Virus record (IMG/VR): IMGVR_UViG_2974703886_000001 | Coordinates: 6,374 to 70,373 of that record | Reading direction: 5' to 3' (one strand) | DNA: 64,000 bases | DNA from: a virus | Taxonomy: Duplodnaviria; Caudoviricetes | Part shown: positions 1 to 64,000 of the stretch, piece by piece | Layout: each line of letters starts with the position of its first letter | How positions within the stretch are numbered: the stretch's first letter is position 1 | Position numbers and translations under genes: made by a program | Notes under the pieces: generated by a model | Database searches by the model: none | Told to the model about the DNA's origin: nothing | Seen by the model: the letters and a program-made list of their open reading frames with translations, nothing else

Positions 1-932
1 CGATCTACACCCTGGAGAAGCGGCCTGACGGCACGTACCGCTGGTGGACGCCAGAGGAATGGGTCGACCTCAGCTACGACGGCAAGTTCAAGATCCTCGG
101 CCACGAGGCCCACGACTACGGTCTGGTGCCGTTCGTCCGGTACAAGAACCAGATCGACCTCGAGGGCCACTGCTGGGGTGATGTCGAGCCGATCATCGAC
201 TTGGCTGCCCGCATCGACAAGACCGGCTTCGACCGGCTCCTGGTGCAGCACTTCAACAGCTTCAAGGTCCGCTGGGCCACCGGCCTGGAACAGCCGGACT
301 CGGAGCAGGAGGTCGAGCAGGAGAAGATCCGGATCGCCAACGAGGACATCCTGATCAGCTCTGAGGCCCAGGCCCGGTTCGGCACCCTGGACGAGACCCA
401 ACTGACCGGCTTCATTGAGGCGTACAAGTGTGACCTGGAGGCGTTCTGCGCCGTCAACCAGCTCCCGCCGAGTGTGATCGGCCCCATCGTGAACGTCGCG
501 GCTGAGGCCCTGGCGGCGGGCAACCGGCAGTCGGTGCTGAAGCTGACCGAGAAGCAGGTCATGATGGGCGCTTCTCACAACCAGGCGCTGCGTCTGACCG
601 CCCTGATTGAGGGCCGTCTGGACGACGCGAACGACTTCTCGGCGAGCGTCACCTGGCAGGACGTTGAGGTTCGCTCGCTGGCTCAGGTGGCCGACGCCTG
701 GGGCAAGATCGTGGACCAGCTTGGTGTTCCGAAGTGGGCCGCGTGGGACAAGATCCCCGGCGTCACTCAGAGCGAGGTCCAGGAGTGGAAGAACCACGCC
801 CTCGACAACGATCCGCTCTCGGTCTACCTGCGCGACATGGGCATCAAGCCCGCTGGCCAGAACGGCGGTCCTGGTGGCCCGAACACAACCCGCAACCAAC
901 CCCGAGTCTCTGAAGAGGAAGCCAATGTCTGA
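1..932 (+). CDS. Portal protein (SPP1 Gp6-like), 5'-truncated by window edge
   Basis: Frame is open from position 3 (IYTLEK...HDYGLVPFVRYKN). The H-x-x-G-x-V-P-x-V motif and position before head genes fit an actinophage portal. Confidence 0.85.
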   Translation, partial: IYTLEKRPDGTYRWWTPEEWVDLSYDGKFKILGHEAHDYGLVPFVRYKNQIDLEGHCWGDVEPIIDLAARIDKTGFDRLLVQHFNSFKVRWATGLEQPDSEQEVEQEKIRIANEDILISSEAQARFGTLDETQLTGFIEAYKCDLEAFCAVNQLPPSVIGPIVNVAAEALAAGNRQSVLKLTEKQVMMGASHNQALRLTALIEGRLDDANDFSASVTWQDVEVRSLAQVADAWGKIVDQLGVPKWAAWDKIPGVTQSEVQEWKNHALDNDPLSVYLRDMGIKPAGQNGGPGGPNTTRNQPRVSEEEANV

Positions 933-2035
933 TGGCGCTGAAACCACTCGATGCTGTCGCGACGTATCTCGCCCTGAGGCATGCACAGGACCAAGACGAG
1001 ATAGCGAATCAGCTTGCTGTGGCGCTGTTTCCGCTGTGGCAGATTGTCCGTTTCAACGACCTCGATGCGTCGGTTGCCCTGTGGCTCCCGGCAGCACTGC
1101 CACGGATTAGGACGGCGTACCTGCAGTCCGCTCGTGTGACTGCAGTGTTCGCCCAGAACCTCCGGTTCGCCGAGCTGGCCACGGAAGAGCCATTCCCGCT
1201 TGAACTTCCGTTGGTCGAGCAGCCGCAGAACATCACCCCGCTGTCGTTCGAGCTGCCTGAGCTGCCGTCGATTGACGAGCTGCTGGCACGCGAAGAACCT
1301 GGGCCGGCCCAGACTCCTGAGCCGCGTCGGCCCAGGTCAGAGCGGCAAAAGCCGGTGCAGGTGGTTCCCGAGTTCGATGTCGACCGGGTGGCCCGCGAGC
1401 TGCTGAACGAGGCGAGCTACAAGACCAAGGCGCAGATGCCGGGTCCGGAGCAGGAGTTGATGCACAACGCCCTGGTCCGGACCTCGGGCACTGCGGTGCG
1501 GGAAGCGATCAACGGCTCACGTGACGTGAGCGACAACGTGATTCGCCTCGACCGCCGCGCTGTCGGGTACGCCCGCGTGACGGACGGCAACCCGTGCTAC
1601 TTCTGCGCCCTCCTGGCCAGCAAGGGAGCGGTGTACACGAAGGACTCGTTCAAGAAGGCCGACGCGAAGTACAAAGCGAATCCCCGTGGGGCCAAGAACC
1701 TTCCAGCGGACTTCATCCCGGCGAAGGTTCACAACAACTGCCGCTGCTGCCTGCGGCCTGTGTACTCCAAGGAACGGGCCATGGACGAAGAGGCGTTGTT
1801 CTACCGCAAGCAGTGGAACGAACTGCACAAGCGACTGAAGAACCAGAACCTCACCACCAAGCAGATGGTCGCCGAGTTTCGCAAGGTGTACCAGCCGTTC
1901 GAGCGGCAGGAGCCGGACCTGTCTGAGGTCCAGGCCGAATTGCAGGAGCGCCGTCAGAGCCTCCTCGACGCCGGGTTCCATCCCGGTTCCCCCCAGGTCG
2001 TGTGGGCAGAGCGCACCGCGTCTCTGATCGCCTGA
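932..2035 (+). CDS. Capsid maturation protease / MuF-like head morphogenesis protein
   Basis: GYARVTDGNPCYFCALLAS...HNNCRC Cys/His motif; lies between portal and scaffold. Confidence 0.75.
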   Translation: MALKPLDAVATYLALRHAQDQDEIANQLAVALFPLWQIVRFNDLDASVALWLPAALPRIRTAYLQSARVTAVFAQNLRFAELATEEPFPLELPLVEQPQNITPLSFELPELPSIDELLAREEPGPAQTPEPRRPRSERQKPVQVVPEFDVDRVARELLNEASYKTKAQMPGPEQELMHNALVRTSGTAVREAINGSRDVSDNVIRLDRRAVGYARVTDGNPCYFCALLASKGAVYTKDSFKKADAKYKANPRGAKNLPADFIPAKVHNNCRCCLRPVYSKERAMDEEALFYRKQWNELHKRLKNQNLTTKQMVAEFRKVYQPFERQEPDLSEVQAELQERRQSLLDAGFHPGSPQVVWAERTASLIA

Positions 2036-2115
2036 CCGATTCATCCATCCCAACACACGAACACAGTTCGGAAGGCGTACGCACGGCCTAAAACAGTGCG
2101 GGAGAAGGAATTATC

Positions 2116-2778
2116 ATGCCCGAGATCACTGGTACTGGAGCAGAGAACACCGCCCCCGCTGAAGGTGTGGAGAACACCGCTGGCTACGACGACGGTGATT
2201 CTGGTGCCGATGAGTCGGCGAGCACCCCGGCCTGGTGGCAGTTCTCCTCGAAGGAGGACGCCGAGGACTGGGCCAACCAGATCGTCACGAAACGCCTTGC
2301 GCGAGAACGGAAGAAGTACGAACGAATCGAGCAAGAGCATGCTACACTGAAGTCGGAGGTTGAGGAACTGCGCCCGCTTCGCGAGGCGACCCTCACCGAC
2401 ACCCAGCGCTGGGAAGAGAAGTTCAAGGCTCAGGAGCAGGAACTCCTGGCCCTCCGTGAATTCAAGGCTTCCCGCGAACGTGATGACCTTGTCCGCGAGA
2501 TTGCGCGGGAGAAGGGGCTTTCCGACCGGTATCTGAGCCGGGTTCGGGGAGATGACGCCGACGAGATCGCGGCGGACATTGATGATCTGCTCAACGTCCT
2601 GAGTGAGGACGGTCGCACCACCACCAAGCAGCTCAAATCGCCTGCTCCGAAGGAGCGAAAGAGCGAGTCTCGCAAGCTGTTCCAGGGCGGTGGTCATGAA
2701 GACGAGGACGACTACGACCCGAAGAAGATCGCTGAGTCGATTCCTCTTTTCGGCACCTCGCCGTATATCCGCCGCTGA
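2116..2778 (+). CDS. Scaffolding protein
   Basis: Acidic coiled-coil protein (RLARERKKYE), RBS AAGGA, immediately before the capsid gene. Confidence 0.8.
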   Translation: MPEITGTGAENTAPAEGVENTAGYDDGDSGADESASTPAWWQFSSKEDAEDWANQIVTKRLARERKKYERIEQEHATLKSEVEELRPLREATLTDTQRWEEKFKAQEQELLALREFKASRERDDLVREIAREKGLSDRYLSRVRGDDADEIAADIDDLLNVLSEDGRTTTKQLKSPAPKERKSESRKLFQGGGHEDEDDYDPKKIAESIPLFGTSPYIRR

Positions 2779-2832
2779 GGCGAATTCAGCTCTCCTACAA
2801 CGAGATTCACACAAGCAAAGGGATAACGACAA

Positions 2833-3975
2833 ATGGCACACGCCTTCGTCAAGCCTACTGCGGTTGTGGACACGGCTATCCAGATCCTGCAGCGCGAGAT
2901 TGTGCTGCCGCGTCTGGTCTGGCTGAACGGTTTCGATGTCGCTGGCAAGTACAACGACACCGTCTCGATCCGCGTCCCGGCCCGCACGCAGGCGCACACC
3001 CGTCAGCTCCGTGGCACAGGTTCGGCCCGTAACCTGATCGCGAGTGACCTGACCGAATCGAAGGTCGATGTCACGCTGACGGATGACGTGTACAACCTCG
3101 TCGTCCTGACGGACGAAGAGAAGACGTTGGACATCCGCGACTTCGCTCGCGATGTTCTGGCCCGTCAGGTGCGCTCCGTGGCCGAGCAGCTCGAAGACGG
3201 TCTCGCTGCGACCATCGAGGGCGCTCCGTATACCCAGGTCCACAACGCTGAGGCCGACACTCTGTACAACGCCGTTGCGTCGGCTCGCCGCCAGCTCAAC
3301 GACGCGTACGTGAGCCGCCAGGGCCGCGTGCTGATCGTCGGCTCCGCCGTCGAGCAGGCGCTCCTGGAAGACGACCGCTTCAGCCGGTACGACTCGGCTG
3401 GTGAGGGCGCGACCTCCGCTCTGCGTGAGGCCCGCATCGGTCGCATCCTGGGCTACGACGTGATCGTGGTTGACGCGATCCGCCACGGCGATGCGTTCCT
3501 GTACCACCCGACTGCATTCGTGATGCTGTCGCGTCCGCCCGCCCCGCCGATGTCGGGTGCTGACCGCGTCTCGGCTGTTGCTGCCGAGGGTGGCCTGGCG
3601 CTCCGCTGGCTGGGTGACTACGACCCGACGATCACCAGCGACCGCTCTCTGGTCGACTGCTTCGTGGGTTACAACATCGTGGAAGACCCGAACGGCGTTG
3701 GCTTCGTTCGCGCCACGAAGATCCACCTGAAGGCCGAATCGGTCGAGATCCAGGGTGACGACGAGGTCGATGTCGGCGAGAAGCTGCAGCTCCGCGCTGT
3801 CGACAGCCATGGCGACGACCGCACTGAAGACGACGACACCGTCTGGGAGTCGAGCGACCCGAGCAAGGCGACCGTGGTCGACGGCGAAGTGACCGGCGTT
3901 GGCACCGGCACCGCCATCATCAAGGTCACCGTGGACGGCAAGGAAGACACCCTCGAGGTCACCGTCTCTGCCTAA
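2833..3975 (+). CDS. Major capsid protein with C-terminal Ig-like (Big_2) domain
   Basis: Actinophage capsid N-terminus (MAHAFVKPT); C-terminal WESSDPSKATVVDGEVTGVGTGTAII Big_2 pattern. Confidence 0.88.
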   Translation: MAHAFVKPTAVVDTAIQILQREIVLPRLVWLNGFDVAGKYNDTVSIRVPARTQAHTRQLRGTGSARNLIASDLTESKVDVTLTDDVYNLVVLTDEEKTLDIRDFARDVLARQVRSVAEQLEDGLAATIEGAPYTQVHNAEADTLYNAVASARRQLNDAYVSRQGRVLIVGSAVEQALLEDDRFSRYDSAGEGATSALREARIGRILGYDVIVVDAIRHGDAFLYHPTAFVMLSRPPAPPMSGADRVSAVAAEGGLALRWLGDYDPTITSDRSLVDCFVGYNIVEDPNGVGFVRATKIHLKAESVEIQGDDEVDVGEKLQLRAVDSHGDDRTEDDDTVWESSDPSKATVVDGEVTGVGTGTAIIKVTVDGKEDTLEVTVSA

Positions 3976-3999
3976 TCCGCTTCTGAGAGGGAGGTTTTC

Positions 4000-4476
4000 A
4001 TGGCTGCCCTCGCTTCGGTGAACGAACTCGCCGTCTGGATGGACGTGGAGTTCGAGAATGACTCGCCCGAGTATCAGCGGGCCGAGTTGGTTCTGGAGAT
4101 GGCGTCCCACTGGGCACGCACCATCGCCAACAAGCCGTGGCTTTCAGCCAGTGAAGAGGGCTTCCCTCCGACGGTCAAAGGTGTAGTTCTCGCAGCCGCC
4201 CGCCGGGAGATGGAGAATCCCCGGCGGGTGGTCTACGAGGTGAAGGGACCGGAGTCCGCGTCCTACAACCAGAAGAACTACCCGCCCGGTTTCTTCACTG
4301 ATCCGGAGTACCAGTACCTGCGGTCGTTCCGCAAAACCGGTGCGCTGTGGTCACTTTCGAGCTACCGGGACGATCCCGAGATGACCATCGGTTATCTCAT
4401 GGCCGGTGAGGTGGGCAAGCCACTGCCGGTCTTCCATCCGAATGATCCCGGTTGGAAGGACTCGTATCACCTATGA
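4000..4476 (+). CDS. Head-to-tail adaptor
   Basis: MAALASVNELA...LEMASHWAR pattern, synteny after capsid, RBS GGAGG. Confidence 0.7.
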   Translation: MAALASVNELAVWMDVEFENDSPEYQRAELVLEMASHWARTIANKPWLSASEEGFPPTVKGVVLAAARREMENPRRVVYEVKGPESASYNQKNYPPGFFTDPEYQYLRSFRKTGALWSLSSYRDDPEMTIGYLMAGEVGKPLPVFHPNDPGWKDSYHL

Positions 4477-4838
4477 GAGGTCAGAGTGGCACGGTCTACC
4501 GCGCTCCCAAGCGAGACCGCCACGGAGACCCGGTGGACGAGAACGGCAATCCAGTCGAGCTGACTGGTGACGGCCTGGCGAAAGTTGGTGTCGTCAAGGG
4601 GATCATCTTGGGCGGTCTCTCGGCTTCTCCGTCGATGGAGCGGCGGGAGACTTCCGACACTACCGGTCAGATCGGTATCCCTCGCAAGCGAAATCCTCGC
4701 GTGCGGTTCGGGGATCGGATCGACATCAACGGGGTCCGCTACCAGGTGGTGAGCAACCCCGAGTGGGATTACCCCCACTACATGACCGGCACAGATTTTG
4801 GCATGTACTGGGTTTCGGTTAGGGGCGTCATTGGCTAG
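4473..4838 (+). CDS. Head-to-tail stopper
   Basis: ATGA overlap; GDRIDINGVRYQV motif; synteny. Confidence 0.7.
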   Translation: MRGQSGTVYRAPKRDRHGDPVDENGNPVELTGDGLAKVGVVKGIILGGLSASPSMERRETSDTTGQIGIPRKRNPRVRFGDRIDINGVRYQVVSNPEWDYPHYMTGTDFGMYWVSVRGVIG

Positions 4839-5193
4839 GCACCGCATGGAGGTGGACATCTACCCTGACCCGAACCCCGCGCTGACGGCGATCCTGGTTG
4901 GCCCCGAACTGAAGGCCGCTGTGATCGACAAGACGCACCAGGTAGTCGCTGTCTACACCCAGAAGTTGGCCAATCGTCCTCGCAAGGGCGACCGGCACCC
5001 CGGCAACATGCTGAGGCACACGAAGGGTGTTGTCGACATCGGCGGTTACCGCAAGGACCGCTGGGTCGGTGAGGTCTCTGTGAAGACTGCGTACGCGGCA
5101 GCAGATGAGTTGGGCCGCAAGCAGTACAACCCGTATCAGGGTTCGCACGACCTCCAAGAATCGTTGTACTCCGTACTCCCATACAGGATATGA
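4831..5193 (+). CDS. Neck / tail-completion protein (HK97 gp10-like)
   Basis: Synteny; TAYAAADE motif. Start is TTG 4831 or ATG 4846. Confidence 0.55.
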   Translation: MARHRMEVDIYPDPNPALTAILVGPELKAAVIDKTHQVVAVYTQKLANRPRKGDRHPGNMLRHTKGVVDIGGYRKDRWVGEVSVKTAYAAADELGRKQYNPYQGSHDLQESLYSVLPYRI

Positions 5194-5687
5194 GCGACTT
5201 TCTACCTGATTGGTACGACGGGGGGTACCTGGATGTCGAGGATGTCATCTGCGAGTACTTCTCTTGGCTTCTAGGTGACAGGGTCTACGTCTGTACCTGG
5301 CTCCCTGAGGACTGGTACGACCCGACTTCTGGTCAAGGCACGGAGCCGACTCTCCGGATCTGGCGGCAGCCAGGCAGGGCCGACGGTTCGCTCAGGACCG
5401 ACGAATCCCTTGTTCAGATCGCGGCCATCACCCGCCGCCGCAGTGACTCTTGGCGATTGAGTGACTTCGTCCGCCGAATGATGGATGACGAAGTGATATG
5501 CGGTCTCGGTATCCCGTATAAGGGCAAGACCGTACGCCTCGGGTCGTGCGAGGAATGGCTTGGGCCGCAACAGGTTCCTGAGCAGTTCATTGACGACAAG
5601 TTCATCCCGGTCACGTTCAAGCTCCAAGTCCGTGAGCCTCGTGGCCTGCCGAACTATCGGCAAATCGTTCAATCCCTCCCAAGGTAA
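5190..5687 (+). CDS. Tail terminator
   Basis: ATGA overlap; directly before major tail; LDVEDVI...W pattern. Confidence 0.7.
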   Translation: MSDFLPDWYDGGYLDVEDVICEYFSWLLGDRVYVCTWLPEDWYDPTSGQGTEPTLRIWRQPGRADGSLRTDESLVQIAAITRRRSDSWRLSDFVRRMMDDEVICGLGIPYKGKTVRLGSCEEWLGPQQVPEQFIDDKFIPVTFKLQVREPRGLPNYRQIVQSLPR

Positions 5688-5704
5688 TAGAGGAAAAGGA
5701 CAGC

Positions 5705-6607
5705 ATGGCTGACTTTGAGACTCTCAGGGACGCGAAGAACGACCTCGTGGTCTCACACAAGCACTTCGCGATCCTGTTCGACAAGATGAGCAACCCTGGT
5801 GTTGCGACTCTCGAAGATCCGGCCACTGGCGACCTTGAGGTTCCCGCTACCGCTGAGTCGGCTGGCGTGATCGAGAAGCAAGCCGGTGTGTCGATCACTC
5901 ACGAGATCGAATCGACCGACATCGAGGGCTACGGTGACGCCGAGCCGGTGCGGACGATCATCAGCAAGCGCACGGTGCAGTTCCAGGCGAACTTCCTGGA
6001 GACGAACCGCGTTGTGCTGGAGAAGTTCTGGGGTACCTACTTCCGCGCTGGCGACAACCTGACTGTGTCGCCGCACGGTGGCGTGACCCTGAAGACCCCC
6101 ACCCTCCCGAAGAACACCTTCTACCGCTGCTACTTGGTGGCGATGGACGATGTGGACGGCGAAGAGTTCCACCCGTACTTCATCATGCCTCGCACCAAGC
6201 TGGTGAACGTCGACACCCAGGAGTCGCAGGACGACGGTGCGGTCACCTACAGCATGACCTTCCAGGCGTTCCGCGACAAGCAGCTTGGCTTCTCGGTGCT
6301 GCAGGGTTGGTGCGGTCCCGGCTGGCGTCTGCTGATCGACAAGACCGGCTTCGTTGAGGCCCCGAACGGCATCGAGATCGATCCCGGTTCGCTGGCGCTT
6401 GAGGTCGGCGACGATGAGCAGCTCACCGTCATGGCCGACAACGGCATCAACCGGACGCCGGACGCGACCTTCGAGTCGAGCGATCCGTCGGTGGCCGAGG
6501 TTGACGCTGACGGCCTCGTGACTGCGGTCGGTGCGGGTAGCGCGACCATCACCGCTGAGTGGGGCGAGTTCTCCGACACCATCACCGTCACCGTCACTTC
6601 CCCTTAG
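5705..6607 (+). CDS. Major tail protein with C-terminal Ig-like (Big_2) domain
   Basis: Mycobacteriophage tail-tube motifs; FESSDPSVAEVDADGLVTAVGAGSATIT. Confidence 0.88.
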   Translation: MADFETLRDAKNDLVVSHKHFAILFDKMSNPGVATLEDPATGDLEVPATAESAGVIEKQAGVSITHEIESTDIEGYGDAEPVRTIISKRTVQFQANFLETNRVVLEKFWGTYFRAGDNLTVSPHGGVTLKTPTLPKNTFYRCYLVAMDDVDGEEFHPYFIMPRTKLVNVDTQESQDDGAVTYSMTFQAFRDKQLGFSVLQGWCGPGWRLLIDKTGFVEAPNGIEIDPGSLALEVGDDEQLTVMADNGINRTPDATFESSDPSVAEVDADGLVTAVGAGSATITAEWGEFSDTITVTVTSP

Positions 6608-6681
6608 TCGCCGTACCGGGTGACAACACCTTCCCCGGTGCGGGACTTTTCCCAGGAGGTGTATAGGAGGTGCATAGGTAA

Positions 6682-7164
6682 GTGGCATTCACACCAAAGG
6701 AATGGCATGACGGCCCTGAGGGTGGCACCCCGATCACTGCTGCGGAACTTAACCGCATGGAGCAGGGGATCGCGGAGGCGCACGAATCCCCTGGCAAGTC
6801 GGCCTACGAGGTCGCGGTCGAGAACGGTTTTGAGGGGACTGAGCAGGATTGGCTCGATAGCCTGAAGGGTGATCCTGGCGAGCCTGGCGAACCCGGTGAA
6901 CCCGGTGAACCGGGCGAGCCGGGTACCCCTGGCAAGTCGGCCTACGAGATCGCTCTCGACAACGGGTTTGAAGGAACCGAACAGGATTGGCTTGAAAGCC
7001 TGAAGGGTGAGCCTGGCGAACCGGGTGCGCCTGGTGAACCTGGCGAGCCTGGCCTTGGGTTCTCCCAGGCTGTGCTCAACGCCATCGCGGAATTGGACGA
7101 GTCCTCCACTATTGGCGATGTAATCGCCGCTCTGCAGGCGGACATTGACACGAGCCAAGACTGA
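6682..7164 (+). CDS. Collagen-like repeat virion-associated protein
   Basis: Two PGKSAYE..NGFEGTEQDWL.SLKG units, each followed by GEP triplets; RBS GGAGG. Confidence 0.7.
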   Translation: MAFTPKEWHDGPEGGTPITAAELNRMEQGIAEAHESPGKSAYEVAVENGFEGTEQDWLDSLKGDPGEPGEPGEPGEPGEPGTPGKSAYEIALDNGFEGTEQDWLESLKGEPGEPGAPGEPGEPGLGFSQAVLNAIAELDESSTIGDVIAALQADIDTSQD

Positions 7165-7196
7165 ACGCGTTCTTCAACGAATCTAACTGAATATGA

Positions 7197-7231
7197 CCCC
7201 CGCCCCGGTGGAGATCCCGCTGGGGCGGGGG
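7197..7231 (+). terminator. GC-rich hairpin before tail chaperone gene
   Basis: ccccgccccgg / ctggggcgggg 11-bp stem with one G-U pair; no clear U-tract. Confidence 0.4.
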
Positions 7232-7270
7232 GCTTCCACATGTCACGACAAGTTAAGGAGCAGAACTAAA

Positions 7271-7621
7271 GTGGCAGCCCGTAAAACCTCCGAGAGCAAG
7301 GAAGTCGTTGTCGAAGAGAAGGTCGTCAACGGCGAAGTGGTTCTCGATGAAGACGACGTGTGGAACGACCTGGTCACCGAGAATGTCGTTCCGCCGCTGA
7401 AGGTTCGCGGCATCGTGCTGCATCAGCCCACCAAGGATCAGGTGGACCGCTGGCGCAACGCCAAGACAGTTGAAGAGGGCGAGCGTGCGCTGTTCGGCGA
7501 TCAGTACGACGCGATTCATGAGCTTTTCTCCAATCAGCCTGAGTACGTGTGGGATAACTTCAACGTGAAGTACCTGGCCCACATGTTCGGCATCGGCGAT
7601 GTGGAGTCACTAAAAAAATAA
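7271..7621 (+). CDS. Tail assembly chaperone (G)
   Basis: GTG with RBS AAGGAG; position before tape measure. Confidence 0.85.
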   Translation: MAARKTSESKEVVVEEKVVNGEVVLDEDDVWNDLVTENVVPPLKVRGIVLHQPTKDQVDRWRNAKTVEEGERALFGDQYDAIHELFSNQPEYVWDNFNVKYLAHMFGIGDVESLKK

Positions 7622-8112
7622 TCAAGATCGTTAACCAGTTCTGGGAACCGATCTGCTGGGATTGCCAGCACCTGCTGAGCTTTTCCGCCTACGAGTACTT
7701 CCAGTGGGAGAAGATCGACTGCGACGGCTTTGTCCGTTGGCAGCGCAAGCGTCCCATGCGGGAGTTCCTCGGTCTCTTTGAACGCCTGATGAACATCAGG
7801 GGTTCTGCTACCAACGAAGCCGTTCTGCTGCATCCCGAGACCATCGAGTTCATGGCGCAGCAGAAGGATGACGGTCGTCCTCAGCCCCCACGCATTTTCG
7901 GCCACACCGTGTTGGTCGATCTGCTGATGGCGCTGATCGAGACGCAGACACACAAGCCTCTGAAGCGTCCCGTCATCCCCGGTCTTGAGTTGCGGACTAA
8001 CCGGAAAATCCTTGCCACCAAGAGTGCTGTCGAACGCGCTCAGGAGCGCGCCATGCAGAGGAAGGGTCGGTCCCGGAACAAGTCGAAACTCAAGAGCAAC
8101 AAGGGGGCCTAG
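7271..8112 (+). CDS. Tail assembly chaperone GT fusion via -1 frameshift at A AAA AAA (7612-7618)
   Basis: The -1 frame is open from 7618 (IIKIVNQFWEPICWD...) into ORF 7756-8112. Confidence 0.8.
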
Positions 8113-11100
8113 TTGGCTGGGAAGGTTCTGGTCGGTGAAGCTGCCGTCCGGATTGTCCCTACGCTCAAGGGATTCCATAGCCGCGTCCGTGAGGAGATCC
8201 GGCGGCAGCCGCACCAGATTGATGTTCGGGTCAACCCCGACTTCAAGGGTGCGAACCTCCAGATGGAACTCTGGCGGCACATCCAAGAGCAGAGAGCCGT
8301 CAATGTTCCGGTTCGCACCGATTTCAAGGGCTTCAAGAAGGATCTCGGCCAGGTCGAGCACATCTTCAAGCGAAGCTCTGTTTCGCGTGCCCTGCGGCTG
8401 AACGTCAAGGTTCTCGGTCTCGACGCGCTTCCCGCTCTGGCGTACGCAGCCGGTAACGCTACTGCCGGTATCGACGCCCTGGGCAAGTCTCTTCTCGCAC
8501 TCCCTGGTATTTCAGCCGGTGCGCTGGGGTCTATCGCGGCCCTGGCCACCGGCTTGAAGGGTATTGGCGCTGCCTTCGAGGAGGTCAGCGGCGGTGCGGC
8601 GGATCACGAGAAGTCCCTCAAGGACATCGAGAAGGCCCAGCGCGGTGTCGCACGGGCGCAGCGTGATCTGAACCAGGCGTACCGCGACTCCAAGCGTGAG
8701 ATCCAGGATCTCAACATGGAGCTGCGCCGCGCCAGCCTGGATGAAGCGGACGCGATCCTCAACATCCAGGAGGCCGCTGATCGCCTGCGTGAGGGCAACT
8801 TCAAGTCGATCACTGAATACCAGCGCGCCCAGCTCCAGTTCATCCGCTCGATTGACGACCTGAACCGTCTGCGGGTCGAGAACAACCGGCTGATGGAGGA
8901 CACGGCCCTCGCGAACGCGAAGGGTGTCGAAGGCTCCGACGCCGTCGTGGATGCCCTGGACCGGGTCACTGACGCACTGGACGACCTCGCCGAGGCCCAG
9001 AAGGAAGCGAGCAAGTTCGACTTCCAGGGCGAGGCGATGGCGCGGCTGTCGCAGAACGCCCAGGCGTTCGTGCAGGCGGTCAAGAGCGTCGGCGATGCCT
9101 GGGGCGACATGCAGAAGTCCGTGCAGGACAAGCTGTTTGCGGGCATGGACAAGGAGTTTCTGGGCTTCTCTGAGCGCATGCTCCCCGGCCTGCAGATCGG
9201 CCTGGGTCGAGTCGCGTCCGGCCTAAACAACGACATCAAGTCCATGATGCAGGCCGTCTCCAGCGACCTGAATCGCGGCTTCCTGCGTGACATCTTCGGC
9301 AACACCGAGTCCGGCCTGAACCGGATGGCCAAGGGTTTCGAGCCGCTGATCAACGGCTTGATGCGCATGGCCGCTGTGGGTTCGGACTTCCTGCCCCGGC
9401 TGGGTGACGCGTTCGACCGCGTGTTCCGCCGCTTCGACAAGTGGGTGCAGGAGTCGGAGGCCGACGGCTCGCTGAAGAAGTGGATTGACGAGGGCCTGGA
9501 TTCCCTGTCGGATCTCGGCAACGCGGTGTTGAACCTGTTCAGCATCATCAACTCCATCTCGGAGGCGTTCGCCGAGGCTTCGGGCTATTCGGGCGGTCTC
9601 GCCAACTCGCTGAAGCGTGGCACCGAGTATCTGGCCAACCTGCTGAAGACGACGCGTGGTCGGCAGAGCTTGGTCGACTACTTCTCCAAGGCAAGGGATT
9701 TCGCGAGCCAGATCTGGAACGCGCTGAAGGACATCAAGCCGTTCCTGAGTGACGTGGTCGAGATCGCTCGCCAGTGGTCGTCCTGGATGCTGACGATCCT
9801 CGGTGGCTTCACCAAGATCGCTTCGGCCCTGGAGGACCACACGGGCCTGCTGTTCCCAATCCTGTCGGCGTACATGACGTTCCGGACGGTGCGTCCGATC
9901 CTCGACGCCGTCACGACCGGCTGGAAGAACTACAAGACCATCGTTGAGGCGCTGGCCCGCTTCAAGTACACGGAGCGGATCTTCGCGCCCATCGCCAACG
10001 GTGCGGTGATTGCGTCCGGCGAGCTTCACAAGCTGGGCGGCAAGGCCGACGAGACCGGCAAGAAGGTCGGTGGCGAGCAGAAGGGCAGCTTGCTGAAGGC
10101 TGCCAAGGGCCTGGCCATGTTCATCGGGCCTGGCGCTGGCTTCATGATCGCCGTGACCGGCGCGATGTACGGCATCGACAAGCTGGGCGAATCCCACCGT
10201 CGTGCCGCCGAGCAGGCGCGTCAGCAGGAGGAAGCTCTCAAGAGCCTGAAGCGGACGCTGGACGACGTGACTGGCGCTGCCACGATGCAGACAGTGACGG
10301 AGACCTCAAAGTCGTTCCAGAACTTCATGATTCCGGGCCTTGGTGAGGTCAACATTAACCAGCGGGCGCAGCAGCTTGGCATCAACCCGAGCGAGTTGGT
10401 GAAGGCTGCCGCCGATCCCACGCAGGTGGGCCTGATCGCTTCTCTGCGTGAGGATTTGATGGAGCGCACGAAGCGCGACATCATGACGAACCCTGACTGG
10501 CTGAAGTGGCAGGACTTCTACGCCAAGGGTGGCGTGGACGCCGAGACCTTGGCCCGTGCGATCTGGGGCGAGGATGACGCGGTCAAGAAGATCGAGGATC
10601 TTCAGCAGCTCCAGGTCGGCCTGCCATTCAACGCTCCGCAGTGGATGATCGACGCCGACCGGCTGGCCCGTGGCAAGGGTGGCCGCATGCCGTCGCTGAC
10701 GGACTGGATTCAGTCGAGCGAGGCTGCCCAGGTTGGCTTCGCGTTCAGCGAGACGACCCGTTCTCAGGGCGCTCAACTGGCCGAGACCAAGGAGTCGTCG
10801 GCGGTCGCGTCTGGTTCGGCGAAGGGCTGGCAGCTCACTCCGCAGGCTGGCATGTTCAGCAACTGGCAGCCGGACCCGCAGCCGGACAAAGATCCGAACA
10901 CTAACGAGGCGCGGATCGTCCTGAACCGCAAGCCGGACAAGGCGACTCTGGATTCGTGGCAGGAGCAGGACATCTCTGGCCGGGAACTTCCCAATGGCCG
11001 CTACGAGATCACGCTTCCGCCGGACATGGCCGACGTGATGTTGGCTCCCCGGTTCAACCGTGGTGGCCTCATGGGCGGTATCGGCACTGGCACAAGCGAT

Positions 11101-14100
11101 TCCAACCTGGCGTGGCTGTCGAAGGGTGAGTTCGTCGCTCGCAAGGCTGCCGTGGACTACTACGGCAAGGAGTTCTTTGACGACCTGAACGGCATGCGCC
11201 TGCCGAAGTTCAGCATCGGTGGTGGCGTGATGATGCCGCAGAAGCCGCTGTTCCCGATCCCGGCGACCCCGGCCCCTGCGCCTACTCCGCCCCCGGCACC
11301 GGCCCCTGCGCCGGTCTACGGTCCTCCGATGCCGCCGGTCAAGACGACTGCCGAGCAGTATGACCCGCACTTCAATCCGGCGTTCCGTGTGCCGTCGCCG
11401 TTCGACGGTCTCAAACCGCTGGATATGGCTGGGCGTACACCGGAACAGGTGCTGCGTGACAACGGCATCGTGCCGCTGTCGGATCAGAACTACCCTGACC
11501 CGACGAACCCTGGCTCGCTGACTACGTCCGCGATTGCCCGCACGCATGGCGAGGGTGTCGACAAGGTACTCACGGGCAACGAGTACTACAAGAAGCTGTA
11601 CGAGAAGCCCGCTACGCCGCCGAAGCCGACACCGAAGCCTGAGCCGAAGCCGACGCCGAAGCCCACCCCGAAGCCGACGCCTAAGCCGGAGTCGAAGACG
11701 ACCGGTGGCAGCAGCAAGGACGTGGGGACAGGTACGCCGTCGTCGTCGGTTCACACCGGCTCTGGTGCGCTCCCCGGTCCCCAGGCCACACACGCGGGTA
11801 CCGGGTACTACCCCGGCCCTGTGTCGTCGGTGGCGCTGCCGTACGCGGCGTACATGAACTCGGCTGTGGCTGCTGGCATGCCACTGTTCGACCGTGGCAC
11901 CGGCAGCGAGGCTGGCCTGCAGGTCAACACGATTGCGGTGAAGCGTGCCGTCGAGGCGATGTTCCCGCAGATCACCAATATCGGTGGTGTGCGCGAGGAT
12001 GCGCTGAAGTGGCACCCGAACGGCCTGGCGGTCGACATCATGATCCCCGGCGCTGGCGGTCTGAATGACCCCACCCCGGCTGAGGGCAAGGCTCTGGGTG
12101 ACCAGATCTACGCCTACCTGATGGCCAACAAGGATGCGCTGGGCATCGACCACATCCTGTGGCAGACCAAGGACCACTACAACCACCTGCACGTCGCCAC
12201 GACGGGCGGTGGCTTGCCGAAGGGCAATGAGCAGTACCTGCTGCCCGGTGCTGGTCCGCTGGCCGCGTTCGGCCCGCAGCTCACGCCGCAGCTCTTGGCC
12301 GCGACGGGTATCACGTTGGACGCCAATGGTCTGCCGACTGGTGGTGGCCAGGCGCTGGACCCGATCAGCGAGTTCTTCCGCTCCATCGGTCTGGACCCGC
12401 GCCAGAAGGGCCTCGAGCACCTCGCTGGCGACAAGGTCACCGACTTCCTGAAGGGCCAAGCCCAGGATGTCGGCAGCCAGCTCGCCCAGATCGGCCTCGG
12501 TCTGGTGAGCGGCTTGACCGGCCTGGACTTCTCGTCGCTCGTCGGCCATGGCCAGACGATTGGGAACTTCCTGATCGACAAGTACGGCGAAGACGGTGAA
12601 GGCAGCGGTGAGGCGACCAGCCTGAACGACCTCGCTGGCACGGCGATGGGCAACTACCTGACCGGCCAGCTCCCGTTGTCCGGCTCCGGTGGCTTCGACC
12701 CGTGGCTGGGCGCTGACGTGTCCGGCTTGTTCGCTGATCCGAACAACCTTGCGGGCCAAGCGTTCTCCGAGCAGATGGGCGAGGCCAGTGCTGGCGTTAC
12801 TCGCTGGCTGCCGGTGGTCAAGAGCGTTGTGATGCGCCTGGTCCAGGCGGGCCTGATCCCGAAGGACAAGGCGAACGCTTGGGTCTCGGCAGTCCTGCGG
12901 CAGATGCAGTTGGAGTCGGGCGGCAACCCGAAGGCGATCAACCTGTCGGATTCCAACGCCGCCAAGGGAACTCCGTCGCAGGGCTTGATGCAGGTTATCA
13001 AGCCGACGTTCGACCGGTACTTCCCTGAGGGCCTTGGGTTCACCAAGGACATCAACGACCCGGCTGCGAACATCGCCGCTGCGATCCTGTACGCCCAGGA
13101 CCGCTACGGCGGGCCGCACGGCATGACCGGCGTGAAGGGCTACAAGCGGGGCGGCATCATCCGTGGTATCGGATCGGCCCACTCCGACTCGATCCTGGCT
13201 CGCGTGAGCCGGGGCGAGTACCTGAACAACGCCCGGTCGGTGGCCTACTACGGTCCTGAGCTGTTCAACCGGCTGAATGCTATGCAGATCCCGCGTGAGG
13301 CTCTGCCTGGCTTCGCGGACGGCATGTGGTGGAACCCGCTGCTGCCGATGCCGCAACCGGCGACCCCGCCGACGCCAGGCCAGCCCGCGCCGCCACCGCC
13401 TGGTGGCCAAGTGCCTGGGCCGCTGGCTCTGACGCCTCCTGGCGCGACCACGGCCCCCTCGACCGGGGGAGCACCGGGGCCGGGTGCGACTGCTCCCGCA
13501 CCTGACCCTGGTGCCACCCCCACTGTTGGCGAGGACGCCGTCGCTGGCGCTCTCGGCTCACTGGGTGGCTCTGTGGGTGGCGGCGGTGCCGCCCCCTCGG
13601 TAGTCCAGCCGGGTGCCAGCCCCACGGGCGAGGGTGATCCCCGCGCCACGCTGGGCGCAGCCCCGACGAACTACGACCACGTCCACCCGGCGTTGTCGAA
13701 GGGCATCCAGGGCGCTGCCGGTGCGATTGGTGGTATTGCCGGTATGGCCGCTGGCCTCGCTGGTGCCGCTGGCACGGCGATGACCGGCAATCCGGCGGCG
13801 GGTGCTGCGGGTAGCGCTGCAGCGCAGGGTATCCAGGCTGGCGCGATGATCGGTGGCCAGGTGGCCGTCGGCGCGGCGAACATCCTGTCGTCGCTGATGG
13901 TCGGCACGTTGTCGAACGGCTCGACCCAGTCGGCTTCGGGTGTGCCGCTGCTGCCTCAGCGTCAGCAGAACAGCGGTGTGCGTGTGGTCCAGCGCGTCCA
14001 CAACGGCGACATCAACGTCAGTAATCTGGACGAGTTCCGCCGGACGCAGGCCCGCATGGACGCCCAGGCTGCGATGCCATTCATCAGCAAGTACGAGGCA

Positions 14101-14103
14101 TAA
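8113..14103 (+). CDS. Tape measure protein with embedded peptidase-like and lytic transglycosylase domains
   Basis: 1996 aa, follows the chaperones; ESGGNP...GLMQ SLT motif; H...D...HxH motif. Confidence 0.93.
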   Translation: MAGKVLVGEAAVRIVPTLKGFHSRVREEIRRQPHQIDVRVNPDFKGANLQMELWRHIQEQRAVNVPVRTDFKGFKKDLGQVEHIFKRSSVSRALRLNVKVLGLDALPALAYAAGNATAGIDALGKSLLALPGISAGALGSIAALATGLKGIGAAFEEVSGGAADHEKSLKDIEKAQRGVARAQRDLNQAYRDSKREIQDLNMELRRASLDEADAILNIQEAADRLREGNFKSITEYQRAQLQFIRSIDDLNRLRVENNRLMEDTALANAKGVEGSDAVVDALDRVTDALDDLAEAQKEASKFDFQGEAMARLSQNAQAFVQAVKSVGDAWGDMQKSVQDKLFAGMDKEFLGFSERMLPGLQIGLGRVASGLNNDIKSMMQAVSSDLNRGFLRDIFGNTESGLNRMAKGFEPLINGLMRMAAVGSDFLPRLGDAFDRVFRRFDKWVQESEADGSLKKWIDEGLDSLSDLGNAVLNLFSIINSISEAFAEASGYSGGLANSLKRGTEYLANLLKTTRGRQSLVDYFSKARDFASQIWNALKDIKPFLSDVVEIARQWSSWMLTILGGFTKIASALEDHTGLLFPILSAYMTFRTVRPILDAVTTGWKNYKTIVEALARFKYTERIFAPIANGAVIASGELHKLGGKADETGKKVGGEQKGSLLKAAKGLAMFIGPGAGFMIAVTGAMYGIDKLGESHRRAAEQARQQEEALKSLKRTLDDVTGAATMQTVTETSKSFQNFMIPGLGEVNINQRAQQLGINPSELVKAAADPTQVGLIASLREDLMERTKRDIMTNPDWLKWQDFYAKGGVDAETLARAIWGEDDAVKKIEDLQQLQVGLPFNAPQWMIDADRLARGKGGRMPSLTDWIQSSEAAQVGFAFSETTRSQGAQLAETKESSAVASGSAKGWQLTPQAGMFSNWQPDPQPDKDPNTNEARIVLNRKPDKATLDSWQEQDISGRELPNGRYEITLPPDMADVMLAPRFNRGGLMGGIGTGTSDSNLAWLSKGEFVARKAAVDYYGKEFFDDLNGMRLPKFSIGGGVMMPQKPLFPIPATPAPAPTPPPAPAPAPVYGPPMPPVKTTAEQYDPHFNPAFRVPSPFDGLKPLDMAGRTPEQVLRDNGIVPLSDQNYPDPTNPGSLTTSAIARTHGEGVDKVLTGNEYYKKLYEKPATPPKPTPKPEPKPTPKPTPKPTPKPESKTTGGSSKDVGTGTPSSSVHTGSGALPGPQATHAGTGYYPGPVSSVALPYAAYMNSAVAAGMPLFDRGTGSEAGLQVNTIAVKRAVEAMFPQITNIGGVREDALKWHPNGLAVDIMIPGAGGLNDPTPAEGKALGDQIYAYLMANKDALGIDHILWQTKDHYNHLHVATTGGGLPKGNEQYLLPGAGPLAAFGPQLTPQLLAATGITLDANGLPTGGGQALDPISEFFRSIGLDPRQKGLEHLAGDKVTDFLKGQAQDVGSQLAQIGLGLVSGLTGLDFSSLVGHGQTIGNFLIDKYGEDGEGSGEATSLNDLAGTAMGNYLTGQLPLSGSGGFDPWLGADVSGLFADPNNLAGQAFSEQMGEASAGVTRWLPVVKSVVMRLVQAGLIPKDKANAWVSAVLRQMQLESGGNPKAINLSDSNAAKGTPSQGLMQVIKPTFDRYFPEGLGFTKDINDPAANIAAAILYAQDRYGGPHGMTGVKGYKRGGIIRGIGSAHSDSILARVSRGEYLNNARSVAYYGPELFNRLNAMQIPREALPGFADGMWWNPLLPMPQPATPPTPGQPAPPPPGGQVPGPLALTPPGATTAPSTGGAPGPGATAPAPDPGATPTVGEDAVAGALGSLGGSVGGGGAAPSVVQPGASPTGEGDPRATLGAAPTNYDHVHPALSKGIQGAAGAIGGIAGMAAGLAGAAGTAMTGNPAAGAAGSAAAQGIQAGAMIGGQVAVGAANILSSLMVGTLSNGSTQSASGVPLLPQRQQNSGVRVVQRVHNGDINVSNLDEFRRTQARMDAQAAMPFISKYEA

Positions 14104-14178
14104 CCCCAGGACGCCGTTCGGCTGCATCACGGAATGTGGTCGAACGGCGTCACTGGCTGAAATCCATTCAGGTGCAAC

Positions 14179-15096
14179 ATGCTTCATGATCCATACGACT
14201 CCCGCGCCAAGATCGAAGTCTTCGGCGTGCATGGGGAGTACTTCTGCATCTCCGGTGAGGGTGCGGGGGAGCAGGGCGTGATCCTTCGCCCCAAGCTGAA
14301 GGGTGCCATCGACGCCCCCGTGAACTCTCTGTGGGTGCCCGGTTCCTACGGCAAGAAGTTCGTGGACTTCCGTTGGGAGCGACGGGATGTCGTGTTCACG
14401 GTCCAGATCTTCGCCGAATCGGGCGACTCTGAGGACTGGCACACCATCGACTCCAGGTGGCGGTTCGCCTTCGACTACGTCAAGGAGACCACGATCCGCT
14501 ACACCACCTCGGACGGCTGGCGCGAGCTGAGGGTGCGCCTCCTGGAGGAACCGGAGGCGTACGACTCTGACGATTGGGAGGGTAAAGACCCCCACCTGTA
14601 CGCGGAGTCGACCATGGTGATGACGGTGGCCGCTGAGCTGCCGTTCTACGTCGGCCCGCCGGACATCTACGAGTGGTCTGGTGAGGGCACCTCTGGCCGC
14701 ACCAAGTTCAAGCTGCATGTCGACTGCGACGTGCCGGTGTGGCCCGAGTGGATTCTGTCGGACCAGGCTCGCTGGCGGCTGCCGGACTTCTCTTGGGGGA
14801 ACCAAGAATACGGTCGCGGTATCGCGGATGCTGGTCGCACCGTTGAACTTCCATTCCTCCCGAAGGGTGCTGGCTGCACGGCGAACTCTGATCCGCGTGT
14901 GCAAACCCTGATCGCGAAGAACCGAATCAACTTGCAGGGCCTCTGGCACGGCCAGGACTTGCTGTACCCGATAGCGGGCGGCACCTACGAGGAGATCCCC
15001 GTCGCGGTGCGTGACGCAGTCGACGGTTTCGCCTGCCGCCTGATCGTGCCGAAGTGGTACTCACGGCCCTGGTCTCGACCTGTGGGGACGGTATGA
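14179..15096 (+). CDS. Minor tail protein (distal tail-like)
   Basis: First gene after TMP; typical mycobacteriophage sequence pattern. Confidence 0.75.
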   Translation: MLHDPYDSRAKIEVFGVHGEYFCISGEGAGEQGVILRPKLKGAIDAPVNSLWVPGSYGKKFVDFRWERRDVVFTVQIFAESGDSEDWHTIDSRWRFAFDYVKETTIRYTTSDGWRELRVRLLEEPEAYDSDDWEGKDPHLYAESTMVMTVAAELPFYVGPPDIYEWSGEGTSGRTKFKLHVDCDVPVWPEWILSDQARWRLPDFSWGNQEYGRGIADAGRTVELPFLPKGAGCTANSDPRVQTLIAKNRINLQGLWHGQDLLYPIAGGTYEEIPVAVRDAVDGFACRLIVPKWYSRPWSRPVGTV

Positions 15097-16817
15097 CGAC
15101 CCGACTTGAAGAACTGAACGACATCAAGGCTGAGTGCGACCGGTACTGGCAGGAGCTTGTCTGGCTGCAGCAGTCCAAGCCCATGATCCAGTTCTACCGC
15201 AACAAGGAGAACGGGGATGAGGGCCTGGAGTACTACGGGCGCGTCTCGTACCAGGACACCCTGAGGTCGTCGTTCCCCTTCAAGTGGAACATCAGCCAGC
15301 AGGGGACGCTGGAACTCCGCTTCGATCACTACATCTCGGAGTGGATGCGGACGATCCCGAACGATCCGCACGCGAAGAAGAACGTGGTGATCCGCGTCGA
15401 CTTCTTCGGTGGTCGGCTCCGCTGGACCGGCCTGCTGCACCACCACGCGGTGAAGCAGCGGGACGGCATCTACTACATGGAGCTGACATTCCAGGACGAC
15501 CTGCAGTTCCTCCAGTTCCTCCTCGGCCCGCCGAACCCCGCTCTGCCGCTGGAGATCTTCCAGTTCCCCCGCGTGCTGCCGATTCTGGGTCCGGCCAAGT
15601 GGGCTTGCTCAATCATGATCCTGATCAACCTGATTCGGGTCGAGGGCAACCTGTGGCAGATACCAGACGATCCATTTGACCTAGAGCAGTGGGTGAACTG
15701 GCTCCCAACACAGTGGCAGAACTGGCAAGTCCACGTGAAGTGCAACCCTCTGCCGCTTGACGATTCGTCTCTGTGGACGGTTCTCGGCACCCGCATGAAC
15801 CCGATTGACTCGGTGCTCGCGGACGCCCTGGAGGACGCCCAGATCACGATCCGCTGGCGGCGGTGCTTCACGGATGAGGGTGAGCGTGAGAGCGGCCTGC
15901 TGTTCGTGGACCAACCGGCCAACGGTGCCCTGATCTTCTGGCTGGAGGACACCTCGGGCTACCACAGCCCGCTGGAGGGCACGTTCGTTGAGGGCACGAT
16001 TGTCGACGGCATGGTGCGCTCTGTGATCCAGTACGGCGCTGGGTTCGTTGAGGATTTCCGCCAGGTGATCACGGATGACGAGACCCTGTATCCGGACGAG
16101 TACTACCAATCCGGCTGGCTACGAACACTTTCCGCAGCACCAGCGTGGGTGGTCAGAGATAACTCCTGGACGCCAATAGAAACAGCCGAGCTGACGTGGT
16201 CCCCAGCCACTGCGGTCAAAGTCGTCGTCGGCGGCGACAACCCAGCAGCGGATGCCATCGCTCGTCTGATCATCCAGACGACGGGGAACATCCTCGGTTA
16301 CTTCCTGCTGGGCGGCTTTTCGTCCGCTGGCGACATCGCTGCGGACCTGATCATGCCGTTCCTGGTGGGCACCATCGCCGCGTGGATCGAGTGGAAGAAC
16401 ACCGGTCGAGCGCAGCAACTCGGCTGGGTCCACCTGTGGGAGGTCTACCAGCAGGGTGCCGAGAACAACGTGTGGTCGCTGTCGGCCATCGCGGCGCTGC
16501 GTGGCGGCTTCCAGGCCACCAAGTCGGAGACCTCGCACACCTTCTCGCTGCGTGGGGATTCCTGGCTGATGCCGGGTATCCACTTCGACATCGGTGACCG
16601 GATGGGGTCGACCAACCGGGGCTACCCGAACACGATCTTCGTGAACATGTGCCGGGAGATCGTCCCGAGCTGGGACTTCTACTCTCCGGAACCGTTGCAG
16701 TTCGTCTGCAAGTTCGGCGAGAACAAGGCCGCAATGAGTGTGGGTGAGCGCCTTGCCCGACTGGTCAAGAAGATTCGCGACATCCTGCAGAACATCGGCG
16801 TCCACATGATCGCCTAA
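15093..16817 (+). CDS. Minor tail protein (baseplate hub-like)
   Basis: ATGA overlap; GPAKWAC and FDIGDR motifs typical of the second minor tail gene. Confidence 0.75.
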   Translation: MTTRLEELNDIKAECDRYWQELVWLQQSKPMIQFYRNKENGDEGLEYYGRVSYQDTLRSSFPFKWNISQQGTLELRFDHYISEWMRTIPNDPHAKKNVVIRVDFFGGRLRWTGLLHHHAVKQRDGIYYMELTFQDDLQFLQFLLGPPNPALPLEIFQFPRVLPILGPAKWACSIMILINLIRVEGNLWQIPDDPFDLEQWVNWLPTQWQNWQVHVKCNPLPLDDSSLWTVLGTRMNPIDSVLADALEDAQITIRWRRCFTDEGERESGLLFVDQPANGALIFWLEDTSGYHSPLEGTFVEGTIVDGMVRSVIQYGAGFVEDFRQVITDDETLYPDEYYQSGWLRTLSAAPAWVVRDNSWTPIETAELTWSPATAVKVVVGGDNPAADAIARLIIQTTGNILGYFLLGGFSSAGDIAADLIMPFLVGTIAAWIEWKNTGRAQQLGWVHLWEVYQQGAENNVWSLSAIAALRGGFQATKSETSHTFSLRGDSWLMPGIHFDIGDRMGSTNRGYPNTIFVNMCREIVPSWDFYSPEPLQFVCKFGENKAAMSVGERLARLVKKIRDILQNIGVHMIA

Positions 16818-16836
16818 CGGTTGAGAGTTGCTGGGA

Positions 16837-16852
16837 TAGAATGAAGTAGAGG
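16837..16852 (+). promoter_or_regulatory. TAGAATGAAGTAGAGG putative late promoter (-10 plus conserved downstream bases)
   Basis: Near-identical copy at 24736-24751; both intergenic. Confidence 0.5.
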
Positions 16853-16871
16853 CGGTAGATCAGGAGCAGCA

Positions 16872-17324
16872 TTGCTACCCATAAACATTCATCCGCCAGA
16901 TCCCGACAACCCCAAAGGCATGGCCTTCATCATGGCTGCCGGATTTGTCGACCCTCGGCCTGGCTTCAATGGCCAGCGGCAGCCGATGGCTCTCATCCAA
17001 TCGTGGGAAGCCACAAGCGAATTGTGGTGGGATCTGGGATTGCGTTGGCACCCCGAGCTGGCCACGAAGTGGCTGAAGGGCGGGGGCAATTTCGGTGTGG
17101 CCGAGGTCACGGACGAACCCCAGGACTACACACCCAGCGTCGAGAAGGCGGCTGAGGAAGTCCTGGAGTACCTCGCGAAGGAGAACCCCCAGCAAGCGGA
17201 GCTGCTGAAGCGCATCCGCAGTGCTGGGACTCCTGAGGAAAGGGCCGAGGTCGCCAAGACCATCGAGAAGGATGTGCAGGCCCTCCTTAGCTTGATGAAA
17301 TACGTTACTGGAGAGGACAAGTAG
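16872..17324 (+). CDS. Minor tail-associated protein (DUF2744-like)
   Basis: LWWDLGLRWHPELATKW motif; TTG start with AGGAG. Confidence 0.6.
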   Translation: MLPINIHPPDPDNPKGMAFIMAAGFVDPRPGFNGQRQPMALIQSWEATSELWWDLGLRWHPELATKWLKGGGNFGVAEVTDEPQDYTPSVEKAAEEVLEYLAKENPQQAELLKRIRSAGTPEERAEVAKTIEKDVQALLSLMKYVTGEDK

Positions 17325-17327
17325 TAA

Positions 17328-19895
17328 ATGGCAGGCGGAATTCCGTCTGGTGAAGCTGGTGCGACACCTTCGGAATTCAGCGTCGTTGGGCCGATGCTCA
17401 GTGGTCTGGCTCAGCGAACTGAGCCGAACATTCGCGCCTACCTCGAGTCGCAGGTCAAGGGCGACAACGTCCTGACTGCGTTCTCGGAGAAGGTCTTCGC
17501 CGGTATTAACCCGAGTCTCGGCATCGTGGCCGGGATCATCGACGCCATCGTGCGTCAGATCATCGACGGCATCGGTGACGCCGTGGATGACGCTGAGGAG
17601 TGGATCGCCCACCTCCTCAGCAATCTGAACGTCTACTACAAGAACCTCGGCGAGTTCTTGGGGTCGATCAACTTCTTGTCGCCGGACTTCAACCCGCAGC
17701 AGGCGGCGCAGGAGTTCATCGAGCTGATGATCCTGCCGCTGAACCTGCTGCTGGGTCCGGACTCTCCGATCAACCTGGCGAACGCGTTCGGCGTGCTGCC
17801 GAAGGTTCACATCGGTGCGATCACACGGGAACGCCCGAACCTGATACAGGCTGGCAACTTCCCACTGGGTTCGATTGCGCCGAACGGCGATTGGGATATT
17901 GACCTCACGTCACGAACCGATGACGGTTCGGGTTCGGCCAAGGTCCAAGCCAATGGCCGGTTCAAGGCCCTGCGAAGCGGTCGCAGGCCGGATGACGTGA
18001 TCCAGGTTGGCGAGGGTCAGAAGTTCGAGTTCGCCATCAACGTCCGCTGGACTGACTACGTCGGCAACGGCGGCGATGCCATCGAGCTGCACGTTGTGCC
18101 ATTCGCCAATGGCGTCCCCCAGCCCCCCGTGAAACTCACGAGCTTCAGGCCGGACGAGACAGAGTCCCCCTGGCCTGGCGTGGAAATCACAGGGGAGTGG
18201 ACCGTCCCCGATGGGGTCGACGGCATCCAGCAGCGCATCCTTGTCACCCCGAATGCGCTGGAGGGCTGGTTCTACTTCGATGACGCATCCGCGAAGCAGG
18301 ACGTGGTGTTCCGGCTGGAGTGGATCGACGGCCTGCCCGAAGAGCTGCAGAACATCCTCGCCCACTGGCAGGCGACCCTGAACACGATCTTCCACTCGCT
18401 GACCGGCATCACGAACGCCTTCACCGAGCTGGCCGACATCGCCGAGGCCCTGGCGAACATCCCGTTCCAGAACATCGCTGGCGTGCTGGGGCCTGGCAAC
18501 CTGGGTGCGTCGGTCATTGAGGCGATCAACGCCATCGTCGGCGGCTGGGTGGGCCAGCAGGGCACCGGCGCTGGTATCGCGGACCTGTTCAACATCGGCA
18601 AGCTGATCTCATCCATGGCCTCTCAGGGCCGAATGGCCTGGGAGATCTTGGGCATTCGCAACAACAGGCCGGTGGCCAGTGGTCTTCTGCCGTCGTCGCA
18701 TGCGAACTACGAGATCACTAGCATCAACACGAACCTGGAGACGACGCAGAGTCAGTCTCTGATCGGCGTCATCCGCGTGGCCCAGGACATGCCACTGGGC
18801 CTGATCTCATGGCTTGGCTGCGGCACGGCGAACCTGACCGCGTTCTACATCAACGTCTGGTACATCGACCCCACCGATGGCACGCGTGACCTGGTTCACC
18901 ACTCGCCCAACCTGATTGGCGACATCGTGTCCGGTTCGACGCCGGACTGGAACTTCTACAACCTCGACACTTCCGAGGATGGTCCGCTGCCGCTGCTGGC
19001 CGGTGAGGATTACGCCATTGAGTTCGTGCCGGTGGGCACCGGCAGCCACATCATTCGCGGCATGTCGACTGACGACGACATTCCCGACCACCCGTACGCA
19101 CAGGTGGTTGGCCTTGCTGCATGGCGGGACAACAGCACCAATCCGAACAACCCGCCTGCGTCGATCCTCAAGGCGAACTGGAACACCGGCCAGGACATCC
19201 CCTGGTTCTGCATCGCCATCGACACGAGCACGAGCGTCAACTACCACGATCCGCTGACGGTCCCGTTCAACGAGGACGGCAGCATCGTGGTGCCCCGCTG
19301 GGCCAAGTACGTGGACGTGATCGGTGTCGGCGGGGGCGGTGGCTCGCGTCAGGGTGGCACGGTCGGCTTCTACGGCGAGCCTGGTGAGCCTGGCCAGTGG
19401 AACGCCGTCACCTGGGTGCGCGGCGAGGACTTCTCCGGTGATGCTCCAACGGTCGTGGTCGACATTGGGAATGGCGGCTACGGCGGCACCGGCAATGGTT
19501 CAGCGGGCCAGAACACGGTCATCACCCTGGGGGGCGAGACCTTGGTCTGTCCTGGTGGCGCTGGCGGTACGCAGCTTCAGCCGATCATCATCGGCGGCGA
19601 CCCATATGGCCGTGGCCCAGGCGATTTCGAGTACAACGACGTGGTCTACAAGGGTGGCGTCGACCAGCGGTCGTACGGCAGCGCGGGCAGCGTGCCGGGT
19701 GGCGGCGCGATGGGCGGCAACTGGCTGCTGTTCTCGCCGGGTGCCTACGGCGGCAAGGGTGCTGTGTGGGTCGTCTTCCGCGACGGTGACACTGGCGACG
19801 CGATCCCCGAAGCCCCCGAGCCACCGGCAGCTCCGATTGTGACGGTCGTTGAGACCACCTACTCCACGATCAAGATCCAAATCGAGGACGAGTAA
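17328..19895 (+). CDS. Minor tail protein, glycine-rich C-terminal region
   Basis: 855 aa; carbohydrate-binding-like central region; GGGGG/GGAGG-rich C-terminus. Confidence 0.75.
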   Translation: MAGGIPSGEAGATPSEFSVVGPMLSGLAQRTEPNIRAYLESQVKGDNVLTAFSEKVFAGINPSLGIVAGIIDAIVRQIIDGIGDAVDDAEEWIAHLLSNLNVYYKNLGEFLGSINFLSPDFNPQQAAQEFIELMILPLNLLLGPDSPINLANAFGVLPKVHIGAITRERPNLIQAGNFPLGSIAPNGDWDIDLTSRTDDGSGSAKVQANGRFKALRSGRRPDDVIQVGEGQKFEFAINVRWTDYVGNGGDAIELHVVPFANGVPQPPVKLTSFRPDETESPWPGVEITGEWTVPDGVDGIQQRILVTPNALEGWFYFDDASAKQDVVFRLEWIDGLPEELQNILAHWQATLNTIFHSLTGITNAFTELADIAEALANIPFQNIAGVLGPGNLGASVIEAINAIVGGWVGQQGTGAGIADLFNIGKLISSMASQGRMAWEILGIRNNRPVASGLLPSSHANYEITSINTNLETTQSQSLIGVIRVAQDMPLGLISWLGCGTANLTAFYINVWYIDPTDGTRDLVHHSPNLIGDIVSGSTPDWNFYNLDTSEDGPLPLLAGEDYAIEFVPVGTGSHIIRGMSTDDDIPDHPYAQVVGLAAWRDNSTNPNNPPASILKANWNTGQDIPWFCIAIDTSTSVNYHDPLTVPFNEDGSIVVPRWAKYVDVIGVGGGGGSRQGGTVGFYGEPGEPGQWNAVTWVRGEDFSGDAPTVVVDIGNGGYGGTGNGSAGQNTVITLGGETLVCPGGAGGTQLQPIIIGGDPYGRGPGDFEYNDVVYKGGVDQRSYGSAGSVPGGGAMGGNWLLFSPGAYGGKGAVWVVFRDGDTGDAIPEAPEPPAAPIVTVVETTYSTIKIQIEDE

Positions 19896-21868
19896 TGGCT
19901 TCGGTTATCGGCTACAACGTCTACAAGAACGGCGAGAAGCTGAATAACGCTCCGGTTCAGCGCCTTTCAGGCGTTACCGAGTATGTGATCAGCGAATTGA
20001 GCGCTGGCACCGCGTATGACATTGGCGTCTCGGCGGTGAACTCTGCCGGTCAGGAGGGGCCGATCACCCTGCTCAGCGAGGTGATGACCCAGGCATATAT
20101 CCCCGTGGGTGACGAGATGTCGCCGCTTGACGAGGCCAAGGTGGACGCCGTCATCGAGAAGTGTATGAACGACTACGGCATGGGGCCGGGAATGATGGTC
20201 TACACGACCGGCCCCAGGGGCACGCTGATGAAGGCGTATGGCTGGTCGAACAGCTCCAAGACCGAGCCGATGACCACGGACATGCACTTCCGCATCGGCT
20301 CGCACACCAAGACCTTCACGGGCCACGCCGTCCTGATGGCTGTCGACAAGGGCCTCATCAGCCTGGAGGACACCATCGACCAGTTCGACAGTGAGCGCTG
20401 GACTCTCAGCAACCTGCCGAACGCGGACAAGATCACCATCCGGCACCTGATGATGATGCGGGCTGGCCTGTTCAACGAGCAGGAAGACCTCGGCGTGCTG
20501 ATCATGTTCTACCTGAACAACCAGTACCCGTGGTCTGACGACTCGACGTTGAACGTTCTGCGTTCGCACACACCGCATTTCGACCCCGGCACGGGATTCA
20601 AGTACGTCAACGGCAATTACGCCGTCCTGGGCGCGATCCTCGAGGCTGTCGACGGGCGTCCGGCCCGCCAGATCATCAAGGAGGACATCTGGGACGAGCT
20701 GGGTATGACCGAGACCTCCTGGGGCACTACGAGCATGCCGAAGCCGTTCTGTCGTGGGTACGGCGGCATGGGCAGCCTGACCGCCGACAAGACGAACTTC
20801 AACCCCGCCCTGTCGGGCCTGGCCGGTGAGGTCGTCTCCACGATGGAAGACCTCCACAAATGGGCCGTCGCCCAGCGGGACAACCACTTCCTGTCTGAGG
20901 AACTGTGGGAGCTGCAGAACTCGATTGGCTGCTGGATGCCCTCGGGCGTGCCCTCGGATGCCGCTGGCGGCAAGCCGGGGTACCTGGCGTATGGCCTGTC
21001 GAACTACATCTTCGGCTCCTGGCGGTCGCACCCCGGCTCGTGGGTGGGCTACGAGTGCTGCCCGATGTGGAACATCGACAACGGCGCGATCATCATCGTG
21101 GTCGAGAACTCGCAGTCCCCGGCGGGCGGCGTGGGCGCGGCCCCGATGCTGCGGACCCTGCCAATGTTGGCTGCCGAGTTGTATCCGGACACACTGGAAG
21201 ATCCGCCAGAGGAGCAGCGCAACACCTGCTCCATCGCATCGCACCCGTTCATCTACATCGATGCGCCGGGCAACAAGAATTATGGGGGAATCTCAAGCCC
21301 GATCTACGGTCTCGGCTCCGCACAAGGCAGCTTCACTGCGCCCTTGGATGCAGATGTCTTCGCGGTGGTAAACTGGGATCGGAACGGGTCGAACATTCCA
21401 ACCGTCGAATATGGCGGGGAGACAATGGAATACGTCGGCCACGTACTGAACGACAACAACTCCAGCTACGGCGGCGTCGCTGTCTTCCGCGCCAACAACG
21501 TCGGCACTGGGGCTGGAAAGCAACTGAAAGCCACCGGATCTGGGTGGCTTAGCGTTCTTGGCTTGTCGTTCTCCCACGTCGACTCGGTCGATACCCCCGA
21601 GACTCTCACTGGCTACAGCGTCACCGCCGAGATGCCGATTGAGAACGAAGACGGCATAACGCTTATCGCTGTTGGCGCTGGCAACGGTGGCGGCCCTACC
21701 TACGCGTGGGGGCCGATGACACTGGGTGCCCGCACCCGCCAGCGGATGAGCGGCACATACCCGCCCTTGCTGGTGGCGACTACCCACATGTCCCTGAATG
21801 CCATCACGACCGCAAGCAGCAAGAACCACTGGTCGGCGATGGCGGTCCACATCAACTTCACGAACTAA
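19895..21868 (+). CDS. Minor tail protein with partial Fn3 domain and beta-lactamase / D-Ala-D-Ala carboxypeptidase domain
   Basis: FRIGSHTK (SxxK), YVN (YxN), HPG; N-terminal GYNVYKNG...YDIGVSAVN. Confidence 0.8.
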   Translation: MASVIGYNVYKNGEKLNNAPVQRLSGVTEYVISELSAGTAYDIGVSAVNSAGQEGPITLLSEVMTQAYIPVGDEMSPLDEAKVDAVIEKCMNDYGMGPGMMVYTTGPRGTLMKAYGWSNSSKTEPMTTDMHFRIGSHTKTFTGHAVLMAVDKGLISLEDTIDQFDSERWTLSNLPNADKITIRHLMMMRAGLFNEQEDLGVLIMFYLNNQYPWSDDSTLNVLRSHTPHFDPGTGFKYVNGNYAVLGAILEAVDGRPARQIIKEDIWDELGMTETSWGTTSMPKPFCRGYGGMGSLTADKTNFNPALSGLAGEVVSTMEDLHKWAVAQRDNHFLSEELWELQNSIGCWMPSGVPSDAAGGKPGYLAYGLSNYIFGSWRSHPGSWVGYECCPMWNIDNGAIIIVVENSQSPAGGVGAAPMLRTLPMLAAELYPDTLEDPPEEQRNTCSIASHPFIYIDAPGNKNYGGISSPIYGLGSAQGSFTAPLDADVFAVVNWDRNGSNIPTVEYGGETMEYVGHVLNDNNSSYGGVAVFRANNVGTGAGKQLKATGSGWLSVLGLSFSHVDSVDTPETLTGYSVTAEMPIENEDGITLIAVGAGNGGGPTYAWGPMTLGARTRQRMSGTYPPLLVATTHMSLNAITTASSKNHWSAMAVHINFTN

Positions 21869-23973
21869 TGGCAGACACGTTTTGGTGGGCTGAGCTGTTC
21901 GTCCACTCGACGGAAGGTATTCCGTCGGCTGAGACGTTCGGCTCGCTGCAGTTGACGTTCGGCGGCGTCGAGGTTCGACCCACCGGCATCGAGTCGGCTG
22001 AGTCCTTCGGTGCCACAGTGGTTATCGGCCCGCCGCAGTTCATCCTGCCCTCGGGCATCCCCTCGGAAGAGGCGTTCGGCCAGATGGCGACTGGCGCTGT
22101 ACTCACGCCGCTGGGCGTTCCTTCAGCCGAGGAGTTCGGCACCCCGACGATGGGTATGTCGTTGCATGCCACGGGGATTCCGTCTGCGGAGGCGGTTAGC
22201 AATCCGCTATTCATCCTCCCGAGCAAGCCAGAGGTGGTTGGATTCAACATCAACAACGGCAACTCGGTGACGATGCCAGCTCACGAGCCTGGCGATCTGC
22301 TGCTGATCCTGGCCTACAACGACGGCGTCAGCCACCCCTCCATCCCGTCTGCCAGCGGTTCAGTGCCCTCGTACTGGAATATCCACAACGACAACGGGAA
22401 CACGAACTCGATCCGTGTTGCTGCCGCCTGGGCTACGAGCACCTCGCACACCTCTGGCACCTGGAGCAACACGAGCGGCCTGGCGGTGTGCGTCATCCGG
22501 GGCGCTGACCCGCTGTACCCGATTGGCTACACGAGCCTCGGATTCGGGTCCGGCTCGAACCAGTCGGTGGCCCCGGCCTTGGCGAACGTCTTCGACAAGA
22601 CCGGCAAGAGCCAGCAGTTGATCTACATGCACGGCCACAAGACTGTGACCTCGTGGGGTTCGGCACCGACCGGCTTCACACGCCTGGGGCAGGTCAACAC
22701 CGAGCTGGCGATCAACCTCAAGGATGACACCTCCAGCGACGGCGCGGCCACGCAGACGGCCACCACCTCATCGTCGTCGGGCTACGCCGGTTCGATTATC
22801 GAGGTGAAACAGCCGCCCGTGGATGGCGCTGTGACCACGCGTTACTGGGCAGGCAGCACCAGCGGCTCCAACGGCAACCAGACCCAGTACTACGGCGAGG
22901 GTGACCGAGTCCTGCTGTTCATGAGTCAGGACCGCGCCTTCGGATTCAATGCGACGGTCGACAGTGTCCCCCTCCAGCGAATTGCTCTCGTGCAGTACGA
23001 GGGCAGCGGCGGGACACCAAGCCTGGCGATATACCTGTCGGAACCACTCAGTGAGGGCAACCACACTTTGGCGTGGTCTGGCGGCACCTGGTACTGCATG
23101 GCGGCGCTCCAGGTGTCGAACGTTGCCGAAATCTCCGGCGTGTTGCCGCCAGTGGTGGATACCGGGAATGGTTCGTACACAGTGGGCGACCCCGAGTCCG
23201 GCGGTGGGCGGATCTACCAGGCATTCGGCGTCGGTGCCAATGCGAGCTTCGGCAATCCAACGGGCGGCAACTGGCGCTGGGTCGTGAACAACAGCGCGTC
23301 GGTGGCGGTGTCCGATTGGCATGAAGCCACGACATTCCAGGTGACGAAGAATTCCACCCCCCAGTGGGCGAGCCTGGCAATCGACCTCAGTCCCTTGGCA
23401 TCTGAGGCCCCTCGTTACGTCTGGGAGCGGCCTCCGGTGATCTTCAGCAGTGGCCTTGGCGGCAGTGTTTCCGGCAGCGTGGAGGCTGTCGCTGGCGACA
23501 CGCTGATTGTCGACCTCTCGATTGACCGTGGCACAACCACGCCGCCGACGCTGCTGCTGAATGGCAACCCAATGACGCTCGCGGGATCTGTCAGCTACAC
23601 CGGCAATGGGGACGGCATGCTCTGCCGGTACATCGCGGAGGACGTTCCTGGTGGCACGCTCACAATCACCAGCGGCTCCATCGCCACCGCATGGTGGGCC
23701 GCTCAGGCGATGTTCGTACGGAACGCGACTGTCGGCGCGACCACTTCTGTCAACGGCAGTGGTAGCCCATCGCAGTCGGTGACCCTCTCCGAGGGGGAGT
23801 TTGCACTCCAGACGTTCACCGGGCTGTCGGGCCTGACTCGGGCGCGAGGCGGCGTCGAAATTAACTACTACAGCGGCTCAGTCAGGTTTGCCACACAGCT
23901 GAGTAGATCGTCTACCACGTTCACCACCTCAGGCTCTGTTAACCACGCCGGATTGGTGACCAAGTTCAGTTAA
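21868..23973 (+). CDS. Minor tail protein (IPSAEAFG repeats, beta-rich modules)
   Basis: TAATG overlap; repeated GIPS.EAFG units. Confidence 0.7.
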   Translation: MADTFWWAELFVHSTEGIPSAETFGSLQLTFGGVEVRPTGIESAESFGATVVIGPPQFILPSGIPSEEAFGQMATGAVLTPLGVPSAEEFGTPTMGMSLHATGIPSAEAVSNPLFILPSKPEVVGFNINNGNSVTMPAHEPGDLLLILAYNDGVSHPSIPSASGSVPSYWNIHNDNGNTNSIRVAAAWATSTSHTSGTWSNTSGLAVCVIRGADPLYPIGYTSLGFGSGSNQSVAPALANVFDKTGKSQQLIYMHGHKTVTSWGSAPTGFTRLGQVNTELAINLKDDTSSDGAATQTATTSSSSGYAGSIIEVKQPPVDGAVTTRYWAGSTSGSNGNQTQYYGEGDRVLLFMSQDRAFGFNATVDSVPLQRIALVQYEGSGGTPSLAIYLSEPLSEGNHTLAWSGGTWYCMAALQVSNVAEISGVLPPVVDTGNGSYTVGDPESGGGRIYQAFGVGANASFGNPTGGNWRWVVNNSASVAVSDWHEATTFQVTKNSTPQWASLAIDLSPLASEAPRYVWERPPVIFSSGLGGSVSGSVEAVAGDTLIVDLSIDRGTTTPPTLLLNGNPMTLAGSVSYTGNGDGMLCRYIAEDVPGGTLTITSGSIATAWWAAQAMFVRNATVGATTSVNGSGSPSQSVTLSEGEFALQTFTGLSGLTRARGGVEINYYSGSVRFATQLSRSSTTFTTSGSVNHAGLVTKFS

Positions 23974-23984
23974 TTGAGGAAGCA

Positions 23985-24389
23985 ATGAACGGACTGTATG
24001 ACAAGGCCCGTGAGAAGTTCCTGACGGGCGACATCGATTGGATTGACGACAACATCAAGGCGTACCTGATCGACACCGACGAGTACTCCGTCGATCTGGC
24101 CACCGACGAATTCCTGGATGACATCCCGGAAGATGCGATTGTCGCCACCTCGTCCAACCTTACTAGCAAGACGGCCACGGATGGCGTGGCTGACGCCGAG
24201 AACGTGGTCTTCTCCACGGTGACAGGCGCGCAGTCGGAAGCCGTTGTGTTGGCCAAGGATACGGGTGTCGCAAGCACGTCGCCGTTGATCGCCTACATCA
24301 GCAATGCGACCGGTCTGCCAGTGACCCCGAACGGCGGTGACATCACGGTGGTCTGGGACAACGGGTCCAACAAGATCTTCAAGCTCTGA
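23985..24389 (+). CDS. Minor tail protein
   Basis: LPVTPNGGDITVVW motif; RBS GAGGA. Confidence 0.7.
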   Translation: MNGLYDKAREKFLTGDIDWIDDNIKAYLIDTDEYSVDLATDEFLDDIPEDAIVATSSNLTSKTATDGVADAENVVFSTVTGAQSEAVVLAKDTGVASTSPLIAYISNATGLPVTPNGGDITVVWDNGSNKIFKL

Positions 24390-24399
24390 TGGTGGAGCG

Positions 24400-24729
24400 A
24401 TGATTGACGTCAATACCGGGACCGCCATCATGGGACTTATCACTGCGCTCGCCACCGGGGGGTTCCTGAACGCAGTCTGGAACTCCTTCACTGGCCGTCG
24501 GGCCGCTCAACTGAACGAGGCTGAGATCGTCGCAAGACTTTCCAAAGAGATCCGCGAGGAGATCCGCGCCGAGAACAAGGATCTGAAGGGCCGCATGGAC
24601 AAGGTGGTTGAGGCCATCATCGGCCTCACCGACCTCCTGGACGACCTGTTCCCGAAGATCACCGGCATCACTCCGGAAGAGCGAAAAGCGTTGCGCCGCA
24701 AGATCAACGAAGCGAAGCTCGCTACTTAA
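24400..24729 (+). CDS. Single-TM coiled-coil membrane protein (possibly lysis-associated)
   Basis: N-terminal hydrophobic helix then coiled coil; RBS GGAG. Confidence 0.6.
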   Translation: MIDVNTGTAIMGLITALATGGFLNAVWNSFTGRRAAQLNEAEIVARLSKEIREEIRAENKDLKGRMDKVVEAIIGLTDLLDDLFPKITGITPEERKALRRKINEAKLAT

Positions 24730-24735
24730 TCGTGT

Positions 24736-24751
24736 TAGAATGAAGTGGAGG
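24736..24751 (+). promoter_or_regulatory. TAGAATGAAGTGGAGG putative extended -10 promoter overlapping an RBS
   Basis: TGt-TAGAAT; matches 16837-16852. Confidence 0.55.
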
Positions 24752-24756
24752 ACTTA

Positions 24757-25728
24757 ATGGGCATCTGGGAGCCTCAAGTCCGCGTCGACAGCAACCGTAC
24801 GCTCGAACTGAATCGCGGGAACACCGCGTACTACGCGTACACCGTCCCCGACACTTACCCGACGCCATCAGCGGCAGTCCTGACCCTGTACAACGACTAC
24901 GGGCAGGTGCTGGATGTGTGGTCTGGCACGGTGGATGGCCGGACCATCATCTTCGATGAGCCGTCTGAGGCTGCCGATCTGATCCCCACCGGTTCGTCTT
25001 GGACCCTCACTGCCGAGATGTACGGCACCACGCGACTTGTCGCGCAGGGCACCGTGATTCGCATCGAGGCACCGTTCCCGGCGGCACCGACTCACTCGGA
25101 TCATTTCGACGCGGTGCAGTACCGCTACGTGTTCGCTACTCCTGGTCGCATTGTCGACCCAGCCTGGCGGATTCTGGTCGGTTCACCGTGGGTGTACAAC
25201 AACTCGGGGCAGAGCCTTCCGAACGCTGTCGCGGCGGGCAACCTGTGGACGGGCGAGTTCTGGCCAAAGGTGGCCATGCTCTACTACGCCCCGCTGAACA
25301 CGGACGCCGTCCGGCTGACGTACAACACGGTGCGCAGCGGCGACGGCGAGGCGCTGATCGTCATCTGTTCGAACTACGACATGTCGAACTACGCGGCGAT
25401 CTACCACAAGCAGCAGTTCGGCATTGGCTCGTGGGACAACGACGTGATCGCCATCGTGACCGGCGACGGCCCGCACGACTACGACATCCGTGCGCAGGAA
25501 GAGTGGGAGACCCAAGACCTGCAGAACTACACGGCTGAGTACAACCCCGTGTCCAACACGTTCGCGGTCTACCTGGGCAACGACACCACACCCATCGTGG
25601 AGTGGGAGGACCAGAACGAGATCGTGAATCACGGCCCCGGCGAACGGTATTTCGGTCTGTGTTTCGAGTCTGCGTTGCTGAGTCCCGGTGTGGAGATCTC
25701 AGACGTACTCATTCAGGACGCTGTCTAA
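24757..25728 (+). CDS. Minor tail protein (LtfC-like N-terminus, lectin-like C-terminus)
   Basis: GGAGG RBS; beta-rich; W.GTV.G.TIIF pattern. Confidence 0.55.
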   Translation: MGIWEPQVRVDSNRTLELNRGNTAYYAYTVPDTYPTPSAAVLTLYNDYGQVLDVWSGTVDGRTIIFDEPSEAADLIPTGSSWTLTAEMYGTTRLVAQGTVIRIEAPFPAAPTHSDHFDAVQYRYVFATPGRIVDPAWRILVGSPWVYNNSGQSLPNAVAAGNLWTGEFWPKVAMLYYAPLNTDAVRLTYNTVRSGDGEALIVICSNYDMSNYAAIYHKQQFGIGSWDNDVIAIVTGDGPHDYDIRAQEEWETQDLQNYTAEYNPVSNTFAVYLGNDTTPIVEWEDQNEIVNHGPGERYFGLCFESALLSPGVEISDVLIQDAV

Positions 25729-25743
25729 TCGAAGGAGACAATC

Positions 25744-26016
25744 ATGGCCCTGCCTTACGGGCTTGCTGACAAGCGAATCATCGACGCCATCAATGCTCTT
25801 GAGGAAGCTGTTGAGGCTCTGGAAACTGGTGGCGATTCGGGTCTGGCCGACGCGGTTGCGCAGCTTCAGAGCGATGTCTCGGACCTGCAAGGGGATCTGA
25901 CGCCTCTTGAGGGCCGTGTTCAGGCGGTCGAGAGCGATGTCTCGGACCTGCAAGGGGATCTGACGCTTCTTGAGGGCCGTGTTCAGGCGGTCGAGGAAGC
26001 TCTCGACAACGAGTAA
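25744..26016 (+). CDS. Small coiled-coil protein with 21-aa tandem repeat
   Basis: RBS AAGGAG; heptad pattern. Confidence 0.65.
   Translation: MALPYGLADKRIIDAINALEEAVEALETGGDSGLADAVAQLQSDVSDLQGDLTPLEGRVQAVESDVSDLQGDLTLLEGRVQAVEEALDNE
25868..25993 (+). repeat. 63-bp tandem duplication (one mismatch)
   Basis: agagcgatgtctcggacctg...caggcggtcg occurs twice. Confidence 0.95.
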
Positions 26017-26028
26017 TCCGGTAGCGGA

Positions 26029-27480
26029 ATGTCTTTCGTTTGGTTTGCAGACGAGCCGCTGCGTACCCGCGAAGAGATCGCTCGCGAAGTTCACAAGGTC
26101 TCGCTCGCACGCAACCTCGACGAGCTGGCCACGGTCATGTGCCTGATGGCCATTGCCGTCGAGGTTGGTGCGACGAACCACAGGGGTGTCTACGGCTGGT
26201 GGTGCCCGTGGAACGAGGCCGATCCCGAGTCGCAGAACTACCCGCACGACTCCAAGTCGAACGACGGTCGTTCTGTCGGCTATCTGCAGCAGCAGAAGGG
26301 GCCTCGTGGCGAACTCTGGTGGGGCAGTACGCAGGACGAGATGACTCTGTCCATCGCGGCGAACAACTTCCTGGACCGCCTGTCCGACGACTACGTCAAG
26401 GCACGCAACAACCCCACGCTGGCTGGTCAGTTCGTTCAGGCCGTCCAGCGTTCGGCGTATCCAGACCGGTACGCCAAGAAGTGGGATGAGGCGTGGGATG
26501 TTCTGCGGCGGGCGCTGAGCGAGCCGGTCAAGCAGCCCCCCGTCAGCGGGGCACGGCCCTCGTTCACTGAACACAACGTGATCGGGAACTGGCGCGGCCA
26601 GCCGTACGGCAACAGCCAGTCCCGCAACGGTCGCGAGATCACCCACATCGTGCTTCACACCTCCGAGGGTGCCGGTGGTCCGGCGCTCCTGGACTACATG
26701 AAGGGCGCGAAGGTCTCGTACCACTACGTGGTCGACAACGACGGCAACGCTTGGGATCTGGTCGACACCGACCGGGCTGCCTGGTCTGTCGGCAACGCGA
26801 ACAACTACACCATCAACTACTGCTTTGGTGCGTCCCGCGCCGGTTGGTCTCGCCAGGAGTGGCTGAACAACTGCGGCAACGCCATCAAGATCACCGCGTA
26901 TCTGGTGGCCCAGGACTGCAAGAAGTACAACATCCCGCCCGTGGTCCGCGTCGGCGGCGGTGGCAACGGCTACACGTCACTGAAGGCCAACAAAGGCGTC
27001 ACCGACCACAAGGGCATCAACTACCTGGCCGGTGGCGATCACTGGGATGTGGGTCCGAACTTCCCGTGGGACGTTTTCAACACCTACCTCCAGATGTATT
27101 ACGGAGGGGAAGGAGACGGTTTTCTCATGGCACTTTCCGAGCAGGACCAGATCCTGCTGCGTGACAAGGTGTTCCAGATCTGGGGCGCTCTCTTCAACAA
27201 GGTCGAGTCGCAGTCGATCTACCGGAACCCGACTCCTGGCGACGCCGGGAACATGTGGGCCACAAAGGATCTGATTCGCAACATGGACGGCATGACCCAC
27301 GAGATGTTCGTGGAGCGGCTGGCCACCCTCGGCGACGAGGACGCGTTGCGGCGGGTGTTCGAGGTGGCCTCTGGCCGGGGCGCGGTCAAGGAGGACTGGG
27401 CCGTGAACCGGGCCAAGGAGGTTCTGGAGAAGGTGCCCGAAGAGATCCTGGAGAGCTTCCTCAAGAAGTACGACGTGTAG
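26029..27480 (+). CDS. lysA: Lysin A (lysozyme-like N-terminal motif, amidase-2 domain, C-terminal binding domain)
   Basis: IVLHTSEG, SYHYVVD and DHWDVGPNFPW amidase motifs; SVGYLQQ. Confidence 0.9.
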   Translation: MSFVWFADEPLRTREEIAREVHKVSLARNLDELATVMCLMAIAVEVGATNHRGVYGWWCPWNEADPESQNYPHDSKSNDGRSVGYLQQQKGPRGELWWGSTQDEMTLSIAANNFLDRLSDDYVKARNNPTLAGQFVQAVQRSAYPDRYAKKWDEAWDVLRRALSEPVKQPPVSGARPSFTEHNVIGNWRGQPYGNSQSRNGREITHIVLHTSEGAGGPALLDYMKGAKVSYHYVVDNDGNAWDLVDTDRAAWSVGNANNYTINYCFGASRAGWSRQEWLNNCGNAIKITAYLVAQDCKKYNIPPVVRVGGGGNGYTSLKANKGVTDHKGINYLAGGDHWDVGPNFPWDVFNTYLQMYYGGEGDGFLMALSEQDQILLRDKVFQIWGALFNKVESQSIYRNPTPGDAGNMWATKDLIRNMDGMTHEMFVERLATLGDEDALRRVFEVASGRGAVKEDWAVNRAKEVLEKVPEEILESFLKKYDV

Positions 27481-27488
27481 GAGCAATT

Positions 27489-27830
27489 ATGAGCTTCGAT
27501 GTGAAGCGGGTGCCCGAGATGTACAAGGCCGTTGTGGCTCTGGCCGTTTCGAGCGCCGGTACCCTCGCTGCGATCCAGGCCGTCGCCGAGTCGACGGGTG
27601 TCGCTCCCGAGGGCTGGGTGTACAGCCTGTCCATCGCGGTCGGTGCAGTGACCAGCTTCGCCACCTGGCTGAAGCGGAACAAGCCGAACGTGGAGCTGGT
27701 GTCCGGTGTGATCCAGGCGTACGACGATGCGACCCTGGACCAGATCAAGACCAAGCCCCGCCAGAAGCTCAACCACGAAGAGCTGGTCGAGAAGGCCATC
27801 GAGCGGTACACCGCCGCGCACAAGTTCTGA
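27489..27830 (+). CDS. Holin
   Basis: Two TM helices (YKAVVALAV..., WVYSLSIAVGAVTSFATW) between lysA and lysB. Confidence 0.75.
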   Translation: MSFDVKRVPEMYKAVVALAVSSAGTLAAIQAVAESTGVAPEGWVYSLSIAVGAVTSFATWLKRNKPNVELVSGVIQAYDDATLDQIKTKPRQKLNHEELVEKAIERYTAAHKF

Positions 27831-27905
27831 CAAACCCCCAACCAGAGATAGGGCTACCACATGCCTTGTGGTGGCCCTATTTCGTGCTACCCGAGAGGAT
27901 TTCGT

Positions 27906-28928
27906 ATGGCCTGGGATGGCTGGAAGGAGGGCATGGCCGGTCCTCCGGTGCTGGCCGCGAAGCGCGAGCTGAAGCGCAAGTTCTCCTACGCCAAGCACCT
28001 GGTGGAGAACACGTTCTTCGACCACGACCTGACGGTCGCCCTCATGACCTACCAGGTGGCCAAGAACATCGAGCTGGCCAAGCGGGGTGAGCCGCTGCTG
28101 CGCACGGACGGCGTCCTGGACTGGTACACGCAGAAGGTGCTGGGCCTGCTGGACCGCAAGGTCGTCATCTTCACGGTGAGCGGCACCGGCGCGGTGTGGA
28201 GCCAGGGCTACCCGTTCGACGTGGCGATGCGCCAGGACCAGTCGAAGGTGATCGTCCAGCCCATCGGCTACCCGGCTGCGGTGTTCCCGATGGAGCACTC
28301 AGCGAACGAGGGTGAGCGTGAGCTGGTAGCACAGATGCGCCGCCACCTGGACGCCAACCCCTCGTACGTGTTCATCCTGATCGGGTACAGCCAGGGCGCG
28401 ATGGTGGTGTCGCGGGTGCTGCGCCGGATGATGTCCGGCGACCTGCGGCAGTACTTCGACCGCTGCATCGCGGGCGTCACGTTCGGCAACCCGCTGCGGG
28501 AGCGCGGCCACTTCACGGGCGCGTCCGATCCTGGCGGGCAGGGCCTGGACCCCGAGTGCCTGGTGGACACCCCATCCTGGTGGCACGACTACGCCATCCC
28601 TGGCGACATCTACACGTGCGGGCCTGGCAACTACGACCTGGCTGCCCTGGAGCACATGCGGGCTATCTATCTGGCCGTCCAGGGGCACTTCCTCACCGGC
28701 AGAGACAACCTGGGGGAGCAGGTGCTGGAGGTGTTGATGAACCCGTTCGCGGAGGTTCCGGCGGTCGTGAAGGCCATCGTGTCCGGCCTGGGGTTCGTGA
28801 CTGCGAACCCGCCCACAGCCCCGCACATCGAGTACCACATCAGGGAGTGTTTCCCTGGCGTCACTCATTTCGAGCATGCCGTCGACTATGTGCGGCGCGC
28901 TGTTTCCGCTGGCATGCGGATCGAGTAA
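27906..28928 (+). CDS. lysB: Lysin B (mycolylarabinogalactan esterase)
   Basis: GYSQG nucleophile elbow; FGNP; N-terminal PGBD-like segment. Confidence 0.9.
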   Translation: MAWDGWKEGMAGPPVLAAKRELKRKFSYAKHLVENTFFDHDLTVALMTYQVAKNIELAKRGEPLLRTDGVLDWYTQKVLGLLDRKVVIFTVSGTGAVWSQGYPFDVAMRQDQSKVIVQPIGYPAAVFPMEHSANEGERELVAQMRRHLDANPSYVFILIGYSQGAMVVSRVLRRMMSGDLRQYFDRCIAGVTFGNPLRERGHFTGASDPGGQGLDPECLVDTPSWWHDYAIPGDIYTCGPGNYDLAALEHMRAIYLAVQGHFLTGRDNLGEQVLEVLMNPFAEVPAVVKAIVSGLGFVTANPPTAPHIEYHIRECFPGVTHFEHAVDYVRRAVSAGMRIE

Positions 28929-28958
28929 TCGGTTGAACGGCAACGGAAGTAGGTAGAA

Positions 28959-29219
28959 TTGAGCGATGTGAGTATCACTGTTTTCTCGTCTGGCCCTGGG
29001 TGTTTCCGGTGCAAGACGGTGGAGCGCCACCTGAAGAAGCGCGGCGTCCCGTATACCGAGGTTCGCGTGGATCAGGATGCGGCTCAGCGTGATCGGTTGA
29101 TCGCGATGGGTTACCGGGAGGCTCCGGTGGTGGTGGCGACGGTCGACGGCAAGGAAGAGATCCGCCCCGGCTACCACCCTGACTGGCTGGATGAGATCGC
29201 CGAGAAGATCGCAGCGTAG
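28959..29219 (+). CDS. nrdH: NrdH-like glutaredoxin
   Basis: CFRC (CxxC); GYREAPVV. Confidence 0.8.
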   Translation: MSDVSITVFSSGPGCFRCKTVERHLKKRGVPYTEVRVDQDAAQRDRLIAMGYREAPVVVATVDGKEEIRPGYHPDWLDEIAEKIAA

Positions 29220-29231
29220 GAGGCGTCGAAA

Positions 29232-29432
29232 TTGGCCGCTGATTTCAACGGAGAGCGACGAATTCGTGAGGGCCAGCGTGTCAGTCTAGACTGGGCCGAT
29301 TCGTCAGCCACAGAGCCAATCACGGGCGTTGTTGACAAGTTCTCGGGCGGCTTCGTGTTCGTGAAGCTCGACAAGCTGTACCGCAACTCGGGCTACGCCG
29401 CCGCCAGGGTGTCTCAGGTCAAGCCCCTCTAA
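29232..29432 (+). CDS. Hypothetical protein (SH3-like)
   Basis: RBS GGAGG; 66 aa. Confidence 0.55.
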   Translation: MAADFNGERRIREGQRVSLDWADSSATEPITGVVDKFSGGFVFVKLDKLYRNSGYAAARVSQVKPL

Positions 29433-29434
29433 CG

Positions 29435-29470
29435 AAAAGAACCCCCGCCAAGTGCGGGGGTTTTCTCTTA
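29435..29470. terminator. Bidirectional intrinsic terminator
   Basis: aacccccgc-caagt-gcgggggtt flanked by A- and T-tracts, between convergent genes. Confidence 0.85.
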
Positions 29471-29480
29471 CACCGGACTC

Positions 29481-29765
29481 TCAGGAACCGTCCTCTTCCA
29501 CCTTGGTGTAGTGCTCCTGGAAGTGGTCGTCGTCCACGACGATCCGGTGGCCATCGGGGAACTGCACGATCCACTGGCCCTCGTGGGCGCGGAGGTAGCC
29601 ATGCACCGGATCAGGGTTGGCGCTGTTGTCGCGGGGGATCAGGAAGTAGTCCAGGGTGCGACCGTTGCCACGCTTGATCTCCCGGCAGCGGTGGAATGCC
29701 TTGTGGATGTTGGGATATGGCCGCACGACGCGGATGGCCTCGACCCGTGTGTCAAATTGCTTCAC
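29481..29765 (-). CDS. Hypothetical protein
   Basis: GTG start with GGAG RBS; EGQWIVQ...D..F...Y pattern. Confidence 0.65.
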   Translation of the reverse strand: MKQFDTRVEAIRVVRPYPNIHKAFHRCREIKRGNGRTLDYFLIPRDNSANPDPVHGYLRAHEGQWIVQFPDGHRIVVDDDHFQEHYTKVEEDGS

Positions 29766-29833
29766 CCGATCTCCTCTCCGGTCAGACGGCCACCGATCCA
29801 GAACTTGACGTGGTTGTAGTCCATGTTTGGCAT
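29762..29833 (-). CDS. Putative 23-aa micro-ORF
   Basis: MPNMDYNHVKFW...; GTGA overlap with the next gene. Confidence 0.3.
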   Translation of the reverse strand: MPNMDYNHVKFWIGGRLTGEEIG

Positions 29834-29851
29834 TGTCTCGCGATCCGGTGC

Positions 29852-29941
29852 CTACCCGGTGATCTTGGCCAGGCATCGCCAGCACGGGCCGATGCCCGCG
29901 CAAACACCGTGGCACCTGGGGGATTTCGAGATGGTTAGCAC
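29852..29941 (-). CDS. Putative 29-aa Cys-rich micro-protein
   Basis: RBS AAAGGA then GTG; CxxxC...CxxC. Confidence 0.4.
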   Translation of the reverse strand: MLTISKSPRCHGVCAGIGPCWRCLAKITG

Positions 29942-29982
29942 TTCTATCCTTTCTCCCCCGAGACCCCCTCCTTGTCCCGGTC

Positions 29983-30315
29983 TCACCTTCTCGAGGTGAC
30001 CTTCCGTTGATCTCTGGGAGACTTGTTCTCGAGAACCCTTTTCTCGCAACCACCTTCGGTCTGGAGGTTCTCGCCTAACCGCTTCCACTTCGTTTCAGCG
30101 GTGGAGGAACTCGCTGGACGCTCGTCACCTAACCGGCCCCCCCCTGTAGTCCCCCCCCATGTTGGGGGCTTCCGGTGATAACTCCAGTGATCGGCAGATC
30201 GCGACCTGGGACTTTGCTGACGTACTGTGACCAACTTCACACACTCTGGATGGGGCCAAGGGGCCGAAGACTGGCCTCTGGTAGCCTTGAGCGCGGAGCT
30301 TCTGGGGCTTGTCAC
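29983..30315 (-). CDS. Possible 110-aa ORF preceded by the early-gene RBS motif
   Basis: GGGAGAGAGAAC precedes the GTG, but the product looks low-complexity. Confidence 0.25.
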   Translation of the reverse strand: MTSPRSSALKATRGQSSAPWPHPECVKLVTVRQQSPRSRSADHWSYHRKPPTWGGTTGGGRLGDERPASSSTAETKWKRLGENLQTEGGCEKRVLENKSPRDQRKVTSRR

Positions 30316-30503
30316 AGAGTTCTCTCTCCCAGCAGGAACCAGAAGTGTGTGCAGGTCACTGCACCCGCCCCCGGCGTCGTGAACCGGGGGCGTCCTCATT
30401 TCTGGGCTACTACACCTCCTCCCGGCCTCTGTCAACTGGGTTACGACCGGAACGCCATACGCTTGATGGGCAAGTAACTGATCCTTGACTTGAGGAGTTT
30501 GCA

Positions 30504-30746
30504 GTGGCCGAACGCACTGCTGAAGACGCACTTGTCGACGGCACCCTGGACGAGGTGCGCGCCGTCGACCAGATCGTGGCGGGTCTCTCCGAGTCCGAAG
30601 CCAAGGCGTTCTACGACGGTTACAACCGTGCTCTCGCCTACGCTTTCAAGAAGCTCGTCGGCAAGACCATGGAAGAGTGGGTTCGCGAGAACGTCACCGG
30701 CCCGAAGGAAGATGTCGACCTGCTCGCCAACCTCGTGGCCCAATAA
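30504..30746 (+). CDS. Hypothetical protein
   Basis: RBS GAGGAG; GC3-rich codons. Confidence 0.7.
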   Translation: MAERTAEDALVDGTLDEVRAVDQIVAGLSESEAKAFYDGYNRALAYAFKKLVGKTMEEWVRENVTGPKEDVDLLANLVAQ

Positions 30747-30777
30747 GTAAGCACCAGAACGCAATACGATTAGTACC

Positions 30778-31191
30778 GTGAACAAGCAACGCACTTTCCG
30801 CGCCAAGATCCGGCGTCTCGCACGCAAATTGGGTGTGCGCCCGGTTCCTCGGCAGGACGACGTTCTGGTCACTCTGCAGATCGGTCGTCGCCTCATCAAC
30901 GAGGGCTGGTGCAAGTACGCGTGGAAGCGTCAGGTCAACGACCGCTTCCAGTACGACGTAACCGCTGCTATCCAGCGTTCGGTGAAGTACGCGGCGGCGA
31001 AGAACGAGGCACGCGCCTTCTGGGCTGCCTACTACGCCCTGATCAACCAACTGCCGGACGGCTACTCCTGCCTGACGCAGTTCAACGACAACCCGAAGAC
31101 AACGCACCAGGATGTCCTGGATCTGTACGACCGGGCGATCAAGGCGCAGGGTGAGCTGAAGGCTGCCATCGAGAAGGGGCCGATCCGATGA
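30778..31191 (+). CDS. Hypothetical protein (DUF6197-like)
   Basis: GWCK...FND...T..DVL.L pattern, recalled not searched. Confidence 0.6.
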   Translation: MNKQRTFRAKIRRLARKLGVRPVPRQDDVLVTLQIGRRLINEGWCKYAWKRQVNDRFQYDVTAAIQRSVKYAAAKNEARAFWAAYYALINQLPDGYSCLTQFNDNPKTTHQDVLDLYDRAIKAQGELKAAIEKGPIR

Positions 31192-31268
31192 ACGACGGAG
31201 CTCCCTTCTTTGCCCTCATGGTGTTTCTGTGGGTACTCATCGTCTTGGCGATTGCGACGGCGGGCTGA
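31188..31268 (+). CDS. 26-aa membrane peptide
   Basis: ATGA overlap upstream, TGATG overlap downstream; single TM helix. Confidence 0.55.
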   Translation: MNDGAPFFALMVFLWVLIVLAIATAG

Positions 31269-31519
31269 TGAACGAACCAAGTGCTCGCGCAACAGCTTCC
31301 GCAGCCGCCTCGTTTCCTGGTGGTGTGCTGATCTTCATCGTCCTGCTTCTGCTGAAGCTGGGCTGGCCGGTGGAATCGGTTGTCCAGGACTGGTCCTGGT
31401 GGCTGATCACCGCGCCACTGTGGGGTCCGATTGCCTTCGGCGTCGGCGTCATTGCGCTGATCTTCGCCATCGCGTTCGTCGGCGTGTTCGTCGGAGCGTT
31501 CTCCGGAGCGAAACGCTGA
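31268..31519 (+). CDS. Membrane protein
   Basis: LLLLKL...DWSWWLITAPLW pattern; two TM helices. Confidence 0.7.
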   Translation: MNEPSARATASAAASFPGGVLIFIVLLLLKLGWPVESVVQDWSWWLITAPLWGPIAFGVGVIALIFAIAFVGVFVGAFSGAKR

Positions 31520-31573
31520 ACCTCAACTGGCTGTACGTAATCCTGTTCATAGCGCTGTATATCGGAGCTTTCG

Positions 31574-32239
31574 GTGACTACGACCCAACTCGACCAACTC
31601 CTTCCCGCACTTCACAAGGCCCGCGAGGGCTTCGGCACGATCCAGAAGGACGGGTTCAACCCGCACTTCAAGAGCGAGTTCGCCACCCTGAAGTCGATCA
31701 AGGCGGCGGTCGACCCTGCCCTGCATGCCAACGGGTTGCAGATCCTGCAGTTCCCCTCGGAGGTCAACGGGTCTCCGGCTCTGACGACGATCCTGGCGCA
31801 CACGGCTTCGGGCCAGCACATCGAGTACACGACGCCGCTGGCGCTGACGAAGAACGATCCGCAGGCCCAGGGGAGCGCTCTCACCTACCTGCGCCGGTAC
31901 TCCTACAGCGCGGTGCTGAACCTCGTGACCGACGAGGACGACGACGGCAACGTCGGCAGCCTGCCGGACAAGCCGAAGCAGCAGAAGCCCCAGCAGCGCC
32001 CCCAGCAGCCTCCGCAGCAGCAGGCTCCGCAGCCTGATCCGCGAGTTGTGGCTCTGGGCAACGTGATCAACGAGGCCAAGCGCATCGGTATCGACAAGGA
32101 CGGCACCGAGCGGTTGTTCGTCCAGGTCTACGGCGAGAACCTGATGGAGACGCGAAGCGTCAAGGCGCTCCAGGAGTTTGCCCAGATGCTGCCCGAGCTG
32201 GTGGCCCAGTGTGAGCTGAACGCGACGGTGGTGCAGTGA
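31574..32239 (+). CDS. erf: ERF-family ssDNA annealing protein
   Basis: NPHFKSEFA; QAQGSALTYLRRYS; EDDDGN. Confidence 0.88.
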   Translation: MTTTQLDQLLPALHKAREGFGTIQKDGFNPHFKSEFATLKSIKAAVDPALHANGLQILQFPSEVNGSPALTTILAHTASGQHIEYTTPLALTKNDPQAQGSALTYLRRYSYSAVLNLVTDEDDDGNVGSLPDKPKQQKPQQRPQQPPQQQAPQPDPRVVALGNVINEAKRIGIDKDGTERLFVQVYGENLMETRSVKALQEFAQMLPELVAQCELNATVVQ

Positions 32240-33201
32240 CCGACTACCAGGTCAAGCGCAACTACAAGGGCCAGGTGTACGTTATGCCACCGGGTGCCGA
32301 GCCGCTGAGCGGTGAGTGGTGTGATGCCCGCGACGGCAAGCGCTACTTCCGTCCGGCTCAGCGTTCGGCCAAGGCGTACCGCCGGACCTCGTCTGCCGGT
32401 GAGCACCTGAAGGGCGGCGGTGACGGCCTGGCCAACTACAAGGCCGCGATGGCTGCCATCGGCGTCGTCATGAACGAGTCGGCCCAGTCGGAGATCGCCA
32501 CACTGCTCAACGAGTACGACGGCGACCCGTACTACAACGGCGACGAGAAGAACGCCTGGAAGTCCGGCAAGAAGCGCCTCCTGGAGACTGTCGACGCGGC
32601 GGCGAACGCCGCTGGCGCGAACTCCCGCTCCGCTCTGGGCACCGAGATGCACAAGCTGGGCGAGATGATCAACCGGGGCAAGGTGCCGACCGTGGTTCGA
32701 CCGAAACTGGTTGAGCCGCTAGAGAAGTACCGCTTCGCTGTCCGGAACATCCGGTTCCTGCACCAGGAGATCCTGATCGTCAACGACGAGCTGGAGCGTG
32801 CCGGGTCCATCGACTACCTGATGGAGCTGCCCGCCGGGCTGACAACGCCGGACGGTGTGTACCACGACGAGCCGCTTGTGTGCGCTGGCGACCTGAAGAC
32901 GGGCCGCTGGGACTACGACTACCCGGCTGGCGTCTACGCCCAGCTCGCTGGTTACGCCAAGGGCCAGCGCTACAACCAAGAGACCAACGAGCGTCTGCCG
33001 CTTCACGAGCGCATGAACACCAAGTGGGGCGTGCTGGTTCACTTCCCAATCGTCGTCCCCGACGCGGAGGTGAGCTTCTACTGGCTGGACCTCGACATCG
33101 GCATGAGGGCAGCGAAGTTGAACAACGAACTGGACGCCATGATCAAGTGGTTCCAGTCGAAGAAGGGTAGCCCTGTGAAGTTCGATTTGGAGGCCCTGTG
33201 A
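32236..33201 (+). CDS. PD-(D/E)XK exonuclease (RecE/Cas4-like)
   Basis: AGSID...GDLKTG; adjacent to ERF. Confidence 0.75.
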   Translation: MTDYQVKRNYKGQVYVMPPGAEPLSGEWCDARDGKRYFRPAQRSAKAYRRTSSAGEHLKGGGDGLANYKAAMAAIGVVMNESAQSEIATLLNEYDGDPYYNGDEKNAWKSGKKRLLETVDAAANAAGANSRSALGTEMHKLGEMINRGKVPTVVRPKLVEPLEKYRFAVRNIRFLHQEILIVNDELERAGSIDYLMELPAGLTTPDGVYHDEPLVCAGDLKTGRWDYDYPAGVYAQLAGYAKGQRYNQETNERLPLHERMNTKWGVLVHFPIVVPDAEVSFYWLDLDIGMRAAKLNNELDAMIKWFQSKKGSPVKFDLEAL

Positions 33202-33809
33202 CCGCAGCAGCAGCGGAACCCATTGGCACTGTCGTGGATCTGCCCGTCAAGACAAAGCTGGTGGAAGACATCCTCGAGCTTGAGTCGGTGCGGTTCCAGT
33301 TGAGCGGCTACGTCGATCAGAAGATGACCCGCCGGTTCATCGAGCAGGCCCAGGCCGCGCACAACGAGGACCAGGAAGCCATCTGGGAGGTTGTCATCAC
33401 CTCCGAGGGTGGCGACATGTTCGCGGGCACTGCGATCTACAGCGAGCTGAAGAGCTACTCGGTCTCCGATGGTGGCGGTCACTGGATCGTGACCCGCGTG
33501 CGTGGCATCTGCGGGTCGGTGGCCACACTCATCCTGCAGGCTGGTGATGTTCGCGTTGCCGGGTACATGGACTCGCTGCACTACCACGAGCCGCTGCTGA
33601 CGCTCACGGACAGCCCGCTGACGCAGGCGCGAGACATGTTGTGGCAGTGCGAGAATTGGTTGCATCGCTACGCCGCGATTCATGAGGAACGTAGCGGCCT
33701 CAAGGCCGAGGAATTCCTGGACCGGCTCAAGGGCCACGAGTGGAATCTGTCGGCCAATGAGGCTAAGCGGTTCGGCTTCATCGACATCGTGGACGGTGTC
33801 ACTGTATGA
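33198..33809 (+). CDS. clpP: ClpP-like protease
   Basis: ITSEGG, CGSVAT (Ser), HEP (His), LSANEAKRFGFID. Confidence 0.8.
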   Translation: MTAAAAEPIGTVVDLPVKTKLVEDILELESVRFQLSGYVDQKMTRRFIEQAQAAHNEDQEAIWEVVITSEGGDMFAGTAIYSELKSYSVSDGGGHWIVTRVRGICGSVATLILQAGDVRVAGYMDSLHYHEPLLTLTDSPLTQARDMLWQCENWLHRYAAIHEERSGLKAEEFLDRLKGHEWNLSANEAKRFGFIDIVDGVTV

Positions 33810-34156
33810 GCACCCCGATTGAGATTGACCGCAAGCTCCAGGAGATGGCGGACGAGATTGACCTGTGGGACAAGATGATCGCCTGGCATGAGGCCCAGCG
33901 CGATTACTACAAGACCCGCCTGGCCATCGCCATGGCCAACGCCGAGCTGGAGTACAACCAGACCCCGGCGTCGAAGGCTAAGGCGTACGCCATCTCCAAG
34001 ACCGAGAAGCAGCGCGTCCAGCTCGACATCGCCGAGGCACAGTTGAACCTGTGCGTGCGCCGGATGCACTCACTGGACAAGGGACTACTGACCCTGATGG
34101 GTCGCAACAAGAACGCCATGCAGGCTTACAACGTCGGAGGCAGAGACACGTGGTAA
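33806..34156 (+). CDS. Coiled-coil protein (possibly UvsY-like mediator)
   Basis: All-helical pattern inside the recombination cluster; function is inference. Confidence 0.55.
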   Translation: MSTPIEIDRKLQEMADEIDLWDKMIAWHEAQRDYYKTRLAIAMANAELEYNQTPASKAKAYAISKTEKQRVQLDIAEAQLNLCVRRMHSLDKGLLTLMGRNKNAMQAYNVGGRDTW

Positions 34157-34548
34157 ACATCTTCCGCAGACGAATCCCCAAGCCGCAGAACGTCGTTCCG
34201 CCGAAGCAGCAGCGGGACCAGTTCCTGATGGTGCCGTTCGAAATGACCGACGCGCCAAGGGTTCTGCTCGACTACTTGGCGACCCGCGACGACGTGTCCG
34301 ACACGGTCAAGTCGATCATCAGCAACTTCCTGCTGGGCTACCGTGGCCAGCTTGGCATCTGGCTGATGGCCACGTACGGCCCCGAGGGTGTGGCGCGTGC
34401 CAACGAGATCACCCTCACGCTGTCCGAGAACTTCAAGAAGGCCATCAGCGGGGAGTACCAGGCTGCGCAGGACGAGTTCTTCCGCAACCTGGAAGAGCAG
34501 ATGAAGCATCCCGACGAAGGTCCGGCGGATGGCCCAGTCAGTCAGTGA
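34150..34548 (+). CDS. Hypothetical protein
   Basis: RBS GGAGG; overlap-coupled. Confidence 0.65.
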   Translation: MVNIFRRRIPKPQNVVPPKQQRDQFLMVPFEMTDAPRVLLDYLATRDDVSDTVKSIISNFLLGYRGQLGIWLMATYGPEGVARANEITLTLSENFKKAISGEYQAAQDEFFRNLEEQMKHPDEGPADGPVSQ

Positions 34549-34843
34549 CCTGCGTATCCCGCTCTACTACGCCGAGATGCTGTTCGTCGCGTTCAGCAGC
34601 GTCGTGGACCAGATGGACGCCGACGACCGGGCCGTCAAGAACCTCCGCACGGTCCTGAAGGCGTACGAGCAGACCCGCACTCGTTGGCTCCGCAAGAAGG
34701 GTGTGCCGGTCAAGTTGATCCGGTCTTGCACCCAGGCTGCCGCCGAGGCCCTGGTCGACTGGCTGGACGAGAAGGCCGCGAAAGAAGAGGCGTCCGAGAA
34801 GGACTTCGAACTGTGGGCGCAGGAGTTGCAGAGCGATGACTGA
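34529..34843 (+). CDS. Hypothetical protein
   Basis: ORF track; codon bias. Confidence 0.65.
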   Translation: MAQSVSDLRIPLYYAEMLFVAFSSVVDQMDADDRAVKNLRTVLKAYEQTRTRWLRKKGVPVKLIRSCTQAAAEALVDWLDEKAAKEEASEKDFELWAQELQSDD

Positions 34844-35267
34844 GTTGGACACCGTCCCGTATCCTCCGATCATCCTGAAGGTCGAGCAGGATCTCGACCA
34901 CGACGGGTACCAGGACGAGAACGGTACCGAGCACTACGACGACCGCGTCGTCACCCCGTTCGGCGAGCTGGAGAACCTGGAGGTCGAGATCCAGGACGAC
35001 GGCCAGCCGTTCGTGAAGCACGCGCCCAGGGTCTGCCTCGTCCGGCGCGGCTTCCCCGACGAGTGGGCACCTCGTGCCCGCGTCGGCGTCACAGTGCGAG
35101 AGACCCCGTTCGGGGCCAAGGTGATGCGCCTGGAGGCCAAGAACTGCATCGTCAGCTACCACCTGCACCCGAACCCGCTGCAGTGGTCCGACAGGAACCA
35201 CGACGGGCTGCTGGAACGCCAGCAGCTCGCCACCCGAACCCTGATCAGTTGGAAGCACGAAGCATGA
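34836..35267 (+). CDS. Hypothetical protein
   Basis: ORF track; codon bias. Confidence 0.65.
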   Translation: MTELDTVPYPPIILKVEQDLDHDGYQDENGTEHYDDRVVTPFGELENLEVEIQDDGQPFVKHAPRVCLVRRGFPDEWAPRARVGVTVRETPFGAKVMRLEAKNCIVSYHLHPNPLQWSDRNHDGLLERQQLATRTLISWKHEA

Positions 35268-35608
35268 AACCACTACACGTTGCTACTGCCGCCGCTGGCG
35301 CGATCCTCACCGCCCTGTGTGCCGCTCTGCTGGCCAAGGACAACCGCCCCGAGCCGGAACCCGGCCCGTGGGTCCGCGACTACATGGCCGACTGGGTCGC
35401 CAACCACGGCCTGACAATCCCCGTCCCGGCTGGCTGGGTCAAGGGCAAGGAGTCCGGCAAGTGGCTCTGGGCCACGAATACCCCTGAGTGGGACCGGGAT
35501 TGGTTCGACAAGCGCGGCTGGCGCTTCCCTCGCAAGTGGGTCGTCTACAACGACCTGAAGGTCTACGCCAGCGATTCCGGCGCAACCATCGAGCTGGAAG
35601 GACTCTGA
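35264..35608 (+). CDS. Hypothetical protein with N-terminal hydrophobic segment
   Basis: ATGA overlap. Confidence 0.6.
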   Translation: MKPLHVATAAAGAILTALCAALLAKDNRPEPEPGPWVRDYMADWVANHGLTIPVPAGWVKGKESGKWLWATNTPEWDRDWFDKRGWRFPRKWVVYNDLKVYASDSGATIELEGL

Positions 35609-35781
35609 TGCTCCCTCACATTTACCGCGCACCGGGCCTGCCGACGAAGCTGCCGGACACTCCGGTCGTCCGCGACAAGAAGGGTAAGCGTGTGTACGGC
35701 GGGCAGACGAGCCGGATCGGCAAGCTGACCAACGTCATGCGTCGACACCACCGCGAAGAGCTGGCGCGGCGTGGCCGGTAG
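35608..35781 (+). CDS. Small basic hypothetical protein
   Basis: TGATG overlap. Confidence 0.55.
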   Translation: MLPHIYRAPGLPTKLPDTPVVRDKKGKRVYGGQTSRIGKLTNVMRRHHREELARRGR

Positions 35782-35926
35782 GCACAGACGCGTCTACGTA
35801 GGCCAACGCCGCCACGCGGGCGAGTACGACTGGGGATGGCATTTTGCCATCCTCTTCGAGTTTCTGGCCTGGCGTTACCGCAGATTCAGCGAAGCTCCCC
35901 GGCGCAGCTTGAACACTCAACGTCGC

Positions 35927-36058
35927 ATGGCGCGTAGTTGGCGGGAGATTCGGGCTGAGGCGGTCGCATCGGGCCGTATCGATCCGGCGCGAGTTGACGC
36001 GGCCCGCAGGCGGATGAAGGTGATGGAGATTGGCGGATCTGAGACACATCAAGGTTGA
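35927..36058 (+). CDS. HigA-antitoxin N-terminus-like micro-protein (may start at 35771)
   Basis: MARSWREIRAEAVASGRIDPARVDAARRRM; no HTH follows. Confidence 0.45.
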   Translation: MARSWREIRAEAVASGRIDPARVDAARRRMKVMEIGGSETHQG

Positions 36059-36179
36059 GGCGTTCGTTGAGCACAACGATCCCATGATCCTCGTAAGGGC
36101 CGAGGACTGGCGGCGCATGAAGGCCGAAAACCAAGCTCTACGTGAGGAATTGGAGAAGCTGAAGGGGGAACTTGGCTAG
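36030..36179 (+). CDS. 49-aa coiled-coil hypothetical protein
   Basis: TTG after GGAG; MADLRHIKVEAF...LREELEKLKGELG. Confidence 0.5.
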   Translation: MADLRHIKVEAFVEHNDPMILVRAEDWRRMKAENQALREELEKLKGELG

Positions 36180-36271
36180 TGGTGAACGAGGGTCCGTTTG
36201 ATAGCCGTGAGGGAGACAAGATCAAGTACAACTTTGCCTCGGGAACTTCGCCGGGCTACAGGGGAGGAAGC

Positions 36272-36637
36272 ATGAGCGACCCGGTAACCCGCGCAAAAGC
36301 CGCGCTGGAAAGTATCGGAGATGGTCCGTGGACCATCGACTCCGAAGATGGCGAACCGATTATTCACGAAGCCCACCACTATGACTCGGCGGATGAGTGG
36401 TACGACGTGGACAGTCCAAACGGCGGATGGGTGGCTCACTGCGAAGACCTCCCAGTGGCTGAGTTCATAGCCTCTGCCCGCACTCTCATCCCTGAGCTGG
36501 TGGCCGAGGTTGAGCGTTTGCGCGCGCGGGAAACGCTAATACGGGAACTGGCGAATCGGCATGTCGGCGCACCGTGCGGCTGCAACGCCATCGCCCACCA
36601 GATCCTCGCCGCGCTGGATACCGGGGAGGAAGCATGA
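36272..36637 (+). CDS. Hypothetical protein (LVAEVERLR family)
   Basis: RBS GGAGG. Confidence 0.7.
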   Translation: MSDPVTRAKAALESIGDGPWTIDSEDGEPIIHEAHHYDSADEWYDVDSPNGGWVAHCEDLPVAEFIASARTLIPELVAEVERLRARETLIRELANRHVGAPCGCNAIAHQILAALDTGEEA

Positions 36638-36918
36638 GCGGGGACGCGCAGAAGATCATGATCGCGGTTCAGCGCCGACACCGGCGGACGTTAAACCTGG
36701 AAACTGGACACTCCCGCTGCCAGGGTACGCGGGTGGGTGAATGTGATTTCCGCGACGGTTCGCTCGACGATTTCGAGGCCCACGTCGCCGCCGAGATCGA
36801 CAGAGCCCTCGGAGGACTCAGGCGGGAAACCCGCGTAATCGAGAGCATCTTCGAGCTGGGCGTGCCAGAGCCTGCAACCCGATTCGTTACCCACTGGATG
36901 GAGATACCTGATGAGTGA
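36634..36918 (+). CDS. Hypothetical protein (AEIDRALGGL family)
   Basis: ATGA overlap. Confidence 0.65.
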   Translation: MSGDAQKIMIAVQRRHRRTLNLETGHSRCQGTRVGECDFRDGSLDDFEAHVAAEIDRALGGLRRETRVIESIFELGVPEPATRFVTHWMEIPDE

Positions 36919-37252
36919 TGTTGTTGAGCGCGCCAAGGCTGCGCTGGTCGACTACGAAGTGGCGAAGGGGTCTCGGGTCGCGGTCGCACCGGGCCGGTCC
37001 TACCGGCTGCTCGCCGAATTGGTAGCCGAGGTTGAGCGTCTGCGCCCCAAGGTGGTCGAGACCGTCGAACAACTCGACGCGCTGCCGATCCGCTCACTAG
37101 TCCGGTCGGACATCGGTGAGGTATTCGAGCGTCTCCGCGGTGGATGGGACTGCCTTCACGAGGACAGCAGTGCTGGCCTCGTGATGCCCTTCGCAATCCG
37201 ACTCCCCGCCCGCGTGCTCTACATCCCTACGGACTCTTTGGAGGAAGCATGA
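36911..37252 (+). CDS. Hypothetical protein (LVAEVERLR family)
   Basis: Shares motifs with the 36272 gene. Confidence 0.65.
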   Translation: MSDVVERAKAALVDYEVAKGSRVAVAPGRSYRLLAELVAEVERLRPKVVETVEQLDALPIRSLVRSDIGEVFERLRGGWDCLHEDSSAGLVMPFAIRLPARVLYIPTDSLEEA

Positions 37253-37662
37253 GCATCGAAGCTCAAAACCTCATCTCCGACGTGATGGGCAAGCACCGAC
37301 TCGAAGAGGGCATGCGCATGGGGCGAGGCGAGCGGGTCGAGTGGTGGTGCTGCCTCGAATGCGGGTGGCGTTCGGAAGACTTCGATCTGGATGACTCGGA
37401 AGTTCGCCGAGAGATCGAGCGAGTCAAGCGGGCGCACGTGGCCGAGGAAATCGACAAAGCCCTCGGAGGACTCACCCGTGAAGAGCAGTGGGTGCCCGTC
37501 GAGGAATCCGGCCACCGGTGGCTTGGACGCAGCGAGGATGAGGCCGCCTGGGCTTTGGAGAACTACTCGAAAGACGGTGATTCCCACGATCCCGACATGG
37601 ATTCGCCCCTCACCCACATCGCTCACGAGGCCCGCTGGGTGTCGGGATGGAGCGAGGCATGA
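37249..37662 (+). CDS. Hypothetical protein (AEEIDKALGGL family, CxxC)
   Basis: Shares motifs with the 36634 gene. Confidence 0.65.
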   Translation: MSIEAQNLISDVMGKHRLEEGMRMGRGERVEWWCCLECGWRSEDFDLDDSEVRREIERVKRAHVAEEIDKALGGLTREEQWVPVEESGHRWLGRSEDEAAWALENYSKDGDSHDPDMDSPLTHIAHEARWVSGWSEA

Positions 37663-37708
37663 GCGATCGCGTGATTCAGGTTCATTGCCGGGGAAGCGTG
37701 AGCGGGGA

Positions 37709-38047
37709 GTGAACAAGAACTTCAAGGTCTCGACGTGCATCGCCATGGTGTACACCCGCTCAGGGGGCCTGTGTGAGCGCTGCGGCAGGAAGGGCGAGTC
37801 CTACCACCACCGGCTGAAGCGCAGTCAGGGTGGGCTGTGGACGCCGTCCAACATCGTCCTGGTGTGTGGCCACGGCACCGCTGGTTGCCACGGCTGGATC
37901 GAGCACAACGCCAATGACGCCGACTCTGCCGGGTACCACGTCCGACCCTGGGAGAAGCCCGAAGAGAAGCCAGTGCGGACCTGTATCGCGGGCTGGGCGC
38001 TCCTGGACGACGACGGCAGCTACCACCCAGCGTCTGTCCGCGAGTAA
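37709..38047 (+). CDS. HNH endonuclease
   Basis: CERC...HHRLKRSQGG...SNIVLVC...CHGWI. Confidence 0.8.
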   Translation: MNKNFKVSTCIAMVYTRSGGLCERCGRKGESYHHRLKRSQGGLWTPSNIVLVCGHGTAGCHGWIEHNANDADSAGYHVRPWEKPEEKPVRTCIAGWALLDDDGSYHPASVRE

Positions 38048-38104
38048 TCACCAGAAGCACATATCCTGTACATAACGAACTTGAGCTGAGACGAAGGGAT
38101 TTCG

Positions 38105-38587
38105 ATGATCCAGCTTCCTCAGGTGACTGTGGTAGGCACCCTGACCGCAGACCCCGAGCTTCGCTTCACGCAGAGCGGCAAAGCGGTGATCTCGTTCAAC
38201 ATCGCGTCGAACTCCCGCCGGTTCAACAAGCAGACCGGCGAGTACGAGGACGGCGATACCACCTTCCTGCGTGGGCAGATCTGGAACGAGTACGCCGAGA
38301 ACATAGCCGAGTCGTTGAGTCGCGGCGACCGCGTCATCGCGACCGGCGTGCTGAAGCAGCGCTCCTACGAGACCCGCGAGGGCGACAAGCGCACAGTCTA
38401 CGAACTGGAAGCCGAAGAGGTCGGTCCCTCCCTACGCTTCGCGACCGCCAAGGTGACAAAGAACAACCAGAGGTCGTCAGGTCGCCAGGCACCGGCTGAA
38501 GACTCCAGCAGCGGGTACTTCGGCAACAGCGGTGGCGGCGATGCGGACCCATGGGGTGGAGCCACCCCCAGCCTGCCTGGCTGGTGA
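38105..38587 (+). CDS. ssb: Single-stranded DNA-binding protein
   Basis: [14 protein letters not shown]...[10 protein letters not shown]-fold. Confidence 0.92.
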
Positions 38588-38883
38588 CGCGAACACCGCT
38601 GACCCCGGCCCAGGTTCGCGACTTCTGCGACCGGGTCGGGGTCAAGCTGAACCCCTGGCAAGTTGACTTTCTCGAGAAGCTCTACCAGCACGAGGGGCCG
38701 ATAGCTCTGCAGAGCAGTAGACAGTGCCCCGGTGTCCACGTGAGGCGAAATGACCCCGGCGCAGCTACGACTGAAGAACCGCAAGCTCTTCGAGCAGTTC
38801 TGGGCGGCGTACCCCAAGAAGGTCGCCATCAACGAGGCCGAGAGGGCATTCACCGAGGCCATCGAATCAGGCGCATCGCCTGA
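38584..38883 (+). CDS. Hypothetical protein (3' part overlaps the next gene)
   Basis: GTGA overlap with ssb; only the first ~55 aa look protein-like. Confidence 0.4.
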
Positions 38884-39202
38884 CCACCTGATCCAGAAGG
38901 CCCGCGCCTACTCCCTCAACGTTGATCCCGAGAAGCTCGAATACGTTCCTGCACCGGCATCCTGGATTCGCCAGGGTCGATACGAGGACAATGACCTCTT
39001 CACTGATCGCCGTGCGGCAGAACTGAATTGGCTCCGCAAGTGCTGGGAGACCTGCGACGTACGCGCCGTCGAGGACAAGTTCGGCATCCGATACCGCAAA
39101 CCGCCTCTGCCGGACGAAGTCCAAGGCGCTGACGCAGCGCGAGTGTGGCACCGCGAACAGGCCCGCGCCTGGATCGCCGAACAAAGGAGTCGGTTGGAGT
39201 GA
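38750..39202 (+). CDS. Replication initiator C-terminal-domain-like protein / helicase loader
   Basis: [12 protein letters not shown]...YVPAPASWIRQGRYED, directly before dnaB. Confidence 0.65.
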   Translation: MTPAQLRLKNRKLFEQFWAAYPKKVAINEAERAFTEAIESGASPDHLIQKARAYSLNVDPEKLEYVPAPASWIRQGRYEDNDLFTDRRAAELNWLRKCWETCDVRAVEDKFGIRYRKPPLPDEVQGADAARVWHREQARAWIAEQRSRLE

Positions 39203-40464
39203 CGGAGCCGCAGCACGATCTGCAGGCTGAGCAGTCGCTTCTGGGCGCAATTCTCCAGTTCCCCAAGGTAATTCCCGATGTCGCACAGAAGGTGCAGGCA
39301 TCGGACCTGTACCTGCCCAAGCATGAGCTGGTCTTCGACGCAGCCATGCACCTGTTCAACAACGGTGACCCCGTCGATGCCACCACGGTTGCCGCCGAGC
39401 TTGACCGGCGCAAGCAACTGGTGAAGATCGGTGGGGCACCGTTCCTGTTTGAGCTGATCTCGATCCCAGTCGTCGCCGACGCCGCGCCGGTCTACGCAGG
39501 CATTGTCGCGAGCAAGTCGCGGCTGCGCCGGATCGCCGAGCTGGGCACCCGGCTGCAATCGGCCAGCAATGACATGGAAGCCGACGAAGCCGTCGCCGCT
39601 CTCCACCAGTTCATGGACGAGCTGGAGATTGAAAAGGAGTGTGGCGCTGAGGGTTTCCAGGATGTCTACGAAGACTGGCTGGAGTGGCAGGAGTCGCCCG
39701 ATGTCGACCCGCCGATCCCGACGCCCTGGTACGAGGTCAACGAGGAGCTGACGGGCGGCTACCACCGGCAGCGCTTGTACATCGTCGGCGCTCGTCCCGG
39801 CTGCGGCAAGTCGAACTGGGGCCTGAACAGCGTCCTGCACGCCGCCATGGCGGGCTATAGCACCATGGTGTTCAGCCTGGAGATGCCCAAGAACGAGGTG
39901 ATGTCCAGGCTCCTGGCCTCCGGTGCCCGCGTCCCGCTCAAGGACATCATCCGGCGGCGCATGACCGGCGAGGATCTGGCCAAGGTGCATCGCTTCATGG
40001 CGTCGACCGGCAACTACAAGATCACCATCAACGACGACCCAGGCCACACCATCGAGACGATCATGGCCGCGTGCCGCGCCCAGAAGCGCGAGGGGCTGGA
40101 CCTGGTGTTCATCGACTACGCACAGCTCCTGCAGGCGTCTGACCCGAAAGCGCAGCGGTACCAACAGGTTGCGTGGATCAGCAAGATGGCGAAGATCATG
40201 GCCCGCCGCCTGAACGTCGCCGTCATCCTTGCCTGCCAACTGAATCGAGAATCGGAGAAAGAGAAGCGCATGCCACGTATGAGTGACCTGCGTGAGTCCG
40301 GCGACCTGGAAGCGGACGCCGACGCAATCGTGATGCTGACTCGCGGAGACGACGAGGACGACTTCGGAATCATCAAGGCGTGCTTCGTGAAGAACCGCAC
40401 CGGAACGCCGGATGCCGTTGTGCCGCTTGAGGAACGGTTCCACATCGCGAGGCTGGGCGCATGA
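39199..40464 (+). CDS. dnaB: DnaB-like replicative helicase
   Basis: GARPGCGKS, FIDYAQL, QLNR, DLRESGDLEADAD. Confidence 0.93.
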   Translation: MTEPQHDLQAEQSLLGAILQFPKVIPDVAQKVQASDLYLPKHELVFDAAMHLFNNGDPVDATTVAAELDRRKQLVKIGGAPFLFELISIPVVADAAPVYAGIVASKSRLRRIAELGTRLQSASNDMEADEAVAALHQFMDELEIEKECGAEGFQDVYEDWLEWQESPDVDPPIPTPWYEVNEELTGGYHRQRLYIVGARPGCGKSNWGLNSVLHAAMAGYSTMVFSLEMPKNEVMSRLLASGARVPLKDIIRRRMTGEDLAKVHRFMASTGNYKITINDDPGHTIETIMAACRAQKREGLDLVFIDYAQLLQASDPKAQRYQQVAWISKMAKIMARRLNVAVILACQLNRESEKEKRMPRMSDLRESGDLEADADAIVMLTRGDDEDDFGIIKACFVKNRTGTPDAVVPLEERFHIARLGA

Positions 40465-40775
40465 AGCTCTGGCAGCACGGCAACGAGTGGGTGAGCTACG
40501 CCAACTGTGGCGGTGTCATCGACCACATCCTCCCTCCGGAGCGCGAGGACGACGGCCCGGTGGCCGACCAGGAGAAGGTCGAGTTCATCTGCAACAAGTG
40601 CCAGGTCCGGCCCGAGTGCGCCAAGTGGGCTGTCCGCAAACAGGCGCACGGCGTGTGGGCCTGCGGCAGGTACATCCCCGGCCACGACGAGGACCGGCGG
40701 CAGGCGAACAGGGTCCGCAGAGAGTTAGCTGAGACGATCCACCTCGAGCTGGCCCGCAGGGGCGACGACTTCTGA
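40461..40775 (+). CDS. whiB: WhiB-family regulator
   Basis: C...CxxCxVxxEC; GVWACG. Confidence 0.75.
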   Translation: MKLWQHGNEWVSYANCGGVIDHILPPEREDDGPVADQEKVEFICNKCQVRPECAKWAVRKQAHGVWACGRYIPGHDEDRRQANRVRRELAETIHLELARRGDDF

Positions 40776-40848
40776 CTGGACGCACGTACCTACTGGCGAG
40801 TAGGTACGTCATGGATATTTCGTACGTACACCGGAGTTTGCTGAAATC

Positions 40849-41280
40849 ATGACACAGGCACGCAAACGGAGCCGCAAGTCGGCGCGGGCGGCGGGGTCGC
40901 GATTCAACCGAGAGATCGCGACGTACCTCCGAGACCAGCTTAAAGACGAGGCGATCATCAAGTCGCCGTCCTGGGGAGCCAAGGATAAGGGCGATGTCTG
41001 GAACGTCCGCTTCCATGGTCAGAGGGTCGTTATAGAGACTAAAGACGTTGCTCGCGTCTGTCTTCCGCAATGGACAGAAGAAGCTAATATGGAGGCACAC
41101 AACGCAGAGGCCCTGGCGGGGCTGGTGATTCACAAGCGTCACGGCGTCAGTGATCCCGGCAAACAGTGGGTTAGCTGCACTGTGGACGATCTAGTGGCCC
41201 TCTTCACGGGAGAGCCATCGAAGAGAGTGAGGGAGAGAGCAAAGGATGACCGCGCCGATCATCGAGACGAAGGCGACTGA
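40849..41280 (+). CDS. Holliday junction resolvase-like PD-(D/E)XK nuclease
   Basis: G.RFNRE...DKGD...IETK. Confidence 0.7.
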   Translation: MTQARKRSRKSARAAGSRFNREIATYLRDQLKDEAIIKSPSWGAKDKGDVWNVRFHGQRVVIETKDVARVCLPQWTEEANMEAHNAEALAGLVIHKRHGVSDPGKQWVSCTVDDLVALFTGEPSKRVRERAKDDRADHRDEGD

Positions 41281-41824
41281 CGACTGGCGTACCCGTCGCA
41301 TCTGCGACACCACGGTGGCCCACCTGTTCGATGAAGACGACGACGGAAGCTACCCGTTCGAGGCCGAGGCCAAGCGGATCTGCGGCAACTGCCCGGTTCG
41401 CAACCTGTGCCTGAACGAGGCGATGAAATCCCGTGAGGATTACGGGATTTGGGGCGGACTGAACCCCAAGGAACGTGAGCGCTACCGCAAGATGTGGAAG
41501 CTGCAGAACCCGCAGACCCAGGCCCAGAAGGTTCGCCGTCGCGGCGGGGTGATGAACACCGCGTCGGCTGAGGCCCGGTACGACGCCCGCCTCGCCAAGG
41601 CCCGCGCCGCCCGCGAGCGTCTGCTGATTCTGCCCGAGGACTACTCGCTCCGCATCGAGAAGGTCGGCACCTACAGCCGCAACCAGTTCCTCCAGGTGAT
41701 CGACATGGTGATCGCCAACCCGACGTTGGACGCGGCGTCCCTCGCGGCCCGCGTGAACCGTTCCCAGACCTGGCTGAACGGAATCCTCAACGGAATCTTC
41801 AAGGAATTCAAGGTGAGCGCGTGA
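41246..41824 (+). CDS. whiB: WhiB-family regulator with C-terminal extension
   Basis: AKRICGNCPVRNLC...YGIWGG. Confidence 0.85.
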   Translation: MTAPIIETKATDDWRTRRICDTTVAHLFDEDDDGSYPFEAEAKRICGNCPVRNLCLNEAMKSREDYGIWGGLNPKERERYRKMWKLQNPQTQAQKVRRRGGVMNTASAEARYDARLAKARAARERLLILPEDYSLRIEKVGTYSRNQFLQVIDMVIANPTLDAASLAARVNRSQTWLNGILNGIFKEFKVSA

Positions 41825-42057
41825 GGAAGGAGATCAAGGTGGCTGCTGACGCACCAGGCACCGTACGGGTCAGCGTCCAAAAAAACGTGACCAAGCTCTA
41901 CGTCAAGGTGGGCGAAGAGCATTGGGACGCCCACTACATCGACCGCAAGACCGGCAAGGTGTTCTCGCCGGGATACGCGTTCAATGACGAAGTTCCGTCG
42001 ATTTACCCGAAGGTATTCGACCCGACAGAACCGGCGAAGTACGTAACGCCGTTCTGA
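41821..42057 (+). CDS. Hypothetical protein
   Basis: GTGA overlap. Confidence 0.6.
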   Translation: MRKEIKVAADAPGTVRVSVQKNVTKLYVKVGEEHWDAHYIDRKTGKVFSPGYAFNDEVPSIYPKVFDPTEPAKYVTPF

Positions 42058-42086
42058 GATCGACGGCCCCCCAAGGGATCTGGGTG

Positions 42087-42092
42087 TAGAAT
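42087..42092 (+). promoter_or_regulatory. Putative -10 TAGAAT in intergenic gap
   Basis: Similar context (TAGAATGA) to 16837 and 24736. Confidence 0.35.
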
Positions 42093-42227
42093 GATGGTGG
42101 AAGAACGAGAAGCATCGCGCTGGAGCTGTGCTCGCGTCGGTGCAGCCCCCCGAGGTCTTCTGTCGCTGCCCTCACTCTCTCCCTGTCGCGAGCCTGCGGG
42201 GGGCCTTCCCTCTTCCCAGGAGAATCC

Positions 42228-42779
42228 ATGAGCGAAAAGCTCCACGTCGGCATCGACCTCGACGGGGTGGTGTACGACTTCACTGACTCCTTCCGCCGAC
42301 ACCTCGGTGACCCGACGCTCCCTGAGCCTGACCGCTGGGAGATGTGGGTGTCCTGGGGGATGAGCTACGAGGAGTGGCACCGGGAGTTCGTCGCCGGTAT
42401 CGAGTCCGGCGTGATCTTCGGCACGGGCGAGCCGCACGAGGGCGCGGTCGAGGCCCTGCGAGAGTTGGCCAAGGACAACTTCATCCACATCGTCACGCAC
42501 CGTGACATCCACGTGAAAGCCTTTGGCCTGACGGCGGAATGGCTCCACGAGGTCGGCATCCCGTACACGTCGTTGACGTTCTCCAAGGACAAGACGATTG
42601 TCCCCACGGACATCTTCCTGGAGGACAACGTCGACAACGCGAAGTCCCTGGAAGACTTTGGCACCGTGGCGATCCTGATGGATCGGGCCTGGAACCGCTA
42701 CTCGCGCATCGAGCGCGTGTCGGGCTGGCCCGAGTTCCGCGAGCGAGTCGAGTTCTACAAAGACGCTTGGAGTTGGTAA
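42228..42779 (+). CDS. HAD-family 5'(3')-deoxyribonucleotidase
   Basis: IDLDGV (DxD); FLEDN. Confidence 0.8.
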   Translation: MSEKLHVGIDLDGVVYDFTDSFRRHLGDPTLPEPDRWEMWVSWGMSYEEWHREFVAGIESGVIFGTGEPHEGAVEALRELAKDNFIHIVTHRDIHVKAFGLTAEWLHEVGIPYTSLTFSKDKTIVPTDIFLEDNVDNAKSLEDFGTVAILMDRAWNRYSRIERVSGWPEFRERVEFYKDAWSW

Positions 42780-43028
42780 GTGACCGCAGTACTTCCGATT
42801 TCGCCGCTTGAGAAGGCCCAGAAGGGCCTCCAGGACGGCACTCTCACCATTGACGACAAGGGCAAGCTGGTCGCCGCCGAGCAGGACGAGAACGAGGGCA
42901 CCTGGTTCCGCGTCCCGAACCGGCGCATGAAGCGGCTGTACCGCCAGCAGCACGGCGAGAAGCAGCCCTTCCGGAGCCGCTGCCAGCGTGTCCGCAACCG
43001 TATCCGCAAGGAGAAGTTCGGTAGGTGA
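42780..43028 (+). CDS. Hypothetical protein
   Basis: ORF track; codon bias. Confidence 0.55.
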   Translation: MTAVLPISPLEKAQKGLQDGTLTIDDKGKLVAAEQDENEGTWFRVPNRRMKRLYRQQHGEKQPFRSRCQRVRNRIRKEKFGR

Positions 43029-43108
43029 CCGACCGAAAGCTGTGCGAGCAGTGCGGCATTCGGTCAGTCACTCAAGTGGGCGCATGAGGTTATCGAAAGG
43101 TACGAGAA

Positions 43109-43801
43109 GTGAGCGACGAGGTTCGCGTAGTTTCTTCAACGGGTGGCCGAAAGGGCACCAAGCTGGAGAGGCCAGATCTCATTCCGCCGTCGGCGCTTGT
43201 GGAGCTGGCCCGCCATTTCGGCATCGGTGCCGACAAGTACACAGAGCGCGACGAGGACGGCAACGTCGTTCACAACGGCGCTTACAACTGGTTGCGGGGG
43301 TATGACTGGAGCCTCTCCTTTGCGGCCCTGCAGCGTCACGCCCTGGCGTTCTGGGCGGGCGAGGACTATGACCTGTGCAAGTGTCAAGAGCCAGCGGAGT
43401 CCCTGCCCTGCAAGACGTGTGGGGCCACAGGGTCAAAGCACATCATCGCCGCCATGTGGCACTGTGCAGTGCTGTCGGTCTTCATGGACCAGTACCAGCA
43501 GTTTGATGATCGCCCTGTTCGCTTCCTGGAGCGCCTGGGGGTTGATCGCGAGCCTGCGGAGAACGTGGGGGATGAGTCCCCACTCGGGTACAGCCGGGGC
43601 GACCAGGTCGAGCGCCTGACTACCCGTGAGTGCCTGTACAGGTGGAAGGATCTGTGCGGTGATCCGATCCTGGAGTACCAGTGGATAGACGGCAAGTGGC
43701 GCTACCGCAGACTCGGTAGCGATAACCCCTGGTTCGCTTCTGTCACTGAGGATGACGGCGTCACCGTGCCAGCCGGTGAAGGGCCATTCGAGAGGCTGTA
43801 G
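43109..43801 (+). CDS. DUF5664 dATP/dGTP diphosphohydrolase-domain protein
   Basis: GRKG.K...DLIP...GADKY...NW.RG...ALQRH. Confidence 0.78.
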   Translation: MSDEVRVVSSTGGRKGTKLERPDLIPPSALVELARHFGIGADKYTERDEDGNVVHNGAYNWLRGYDWSLSFAALQRHALAFWAGEDYDLCKCQEPAESLPCKTCGATGSKHIIAAMWHCAVLSVFMDQYQQFDDRPVRFLERLGVDREPAENVGDESPLGYSRGDQVERLTTRECLYRWKDLCGDPILEYQWIDGKWRYRRLGSDNPWFASVTEDDGVTVPAGEGPFERL

Positions 43802-43804
43802 GCC

Positions 43805-44059
43805 ATGCACGACAGCACAAAGGCGTGGATCGGTCTCGTGGCCTACGTCGCTGTTGTGGAGGCGATCCTGCCGCGAGACGACATGATGTCGCACGCATTC
43901 GACCGCTGGCTGCAAGACAACGTCAAAGCCGTTGCCCTGGTTGGGGTGACGGCTGCGACTGTCTTGCACCTGTTCAACGTGACACCACCGCAGGTGGATC
44001 TGTTCGGCGCAGTCTTCCGCTGCCTCAACTGGATTGGTGGTCGCATATGCAGGGCGTAG
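43805..44059 (+). CDS. Membrane protein
   Basis: Two hydrophobic segments. Confidence 0.65.
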   Translation: MHDSTKAWIGLVAYVAVVEAILPRDDMMSHAFDRWLQDNVKAVALVGVTAATVLHLFNVTPPQVDLFGAVFRCLNWIGGRICRA

Positions 44060-44409
44060 GTTCGGTCCAGCTCCACCGCAAGGGCAAGGAGTGGACCATT
44101 CCGGTTGTCCCAGGGCTGTTCTGGGCGCAACTGATTGACGAGCTGTTCCCCGGTGACGAGGTGGACCTCACTGGCCTTGGCGTCCCATGCCTGGACGTGA
44201 TGTACACGAAGCCGAGACGTATTGTGCGCGAACCGTATCGAGACTTCGCTGCGACCACACCGTTAGCACCGGAATTCGTTAGGCTTGATGTCAACACCGA
44301 ATGTCACACCTGTCACAGGGTGGCAGCTCACCGGATAGTGGTTGGGGACGACGGTCTCAGACGCCGATGCGCCCTCAAGCGCTGCAACGGAGAATGGACG
44401 GTTCAGTGA
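44047..44409 (+). CDS. Hypothetical Zn-ribbon protein
   Basis: CHTC...C.LKRC. Confidence 0.55.
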   Translation: MQGVGSVQLHRKGKEWTIPVVPGLFWAQLIDELFPGDEVDLTGLGVPCLDVMYTKPRRIVREPYRDFAATTPLAPEFVRLDVNTECHTCHRVAAHRIVVGDDGLRRRCALKRCNGEWTVQ

Positions 44410-44446
44410 AACGACTTCTGATCGGACTAGCAGCAGTAGGTTCGCA

Positions 44447-45250
44447 ATGAGTGAGCCGAGGATTCTCGTCATCGACATCGAGCGCCAATCCGCTCTGGTC
44501 GATGGCGTCTGGGACGCGAAGTCCAAGCGGTACATCCACCCGAACCAGATCATCGAGCCTGCCCGCACGATCTGCTTCGCCTACCACTGGATCGGCGAGG
44601 ACGAGATCAGCTTCCTGGCCGAGTGGCACTTCAAGGGCCTGCAGGACAACACCAAGCTGGCCCCTGGCGGCGGGCACAAGAAGATGATCCAGGAGGCGCA
44701 CAAGCTCCTGGACGAGGCCGACTACGTCGTGGGCTGGAACAGCAAGGCGTTCGACGTGAAGCACCTCAAGGCGGCGTTCTGGGCCTACAACATGACCCCG
44801 CCGTCGCCGCATGTCGACCTGGACCTGATGGTCCAGACGGTCAACAACTTCGAGCTGATGAGTGCTCGCCTGGACTACGTGGCCAAGCAGTCGGAGCTGG
44901 AAGCCAAGCTCGAGGTCGACCACCGGCTGTGGCGCAAGCTCCGCTTCTCCAAGGGCGACGAGCTGGCCGAGGCCCGCGAGCGTATGTGCGACTACAACGT
45001 CCACGATGTGCAGATCACCGCAGAGCTGTACTACAAGTGCCTGCCGTGGCTGAAGGGCATGAACGTGGCCCTGTTCGCCGAGACGGACGACGTGACGCCG
45101 ATGTGCGTCAACTGTGGCTCTGCCGACCTGGAGAGCCGTGGCTGGGCACCGGCACGGACGTACCGGTACCGGCGCTATCGCTGCCGCGAGTGTGGCAAGT
45201 GGAATCGGGGCCGCAAGAGCTTCCACAGGACCGAGCTGGTGGGCCTCTGA
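44447..45250 (+). CDS. DEDD / RNase H-like 3'-5' exonuclease with C-terminal Zn ribbon
   Basis: IDIE, GWNSKAFD, YNVHDV; CVNC...CREC. Confidence 0.8.
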   Translation: MSEPRILVIDIERQSALVDGVWDAKSKRYIHPNQIIEPARTICFAYHWIGEDEISFLAEWHFKGLQDNTKLAPGGGHKKMIQEAHKLLDEADYVVGWNSKAFDVKHLKAAFWAYNMTPPSPHVDLDLMVQTVNNFELMSARLDYVAKQSELEAKLEVDHRLWRKLRFSKGDELAEARERMCDYNVHDVQITAELYYKCLPWLKGMNVALFAETDDVTPMCVNCGSADLESRGWAPARTYRYRRYRCRECGKWNRGRKSFHRTELVGL

Positions 45251-45483
45251 TGTGCGCCTACGAGAACGCACGAGACTTCATCAAGGCGCGGCTGGCGCAG
45301 GGTGACACACGACCCGCACTGGCCGACGCCATAACGGTTCTGATCGAACGGGCAGAGCTGTGGCGCAAAGGCGCAGAGTTCCCCGACTTCGATGGTGGCT
45401 ACGCCTCAGGCTGTGAGGACGCCGTCATGACGATGGCTGCCGTGTGGCGGCACCACCCTGACTACAACCCAAACTGGTCATAG
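45250..45483 (+). CDS. Hypothetical protein
   Basis: TGATG overlap. Confidence 0.55.
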   Translation: MCAYENARDFIKARLAQGDTRPALADAITVLIERAELWRKGAEFPDFDGGYASGCEDAVMTMAAVWRHHPDYNPNWS

Positions 45484-45515
45484 CTCGACGCGTGTGAGCA
45501 CCGGAATCGCCGACA

Positions 45516-46091
45516 ATGGAATCAACAACGGGACAAGTTGATTCACGGAGGTTCGAGCACAAAGTGTGGGCCAAGGTTCCAGGTCTGCAGGAGCGGTACG
45601 AAGTCAGCCCAGAGGGCGTGGTTCGGACTCTGCCCTACGTGGTGGAGATCAGCCAGATTCGCAACGGTGTGATGGTCAAACAGCACCGCAAGTACTCAGG
45701 GCGGATCTGCCCGCAACGCCTGAGCCGTGGGGGCAAGTACTACAACCACGTCATCGTCAGCGTCCAGCGCGAGGGCGGATACAAGACCGAGATGCGGGTC
45801 GACAACATCGTCGCCCGCACGTTCCTGGGGCTGCCGTATGACCCCGAGGACCAGCGAGACGTACAGCGCTGGAAGCTCATCCACAAGGATGGCGACATCT
45901 GGAACAACCGTGTCGACAACCTTGAGTGGGTCGAGGTCGGTCACTCGTGGGCTGGCGACAAGTCGGTCGAGTGGATCGCTGAGAACCGGCGCAAGTGGGA
46001 AGAGACCAAGGGCATTGTCCCGCAGTGGATGAAGGACATGTACGCCGAGGAATGGGCCGAGATGGAGGCCCAGGAGAAGGCGGCAGTCTGA
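45516..46091 (+). CDS. NUMOD4-HNH endonuclease-like protein
   Basis: W..VPG...YEVS..G.VR; HKDG...NNRVDNLEW. Confidence 0.78.
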   Translation: MESTTGQVDSRRFEHKVWAKVPGLQERYEVSPEGVVRTLPYVVEISQIRNGVMVKQHRKYSGRICPQRLSRGGKYYNHVIVSVQREGGYKTEMRVDNIVARTFLGLPYDPEDQRDVQRWKLIHKDGDIWNNRVDNLEWVEVGHSWAGDKSVEWIAENRRKWEETKGIVPQWMKDMYAEEWAEMEAQEKAAV

Positions 46092-46309
46092 TGCCGGTCA
46101 TCCCACATCCAGACGCCCCCAAAGGACCGCCTACGAGCGCCAAGGAGGCGTACATCCGCTTCCTGTGCAAGTGGTGCTGGGAGAAGCCGTACCGGGCCGG
46201 TGGCACCGAGTGCGAGGACTGCTTCAAGGCACGCGTCGAGGCCGAGTCGAAAGGAGAGCCTTTCTGGCCTGTAAATGCCTACCAGCAGCAAGAACGGACC
46301 ACGGTCTAG
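46091..46309 (+). CDS. Small Zn-finger hypothetical protein
   Basis: CKWC...CEDC; TGATG overlap. Confidence 0.55.
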   Translation: MPVIPHPDAPKGPPTSAKEAYIRFLCKWCWEKPYRAGGTECEDCFKARVEAESKGEPFWPVNAYQQQERTTV

Positions 46310-46592
46310 GGGTAGGACTGGGGCGAAGTTCTTCAGGGCGCGACAGCGCGTTCTGAGGGCCAATCGCATATGCCACCTCTGCGGCGAGTTCATCGACTTG
46401 AAGCTGAGGTGGCCGGACCCGATGTCGCCCACAGTGGACCACATCATCCCGGTCAAAGACCTTCCGTGGGACCACCCTCTGACCTACTCCGAGGAAAATC
46501 TCAAACCGGCTCATCTCCAGTGCAACCAGCGGCGTGGCGCTGGCGAGGCTCCCAAGCAGGAGCACCCCACCTCCCGCGACTGGTTCGAGTAA
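46275..46592 (+). CDS. HNH endonuclease
   Basis: CHLC...TVDHIIP...NL.PAHLQCN. Confidence 0.85.
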   Translation: MPTSSKNGPRSRGRTGAKFFRARQRVLRANRICHLCGEFIDLKLRWPDPMSPTVDHIIPVKDLPWDHPLTYSEENLKPAHLQCNQRRGAGEAPKQEHPTSRDWFE

Positions 46593-46731
46593 GCACCGGA
46601 AGCCGTCATAATAGAAGTGAGGAACGCGGGAACCCCTCCGGTACCCAAACCCTACGAGACAAACGAAGTCTTTCGGGCCTGCGGAGGGGAACCCAAAGGG
46701 TCTCGCCCAGCTCAACAACTGAATACCGCAA

Positions 46732-47137
46732 GGGGCTGAATTGGTATCGACAGCGGATAGTGATGCTGGAGAAGCGTGCCGGGATGCAACGCCCGTAACA
46801 GTGCAACCCCAATAAGCGCCGACTACAACGACGCTGACTCGATGCTGCAGGCGAGCGCCTCGCTGCTCGCCGAGGCCGTGCTCACCGAGCGCGGTGCTCT
46901 CGTGGCTGCCTGAGAGGGCCGAGTCCGTTGTCCCACAAGCCAATCCCAGGGCGTGTGGTGACAGCGTGGCAAAACTGGGAGACCCGACTGCTCGTCGCCA
47001 GCAGTCGTAGCGAATAGGCGACAACCACTGGGTTCCGGTGTCGGTCCTGGAATCCAGCCGGTAGCAAGACCGACTACGCACGTAGAAGGCCAAGACTGAA
47101 CGTCGACTGGACTCGGGTTCGACTCCCGACAGCTCCA
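46732..47137 (+). ncRNA. ssrA: tmRNA (CCA not encoded); tag frame 46818-46913
   Basis: GGGGCTG/CAGCTCC acceptor with G3-U70; TTCGACT T-loop; AATAAGC-GCC resume site; tag ends LVAA-stop. Confidence 0.95.
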
Positions 47138-47287
47138 CGAACTCCCGCCGCCCCCAAGTGCTGAGGGCTTGCTGCAGGTGCCGGTACAGCGAAGGCCGGG
47201 GCGGGAGTACAGAGTTCCCTGCCAGGAACGCGTGTAACCACACATCCATCCATCACCTCCTCTCTCCTTGTAGTTGTAAACCCGAGG

Positions 47288-47318
47288 AACCCCGGCCCCA
47301 CATTGGCCGGGGTTTCTT
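47288..47318 (+). terminator. Intrinsic terminator after tmRNA
   Basis: aaccccggcc / ggccggggtt followed by ttctt. Confidence 0.7.
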
Positions 47319-47334
47319 GGTTGAAGGGAGCATC

Positions 47335-47487
47335 ATGGCTGACATCGCTTGGGAGAAAAGGCTTGGTGCGGTGAGCATCTGGCACAAGCGCGAGTCTGAC
47401 GATTACCGGAAGATGCGAGAATTGTTGCATGGCAACGGAAAACAAGCGCAAGGTCATTCCCCGCGCCGAGGTGGAAGACCTCGCTAG
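47335..47487 (+). CDS. 50-aa hypothetical protein
   Basis: RBS AAGGGAG. Confidence 0.5.
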   Translation: MADIAWEKRLGAVSIWHKRESDDYRKMRELLHGNGKQAQGHSPRRGGRPR

Positions 47488-47526
47488 CCTTGTTCTGTGA
47501 CGACCGGAATCGGTGAAAATCGTTGT

Positions 47527-47823
47527 ATGGCAACGAAGAACTGGGTAGGGCAAGAATTCAAGCCCGGTGACATCGTCTGGCGCGGCGCTCGCGACAACAA
47601 CCTGACTGACTGCAAGCTGGGTGTCGTTCTCGAGGCTGAGAATGGCCGTGTTCAGGTCCACTGGCTGTTCCGCCATGGCGCGTACCGGGTGGGCACCGAC
47701 TGGACCAGCGGAGCGGTGTCGATTGATCAGAAGAGTCGGGTGACCGCCGACGTGGTTGTGAAGCTCGACCCGTCGACCCTGGATTCGACCATCCAGGCTG
47801 TGTTGGAGAACCACGGTTCATGA
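47527..47823 (+). CDS. Hypothetical protein (SH3/KOW-like)
   Basis: FKPGDIV pattern. Confidence 0.6.
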   Translation: MATKNWVGQEFKPGDIVWRGARDNNLTDCKLGVVLEAENGRVQVHWLFRHGAYRVGTDWTSGAVSIDQKSRVTADVVVKLDPSTLDSTIQAVLENHGS

Positions 47824-47999
47824 ACATCTTTGAGGCGCTGAACCAGGTGCCTGAGTGGCAGCGGATTCTGTATCTGGCCTTCAATTTCGCCTTCTACGAG
47901 ATTGGGAAAGCAACCGGCAGATGGATTGGGAAAGCAACCGGCAGATGGCTCTTGAATCGGCCCGCCAGAAAGTGTGGACATGACCAGCCAGAAGCGTAG
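47820..47999 (+). CDS. 59-aa hypothetical protein with internal IGKATGRW duplication
   Basis: ATGA overlap; not in ORF track. Confidence 0.5.
47901..47948 (+). repeat. Perfect 24-bp tandem duplication
   Basis: attgggaaagcaaccggcagatgg x2. Confidence 0.95.
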
Positions 48000-48408
48000 G
48001 GTGCTGATCACCGGCAGCCGGAGATGGGTTGCAAGGACGCCGATCTGGCGTGTTCTGTCCCACGAGCTGGAGACCCATCCCGAGGGCATCATCGTCGTCC
48101 ACGGGGCCTGTCGCGGCACTGACGACATCGCAGACCGTTGGGCCTGGGGCGCGAAGCAGCAGGGTCTGCCGGTGGAGATCGAAGCCCATCCGGCTGAGTG
48201 GGACAAGTACGGCAAGCGGGCCGGTGTGATCCGCAACCACCACATGGTGAGCCTGGGAGCGGACATCTGCCACGCCTTCCCGCTGAAGGGCGGCACCGGC
48301 ACCCGGCATTGCATGGCCAGAGCCATCGCGGCAGGCATCCCGGTCGTGAACCACGGCTACGCGCCACATCTCGCACAGGCCAGGGAATTTGTTGAGGCAT
48401 ACGGATGA
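47980..48408 (+). CDS. DUF2493 / YspA-like SLOG-family protein
   Basis: VLITGSR; VHGAC.G.D; AG..RN..M; GT..C. Confidence 0.8.
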
Positions 48409-48644
48409 AGGGAGAGGACGTGGACCGACTCGCGAAGCGTGTCCTGGCGGTTCTGACCGTCGCCTGCGTGTTCTTCGGCGGCATCATTCTGAGCGCCCAG
48501 ATCGCTGAGGCGTCCCCCAAGTTGCCGTCGTTCTGTGAGAACCACGGCGTCGGCACCGGCCAGATCTATAAGGCCGCATGCGCCGAGGGCACCAGCAAGG
48601 ACGGCAAGCGCGGCGACAAGGTGGCGGCGAATGAAGTCTTCTAA
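48405..48644 (+). CDS. Membrane or secreted hypothetical protein
   Basis: N-terminal TM helix. Confidence 0.6.
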
Positions 48645-48873
48645 GGTCGTTGCCGCCGACACCATCTACGTGACCGAGGCGGATCTGAACGCCATCATCA
48701 GCCGGACGCTGGCTGACTACCCGTGGATGAAGGACTACCCCGTCGACTGTCACCAGTCGTGCGCTCGCTGGGAGATCGCAGAAGAGCACGGCGAGGACGC
48801 AGCCAAGGCTTGGGACAACTACGACACGGCCCTGTGGCTCCTGAAGGGGGAGCGCGCCGGAAAGCGGGTCTAG
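48631..48873 (+). CDS. Hypothetical protein
   Basis: Codon bias; overlap-coupled. Confidence 0.55.
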   Translation: MKSSKVVAADTIYVTEADLNAIISRTLADYPWMKDYPVDCHQSCARWEIAEEHGEDAAKAWDNYDTALWLLKGERAGKRV

Positions 48874-49157
48874 TGCGAAATCGCGGGCATCGCAACACAA
48901 ATGAGCGTGGCGGTTCGAAGCAGCGGCGGGCCAGGAAGCAGTGGCTCCTCGACACGTTCGGGGACGGCACCCAGGCCCCCTGCTCCGACTGCGGGGAGTT
49001 GGTCGACTTCCACACGATCTTCGTTGATCGCATCATCCCGGCCCACCTGGGCGGCACATACCGGCGGGACAACATTCGACCTCACTGCCGGACCTGTAGT
49101 TGTCGCCAGGGCCAACGCATGAGACTTGAGCTGAAGAAGGAACTATGTCTGGCGTAG
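48873..49157 (+). CDS. HNH endonuclease-like protein (VDRIIP variant)
   Basis: CSDC...VDRIIP...GGTY...NIRPHC..C. Confidence 0.75.
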
Positions 49158-50131
49158 ATCGCAAAGCTGCTGTCGCCGAAGCAATGTCGCAGATAGAGAA
49201 AAACTTCGGCAAGGGGTCGGTGATGCGCCTGGGCGACGAGACCCACGTGCCCATCACGGCCATCCCCACCGGCTCCATCGCGCTGGACCACGCTCTCGGC
49301 ATCGGGGGCCTGCCGTCTGGCCGCATCGTGGAGATCTACGGCCCCGAGTCGTCCGGCAAGACGACAGTGGCCCTGCACGCCGTGGCCAACGCCCAGCGGG
49401 AGGGTGGTATCGCTGCGTTCATCGACGCAGAGCACGCCCTGGACCCCGAGTACGCGAGGGCCATCGGTGTCGACGCCGACGAGCTGATAATTGCTCAGCC
49501 GGACACCGGGGAGCAGGGCCTGGAGATCGCCAACACCCTGATCAAGTCCGGCGGCATCAGCATCATCGTCATCGACTCGGTGGCCGCTCTGGTGCCCCGT
49601 GCGGAGATCGAAGGGGACATGGGTGACGCCCACGTTGGCCTGCACGCCCGCCTGATGAGCCAGGCGCTGCGGAAGATGACCGGTGCCCTGCATCAGCACA
49701 ACACGACCGCGATCTTCATCAACCAGCTCCGCGAGAAGATCGGTGTGATGTTCGGCCCCACCGAGACGACGACGGGTGGCCGAGCGCTCCGCTTCTACGC
49801 CTCTGTGCGCCTGGACGTGCGCCGTGTGGAGACGCTGAAGACCGGCGTGGACGCCATCGGCAACCGCACCCGCGTCAAGGTGGTCAAGAACAAGGTGGCC
49901 CCGCCGTTCAAGCAGGCCGAGTTCGACATCGTCTTCGGTGAGGGCATCTCTCGGTACGGCGAGCTTGTCGACCTTGGTGTGCAGACGAAGGTGATCGACA
50001 AGTCTGGTGCTTGGTTCAAGTACAACGGCGAGCAACTGGGCCAGGGTAAGGCGAAAGTCGTTGAGGCTCTGCGGGAGAACGCCGAGCTGGCCGACGAGAT
50101 CGAGGCTCTGATCCGAGCGGAGCTGTGGTGA
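49145..50131 (+). CDS. recA: RecA recombinase
   Basis: [46 protein letters not shown]. Confidence 0.97.
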
Positions 50132-50292
50132 AACAGCGCTGGGGAGTCAAGTACCCGAGGAGTGGCATCCATGAGTGCCCCTTTGGGATGAGCCAGACAG
50201 AGCAGATCTGGGCCCTGGCATGGATGTACGGCGTCGACGCCGAGGTTGTCACGGACTACGGCGACGGCATCTGGAGGACTATCTGCAAATGA
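50128..50292 (+). CDS. 54-aa hypothetical protein
   Basis: GTGA and ATGA overlaps. Confidence 0.5.
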
Positions 50293-50666
50293 GCAAAATC
50301 CTTGTGGTAAGCCACGATCCGCGAACCATCCCGTCCGAGGCGTTGTGGTGGCGCAAGAGGCTGTACCCCTGCCGTGAGTATCCGAACTACTACTATGTCA
50401 TGCGTGCCGACGTGCCCGGTTGGGCGTACTCGGTCGAGTACTTCGACGGGCGCAATGACTGGACCTTCCCGTACAAGGTGAAGGTGAGTGAGAACCTGAA
50501 CATCGACCGCTTCAGGAACCCCGAGGCCCCACGGATTCGTGATTACAAAATCGACATCCTGGACGTGGTCCCGCCACTCTCAGATCCTCTCGGCTACTGG
50601 GAGCCGATCACGCAGCCTGGCGACTTTCAGCACCCGGAAGACACCCTCGTCTGGCTCCAGAGTTAG
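50289..50666 (+). CDS. Hypothetical protein
   Basis: RBS GGAGG. Confidence 0.6.
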   Translation: MSKILVVSHDPRTIPSEALWWRKRLYPCREYPNYYYVMRADVPGWAYSVEYFDGRNDWTFPYKVKVSENLNIDRFRNPEAPRIRDYKIDILDVVPPLSDPLGYWEPITQPGDFQHPEDTLVWLQS

Positions 50667-50691
50667 CACCGGAACCCAGGAGAATATTCAC

Positions 50692-51081
50692 ATGACAGAC
50701 TTGAACTTGCTCGACGGCACAACCGAATTCATGCGCAAGGCCGGACAGAATGTCGACGGCGGCGAGTTCTTCGACCCTGGAGCCAGCCACCTCCGCTGGA
50801 AGCTCCTGGACGAGGAGTTCGCGGAGTATGTTGACGGCGAGATCGACAAAGACCTCGTGAAGACGGTCGACGGTCTGCTGGATGTCATCGTGGTCGCCTG
50901 GGGTAGCCTGCTGGCCTACGTGGGCGAAGAGAAGGCTAAGGCCGCTGCCGCCGAGGTGGTCCGGTCGAACCTGGACAAGGTCAAGGACGGTGTCCGTCGG
51001 CGGGAGGACGGCAAGATCCTCAAACCGGCCAACTGGGAGCCGCCGAAGATCGCCGAGGCGATTGGGATGGACGGCGAATGA
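50692..51081 (+). CDS. MazG-like NTP pyrophosphohydrolase
   Basis: EEFAE...DGLLDV; SNLDK...REDGKILKP. Confidence 0.82.
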   Translation: MTDLNLLDGTTEFMRKAGQNVDGGEFFDPGASHLRWKLLDEEFAEYVDGEIDKDLVKTVDGLLDVIVVAWGSLLAYVGEEKAKAAAAEVVRSNLDKVKDGVRRREDGKILKPANWEPPKIAEAIGMDGE

Positions 51082-51230
51082 TCAAGCTCAAGGTGTTCGG
51101 CGTCGAAGTGGTGACGCTCGAGTTCGAAGTTCCTGACGGCGCAACGGAATTGGCACCGGTCGGCAAGGTGGTCGACAAGGGCGTGAACCGCATCAGCCGT
51201 TTCTGGGTCGACCGCATGCTTGGAAGGTGA
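51078..51230 (+). CDS. 50-aa hypothetical protein
   Basis: ATGA overlap; MIKLKVFGVEVVTL. Confidence 0.55.
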   Translation: MIKLKVFGVEVVTLEFEVPDGATELAPVGKVVDKGVNRISRFWVDRMLGR

Positions 51231-51234
51231 ATCC

Positions 51235-51720
51235 GTGACAGCACTTATCCCGCAGTACGTTCAGAGTGAGCTGTACCTCTTTCGGCCAACGCAGCCGCAG
51301 AATGGTGCCCTCGTTCTTGTCCCGCGCAACGTCGACATCATCACCTTGCAAGACGAACAGGTGAACGTGGGGCAAGAGGTTCGTGGGGTCGCGTTGACCA
51401 AGAACCTCTACAACTTCGTCTACCTGGACGACGAGGACAAGTCGAAGAACACCCAGGAGTTCGCAGAGACGATCATCCACCCACAGTTGCGGGCCGTCTT
51501 CTGTGAGCTGCGGGATGTGGCGCAGTCCCTGATCGCCCAAGTGGCCAACACGGAGCACCGGGGCACACTGTTGACGGTCGCCGAGCCGGTGCCGTTCGGC
51601 ACGGTGGGCGCGATCCTAGAAGTCGACGGGATCTTCTACCGGTGGACCATCACCAAGGACGAGGCGAACAGCGAGGACATCTCACTGGTCGATGTGCTCG
51701 TCGGCACGAAGGTGGACTGA
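51235..51720 (+). CDS. Hypothetical protein
   Basis: RBS AAGGTG. Confidence 0.6.
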   Translation: MTALIPQYVQSELYLFRPTQPQNGALVLVPRNVDIITLQDEQVNVGQEVRGVALTKNLYNFVYLDDEDKSKNTQEFAETIIHPQLRAVFCELRDVAQSLIAQVANTEHRGTLLTVAEPVPFGTVGAILEVDGIFYRWTITKDEANSEDISLVDVLVGTKVD

Positions 51721-51722
51721 CC

Positions 51723-51893
51723 ATGGACCGCTACAAGGTCGTCCGGCAGACGGTCAAGAAAGAGGTCTTCTACGTGCGGGCCTCGTCGTTTGACGAAGCC
51801 GAGGCCATTGCACGGGAGCGGCGCGAGATGGGCGTCCGTGGCCAGCGCTCGAAGACCGTCGAGTGGGAAGCGTATTACTCGCCAGGGGAGTGA
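51723..51893 (+). CDS. 56-aa hypothetical protein
   Basis: V.A.S.DEAE..A pattern. Confidence 0.55.
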   Translation: MDRYKVVRQTVKKEVFYVRASSFDEAEAIARERREMGVRGQRSKTVEWEAYYSPGE

Positions 51894-51898
51894 CATCC

Positions 51899-52552
51899 GT
51901 GTCTGAGATCTGGTTCACGTCGGATCTTCACATCGGTCACCAGAAGGTCGCCGAGTACCGGGCCGAGGTCATGGAGGTCCACTGGAGCTACCACGACGAC
52001 ATCCTGGCCGCGATCTGGGACAAGACGGTCGGCAAGGACGACCACGTGTGGGTGCTGGGTGACATCTCGTCCGGCAGCCCCGTCGGCCAGCGCAACGCCC
52101 TGGAGTGGCTGCAACGCCGCCCAGGGCACAAGCACCTGGTCGCTGGGAACCACGACCGGGTCCACCCGATGTACCGGGACAGCCACCGCTGGTTCCCGCG
52201 CTACATGGAGGCGTTTGAGAGCGTCCAGATGGCCGCACGGCGAAGAATTCCACTGCCCGAGGGTCATGTGCCCGCGTTGCTATCCCACTTCCCCTACGGG
52301 CGCGACAGGGGCGAAATTCAGCGGTATCCGCAGTGGCGTCTGCCGGACATGGGGGAGTGGCTGATCCATGGGCACACGCACGGCACCGAGAGGTTGACTC
52401 TCGGCACCAAGGCTGTTGACGCGGAGGGGCATCCGCCGACCTCATGGCATCACACCCAGGAGATCCACGTCGGCCTGGACGCCTGGGAGTTCACCCCCGT
52501 CCACCTGGACCAGATCTGCGACTTGATCTTGTCCGCCGGACGGCGTACATAA
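51899..52552 (+). CDS. Calcineurin-like metallophosphoesterase
   Basis: SDLH, LGD, GNHD, GHTH. Confidence 0.9.
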   Translation: MSEIWFTSDLHIGHQKVAEYRAEVMEVHWSYHDDILAAIWDKTVGKDDHVWVLGDISSGSPVGQRNALEWLQRRPGHKHLVAGNHDRVHPMYRDSHRWFPRYMEAFESVQMAARRRIPLPEGHVPALLSHFPYGRDRGEIQRYPQWRLPDMGEWLIHGHTHGTERLTLGTKAVDAEGHPPTSWHHTQEIHVGLDAWEFTPVHLDQICDLILSAGRRT

Positions 52553-52554
52553 TT

Positions 52555-52585
52555 TGCTAGCACTCGCCAAATGTGAGTGCCAGCA
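52555..52585. promoter_or_regulatory. Dyad upstream of integrase (operator or att candidate)
   Basis: tgctagcactc-N9-gagtgccagca, 10/11 match. Confidence 0.45.
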
Positions 52586-52668
52586 CACTTTCTACCTGCG
52601 GTTTCATCTGTCCATATACCGGGTACAAAGATAGTCACGAATTGGCTACACTCAGGGGTATGGGAGAG

Positions 52669-54102
52669 ATGGAAGCCACCACCAAAGCCGCTGTGTATCT
52701 GCGGCAGTCCATCGACAGGACTGGCGAGGGCTTAGCTGTCGACCGCCAGCGGGAGGACTGCCTGAAGCTGTGCGAGGACAAGGGATGGGAGCCGGTCGAG
52801 TACGTCGACAACGACGTGTCGGCGAGCACCGGCAAGCCCCGGCCTGCCTACAAGCAGATGCTGGCCGACATCCGGTCTGGTGCCGTCCAGGCCGTCGTCG
52901 CCTGGAACCTGGACCGGCTGCACCGAAGACCGATTGAGTTGGAGGAGTTCATTGAACTCGCCAACAAGCACAAGGTCGCCCTGGCCACCGTCAGCGGGGA
53001 CACCGATCTGTCGACGGATTCAGGCCGGTTTTACGCCCGTATGCTGGGCGTCGTGGCGCGGCACGAGATGGAGCGGAAGTCGGCTCGCCAGAAGGCGGCG
53101 CACCGTCAGCGTGTGAAGCAGGGGAGGCCCTGGTGGTCCGGCCCGCCGCCGTTCGGCTACGAGGCCGACGAGGGGCACGAGAACATCCGGATCAACAAGG
53201 AAGAGGCCAAGCTGATCCGGAAGGCGTACCGGGACGTGCTCAAGGGCGTGGCCATTCACACCATCGCCAAGGAGTGGAATGCCCAGGGCGTCAAGACGCG
53301 TCGGGGTAACGACTGGGCCGGTCCTACTGTCCGGCAGTTCTTGGCCAACCCTCGCAACGCTGGCCTGAAGGTGTACCTGGGCGAGGTTGTCGGCAAGGCT
53401 CCGTGGCCCGCGATCATTGACGAGGCCACCTACAAGTCCTACATGGCCTACGTGAAGGCTCCTGGGCGCGGCCCAGGCAAGCCCCTGGCCCGCAAGCACC
53501 TGCTGTCCGGAATTGCCCGCTGTGGGCGCTGTGGGGGCCGTATGGGCGTGGGTATGACTGGGCGTAAGTACTACGACGAGAACGGCAAGGAGCACCGCGT
53601 CGACACGTACGCGTGCAAGATCTGCTTCAAGGTCAGCCGGGACCGCCGCAAGACCGACGAGGTGGTGCGGGCAGTGATGATCAAGCTGCTGTCTCAGCCG
53701 GACGCCCTGGCCCTGGCTGCACGTCCGGAGCTGCCGAACGTCCAGGAGCTGCTGGAGGAGGCCAATACCATCCGCGACCGGATGGACAACCTGGCCGTCG
53801 AGTTCGCAGATGGTGGCATCACCGCCTCTCAGATGAGGATCGCCAACGAGCGTCTGCAGGACCGCCTGGAAGAGGTCGAGCGGAAGCTCGTGGACGTGAA
53901 CTCACGACGCGTCTTGGATGGCGTGATCGGCGTGAAGGATGTTGCCGCCCGCTGGGATAGTTTGCCGGTGGAGCGTCGTCGCGCCATCGTTGAGACCATC
54001 GCGACGGTGACCATTCAGCCCACGGTTCGCGGTCGCCCGTTTGACCCGTCTCTCATCGAGATCCGTAGGCGCTTCCCAGAAGAGGCCCCGAATGGCCTCT
54101 AG
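52669..54102 (+). CDS. int: Large serine integrase (alternative leaderless start at 52660)
   Basis: YLRQS catalytic Ser; DNDVSAS; RP.Y..ML; LLSGIARCGRC; Y.CKIC. Confidence 0.95.
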   Translation: MEATTKAAVYLRQSIDRTGEGLAVDRQREDCLKLCEDKGWEPVEYVDNDVSASTGKPRPAYKQMLADIRSGAVQAVVAWNLDRLHRRPIELEEFIELANKHKVALATVSGDTDLSTDSGRFYARMLGVVARHEMERKSARQKAAHRQRVKQGRPWWSGPPPFGYEADEGHENIRINKEEAKLIRKAYRDVLKGVAIHTIAKEWNAQGVKTRRGNDWAGPTVRQFLANPRNAGLKVYLGEVVGKAPWPAIIDEATYKSYMAYVKAPGRGPGKPLARKHLLSGIARCGRCGGRMGVGMTGRKYYDENGKEHRVDTYACKICFKVSRDRRKTDEVVRAVMIKLLSQPDALALAARPELPNVQELLEEANTIRDRMDNLAVEFADGGITASQMRIANERLQDRLEEVERKLVDVNSRRVLDGVIGVKDVAARWDSLPVERRRAIVETIATVTIQPTVRGRPFDPSLIEIRRRFPEEAPNGL

Positions 54103-54171
54103 CTCGCGGGGGCCGAGGGTGCCGAACTCGCTGACAACCTTCTCGGCGTATTCATCGAGAGATATTGCCAT
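53902..54171 (-). CDS. Small convergent ORF overlapping the integrase 3' end (candidate RDF or regulator)
   Basis: TGG-CAAACT 7 nt before the ATG (leaderless-like); helical N-terminus. Confidence 0.45.
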   Translation of the reverse strand: MAISLDEYAEKVVSEFGTLGPRELEAIRGLFWEAPTDLDERRVKRATANRGLNGHRRDGLNDGATTLHRQTIPAGGNILHADHAIQDAS

Positions 54172-54242
54172 GTGTGAAAGTTTGCCAGGTTCCGGTGGTA
54201 ACGTGTGGCAAACCCTGTAGCATGGCTAAGCATTTGGGCATA

Positions 54243-54283
54243 AGAAAAGGGGCACAGCCGATTTGGCTGGCCCCTTCTCTTTT
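54243..54283. terminator. Bidirectional terminator ending the leftward operon
   Basis: aaggggc..cagcc/ggctg..gcccctt with flanking A/T tracts. Confidence 0.75.
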
Positions 54284-54293
54284 GGGTGGGTGG

Positions 54294-54581
54294 CTACCGG
54301 TTCTTGACGGCCATCGCCAGGGCGACAACCCAGCCGACGAATGTCCAGCCCAGCAGCAGATTTATAACCACTACCGGGCCGAGCAGGTGGGACTGCCTGG
54401 CCTGGGCGATGAAGGTCGGCACCAGGTAGGTCGCGACCCCCAGGCCCAGGATCGCCAGGCCGGGGTACTGGTGGGTGAGCACCGCTCCGATCAGGACGGC
54501 GAGCACGACCGCCAGTGTGAGTGCCAGCCGGGTGTTGCGGCTGTGCTTGGGACGCTGCGGGTAGTACGGGTAGTTGGTCAT
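54294..54581 (-). CDS. T4 Imm-like superinfection immunity membrane protein
   Basis: YLVPTFIAQAR...INLLLGWTFVGWVVAL matches the Imm_superinfect pattern. Confidence 0.8.
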   Translation of the reverse strand: MTNYPYYPQRPKHSRNTRLALTLAVVLAVLIGAVLTHQYPGLAILGLGVATYLVPTFIAQARQSHLLGPVVVINLLLGWTFVGWVVALAMAVKNR

Positions 54582-54787
54582 CTCTCTCCTTCGTATTCGA
54601 ATCGTGGACGTTTGGGGCGGGGTGCCGAGGTGAAGTGGACCCCGCCACAACAGCAGCGGTAGGGCGACTCGACCTTGCGTTTGGTCTTGCCCTTCTTGTT
54701 GCGGCGCAACATGTCCTGTCGCACCGACAGGGCCTCGCCCATGTTGCGGAACGTGCGCTTGTACGGCGTCGGACACTCGCGTCTCAT
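54578..54787 (-). CDS. Small basic Cys/His protein
   Basis: PYRC.C...HFT; ATGA overlaps. Confidence 0.6.
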   Translation of the reverse strand: MRRECPTPYKRTFRNMGEALSVRQDMLRRNKKGKTKRKVESPYRCCCGGVHFTSAPRPKRPRFEYEGER

Positions 54788-55086
54788 GCGGCCTCAGCCT
54801 CCTTGGCCCGCTTTCGTTCGGCGGCGATGTTCTTCGCCGTCCGGTTGATGCGGTGGACGCGCCGGATCTTCTCGGGGTAGAAGGTTCGGAAGGTCTCGTA
54901 GCCGAATGGCCCGCCGACGAAGGTCAGGTTCAGCCTGCCGTCCTTGGTGTACCGGGCGTACTTGAACCGGAACCGGCCACGCTCGCCCTTGATGGACACC
55001 TCAGTGTCGACGGTCAGCAGCTTGCCGTTCACCTCGACCTCCTTGAGGCAGTCGAAGTGAATCTTCTTGCTGCGCTTGACGTTCAT
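54784..55086 (-). CDS. Hypothetical protein
   Basis: GGGAGAGAAC RBS. Confidence 0.7.
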   Translation of the reverse strand: MNVKRSKKIHFDCLKEVEVNGKLLTVDTEVSIKGERGRFRFKYARYTKDGRLNLTFVGGPFGYETFRTFYPEKIRRVHRINRTAKNIAAERKRAKEAEAA

Positions 55087-55152
55087 GTTCTCTCCCTCTC
55101 TGGTGTCGGTGAATTGCGTTGATGCTATGCCGATCTGGTGATCAGTCGGCAT

Positions 55153-55187
55153 GAAGAAGCCCCGGCAGTCCTTGTGACTACCGGGGC
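55153..55187 (-). terminator. Leftward intrinsic terminator
   Basis: gccccgg / ccggggc stem, then CTTCTTC on the minus strand. Confidence 0.55.
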
Positions 55188-55212
55188 GTTGTCCTATTCA
55201 GTTTTCGCAGAG

Positions 55213-55232
55213 CAGTAAATAACCCACTGCCG
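55213..55232 (-). repeat. Conserved 19-mer copy 1 (CGGCAGTGGGTTATTACTG, one extra base)
   Basis: cagtaaataacccactgccg. Confidence 0.9.
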
Positions 55233-55236
55233 GGGG

Positions 55237-55302
55237 CTATCTGGCGACCCCAAGGGCCGCGATCACGAGGCCGAGGGCGGCCCCGAGGGTCATCGCAGTC
55301 AC
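55237..55302 (-). CDS. Putative ~20-aa membrane peptide
   Basis: AAGGAG RBS; MTLGAALGLVIAALGVAR. Confidence 0.35.
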   Translation of the reverse strand: MTAMTLGAALGLVIAALGVAR

Positions 55303-55946
55303 ACCACACTCCTTTCCGCAATTCGTGCGATTTCCTCTACTGGTGGCGCATGCTTCCTCAGCTTGCCTGCCGACGTGCAACGGACCTTGCGCCCGCACAC
55401 GGGGCACACTTCGTAGTCGCCGTCGTAGCGCCAGGGCATCCAGGTGCCGGTGCCTGGGCACTGCGTCGTCGGTCGGCGTCCGTACATGGTCCACTCGACA
55501 GGTACGCCGGGGAAGCATGACCGGCACAGGCGTGGGCCGTGCGCGGCGACCACGTCCTCTGTCGGTCTGCCTGAGAACTCAGCGAGCATGATCAGACGGG
55601 TGTGCTCTCCGATCTTGATGCACTCGCGGGTGCTGTGGATGTGGTTGCTTCGCACCTTGTAGTAGCGAGACCAGCGTCCGTGTGCAGCCCAGCGTCTGTC
55701 GGAGTACCGGATCACACTCTCCCAGTGGGCGATCTCAGTATCGAGGTGAGCCAGCCTGGCAAGCTGGGTCTCGGTGGCACGGCAAAGCGCATCCTCGTCG
55801 GACAGGCTGAGCCGTAGATCCCCTTGCTGGAAGTGAATCCGCCGCATCAGGCTGTCGCGGTCGATCAGGGCGTCATTGCACCGCTCGACCGCCTTCGCCA
55901 ACTCCACGTCGTTCTCCCGGATATCACTGATGGCCATGGCGACCAT
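55299..55946 (-). CDS. Hypothetical Cys-rich protein
   Basis: HIHSTREC, LCRSCF, CPGTG, CPVCG; RBS GGGAGG. Confidence 0.75.
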   Translation of the reverse strand: MVAMAISDIRENDVELAKAVERCNDALIDRDSLMRRIHFQQGDLRLSLSDEDALCRATETQLARLAHLDTEIAHWESVIRYSDRRWAAHGRWSRYYKVRSNHIHSTRECIKIGEHTRLIMLAEFSGRPTEDVVAAHGPRLCRSCFPGVPVEWTMYGRRPTTQCPGTGTWMPWRYDGDYEVCPVCGRKVRCTSAGKLRKHAPPVEEIARIAERSVV

Positions 55947-56280
55947 TCATCCCTCCCTAGTTACATGGTCGCCCGCCGTAACAGACGAGTCTCCACGGGG
56001 AGCGACCGCCCACCCTACCCCTGGTTTGAGGCAGGTCAGACCACAGCGTTTCCGCTGGTCAAGTCCTACTTCTACGGGTCAACAACCCCCGTGATGGGCG
56101 AGAGAGTATCACGTCAAGTCCTGCCGATAAGGAGCAAAGGAGCAAATCCGTTGGTCTATCTATCCACATCAAGATCATGCATCAAGATCTGGATAGATTC
56201 ATCTTGCCGAGAACCCTCTCGCGCTGGTGCCCGTGCCGGGGCCGATGTCCGGTTACGGCTCTAGTTCACGGGCCTGTTGC

Positions 56281-56427
56281 TCAGGCAGGCTTGCGATCAA
56301 GCCACTGGTTGCAGTTGTGGCAAATCGGCACCTGCCCGAGCGTCGGGTGCCAGCGAGTGGTCTTGGCTGTCAGCGGGCAGCCCTCGTGCCACTGGCATGG
56401 CACCTCCCTCTCATTCATCGCCGCCAT
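56281..56427 (-). CDS. 48-aa Zn-finger-like protein
   Basis: C...C...HP..G.VP.C..C; RBS GGAGG. Confidence 0.55.
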   Translation of the reverse strand: MAAMNEREVPCQWHEGCPLTAKTTRWHPTLGQVPICHNCNQWLDRKPA

Positions 56428-56695
56428 CGTCTGCCTCCACGTCGACCCAGTTGTCGGCGAACAGCCACAGTTCGAACTCCCAGGGCACCCCGTCGAGGGC
56501 CTGGGGAGTCCAGTAGATGGCGGGCACCATCTCCATGGTCTCCAGGTTGACGGCCTGACCCTCACGGACCCGATAGACCTGCAGTGGGTGCGCCCACCGG
56601 TCGGGCTTCGGGAACGGATCATCGGGTGACACGCGGTCGTTGATGATCTTGTCCCCGGCCTGGATGTCCTTGGCCTGCTTGCGAACTACTGCCAT
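56411..56695 (-). CDS. Hypothetical protein
   Basis: RBS GGAGG. Confidence 0.65.
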   Translation of the reverse strand: MAVVRKQAKDIQAGDKIINDRVSPDDPFPKPDRWAHPLQVYRVREGQAVNLETMEMVPAIYWTPQALDGVPWEFELWLFADNWVDVEADDGGDE

Positions 56696-56697
56696 GG

Positions 56698-56991
56698 TCA
56701 CGCGTCCTCCCATACCACGTCGGCACGAGCGCTTTCCAGCTCAGCCTTGAGATCCCGGTACACCTTCCGTGCCCAGTCCACCCCGTCGAACGTGATGTCG
56801 AACAGGGCGTCGTTGAACAGCCGCTCGAGGTCGTCGTCCCCGTCGGCGAGTGCCGCCACCAGCCGGAAGATCCGGTCCTCGTGGGCCTGGTACACCTCGT
56901 GGACGTACGGCTGTGCCGCGTTGGCCTCGTAGCGCTTGATGTTCTCGGCGACGATGGCCTCGATCAGGGCGTCGATCAGCTTGGTATCCAT
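56698..56991 (-). CDS. Hypothetical protein
   Basis: GGGAGAGAACAATG start. Confidence 0.75.
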   Translation of the reverse strand: MDTKLIDALIEAIVAENIKRYEANAAQPYVHEVYQAHEDRIFRLVAALADGDDDLERLFNDALFDITFDGVDWARKVYRDLKAELESARADVVWEDA

Positions 56992-57108
56992 TGTTCTCTC
57001 CCATGTGTCGTGTTCCGCAGTTCCGCTGCGGCCCGGTTGTGCTGAGCGCACAAGCAGGTGGCCACTGGCTGTGTCGACAGTGACCACCCTTGCCCGCTCA
57101 GAACGGGG

Positions 57109-57354
57109 TCAGATGTACGAACCGTCTGCCGGGAACGTCAGGCCGGTGGCCAGACGCTCTATCAGTGCGGGCACCTCGTCGGCAGGCACCTCAAACAGGT
57201 GCTCTTCCTTGGATTCCCGCTTCGTCCACTGCACGCCGCGACCAGTGACGGGGATGGTGGTGACCTCCCGGCTGATCACGATGGTGTCGTCCGTCGTCCG
57301 GTGGACGTGGTACTCGACCTCGACCCGACGCTCGCCGTTCGTCTCGACGCTCAT
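57109..57354 (-). CDS. Hypothetical protein
   Basis: AGGAG RBS; ATGA overlap. Confidence 0.65.
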   Translation of the reverse strand: MSVETNGERRVEVEYHVHRTTDDTIVISREVTTIPVTGRGVQWTKRESKEEHLFEVPADEVPALIERLATGLTFPADGSYI

Positions 57355-57524
57355 GCTGCACTCCTGATGTGTTGCGGCAGTTCCCAATTCGAGTAGCCCA
57401 GGTAGTCCCAGAAGACCAGAACGGCGGTGTCGTTGTACAGCCCGCCGCGTGTCTCCAGGACGGTGCCCGTCTTGCTGGTGTCACGGGAGTCCGTGACCTT
57501 CTGCTTGGTTGCGAATGCGATCAT
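57351..57524 (-). CDS. 57-aa hypothetical protein
   Basis: GGAGAGAACAATG start; not in ORF track. Confidence 0.65.
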   Translation of the reverse strand: MIAFATKQKVTDSRDTSKTGTVLETRGGLYNDTAVLVFWDYLGYSNWELPQHIRSAA

Positions 57525-57559
57525 TGTTCTCTCCTTGTCTCTCTTGCGTTTTCGCAGAT

Positions 57560-57578
57560 CAGTAATAATCCACTGCCG
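57560..57578 (-). repeat. Conserved 19-mer copy 2
   Basis: cagtaataatccactgccg. Confidence 0.9.
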
Positions 57579-57619
57579 AGGGTGGCCCAGACCTTCTGGA
57601 CCACCCTCGTCAGCCTCAC

Positions 57620-58060
57620 TCAGCCGTCCCAGCCGTCCGGCACATTGCCCGGTGTCCAGTCGTCATAGTCCCAGGTCAATATGCGGATGATGCTGCCGAG
57701 CAACCACGTGTCACTGTGGGCGTACTCCTCGCGCCCATACTCCAGGGTGCGGGCGGACGCCACGCTGGACAGGTACGAACTCACTTCGTGATTGCCATCA
57801 GCCCAGAGTTCCCACTCCTTCCAGAACACGGGCACCGTGGCACCGCGCCGGTCACCACGGAACCGGTAGTCGAAGTGGATCACCAGCTCTCGGTAGCCGC
57901 GCCGGAACACGAACGTGTCGGTTGCGGACACGTTGTCCTCACCCCAGACCTTGACCCCACGATGGATGTACGGACCCTCCTCGGGCACGTTCTGCTCGTG
58001 GTGGGTCTGCTTCCAGCCGTTGGCTTCGGCGACCTGCTGAATGATGGCGATGTCATCCAT
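57620..58060 (-). CDS. Hypothetical protein
   Basis: GGGAGAGAGAACAATG start. Confidence 0.75.
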   Translation of the reverse strand: MDDIAIIQQVAEANGWKQTHHEQNVPEEGPYIHRGVKVWGEDNVSATDTFVFRRGYRELVIHFDYRFRGDRRGATVPVFWKEWELWADGNHEVSSYLSSVASARTLEYGREEYAHSDTWLLGSIIRILTWDYDDWTPGNVPDGWDG

Positions 58061-58157
58061 TGTTCTCTCTCCCATTGTGTGAACCTCCGTTGTCCCTCAA
58101 CGGATTTGGAGGTGCCCCAGACCATATGGCTTGGGGCACAACCAGACTCGCTGAGAG

Positions 58158-58508
58158 TCACACGTACACCGCACGGTGCGCCAGGATGGCCACGTCGGAC
58201 CCCTCGAAGGGTTCCTCGGTGTCGGCGTAGACGAACCGGTCGTACTTGTACGGGTTGTACGTCACCTTGCGTGCGGAGCTGTCGAACGTGACAGCTTCGC
58301 CCAGCACCCAGTCACCGACAATCCCGGCGTGAACGTTCTTCTTGCGTTCCCGCAGGACACGCTGGCGACCAGCCTCGGACACCTTGCCCTCGGCGTTGCG
58401 GAGCACCACAACCTGGCTGTGTCCGACGACACGGCCCTTGTCCGGCCCCTCCAGGGCCTTGATGCTCCACAGGTGGCGGTGCAGGTTGTAGTACACGAAC
58501 ACACGCAT
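58158..58508 (-). CDS. Conserved phage hypothetical protein
   Basis: VYYNLH..LWS...GRQRVLRE.KKNVHA...YNPY. Confidence 0.8.
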   Translation of the reverse strand: MRVFVYYNLHRHLWSIKALEGPDKGRVVGHSQVVVLRNAEGKVSEAGRQRVLRERKKNVHAGIVGDWVLGEAVTFDSSARKVTYNPYKYDRFVYADTEEPFEGSDVAILAHRAVYV

Positions 58509-58557
58509 TGTTCTCTCTCCCTTGGTGATTGGGCGTCGACCGTGTATCGACGCGTAG

Positions 58558-58625
58558 CGCACCGTGGGTGGAGTCGAACCACCAGCAGCAGTAATAACCC
58601 ACTGCCGCAGCCAGATTCACGGGCG
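58558..58625 (-). ncRNA. D-arm-less tRNA-like element B (contains 19-mer copy 3, 58589-58607)
   Basis: GGTGG-TTCGACT-CCACC T-arm; closing CGCCCGTG/CACGG(T)GCG stem; 8-bp middle hairpin. Confidence 0.55.
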
Positions 58626-58636
58626 TCCCGAGGGGG

Positions 58637-59140
58637 TCAGGAGGGGTAGTCCTCGTAGTCCTCGGGGGTGATCACCGTGAGCGGTGACCCGAGCTTTCGC
58701 TCGTTTATCGGGGACGGGTGCAAGCCGCCGCCCAGACGGACCACAACGTCCGTTTCGACCAAGCCCCAGGTGAACCCCTTCGCCCGGTCGCGAGCTGCCC
58801 GCTGAGCGCCCTTGCGGGCCTCAGACGGGTTGAACCAGCGGACGCCGTCGCCCTTGCCGACACGCACCGTCGCGCCGTAGCGGGTGTCGACCCAGCTCCA
58901 GTCATCGACCGGGTTGCCATCGGCGTCGAACAACCAGCGCAAGGTGGTGCGACCGCCCGTCTCGGCCAGCTCTGCAAGGTGGTTGTAGAGCTGGGCCATC
59001 GTGACGTGCGCCCACTGGGACAGGAACCCATCGGTGTCGCTGCGTTCCCAGCTTTCCTGTTCGCGCTGGTAGCTCTGCTTGGCCATCGCCCGCCATTCCT
59101 CGGCGGTGTGATCAGTCGGCTTGTAGTAGTGCGTACCCAT
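58637..59140 (-). CDS. Hypothetical protein
   Basis: SWERSDTDGFLSQWA; conserved RBS. Confidence 0.75.
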   Translation of the reverse strand: MGTHYYKPTDHTAEEWRAMAKQSYQREQESWERSDTDGFLSQWAHVTMAQLYNHLAELAETGGRTTLRWLFDADGNPVDDWSWVDTRYGATVRVGKGDGVRWFNPSEARKGAQRAARDRAKGFTWGLVETDVVVRLGGGLHPSPINERKLGSPLTVITPEDYEDYPS

Positions 59141-59179
59141 TTCTTCTCTCTCCCTTCATTCTTCGTGGTTGGTGATACG

Positions 59180-59220
59180 AAAAATGCTGAAGGGCACTGA
59201 CTCTCAAGCCAGCGCCCTTC
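59180..59220 (-). terminator. Hairpin / possible terminator
   Basis: gaagggc / gcccttc stem, then CAGCATTTTT on the minus strand. Confidence 0.45.
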
Positions 59221-59232
59221 CGTACTCTCCGA

Positions 59233-59397
59233 TCACCTGGTGATCAGGGTCACCGTCCTCAGGTGTGGACGGACCAGCGTCACCCCACCGTTCGGCTTGC
59301 GGACAGTCAGTGCTCCAGGCTTGGCCTGGACCACGGTGCCCACCCATCCCTTCGGTGATGCGTCACTGACGTGAACCTGCGCACCCTCCCAGAACAT
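59233..59397 (-). CDS. 54-aa SH3-like hypothetical protein
   Basis: Conserved RBS. Confidence 0.65.
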   Translation of the reverse strand: MFWEGAQVHVSDASPKGWVGTVVQAKPGALTVRKPNGGVTLVRPHLRTVTLITR

Positions 59398-59486
59398 TGT
59401 TTCTCTCCCATCTCGTGAGTGAAAACGGTGAACACTCAACCACTCTCAGATCAGGTGACCCGAGAGTGGTTGCGAACCCAGCGTTT

Positions 59487-59645
59487 TCAGAACGGCGGGT
59501 CGTCGTACTCGGTGCCGGGCGGCAGCTTTGGTGTCGGCGGGCACTCCTGGCGTGCCAGCGCCAGCAGTACCGCCCGGTCCTGTTTGAATTGCGGGCACTC
59601 GCAGTAGTCGCGGGGCTGCCCGCAGCACGGTGCAATGGCAGACAT
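59487..59645 (-). CDS. 52-aa Cys-rich hypothetical protein
   Basis: AAGGA RBS; CCGQPRDYCEC. Confidence 0.5.
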   Translation of the reverse strand: MSAIAPCCGQPRDYCECPQFKQDRAVLLALARQECPPTPKLPPGTEYDDPPF

Positions 59646-59683
59646 GGGGTCAGTGTCCTTCGATCCGGTGATAACCCCGGCAG

Positions 59684-59702
59684 CAGTAATAACCCACTGC
59701 CG
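59684..59702 (-). repeat. Conserved 19-mer copy 4
   Basis: cagtaataacccactgccg. Confidence 0.95.
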
Positions 59703-59713
59703 GGGCCTGACGA

Positions 59714-60058
59714 CTAGCTGATGTCCCACTCGGGATGGTCGATGTACTCGATGGAGACCGCGCCAGCGTTGCCCATCCCGAAGTCTCCGAGGGGGGCGTA
59801 CGCGTACTCCTCCCTCATGTCTCCGTTCCAGTAGAGGGTGCCGCTGTAGTACAAGACTCGGTCGTCGTCGTACATCCGGAACGAAACCTGGTGTTCGTAG
59901 TTCGTGCCTAGCTCATCCCACTTTTGGGCGATGCGCTCGGCCTCATCCGAGAGGTTCGCGTCCGCTGGACCCACGGTGCCTTTGTCGTTCCAGCTCGGGT
60001 CATCTCCCGGCTCGAACAGGTGATCCTTGTCGATGATCCATGCGTACGGTGATGCCAT
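59714..60058 (-). CDS. Hypothetical protein
   Basis: FRMYDDD...YY.G...PL.DFG..NAG...IEY; conserved RBS. Confidence 0.8.
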   Translation of the reverse strand: MASPYAWIIDKDHLFEPGDDPSWNDKGTVGPADANLSDEAERIAQKWDELGTNYEHQVSFRMYDDDRVLYYSGTLYWNGDMREEYAYAPLGDFGMGNAGAVSIEYIDHPEWDIS

Positions 60059-60150
60059 TTCTCTCTCCCATCGTGAGGTGGTTGTGAGACAGCCCGATTA
60101 GGCAGCTCAGTGGCTCACTCGGACGGTGTGCCCGAGTGGCCAAGTGCGGT

Positions 60151-60414
60151 CTAAGCGGTGAGGGGTCGACGGTTCAGGCTGGCGTAGCCAAACGCGTTGT
60201 TGATAGCCAGGACGTAGTCCAGGCCGCCGACGTTCACGTTGTGCGTGTAATCCGAAGTGCCCCAAGGCTCGCCGTCCCGAGTGTGGGCATAGTCGGTCTC
60301 GTCGCCGTAGTCCCACTGGGCCAAGTGTTCGGCCAGCTCCTGGATGCCCAGGTCCGAAACCGCGGCGTACTCGCTGTCCTGGATGAACGCAGCTTCCACC
60401 CACAGATTGCTCAT
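60151..60414 (-). CDS. Hypothetical protein
   Basis: Conserved RBS. Confidence 0.75.
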   Translation of the reverse strand: MSNLWVEAAFIQDSEYAAVSDLGIQELAEHLAQWDYGDETDYAHTRDGEPWGTSDYTHNVNVGGLDYVLAINNAFGYASLNRRPLTA

Positions 60415-60443
60415 TTCCACTCTCTCCCTTCGGTTTTCGTGTT

Positions 60444-60530
60444 GGGTAATAACCCACTGCCGGTGAGAGTCGCAGGGCAGTAATAACCCACTGCCGGTGA
60501 AATTTGCAGATCAGTAATAACCCACTGCCG
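60444..60530 (-). repeat. Conserved 19-mer copies 5-7 at exact 34-bp spacing
   Basis: Starts at 60444, 60478 and 60512. Confidence 0.95.
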
Positions 60531-60591
60531 GGGCCTGCCGAAGGCCCATATGTAGGGGGTCTAAGTATCCGGTTTGGACCTGGTTCGGTCC

Positions 60592-60620
60592 ACTATACCC
60601 AGCGACTTAGGGTACCCTAA
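60592..60620 (-). promoter_or_regulatory. Putative leftward -10 (TATAGT) with adjacent perfect 14-bp palindrome TTAGGGTACCCTAA
   Basis: actata at 60592-60597; palindrome at 60607-60620. Confidence 0.4.
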
Positions 60621-60778
60621 TGCGATGCGATAGTTAGAGGGTCTATGCATCCCCAGTGGGCAGATTACACGGGCGTAATTCCCTGCCGACTCTCCCAGGT
60701 GACTCGCACACGTGTGCGACTAGGCCACCAATACGGGCACCTGGGCAGCTCGCCCAGGTACTCGTCTTGACAGTCCAG

Positions 60779-60949
60779 TCATCGCGCAGTGCGTTCCTGT
60801 TTCGCCCATCGAATTGCCGCATCGAAAGCGAGAATTGGCAACACGTAGAGCACAACACCAATTGCCCAGTGGACTGCTGCCAGATTGGCAGCCGACACCA
60901 ATGCGGCAATGGTGATCAGAACCACGAAAGCAATGCGTGCCAGTGTCAT
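60779..60949 (-). CDS. 56-aa membrane protein
   Basis: Two TM helices; conserved RBS. Confidence 0.7.
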   Translation of the reverse strand: MTLARIAFVVLITIAALVSAANLAAVHWAIGVVLYVLPILAFDAAIRWAKQERTAR

Positions 60950-61048
60950 TTCACTCTCTCCCATCGTGTGAATCGGATTGCCCGATTAGGCAACCAATAG
61001 CGCCACCTGGGCAGTGACTCCCAGGTGGCACGATGGCTGTCTAATCCG

Positions 61049-61219
61049 TCACGAATTCGCCCAGAGAACGCGGTCAACAGTGTTGGCCGGACTCCTGCCC
61101 CTGTCGTAATCCTCACGGTACGGATAGTCCGGTAGATCACTGATGGACACTCGCAATTTCCGTTGAACCATACGGTCAACAGTGGCGAGCCATTCCGCGT
61201 AAGTCTCAGTGCGTGCCAT
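61049..61219 (-). CDS. 56-aa hypothetical protein
   Basis: EW...VD......S.SDLPD..YR..YD.G.SP; conserved RBS; not in ORF track. Confidence 0.75.
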   Translation of the reverse strand: MARTETYAEWLATVDRMVQRKLRVSISDLPDYPYREDYDRGRSPANTVDRVLWANS

Positions 61220-61306
61220 TTCTCTCTCCCATCGTTGTGTGTTGAGTGAACCCGTTTAGGTCACTAAGCGGACACACGGACAATTGCCCGTGTGCCCGAT
61301 AGCGAT

Positions 61307-61918
61307 CTAATCCGCTTTCCCTCGAATTGCGATCCAAACTGCAGCTTGCATAGTCGACGGTGCGACTCCCGCATTGGCTGCAGCTTTCCGGTAAGCGTCC
61401 GAAATGCGTTCGTACGCGCCTGCCCAAGAGAGTGTCTGTTCCGCTTGTTCGGTGGTCACGTCCCCCAGGGCAGCACGCGCTGCCCAAATATCGACAGTGA
61501 CCGCATTCCCGTTTCCAAGAATGTTCTGGGCGAAACTCCAGATCTTGGGTGCCGTGAGTTTTTCCGGATTGGTTCCGCGCAATGCGTAGACAGGATTGTC
61601 ACTCGCGAGAATTCGCAATGCTCGCTTGTGATTTTCTGCCATGACACCGTTGCGCTTGTCCTTGCCGCGCAACAGGTTGTCCGCATCCAACAGGTTGTCA
61701 ATCCACCGAGTACGTGGAGAGTACGCGGCAATGACAGCCGCAACCTGTTCAACCGTGTGTCCAGTCTCATCGGCAGTACGTTCTGCCCAAGTGTGAGCGT
61801 CGACGTACCATGACGCACCCGCATTCCGCATCCATTGTTCAGCCGACTCCCAAAGTGTCGATATACGGATTGCCATTTCCTCAACGCTCAGTGAGTCGGA
61901 CTTGCGTGCGCGTGCCAT
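61307..61918 (-). CDS. Hypothetical protein, possibly HhH-glycosylase-like helical fold
   Basis: WY...AVIAAYSP..W..N; VTVDIWA; MQAAVW. Confidence 0.75.
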   Translation of the reverse strand: MARARKSDSLSVEEMAIRISTLWESAEQWMRNAGASWYVDAHTWAERTADETGHTVEQVAAVIAAYSPRTRWIDNLLDADNLLRGKDKRNGVMAENHKRALRILASDNPVYALRGTNPEKLTAPKIWSFAQNILGNGNAVTVDIWAARAALGDVTTEQAEQTLSWAGAYERISDAYRKAAANAGVAPSTMQAAVWIAIRGKAD

Positions 61919-62010
61919 TTCTCTCTCCCATCGTGGTTGGTGAATCCCCTGTGGAATAAGTCACAGGAGAAAACACACTCGGAATTTCCGAGTGTGCTTT
62001 CCTCAGTGGC

Positions 62011-62412
62011 TTATGCCGCTTGCCGTGCGGGCACGGGCACCGGAATTTCGACTTGCTCGACACTGTCCCAGATCGCTAGCTCGCCGCGTTCCTGGGCGAA
62101 GAACAGTGCTTTGTCCAGATCCTCGAAAGACTCGACAATGTCGACGTAGGTCAAACCATCGTTGACCCAAGTGCCCAATGCGTAGTCGGGAGTCCACACT
62201 CCCCGCAGGTCTGCCAGCTCGCGAATAGCACTGGCCAGTGCGCTAGGTCCATCAGCGACAGGGACGGTGCGCACGTGTGGCTTACCGACAGCAACCGTGT
62301 ACCGGTAGGGCAGCTTGTGCGCACGGAATACGTCACGTCCGTACGTTCCCCCACCATTGGCCAGAGTGTCGACAGCCATAGCGAAATGCTGATCAACGGT
62401 ATTGATGTTCAT
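62011..62412 (-). CDS. First gene of leftward operon (possible SAM-lyase-like fold)
   Basis: LGTW...YVD...A...AQ..GELAIWD; conserved RBS. Confidence 0.75.
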   Translation of the reverse strand: MNINTVDQHFAMAVDTLANGGGTYGRDVFRAHKLPYRYTVAVGKPHVRTVPVADGPSALASAIRELADLRGVWTPDYALGTWVNDGLTYVDIVESFEDLDKALFFAQERGELAIWDSVEQVEIPVPVPARQAA

Positions 62413-62522
62413 TGCACTCTCTCCCAGGTGACATGACCGGTAGTGATCCGGTCGGTTTACAGAACTGGTCTGTCTAGGAGATATGTGCTTGGACAAGCAC
62501 ATTCACGAAAGACAGACCATCG

Positions 62523-62582
62523 TGAGCACGGGCGGATTCGAACCGCAACGCGCGTGACCGCGCGCCAACCAATGCCGTGCCC
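62523..62582 (-). ncRNA. D-arm-less tRNA-like element A
   Basis: GGGCACG/CGTGCTC acceptor plus discriminator A; GCGG-TTCGAAT-CCGC T-arm; CGCGCG hairpin. Confidence 0.55.
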
Positions 62583-62947
62583 GATTTGGGAGTAGAGAGA
62601 GTTTCAAACCACCTGCTGCAGCTCAGAACGCTTATTGCAGCCAGTAGGACTTGACCCGTAAGGGTCGCCGCCCTGCCTACTGCCGAGTGTCCGCGACAGC
62701 TCCACGCAATACCGGACATGTCACCCGTACGGATACGGGGAGGGCAATCCTCACGGTCACGCGTGCTGCCAGTGCGGAATGTCTCGCACTCGGAGGTTAG
62801 TCCACTGTGTAGTTCTCAAACACCGGGGTGACGGTGCCCTTCCCCCGGAACGAACCGGGAGCGCGGCGACCGTACCGCAACGCGGCAATGTCAGTATGCG
62901 ACGACTACCGACACAGTGCAAGCACGGACAGACGAGAGTGTTGCGGT

Positions 62948-62971
62948 CACCTGGGCACCTGGGCACCTGGG
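62948..62971 (+). repeat. (CACCTGGG)x3 tandem repeat
   Basis: Read directly from sequence. Confidence 0.9.
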
Positions 62972-63391
62972 AACGGGTAGCAACGTCACGTCAGTACGTA
63001 GGTGCCAGATCTGCTAGCACTCGGCAGACAGACGAACGAGGGCACCGTAGGGCAGTGCTAGCGCACCGTGGTGCAAGCAATGTCCCAGGTCACGTGTGAA
63101 CGTCCCTGTAGGGCACGGGACGGAATGCCGCCGTATTGCCGCCCAGATCAAGATCTAAGCCACGAACACCATGTCTCGAGTGTGATTGCATAGGGCACAC
63201 CGTGATCTTGATTCTGAGGGCAATTGAGGGCCCAATAGGCCGCTAACAGGTGCTAGCAATAGTGAGCAGTATGTCTAACCATAGTTAGCTACCCAACAGT
63301 AACCGCCCGTGATCAGGCACGTTGAGCACGGCTAAGTAGTTAGCTGGGATGGTTAGACGGTCTACATGGCAGTCCTGCCTACGTAGGTAGT

Positions 63392-63408
63392 GGGTAATGC
63401 CACTGCCG
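63392..63408 (-). repeat. Degenerate 19-mer copy 8
   Basis: gggtaatgccactgccg. Confidence 0.6.
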
Positions 63409-64000
63409 ACCACCTGGGCAACGGGACGTGACCGCCGGAAATGCGCCCTGTCCCCTCCCGGCCCGAATACCCAATGCGAGCACTCGGGAACGGCCACCTA
63501 TGCCCTCGAATAGGGGAATGGGGAATAGGGCACCGTGGAATGCCAACAGGTGACCGAACAATGCGCCCGCGAACAATGGCGCATTGCGTGTTGAGAATGG
63601 TCGACAAAGGGAATGCAATTCGCGTTTGAGAATTCGAATTCAGGAATTGCGAATTTGAACATAGGTCGTCAAAGTACTTCCAGCAAATTGCAGAGCCCTG
63701 GTTAGGGTCACCTAAGTCGGTATCCTTGCGACGGCGTGTCGCGGATGCCGCGACCTGGGGAAATGCGTTTCCGGCGCTACTGGCGAGTAGCACACAGGCT
63801 GACCTGCACATCCACATCCAACTTCCGTAACCCCGAGACCCGAGATAGTTCGCATCGCAAGGATTTGCCCCGATAACGCTCAAGCCAGCAAATTGTGCCT
63901 CTGACCTGCGCAAACGGAGAAAACCGCGTTTGCTAGCAAAGCCGAAATGGTTGCCTGGGGGGTGACCCCCGGCCCCGACGGGGGCTGACACCCTCGCGAA

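Follow-up and report, generated by a model that had tools for sequence, protein, structure and literature searches.

A co-oriented intergenic repeat in the leftward operon of a cluster M-like mycobacteriophage as a candidate regulator binding site

When a short sequence recurs in one orientation in the intergenic gaps of a phage operon, is it read on the DNA or on the transcript? This question is raised by a repeat in the 70,373-bp genome of a mycobacteriophage whose architecture is like that of cluster M. The window analyzed here is a stretch of 64,000 nt (positions 6,374 to 70,373 of IMG/VR record IMGVR_UViG_2974703886_000001), and its coordinates are used throughout. The phage is temperate, encoding a serine integrase and a superinfection-immunity protein. 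All full copies of the repeat lie within an operon (R1–R20; 54294–62412, minus strand) in which about 20 small genes are read leftward, and most of its gaps contain hairpins followed by a conserved RBS leader of the CACGATGGGAGAGAGAAATG type. A first-pass annotation had described the repeat as behaving like an RNA hairpin and had favored an RNA-level function, suggesting an antitermination, processing or repressor-binding system with a partner protein.

The repeat has a 17-nt core, CGGCAGTGGGTTATTAC, within the 19-mer CGGCAGTGGGTTATTAC(TG). Between 55213 and 60530 the minus strand holds seven near-identical copies, exactly where the first-pass annotation had placed them and far above chance; 0.03 copies of the 19-mer are expected, and none of 100 shuffled sequences reached six. 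Four of the seven are exact, c3 (58589–58607), c4 (59684–59702), c6 (60478–60496) and c7 (60512–60530), and three carry one or two changes: c1 (55213–55232) is 20 nt long (TTATTTAC) with a 1-nt insertion in its T run, c2 (57560–57578) has a single mismatch (G10>A), and in c5 (60444–60462) the two 3′-terminal bases are changed (TG>CC). The degenerate copy previously noticed near 63392 occupies 63390–63408 in the non-coding right end (c8, CGGCAGTGGCATTACCCAC, retaining CGGCAGTGG and ATTAC). We found one more degenerate copy, c9 (60675–60688, CGGCAGGGAATTAC), directly after an orphan RBS-like sequence, CACCTGGGAGAG, that has no start codon. The gene map confirmed that every full and degenerate copy is intergenic, on the minus strand and co-oriented with the leftward operon. 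No copy was found on the plus strand or in the 6.4 kb of the genome beyond the window. Apart from the RBS leader, the motif is the most repeated k-mer of the genome (k = 11 and 13), and the k-mer repeat count revealed no other repeated candidate operator.

The motif fills the second-hairpin slot just 5′ of the RBS leader, a position occupied by unrelated hairpins in most other gaps. Copy c2 is flanked by a strong hairpin on one side and by the RBS of gene 57524–57351 on the other. Copy c1 lies 5 nt past a stop codon, is followed by a decayed RBS leader and is the only copy with a boxA-like TGCTCT. It was correctly described as lying just upstream of a terminator: an intrinsic-terminator-like hairpin (55159–55187, minus strand) follows after 26 nt. 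The arms of this hairpin (CCCCGGTAGT/ACTGCCGGGG) closely resemble those of the motif together with its flank, its loop differs from that of the motif, and its 3′ arm is complementary to the 5′ flank plus arm of c1. The tails reported after c1, c2 and c5 are present (CTGCGAAAAC or CACGAAAAC), but their CGAAAAC box seems to belong to the CA-rich RBS leader known from related phages rather than to the motif. Promoter scans found neither a sigma-70 nor a TANNNT promoter in or near the motif.

Copies c7, c6 and c5 form a tandem array (60444–60530, minus strand) with a 34-nt period, a spacing that is out of phase with the DNA helix. The array is located at a module boundary, inside a 364-nt non-coding gap directly upstream of gene 60414–60151, homologues of which are rightmost or near-rightmost in the leftward right arms of Phlei, Cintron and Stasia. 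GC content steps from 0.62 to 0.555 at the array, and the gap opens with a duplicate of the module of the preceding gap. The genes that the inner right-arm module has in common with cluster A right arms include the L5 gp82 family and Bachome gp88. Motifs c6 and c7 match at 19/19 positions, while their 15-nt spacers differ at 5/15; the chance of finding all five differences in the spacers, C(15,5)/C(34,5), is about 0.011. The three-unit array is retained in metagenomic relatives that are ~94% identical (three DNA runs of one study, read as differences from this genome). The two changes listed for the array stretch in these relatives both fall outside any 19-mer, one at the base just outside c5 (60443) and one at the last spacer base, abutting c5 (60463); the adjoining 435 nt contain 28 changes. 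As the c6 and c7 motifs remained invariant while their spacers diverged, we conclude that the sequence is under selection. Combined with the chance statistics and the metagenomic conservation, this pattern supports the view of the motif as a repeated, oriented and selected cis-site.

The 5-bp stem GCAGT/ACTGC that had been proposed for the motif is complete only in c1, c3, c4 and c6; in c2 and c7 the fifth pair is a G-A mismatch, and c5 is without the 3′ arm. The arms comprise 6–8 nt and the loop, which is invariant, 4–8 nt (GUUA or 8 nt). The G-U versus G-C difference previously offered as support for an RNA-level function is one single one-sided change. No compensatory (two-sided) change was found among the copies, and the proportion of paired cells (77.6%) was the same as in shuffles, in a covariation test that is weak because the copies are so alike. 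The 5′ arm, CGGCAG, does not vary in any copy, degenerate ones included, whereas no part of the motif is less conserved than the strand with which it pairs. Folding in context produced the canonical hairpin in only 2–3 of nine copies, dominant only in c3 and c6, with a mean paired probability of 0.77 versus a background of 0.67. The isolated c2 and c7 hairpins did not exceed shuffles in stability (p = 0.13 and 0.12, respectively). Searches with the covariance models of Rfam 15 gave no match at motif copies even at E ≤ 10, only the tmRNA of the phage passing the gathering score, and the motif was no more complementary to this tmRNA than background (p = 0.19).

Several observations do hint at pairing. 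Only two changes occur inside the 17-nt core (in c1 and c2), and both are in or adjoin the GUUA loop. The conserved 5′ strand pairs with differing 3′ arms in c5, c8 and c9; in c5 and c8 these arms restore 5-bp helices (each p ~0.05–0.07 versus shuffles). In a tRNA-like fold without a D-arm (58558–58625; T-loop GGTTCGACTCC; MFE −33.4 kcal/mol, z = −2.05), c3 makes up the long middle arm, as the first-pass annotation had proposed, and c4 sits within a 12–13-bp hairpin whose register is shifted (CCCCGGCAGUGG/CUGCUGCCGGGG), with UUAU behind it. Nevertheless, pairing fails to explain the conservation, since compensatory changes are absent and CGGCAG is invariant while its partner decays. These data indicate that selection acts on the motif sequence rather than on pairing, with some hints for pairing remaining. 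The earlier preference for an RNA hairpin is therefore unsupported, given the lack of covariation, the decay of the 3′ arm beside an invariant 5′ arm and loop, and the inconsistent folding in context; what stands of the first-pass reading is the cis-site, with no partner protein found in our scans.

Our leading, still tentative interpretation is that the motif is a sequence-specific cis-regulatory site acting at the DNA level, as a stoperator-like operator set that would gate the early leftward operon. A phage-encoded or host protein would bind the asymmetric 17-nt core on double-stranded DNA, the triple array would act as the gate to the inner right-arm module (genes 60414 to 54294), and the downstream single copies would reinforce an orientation-dependent block of transcription, e.g. 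in a lysogen. We infer from the sequence that a protein binds, that it acts on DNA rather than on RNA and that its effect is repressive. Such a gate is supported by the position of the array at the GC step, in the 364-nt gap and upstream of a right-arm-edge gene homologue, and an operator function by the temperate nature of the phage and the lack of any other repeated candidate operator in the genome. The operator interpretation is weakened because no repressor was found, because the copies are confined to ~5–8 kb with a 34-bp spacing off the helical phase, because promoter scans placed no confident promoter upstream of the array, and because of the pairing hints (the loop-adjacent changes, the restored c5 and c8 helices and the tRNA-like arm of c3).

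Among the larger ORFs outside the left end, scans with Pfam (58 ORFs) and PHROG (10 proteins) revealed no HTH repressor, and neither a phage RNA polymerase nor a sigma factor was present among the 58 ORFs. The only regulators found were two WhiB-like proteins, one with an HTH-like tail as judged by eye; no N-like (arginine-rich) or other RNA-binding protein was recognized. The genome also encodes three HNH endonucleases and a DUF7178 protein (called a glycosylase or endonuclease by other annotators). An Atlas search for candidate partners returned DUF7178 only, and a search for loci that encode this protein found only relatives at 29–37% identity. Comparison of R1 and R2 with PDB sequences gave nothing useful, and a single-sequence AlphaFold model of R2 (pLDDT 42) was too poor for structure search.

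The stoperators of cluster A phages (L5, Bxb1) are 13-bp asymmetric repressor sites, present in ~25–35 copies across both arms of the genome, at which a cognate HTH repressor binds and blocks elongation. The motif resembles them in being asymmetric, mostly in short intergenic gaps, oriented with transcription and located in the leftward early right arm of a temperate mycobacteriophage, and the operon has several gene families common to cluster A right arms. Unlike stoperators, the motif is 17–19 nt rather than 13, its 7–9 copies are restricted to 5–8 kb (55213–63408), it forms a tandem triple array and has internal hairpin potential, and no gp71-type repressor was found in this phage. The two sequences are unrelated: the stoperator consensus GGTGGMTGTCAAG gave five two-mismatch matches versus 3.8 expected, a chance-level result, and none of them at motif copies.

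Only slightly less probable, in our view, is that the site is instead read on the transcript, like nut or ESAS elements. It would then be a stem-loop with a single-stranded CGG before it, a GUUA loop and a stem of at most 8 bp (GGCAGUGG/UUACUGCC). An RNA-binding factor would influence how far transcription reads through the terminator-like hairpins, or would affect processing, or the stability or translation of the next cistron. The second-hairpin slot 5′ of the RBS leader is consistent with this proposal, as are the loop-proximal changes, the alternative 3′ arms, the extended helices of c3 and c4, the tRNA-like fold and the stem-loops that precede the conserved repeats of cluster M phages (PMC7953290; also seen in Bongo). 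Proximity of c1 to the strongest terminator, whose 3′ arm is complementary to the c1 flank and arm, and the boxA-like sequence fit as well. Like lambda nut, the copies would be short hairpins that share one orientation in an early transcript, precede terminators and show conservation of the loop and 5′ arm. However, lambda nut consists of boxA followed by the boxB hairpin (5-bp stem, pentaloop), occurs once per early promoter and has N as its partner; here there are seven copies with a different loop and stem, a boxA-like sequence only in c1 and no N-like protein found. Arguing further against a transcript site, variation is one-sided and mostly pair-breaking, registers vary among copies, and the c2 and c7 hairpins, the folding in context and the Rfam searches also speak against it.

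The ESAS elements of cluster K phages (SAS/ESAS; PMC3203893), whose function was still untested in 2025 (PMC12699233), are likewise imperfect inverted repeats just upstream of an RBS-associated leader, at some genes only and in one orientation, with the left arm better conserved than the right. They belong to a different phage lineage and have 17-nt arms with a variable 4–13-nt spacer, as opposed to the 6–8-nt arms and invariant loop found here. Matches to the SAS consensus GGGATAGGAGCCC, which lies 3–8 nt before start codons in cluster K, were at chance level in this genome. The structural genes of cluster M phages are ~76% identical to those here. In Bongo, each gap has hairpins and then an RBS-linked repeat, as in the present operon; the Bongo repeats that we inspected are RBS leaders (CACACGGAGAAGGGA), the counterpart of which here is CACGATGGGAGAGAGAAATG rather than the 19-mer. 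Bongo lacks the 19-mer and contains only loose resemblances to it, e.g. GGGCAGTGAATTAC in one gap. The cluster M repeats CR1–CR4 were reportedly defined by Pope et al. in 2014. Our comparison with them is based on the description in PMC7953290, in which stem-loops lie upstream of the conserved repeats, and on the Bongo gaps.

A further reading that we consider somewhat unlikely is that the system evolved separately from cluster A stoperators, a non-HTH or unrecognized protein reading the 17-nt site either on DNA, as a roadblock, or on nascent RNA, in multi-site antitermination or processing. If so, a cluster M-like phage would have its own means of gating and punctuating an early operon with a terminator-like hairpin in nearly every gap.

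Short hairpin modules conserved between genes, such as the PeSL cassettes of T4-type phages and REP elements, occur beside small accessory genes at recombination junctions. By analogy, the copies could be decayed hairpin or terminator modules with no dedicated trans factor, spread with cassettes and kept as recombination homologies that reshuffle early genes, which we regard as improbable. The contig of one relative has 57057–57548 replaced by 271 unrelated letters, and homology resumes at 57549, the end of the CTGCGAAAA tail behind c2, ~11 nt beyond the c2 3′ end; this is the only documented junction and comes from one low-depth contig. The geneless orphan RBS before c9, the decayed leader after c1, the duplicated module that opens the array gap and the motif-like arms of the 55159–55187 terminator would also fit, and inserted cluster M genes bring their own repeat copy (PMC7953290). 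Unlike PeSL and REP elements, the motif is without a promoter, no RAYT-type transposase was seen, and conservation is far higher in the core than in its flanks. Neutral relics would not hold 17 nt invariant amid diverging spacers and 3′ arms, and gene conversion could mimic this pattern but not the conservation of the array relative to neighboring coding DNA in relatives.

Conserved co-oriented intergenic motifs of 17–23 nt are typical of phage-specific promoters and nick sites. We nonetheless think it very improbable that the copies are replication iterons, strand-specific nick sites of the kind found in T5 or phiKMV-like phages, or promoters recognized by a modified RNA polymerase, despite the iteron-like triple array, the HNH endonucleases and the DUF7178 protein, as a TANNNT −10 element is, by our reading, absent from both motif strands and from any fixed distance downstream, promoter scans place no site at any copy, the scanned ORFs lack a phage polymerase or sigma factor, single copies across 5 kb are unlike an origin and a 34-nt spacing is too tight for three promoters.

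The motif is most likely a regulator binding site and a new example among the known intergenic repeats of actinobacteriophages, i.e. stoperators, SAS/ESAS, cluster M CRs and cluster O palindromes. To our knowledge, a mechanism has been demonstrated only for stoperators among these families. The present case is compact, with seven near-identical sites in one operon, three of them arrayed at a module boundary, and its answer might extend to the untested cluster K and M repeats. It would also bear on how temperate mycobacteriophages silence early genes, which is relevant to the engineering of lytic derivatives.

Scans of IMG/VR, JGI metagenomes and GTDB genomes for exact 16–18-mers returned only single, unrelated matches at chance level, as judged by BLAST and by their context. 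A blastn search of 50,697 phage records with the array and a full-text literature search with the motif sequence gave no match, no RNA sequencing runs were listed with the relatives, and the 90% protein clusters of the right-arm genes had no members from the metagenomic relatives. The one exception to the absence of the motif from the other collections and papers searched is a 17-nt identity inside a gene of the related prophage prophiT49-2.

The first-pass annotation had described a repeat, CGGCAGTGGGTTATTACTG, on the minus strand of the right arm, and a sequence scan recovered it at every position claimed. Exact minus-strand copies lie at 58589 (c3), 59684 (c4), 60478 (c6) and 60512 (c7); the minus-strand copy at 57560 (c2) has one mismatch, that at 60444 (c5) has two mismatches at its 3' end, and that at 55213 (c1) carries a 1-nt insertion. 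The number of copies expected by chance is 0.03. A degenerate copy that had been reported near 63392 lies at 63390–63408 (c8), and our analysis added a second one at 60675–60688 (c9). A whole-genome scan found no plus-strand copy and none in the remaining genome outside the window. With the exception of one ribosome-binding-site (RBS) leader of the CACGATGGGAGAGAGAA type, the motif is the top repeated long k-mer genome-wide. The gene map agreed with the earlier assignment of all copies to intergenic positions co-oriented with transcription. Copies c7, c6 and c5 form a tandem array with a period of 34 nt.

The virus record, also present in NCBI, is 70,373 bp long, and the window covers its right-hand 64 kb. 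Structural genes are ~76% identical to those of cluster M mycobacteriophages such as Bongo and PegLeg and of some M. abscessus prophages, and a search of protein clusters found no close cluster mates for the right-arm proteins. The phage encodes a tmRNA and a serine integrase (52573–54102). A block of leftward genes occupies the left end of the genome; the outermost 1.6 kb at the right end are non-coding, and a leftward operon comprising ~20 small genes then runs from 62412 to 54294. The function of most of these genes is unknown; DUF7178, L5 gp82 family, DUF7246 and superinfection-immunity domain proteins are among the products. The DUF7178 protein, which is all-helical (61307–61918, minus strand), is widespread: many cluster A, Gordonia and Rhodococcus phages have a homologue close to their right end, and others have inconsistently annotated these homologues as endonuclease, glycosylase or glycosyltransferase.

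The array lies in a 364-nt non-coding gap. Immediately to the right of the array, GC content drops from ~0.62 to 0.555, and all of the full copies are within the GC-richer inner module. This drop suggests a mosaic joint at the gap. The homologues of the gene immediately downstream of the array are rightmost or near-rightmost in the leftward right arms of Phlei, Cintron and Stasia, and further inner-module genes match right-arm genes of cluster A. Given the right-arm positions of these homologous genes, it is plausible that the 364-nt gap is an early control region, although promoter scans placed no convincing promoter in it. The four rightmost genes (60400–62400) show the same shift from ~0.62 to ~0.555 and a lower GC3.

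In each gap the motif fills the second-hairpin slot, just 5' of a CA-rich RBS leader. The CGAAAAC tail that had been noted after some copies is present, but it resembles the Phlei leaders CACGAAAAC and AAACCGAAGGGA, and so is probably part of the RBS leader rather than of the motif. RBS leaders of the CACGATGGGAGAGAGAAATG type constitute a second minus-strand repeat family directly at right-arm start codons (58063–58083, 58511–58531, 59144, 60059–60077, 60954–60972, 61220–61238 and 61919–61937), analogous to the cluster K SAS and the Bongo CACACGGAGAAGGGA repeats. An extra copy of GGGAGAGAGAA, at 30320, is not followed by a start codon.

In an alignment of the seven full copies, the block from C1 to C17 is invariant, the only departures being a substitution in c2 and an insertion in c1, and conservation falls off along the 3' arm. 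CGGCAG is the best-kept segment, degenerate copies included, whereas the segment it would pair with is kept least well. Within the array, c6 and c7 share an identical motif, while the 15-nt spacers belonging to them show 5 differences; the probability that all five would land in the spacers is ~0.011. The motif sequence is thus clearly under selection. Relatives that are ~94% identical were available as contigs from three DNA sequencing runs of one study. The best of these contigs has 28 listed differences within the 435 nt adjoining the array, whereas the array stretch has no indels and only two listed differences (60443 and 60463), both outside the 19-mers, with at most two unlisted differences. 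As only the best-supported differences were shown, this low divergence is a suggestive sign of selection and is not decisive. We conclude that the early operon carries the motif as a genuine cis-element that is lineage-specific and under selection. It is of moderate interest as a compact system for settling how such repeats work.

The reading that we rank first, tentatively, is a stoperator-like operator set acting on DNA. Cluster A stoperators agree with the motif in orientation, intergenic position and kind of operon, but differ in copy number and spread, and their consensus was absent from a scan of this phage, as was the cluster K SAS consensus. By position the nearest analogue is the cluster K ESAS, an inverted repeat 5' of an RBS-linked repeat in which the left arm is better kept (PMC3203893); its arms are 17 nt (PMC3203893), and it still awaits a functional test (PMC12699233). 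Cluster O phages carry symmetric repeats without an orientation (PMC4351075). In Bongo the visible repeats are RBS leaders with hairpins upstream, and the 19-mer is absent. No Rfam family matched the motif, and a full-text search of the literature did not find its sequence. For a partner protein, 58 ORFs were compared with Pfam and 10 proteins with PHROGs; no HTH repressor, sigma factor or phage RNA polymerase was found among them. The scans did identify two WhiB-like regulators, three HNH endonucleases, RecA, DnaB, SSB and ERF. One WhiB domain (41246–41824, plus strand; PHROG 10071, WhiB-like regulator) carries a fused C-terminal segment (~110 aa) that is HTH-like as judged by eye; the second WhiB protein is shorter (40461–40775). 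Either could be a DNA-binding regulator. A 17-nt sequence identical to the motif together with its 5' flank, CCCGGCAGTGGGTTATT, occurs once in the 80-kb genome of prophiT49-2 (L031:14707–14725). There it is coding sequence (AARQWVIE) within gene 166, the DUF7178 homologue of gene 61918–61307. The probability of a chance 15-mer match is ~1e-4 to 1e-3.

A protein site on the transcript is possible and ranks second. A GCAGT/ACTGC hairpin with G-U versus G-C variation at the next pair had been taken to favour function as RNA, but no pair shows a change on both sides, and the G-U versus G-C variation reduces to a single one-sided change. The GCAGT/ACTGC stem itself held only in part, as c2 and c7 have G-A at the fifth pair and the arm is missing from c5. 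In predicted folds of the motif in context, the canonical hairpin is dominant only in c3 and c6; c4 adopts a shifted register of 12–13 bp, and c1, c2 and c7 pair weakly or elsewhere. Isolated c2 and c7 hairpins are not better than shuffled sequences. Other features hint at pairing. As RNA, the motif is predicted to form up to 8 bp between GGCAGUGG and UUACUGCC, including two G-U pairs, around a GUUA loop, and the sole two core changes are located in or beside this loop. The differing 3' arms of c5 and c8 restore 5-bp helices (p about 0.05–0.07 each), and for c9 a further, different arm is predicted to pair with it. As previously proposed, c3 does form part of a tRNA-like fold: it supplies the long arm, and the fold has an exact T-loop. 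Two such D-arm-less folds, with exact T-loops GGTTCGACTCC and GGTTCGAATCC, occur in the leftward transcript (58558–58625 and 62524–62582, minus strand), and a right-arm gap of phage Phlei (L030:1975–2020) contains a similar acceptor-plus-T-arm minihelix. The tRNA-like folds may be substrates of RNase P or the CCA enzyme.

That the repeats mark recombination or cassette boundaries without a dedicated factor is unlikely and ranks third. In one relative contig, 271 other letters replace 57057–57548, and homology returns at 57549, immediately past the tail of c2. This 271-nt replacement in the metagenomic relatives (~94%, runs X1–X3) removes two small genes downstream of c2 (57056–57549). Copy c9 is preceded by an orphan RBS with no gene attached, downstream of c1 come a decayed leader and next a terminator (55159–55187) with arms matching the motif arms, and the array gap opens with a duplicate of the module in the preceding gap. 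Intergenic modules are partly duplicated between gaps: a 32-nt repeat with 84% identity is found at 60717–60748 and 60983–61014, and a TGCCTAATCGGGC box at about 60100 and about 60985. Such duplicated parts are consistent with cassette-like shuffling.

A promoter, nick site or iteron is the least probable reading, ranked fourth. Within the operon, the best candidate for a promoter lies at 56095–56135 (minus strand; extended −10 TGaTACTCT, −35 TTATCG), in a 334-nt gap upstream of the gene for a 215-aa zinc-ribbon protein (55946–55299). CGGCAGG overlaps the −35 region of this candidate.

Follow-up and report, generated by a model that had tools for sequence, protein, structure and literature searches.

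In this mycobacteriophage-like virus, the leftward early operon carries two short stretches that resemble tRNAs, and the question they raise is whether these form tRNA-shaped RNAs and, if so, what such RNAs would do within the transcript. We analyzed both in a window of 64,000 nucleotides (Table 1). The first, E1, lies in sense orientation in the leader of the operon, 110 nt upstream of the ATG of the first leftward gene (62412); its region was judged non-coding because the open reading frame overlapping it had a GC content that was flat across codon positions. The second, E2, is also non-coding and on the sense strand, and is located in a 130-nt gap between the end of one gene (58637) and the start of the next (58506).

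Table 1. Coordinates of E1, E2 and their parts in the window, and of element A in phage L5 (L5 coordinates).
Feature	Position	Strand	Basis or detail
E1, 60-nt tRNA-like element	62523..62582	-	Sequence; MFE fold alone and in context
E1 acceptor, 5' strand	62582-62576	-
E1 linker, 11 nt, GG twice	62575-62565	-
E1 central hairpin, anticodon-arm position	62549..62564	-	6 G-C pairs, 4-nt loop
E1 T-arm, loop TTCGAAT	62531..62547	-	4 Watson-Crick pairs plus outer U.C
E1 acceptor, 3' strand	62530-62524	-
E1 A73	62523	-
Pyrimidine tract, 5 nt upstream of E1 (tentative)	62587..62597	-	Leader MFE fold
E2, 68-nt tRNA-like element	58558..58625	-	Sequence; MFE fold; bulged-type descriptor match
E2 acceptor, 5' strand	58625-58618	-
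E2 linker, 9 nt, UGG inside	58617-58609	-
E2 central hairpin, 8 bp, anticodon-arm position	58585..58608	-
E2 single U	58584	-
E2 T-arm, 5 bp, loop TTCGACT	58567..58583	-
E2 acceptor, 3' strand, one bulged T at 58561	58566-58558	-
Cluster A element A in L5	51,133-51,226		End of Pleft leader, just ahead of gene 89

The minus-strand sequences given for both elements in the earlier note agreed exactly with the letters of the window, and the layout proposed there (a closing stem, a linker containing GG, a hairpin that is not an anticodon arm, and a T-loop) was that of the MFE folds (E1, -32.5 kcal/mol, z -2.1; E2, -32.3 kcal/mol, z -3.2), which survived refolding within the whole leader and the intergenic region, respectively. 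When both strands were folded, the minus strand was better than the plus strand by 6-7 kcal/mol, in line with the strand preference given in the earlier note. Standard scanners did miss both elements, as had been anticipated: ARAGORN and Rfam at the gathering score reported just a tmRNA at 46732-47140. When Rfam matches were admitted up to E<=10, E1 matched tRNA-Sec at 22.1 bits, which is below threshold, E2 matched no family, and the RF00023, RF01684 and Y-RNA models matched neither element. Together, these data supported the assignment of E1 and E2 as tRNA-shaped elements that have neither a D-stem nor an anticodon and are placed on the RNA-sense strand.

The earlier description needs correction at the E1 T-stem; that of E2 has five pairs. 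In E1 the outer pair is U.C, and an alternative pairing of G 62575 with C 62531 gives an acceptor branch of 8 bp and a T-stem of 4 bp, which is the better reading. The E1 central hairpin reaches 8 bp when two G.U pairs are included, and no 7-nt loop can be drawn in it; the helices of the fold comprise 8 + 8 + 4 pairs with no mismatches. The E1 wobble pair is G2.U71, accompanied by G3-C70, and E2 has C3-G70 at the corresponding acceptor position, so that neither carries G3.U70. The statement that the primary sequences of the two differ needs a qualifier, as the E2 middle hairpin is not specific to the element: it is one copy (core 58591-58606) of a dispersed 16-nt phage repeat with seven co-oriented copies, whose sequence is conserved, yet not every copy forms a stem. 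In the leader MFE fold, the pyrimidine tract upstream of E1 pairs with the Shine-Dalgarno region of the first gene (62417-62426); against shuffled leaders this duplex was not significant (p ~0.06), and another site was preferred.

Anticodon-less mini-tRNAs with the frames of E1 and E2 were identified in unrelated viral contigs, on the sense strand and 48-78 nt before a gene. Two of them, L012 and L015, which scored 31.8 bits with RF00005, have in common with E1 a 3' 21-mer and, in the 5' acceptor strand, six of seven bases, with pairing preserved at the one that differs; the E1 frame is close to identical to that of L012. A third, L020, has the 5' strand and a 3' 22-mer in common with E2, and its acceptor/T-arm frame is identical to that of E2 at 7 + 17 + 7 positions, the bulge excepted. 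The E1 3' 22-mer had no occurrence among 185,579 species genomes, nor did the L020 24-mer in the species-genome search, and the E2 22-mer was found in Nocardia tRNA-Arg(CCG) only. Among relatives of the flanking gene, the spacers consisted of a hairpin and a start-sequence, with no tRNA-like element. Covariance models R1 and R2, built from linker-only families, did not recover full E1 or E2 and matched the T-arms only: the E2 T-arm was the best R2 match in the window (17.5 bits, E 0.022, local only), and E1 scored 11.8 bits (E 1.2) with a linker-only-family model.

Conserved, unannotated elements of similar kind were found in two further groups of phages. KVP40-like Vibrio phages have a 45-nt mini-tRNA, in whose alignment 95% of cells were paired and 7 of 12 pairs had double changes. 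In Cluster A mycobacteriophages (L5/D29), the Pleft transcript carries a tRNA-like RNA of ~100 nt, element A, which in L5 measures ~94-106 nt and combines an acceptor of 6 bp with several hairpins in its interior; the covariation count gave 98.8% paired, with double changes in 4/5 T-stem pairs and 3/5 D-like pairs. The same transcript carries an unannotated 46-nt mini-tRNA, element B, ~45 nt before gene 88 in L5, where it scored 17 bits with RF01684, below threshold. The formal count covered the KVP40-type element and element A; for element B, a hand-made pair table showed both-side changes at acceptor pairs 2-71, 3-70, 5-68 and 6-67. The sister elements are kept by compensatory changes, the evidence of covariation coming from the sister phages and not from E1 and E2 themselves. 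Their positions in L5 parallel those in the window, as A closes a non-coding leader like E1 and B precedes a gene like E2. The Cluster A Pleft leader (L5, D29 and StarStuff; PMC5712189) is a setting like that of E1, being long, non-coding, at the right end, transcribed leftward and before the early genes. Element A is longer than E1 (60 nt), and the likeness is one in kind, not shown sequence homology.

Could so simple a shape have arisen by chance in spacers rich in stem-loops, where a T-loop-like 7-mer and a short closing helix would imitate a tRNA? When the 70-kb genome was dinucleotide-shuffled 600 times, a strict descriptor (T-loop, T-stem of at least 4 bp, perfect 7-bp acceptor, 8-45-nt linker) was expected 0.09 times per shuffled genome, and E1 was its sole perfect-acceptor match in the genome; a bulged-acceptor descriptor with a 5-bp T-stem, the E2 type, also gave 0.09. 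A relaxed descriptor gave 0.31 matches per shuffled genome, the T-loop motif by itself was not enriched (4 observed, 2.2 expected), hairpin-rich spacers are not represented by shuffles, the E2 closing helix is imperfect, and R1 and R2 did not recover the full elements, all of which leave some room for coincidence. However, there are two matches, each intergenic and sense-oriented, and the identity of frame with L020 and near-identity with L012 also count against it. We consider it unlikely that E1 and E2 together arose by chance, although for either one singly the statistics are not overwhelming, and pure juxtaposition is in our view a distinctly improbable account of the pair. Somewhat less improbable, but still unlikely, is that they are decaying, functionless relics of tRNA or tmRNA genes whose anticodon arm was destroyed by an internal deletion or insertion. 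A real tRNA-Arg(CCG) matches the E2 T-arm and part of its acceptor, this acceptor is bulged and a repeat has been inserted mid-element, and E1 resembles L012 minus one T-stem base. Yet all the remaining helices are intact, the transcribed strand and the type of position are those of the conserved L5 and KVP40 elements, and the phage has no tRNA genes, so there is no recent source; moreover, useless DNA is quickly purged from phage genomes. Lastly, the feature might act as DNA, be it as a binding site for a protein, as an attP core or as a structure resembling an origin, which we regard as very improbable. The repeat at the E2 center is conserved without always forming a stem, suggesting that its sequence is what is recognized, perhaps in the DNA, and tRNA 3' fragments do occur in phages, as in the DS6A attP region. 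In contrast to that fragment, both acceptor strands are present here, more than an attP core requires, and the G.U pairs favor the RNA-sense strand. As neither 3' half copies a bacterial tRNA end, and host tRNA ends were unmatched, E1 and E2 were rejected as attP cores.

The only described mycobacteriophage precedent for the layout is the TLD-only ("CDS-less") tmRNA of DS6A (Hudson, Lau & Williams 2014, PMC4131195), which we located at JN698994 28478-28556. Like E1 and E2 it is intergenic and does not encode CCA, and its parts follow in the same order: an acceptor of 7 bp, a D-loop analogue that has UGG but no stem, a single non-anticodon hairpin, a short joint, a canonical T-arm, the acceptor 3' strand and A73. 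Unlike them, it retains G3.U70 together with the conserved TLD motifs, and its RF00023 score is 43.2 bits. The analogy with a tmRNA tRNA-like domain drawn in the earlier note therefore stood as to shape and failed as to identity, as both elements lack G3.U70 and match RF00023 nowhere; E1 and E2 as tmRNA TLDs were ruled out. The present phage also has a complete tmRNA besides them. The shared order of parts is one reason to ask whether E1 and E2, once released, are stable small RNAs with a role in trans. As decoys or sponges they would occupy a protein able to read the tRNA elbow or acceptor; candidates are SmpB, which has been proposed as the target of TLD-only tmRNA, as well as tRNA-modifying enzymes and a tRNA-directed host defense or toxin. 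Strong inhibition of tmRNA by a similar molecule, which may titrate SmpB, is noted by Hudson et al. [quoted passage not shown] Against this, neither element has the conserved TLD motif beside the D-loop, an SmpB sponge would also block the phage's own full tmRNA, the phage has no SmpB gene, no promoter or terminator frames either element, and the processing step of the explanation that we prefer would still be required. A role in trans is unlikely, about as much so as decay.

Other tRNA-like RNAs offer comparisons. YrlA and related bacterial Y RNAs, tRNA mimics with no role in decoding that are also present in mycobacteriophages, are acted on by RNase P and by enzymes that modify tRNA (Chen et al. 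2014, PMC4201824; RF02553). They differ from E1 and E2 in adjoining a Ro60 gene and having a long Ro-binding stem; the present genome has no TROVE/Ro60 gene, and no Y-RNA match was obtained for either element. The mascRNA and MEN-beta 3' modules (RF01684) are alike in concept, that of a tRNA-like module at the end of a long non-coding RNA, with no RF01684 match for E1 or E2. The eukaryotic mascRNA, at the end of MALAT1, retains a cloverleaf whose anticodon loop is reduced, and its cleavage by RNase P yields the 3' end of the upstream RNA and a small tRNA-like RNA. The mode of action that we propose is that of the t-elements of plant mitochondria, tRNA-like structures in mRNAs, essentially an acceptor stem and T-arm. 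They are found at either end of mRNAs, 5' or 3', where they are believed to guide cleavage by RNase P, RNase Z or both (Forner et al. 2007, PMC1920247). The t-elements are organellar, unrelated in sequence, and have experimentally mapped ends, whereas E1 and E2 are known from sequence.

In L5, the 3' end of element A (51,133-51,135) matches the left end of the Pleft RNA peak, as defined by published probe coordinates, not mapped ends. This peak is an abundant, stable RNA of ~500 nt, and according to the authors it is not clear what defines its 3' end, a canonical terminator being absent; a tRNA-like structure is not mentioned in that report (Dedrick et al. 2017, PMC5712189). The coincidence lends indirect support, by analogy, to the suggestion that E1 and E2 may punctuate the transcript. 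They are not general punctuation, since only 2 of ~15 operon gaps carry such an element. The E1 T-stem of just four pairs and the restriction of the R1 and R2 matches to T-arms were counted against a processing role.

The acceptor/T-arm half of a tRNA, with its elbow, is the recognition target of RNase P, RNase Z and the CCA-adding enzyme. We propose, with about even confidence for and against, that E1 and E2 are signals for tRNA-end processing and stability. They would be cis-embedded mimics of the top half of a tRNA, transcribed within the leftward early RNA, each with a 12-bp acceptor/T-arm coaxial helix, a canonical T-loop and a GG linker that, like a D-loop, could close the elbow. What stands at the anticodon position would be dispensable; in E1 it is a short GC hairpin and in E2 a copy of the phage repeat. 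Host tRNA-end enzymes would recognize them, RNase P acting on the acceptor stem at its 5' side, and RNase Z or 3' exonucleases, followed by the CCA-adding enzyme, acting past the discriminator; the E2 bulge, two pairs from the acceptor 3' end, might hinder either RNase P or RNase Z. If this proposal is correct, E2 would be a processing site between two genes, and a cut at E1 would detach the first open reading frame from the long, non-coding leader at the right end, leaving a nuclease-resistant, tRNA-like 3' end on the upstream RNA or a released species of ~60 nt.

Re-reading of the sequence gave the two tRNA-like elements of the leftward early operon, E1 (60 nt) and E2 (68 nt), as the earlier note had transcribed them, and folding each element alone returned the structure proposed there as the minimum-free-energy fold (E1, -32.5 kcal/mol, z -2.1; E2, -32.3 kcal/mol, z -3.2). 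The same folds recurred in longer context, when either the whole spacer or 288 nt of leader was folded. Folding of both strands also bore out the assignment to the sense transcript, as the minus strand was 6-7 kcal/mol more stable than the plus strand. The T-arm described for E1 was present, with the correction that its outer pair is a U.C apposition. The E1 branch is 8+4 (or 7+4 plus U.C), and the spare C can pair with G8, with 12 stacked pairs kept; this 8/4 branch explains why the weak Rfam match of E1 was to tRNA-Sec (22.1 bits, E 0.59). E1 has its wobble at G2.U71 instead of at G3.U70, the alanine mark, and this is accompanied by G3-C70 and A73. E2 has a 7+5 branch with one acceptor bulge, C3-G70 and G73, and the T-loops are TTCGAAT (E1) and TTCGACT (E2).

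Both elements are intergenic and on the sense strand, 110 nt (E1) and 51 nt (E2) upstream of the next start codon, with E1 closing the non-coding stretch of the right end shortly ahead of the first gene. A coding reading was rejected because the ORFs over the elements either had a flat codon-position GC signal or overlapped real genes out of frame. Scans around both elements identified no framing promoters or terminators above shuffled background. When the leader was folded to minimum free energy, the first gene's ribosome-binding site (62417-62426, minus strand) paired with a pyrimidine tract (62587-62597) that lies 5 nt upstream of E1, and the pairing enclosed E1 and two hairpins; a 5'-end cut at E1 would free the binding site. 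An anti-Shine-Dalgarno role near E1 is thus no more than tentative, as duplex scores compared with those of 1000 shuffled leaders were not significant (p of about 0.06) and a different site was preferred.

Coordinates of the tRNA-like elements and associated features (positions without a prefix are in the window; L numbers are fetched viral loci or contigs)
Feature	Location	Strand	Remarks
E1, 60 nt	62523-62582	minus	tRNA-like element
E2, 68 nt	58558-58625	minus	tRNA-like element
tmRNA	46732-47140	plus	ARAGORN, Rfam
16-nt core repeat copies	55216, 57562, 58591, 59686, 60446, 60480, 60514 (55216-60529)	minus	sequence
L012-type mini-tRNA	L012:428-479; L015:797-847; L021:428-478	plus; minus; plus	acceptor, D-arm, T-arm; anticodon arm absent
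L020 mini-tRNA, 44 nt	L020:13853-13896	minus	E2's acceptor and T-arm
KVP40 mini-tRNA, 45 nt	L022:453-498 = AY283928.2 about 171,869-171,914	plus	also L024, L025, L026, L027
L5 element A, 94-106 nt	NC_001335 51,133-51,226 = L036:1634-1727	minus	tRNA-like RNA
L5 element B, 46 nt	L036:927-973 = L5 about 50,426-50,472	minus	mini-tRNA
Element B counterparts	Odin L048:88-128; Mulciber L050:82-125; Gail L051:79-127		mini-tRNA
DS6A TLD-only tmRNA	L034:28478-28556	plus	between gp33 and gp34; unannotated in record

In the virus record (70,373 bp, 62% G+C, the window being its last 64 kb), genes of mycobacteriophage families and of Gordonia phage families form a mosaic, and no close relative was visible in the collections searched (megablast and blastn against phage records, protein-anchored viral contigs, and tblastn). 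[quoted passage not shown] Across 55085-62425 (minus), at least 12 leftward genes have a start-associated sequence that ends in GGGAGAG about 7-11 nt ahead of their start codon, and a stem-loop lies directly past the preceding stop codon in each spacer. A metagenomic relative of the operon (L030:8473-12155) has ten successive small genes with near-identical spacers of about 80 nt, each with two hairpins and a start-associated sequence of its own, and none of them tRNA-like. In the operon studied here, only 2 of about 15 spacers contain a tRNA-like element.

As the earlier note had predicted, the tRNA scanner ARAGORN called neither element and found no tRNA in the window, where a tmRNA was the sole RNA gene identified by ARAGORN and Rfam curated thresholds. 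The Rfam tRNA model (RF00005) matched neither element at its curated score or at E<=10. The elements do hold one trait of canonical tRNAs, a 12-pair acceptor/T-arm branch with a TTCRANY-type T-loop closed by G53-C61. A D-arm is absent and a 7-nt loop cannot be drawn on the central hairpin of either; on these grounds, and with no scanner match, a decoding tRNA was excluded. The likeness to the tRNA-like domain of tmRNA drawn in the earlier note held for the stem-less D-loop analogue and the helix that replaces the anticodon arm, but not for G3.U70, nor for the tmRNA model (RF00023), with its conserved 5' D-loop motif and its 3' motif ahead of the T-arm, which had no match within 58000-63000 at E<=10. 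G3.U70 is present in the tmRNA that this phage encodes and likewise in DS6A, whose TLD-only tmRNA is the sole mycobacteriophage precedent in print (PMC4131195); as a positive control, the DS6A RNA scored 43.2 bits on RF00023. Thus, while the DS6A RNA and E1/E2 share an identical order of parts, E1 and E2 are not tmRNA tRNA-like domains in the family sense. DS6A also carries a separate tRNA 3' fragment ending in CCA (L034:36363-36417, minus), in a gap at 36,210-36,540, which resembles an attP core. An assignment to YrlA or Y RNA failed, since the 70-kb genome has no TROVE/Ro60 gene and neither element matched a Y-RNA family.

Searches for homologues of E1 and E2 among phage records (blast), protein-anchored viral loci, tblastn matches of the flanking genes, and homologues of the upstream gene with their contigs identified none. 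Exact searches with the T-arm and 3' acceptor strand matched real tRNAs (KVP40-type tRNA-Leu and Nocardia tRNA-Arg) and also anticodon-less mini-tRNAs in unrelated viral contigs. Two of these (L012 and L015) have the frame of E1 plus a D-arm, without an anticodon arm; they scored 31.8 bits on RF00005, received no ARAGORN call and lie 78 nt upstream of a gene. The sole match of a gapped-pattern search of metagenomes was the L012 contig itself. The L020 mini-tRNA is the exact frame of E2 minus its bulge and repeat hairpin, and lies about 48 nt ahead of a RecT-like/exonuclease/helicase operon. The 3' 22-mer of E1 and a 24-mer of L020 were absent from all bacterial species genomes searched, and for E1 an origin from a host tRNA or attP was rejected on this result; the E2 T-arm matched only Nocardia tRNA-Arg(CCG). 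Both acceptor strands are present in E1, E2 and the contig mini-tRNAs, unlike the attP-type tRNA fragment of DS6A.

Running the descriptor of the branch (T-loop, inner 4-bp T-stem, directly stacked 7-bp acceptor and 8-45-nt linker) over the fetched loci brought up three further families, the KVP40, L5-A and L5-B types. The KVP40 mini-tRNA is unannotated and lies between KVP40.0307 and KVP40.0306. Vibrio phages of the KVP40-like (schizo-T4-like) group keep it, at a distance of 29 nt ahead of a conserved gene of 70 codons. Its acceptor has 7 bp and is joined to the T-arm by a linker of 12-14 nt in which UGGU is invariant. Among five divergent versions, 95% of cells were paired, compared with about 50% in slid controls, and both sides had changed in 7 of the 12 pairs. 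In the KVP40 relative D482, the start of an annotated CDS runs through the mini-tRNA.

The remaining two families are in Cluster A mycobacteriophages. L5 element A lies inside the transcript of the leftward early promoter, Pleft, at the end of its non-coding leader, and is also present in D29 and StarStuff; it was found in 85 Cluster A records and annotated in none. Its Rfam match to tRNA-Sec was as weak as that of E1 (22.1 bits). Across 11 diverse records, 98.8% of cells were paired, with both-side changes in 4/5 T-stem pairs and 3/5 pairs of a D-like hairpin and an invariant acceptor. Element B, which precedes gene 88 of L5 by about 45 nt and is followed by a stoperator, belongs to a family of 41-49 nt (acceptor, linker, T-arm and G73) in the style of E2, with a GCCC acceptor start in most members and the same T-loop. 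In a comparison between subclusters, with Odin, Mulciber and Gail, its acceptor showed both-side changes at 2-71, 3-70, 5-68 and 6-67 in a hand-made pair table without a shuffle control; E2-type pairs were tabulated by hand in a script, MAFFT having misplaced the 5' strands. L5 element B also gave a weak mascRNA-family match.

Covariance models were built from the KVP40 group (R1) and from that group with L020 and three elements of Cluster A added (R2), with hairpin inserts outside the models. R1 reached beyond its own family to L020 (22 bits, E 0.006). Neither model recovered full-length E1 or E2; only T-arms were matched. The top R2 match in the window was the E2 T-arm, as a local alignment only (17.5 bits, E 0.022), and E1 scored 11.8 bits (E 1.2). 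In build, E1 and E2 fit the phage "top-half" tRNA mimics, in which an acceptor is set on a canonical T-arm with a GG linker and the anticodon arm is absent or replaced. This build is common to L012/L015, L020, the KVP40 group and the L5-B/Odin/Mulciber/Gail family, whose elements are sense-strand, intergenic and a few tens of nucleotides upstream of a gene.

The central hairpin of E2 was also reinterpreted: it is present, as noted earlier, but it is a passenger rather than a dedicated arm, being a copy of a dispersed 16-nt repeat with seven co-oriented copies against 0.19 expected. When extended, the consensus spans about 32 nt, and three of the copies form a tandem array, spaced 34 nt apart. 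Some copies outside E2 have no stem and are conserved in sequence even there; from this pattern, the repeat may be recognized by a sequence-specific protein, in the manner of a stoperator, and not serve simply as a hairpin.

How E1 and E2 are best explained was weighed beginning with chance. In 600 dinucleotide shuffles of the genome, which understate the hairpin density of the operon spacers, the E1 type, with a perfect acceptor, and the E2 type, with a bulge and a T-stem of 5 bp, each occurred at 0.09 per shuffled genome, and the relaxed types pooled at 0.31; the T-loop motif alone was not enriched. A chance origin of the pair is unlikely but not impossible, because there are two matches, both non-coding and both in the sense orientation. 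We consider chance, a concern mainly for E2, to be quite improbable. What is kept in elements of the E1/E2 type is the 12-pair acceptor/T branch, the T-loop and a GG linker able to close the elbow, and the part in the anticodon position is freely replaced. It is established that the kept parts are the ones read by RNase P, RNase Z and the CCA-adding enzyme. As the kept parts are those read by the enzymes and the replaced part is one they ignore, we favor cis-acting processing and stability signals, by analogy with t-elements, as a reading with roughly an even chance of being correct. Its weak points are the T-arm-only recovery by the covariance models, the bulged E2 acceptor and the small number of spacers occupied.

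We regard as unlikely an RNA released to act in trans as a decoy, including by titration of SmpB as proposed for the TLD-only tmRNA; the phage genome has no SmpB gene. A similarly low likelihood is given to functionless relics. A role at the DNA level is very improbable. Returning to cis-acting processing, plant mitochondrial t-elements (PMC1920247) are the kind of signal proposed for E1 and E2, and the literature searched contained no account of elements of this kind in the early transcripts of phages. On this reading, E1 and E2 would belong with a known kind, tRNA-like processing modules, and would not be a categorically new thing.

In L5, D29 and StarStuff, Pleft yields an extremely abundant, stable non-coding RNA of roughly 500 nt; its 3'-end definition was called unclear, a canonical terminator is absent, and mRNA downstream drops by >90% (PMC5712189). 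The leftmost of three L5 RNA peaks seemed indispensable, and toxicity and failed deletion are on record for the L5 right-end RNA region (PMC5712189). A tRNA-like structure is mentioned nowhere in that paper (PMC5712189). By published coordinates rather than a mapped end, L5 element A appears to finish, on its 3' side (51,133-51,135), where the abundant Pleft RNA peak has its left end, which would be the expected outcome of a tRNA-type 3' end. E1 occupies the equivalent place, where the non-coding right-end stretch closes before the first gene. We tentatively propose, as a possibility that is still on the doubtful side, that modules of the E1/L5-A type are the 3'-end and stability signal of mycobacteriophage right-end non-coding RNAs, a throttle on read-through and the source of a released, active mimic. 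Host RNase P and RNase Z, with CCA addition, would act on the modules to set and stabilize the 3' ends of early right-end RNAs, and processing at E1 or L5 element A would limit how much read-through reaches the early genes. The small anticodon-less tRNA mimic freed in this way might have an activity of its own, which could account for the toxicity and failed deletion in L5.

Signals of tRNA shape that direct processing within messenger and non-coding RNAs are established in plant mitochondria and in MALAT1. If host tRNA-maturation enzymes read E1, E2 and their counterparts in L5, D29 and KVP40, these phages would have RNA ends and stability set without nucleases of their own. How the dominant Pleft RNA of L5 and D29 acquires its 3' end, and why downstream mRNA falls, would then become directly testable, and the elements would add a class overlooked by tRNA scanners and genome annotation.
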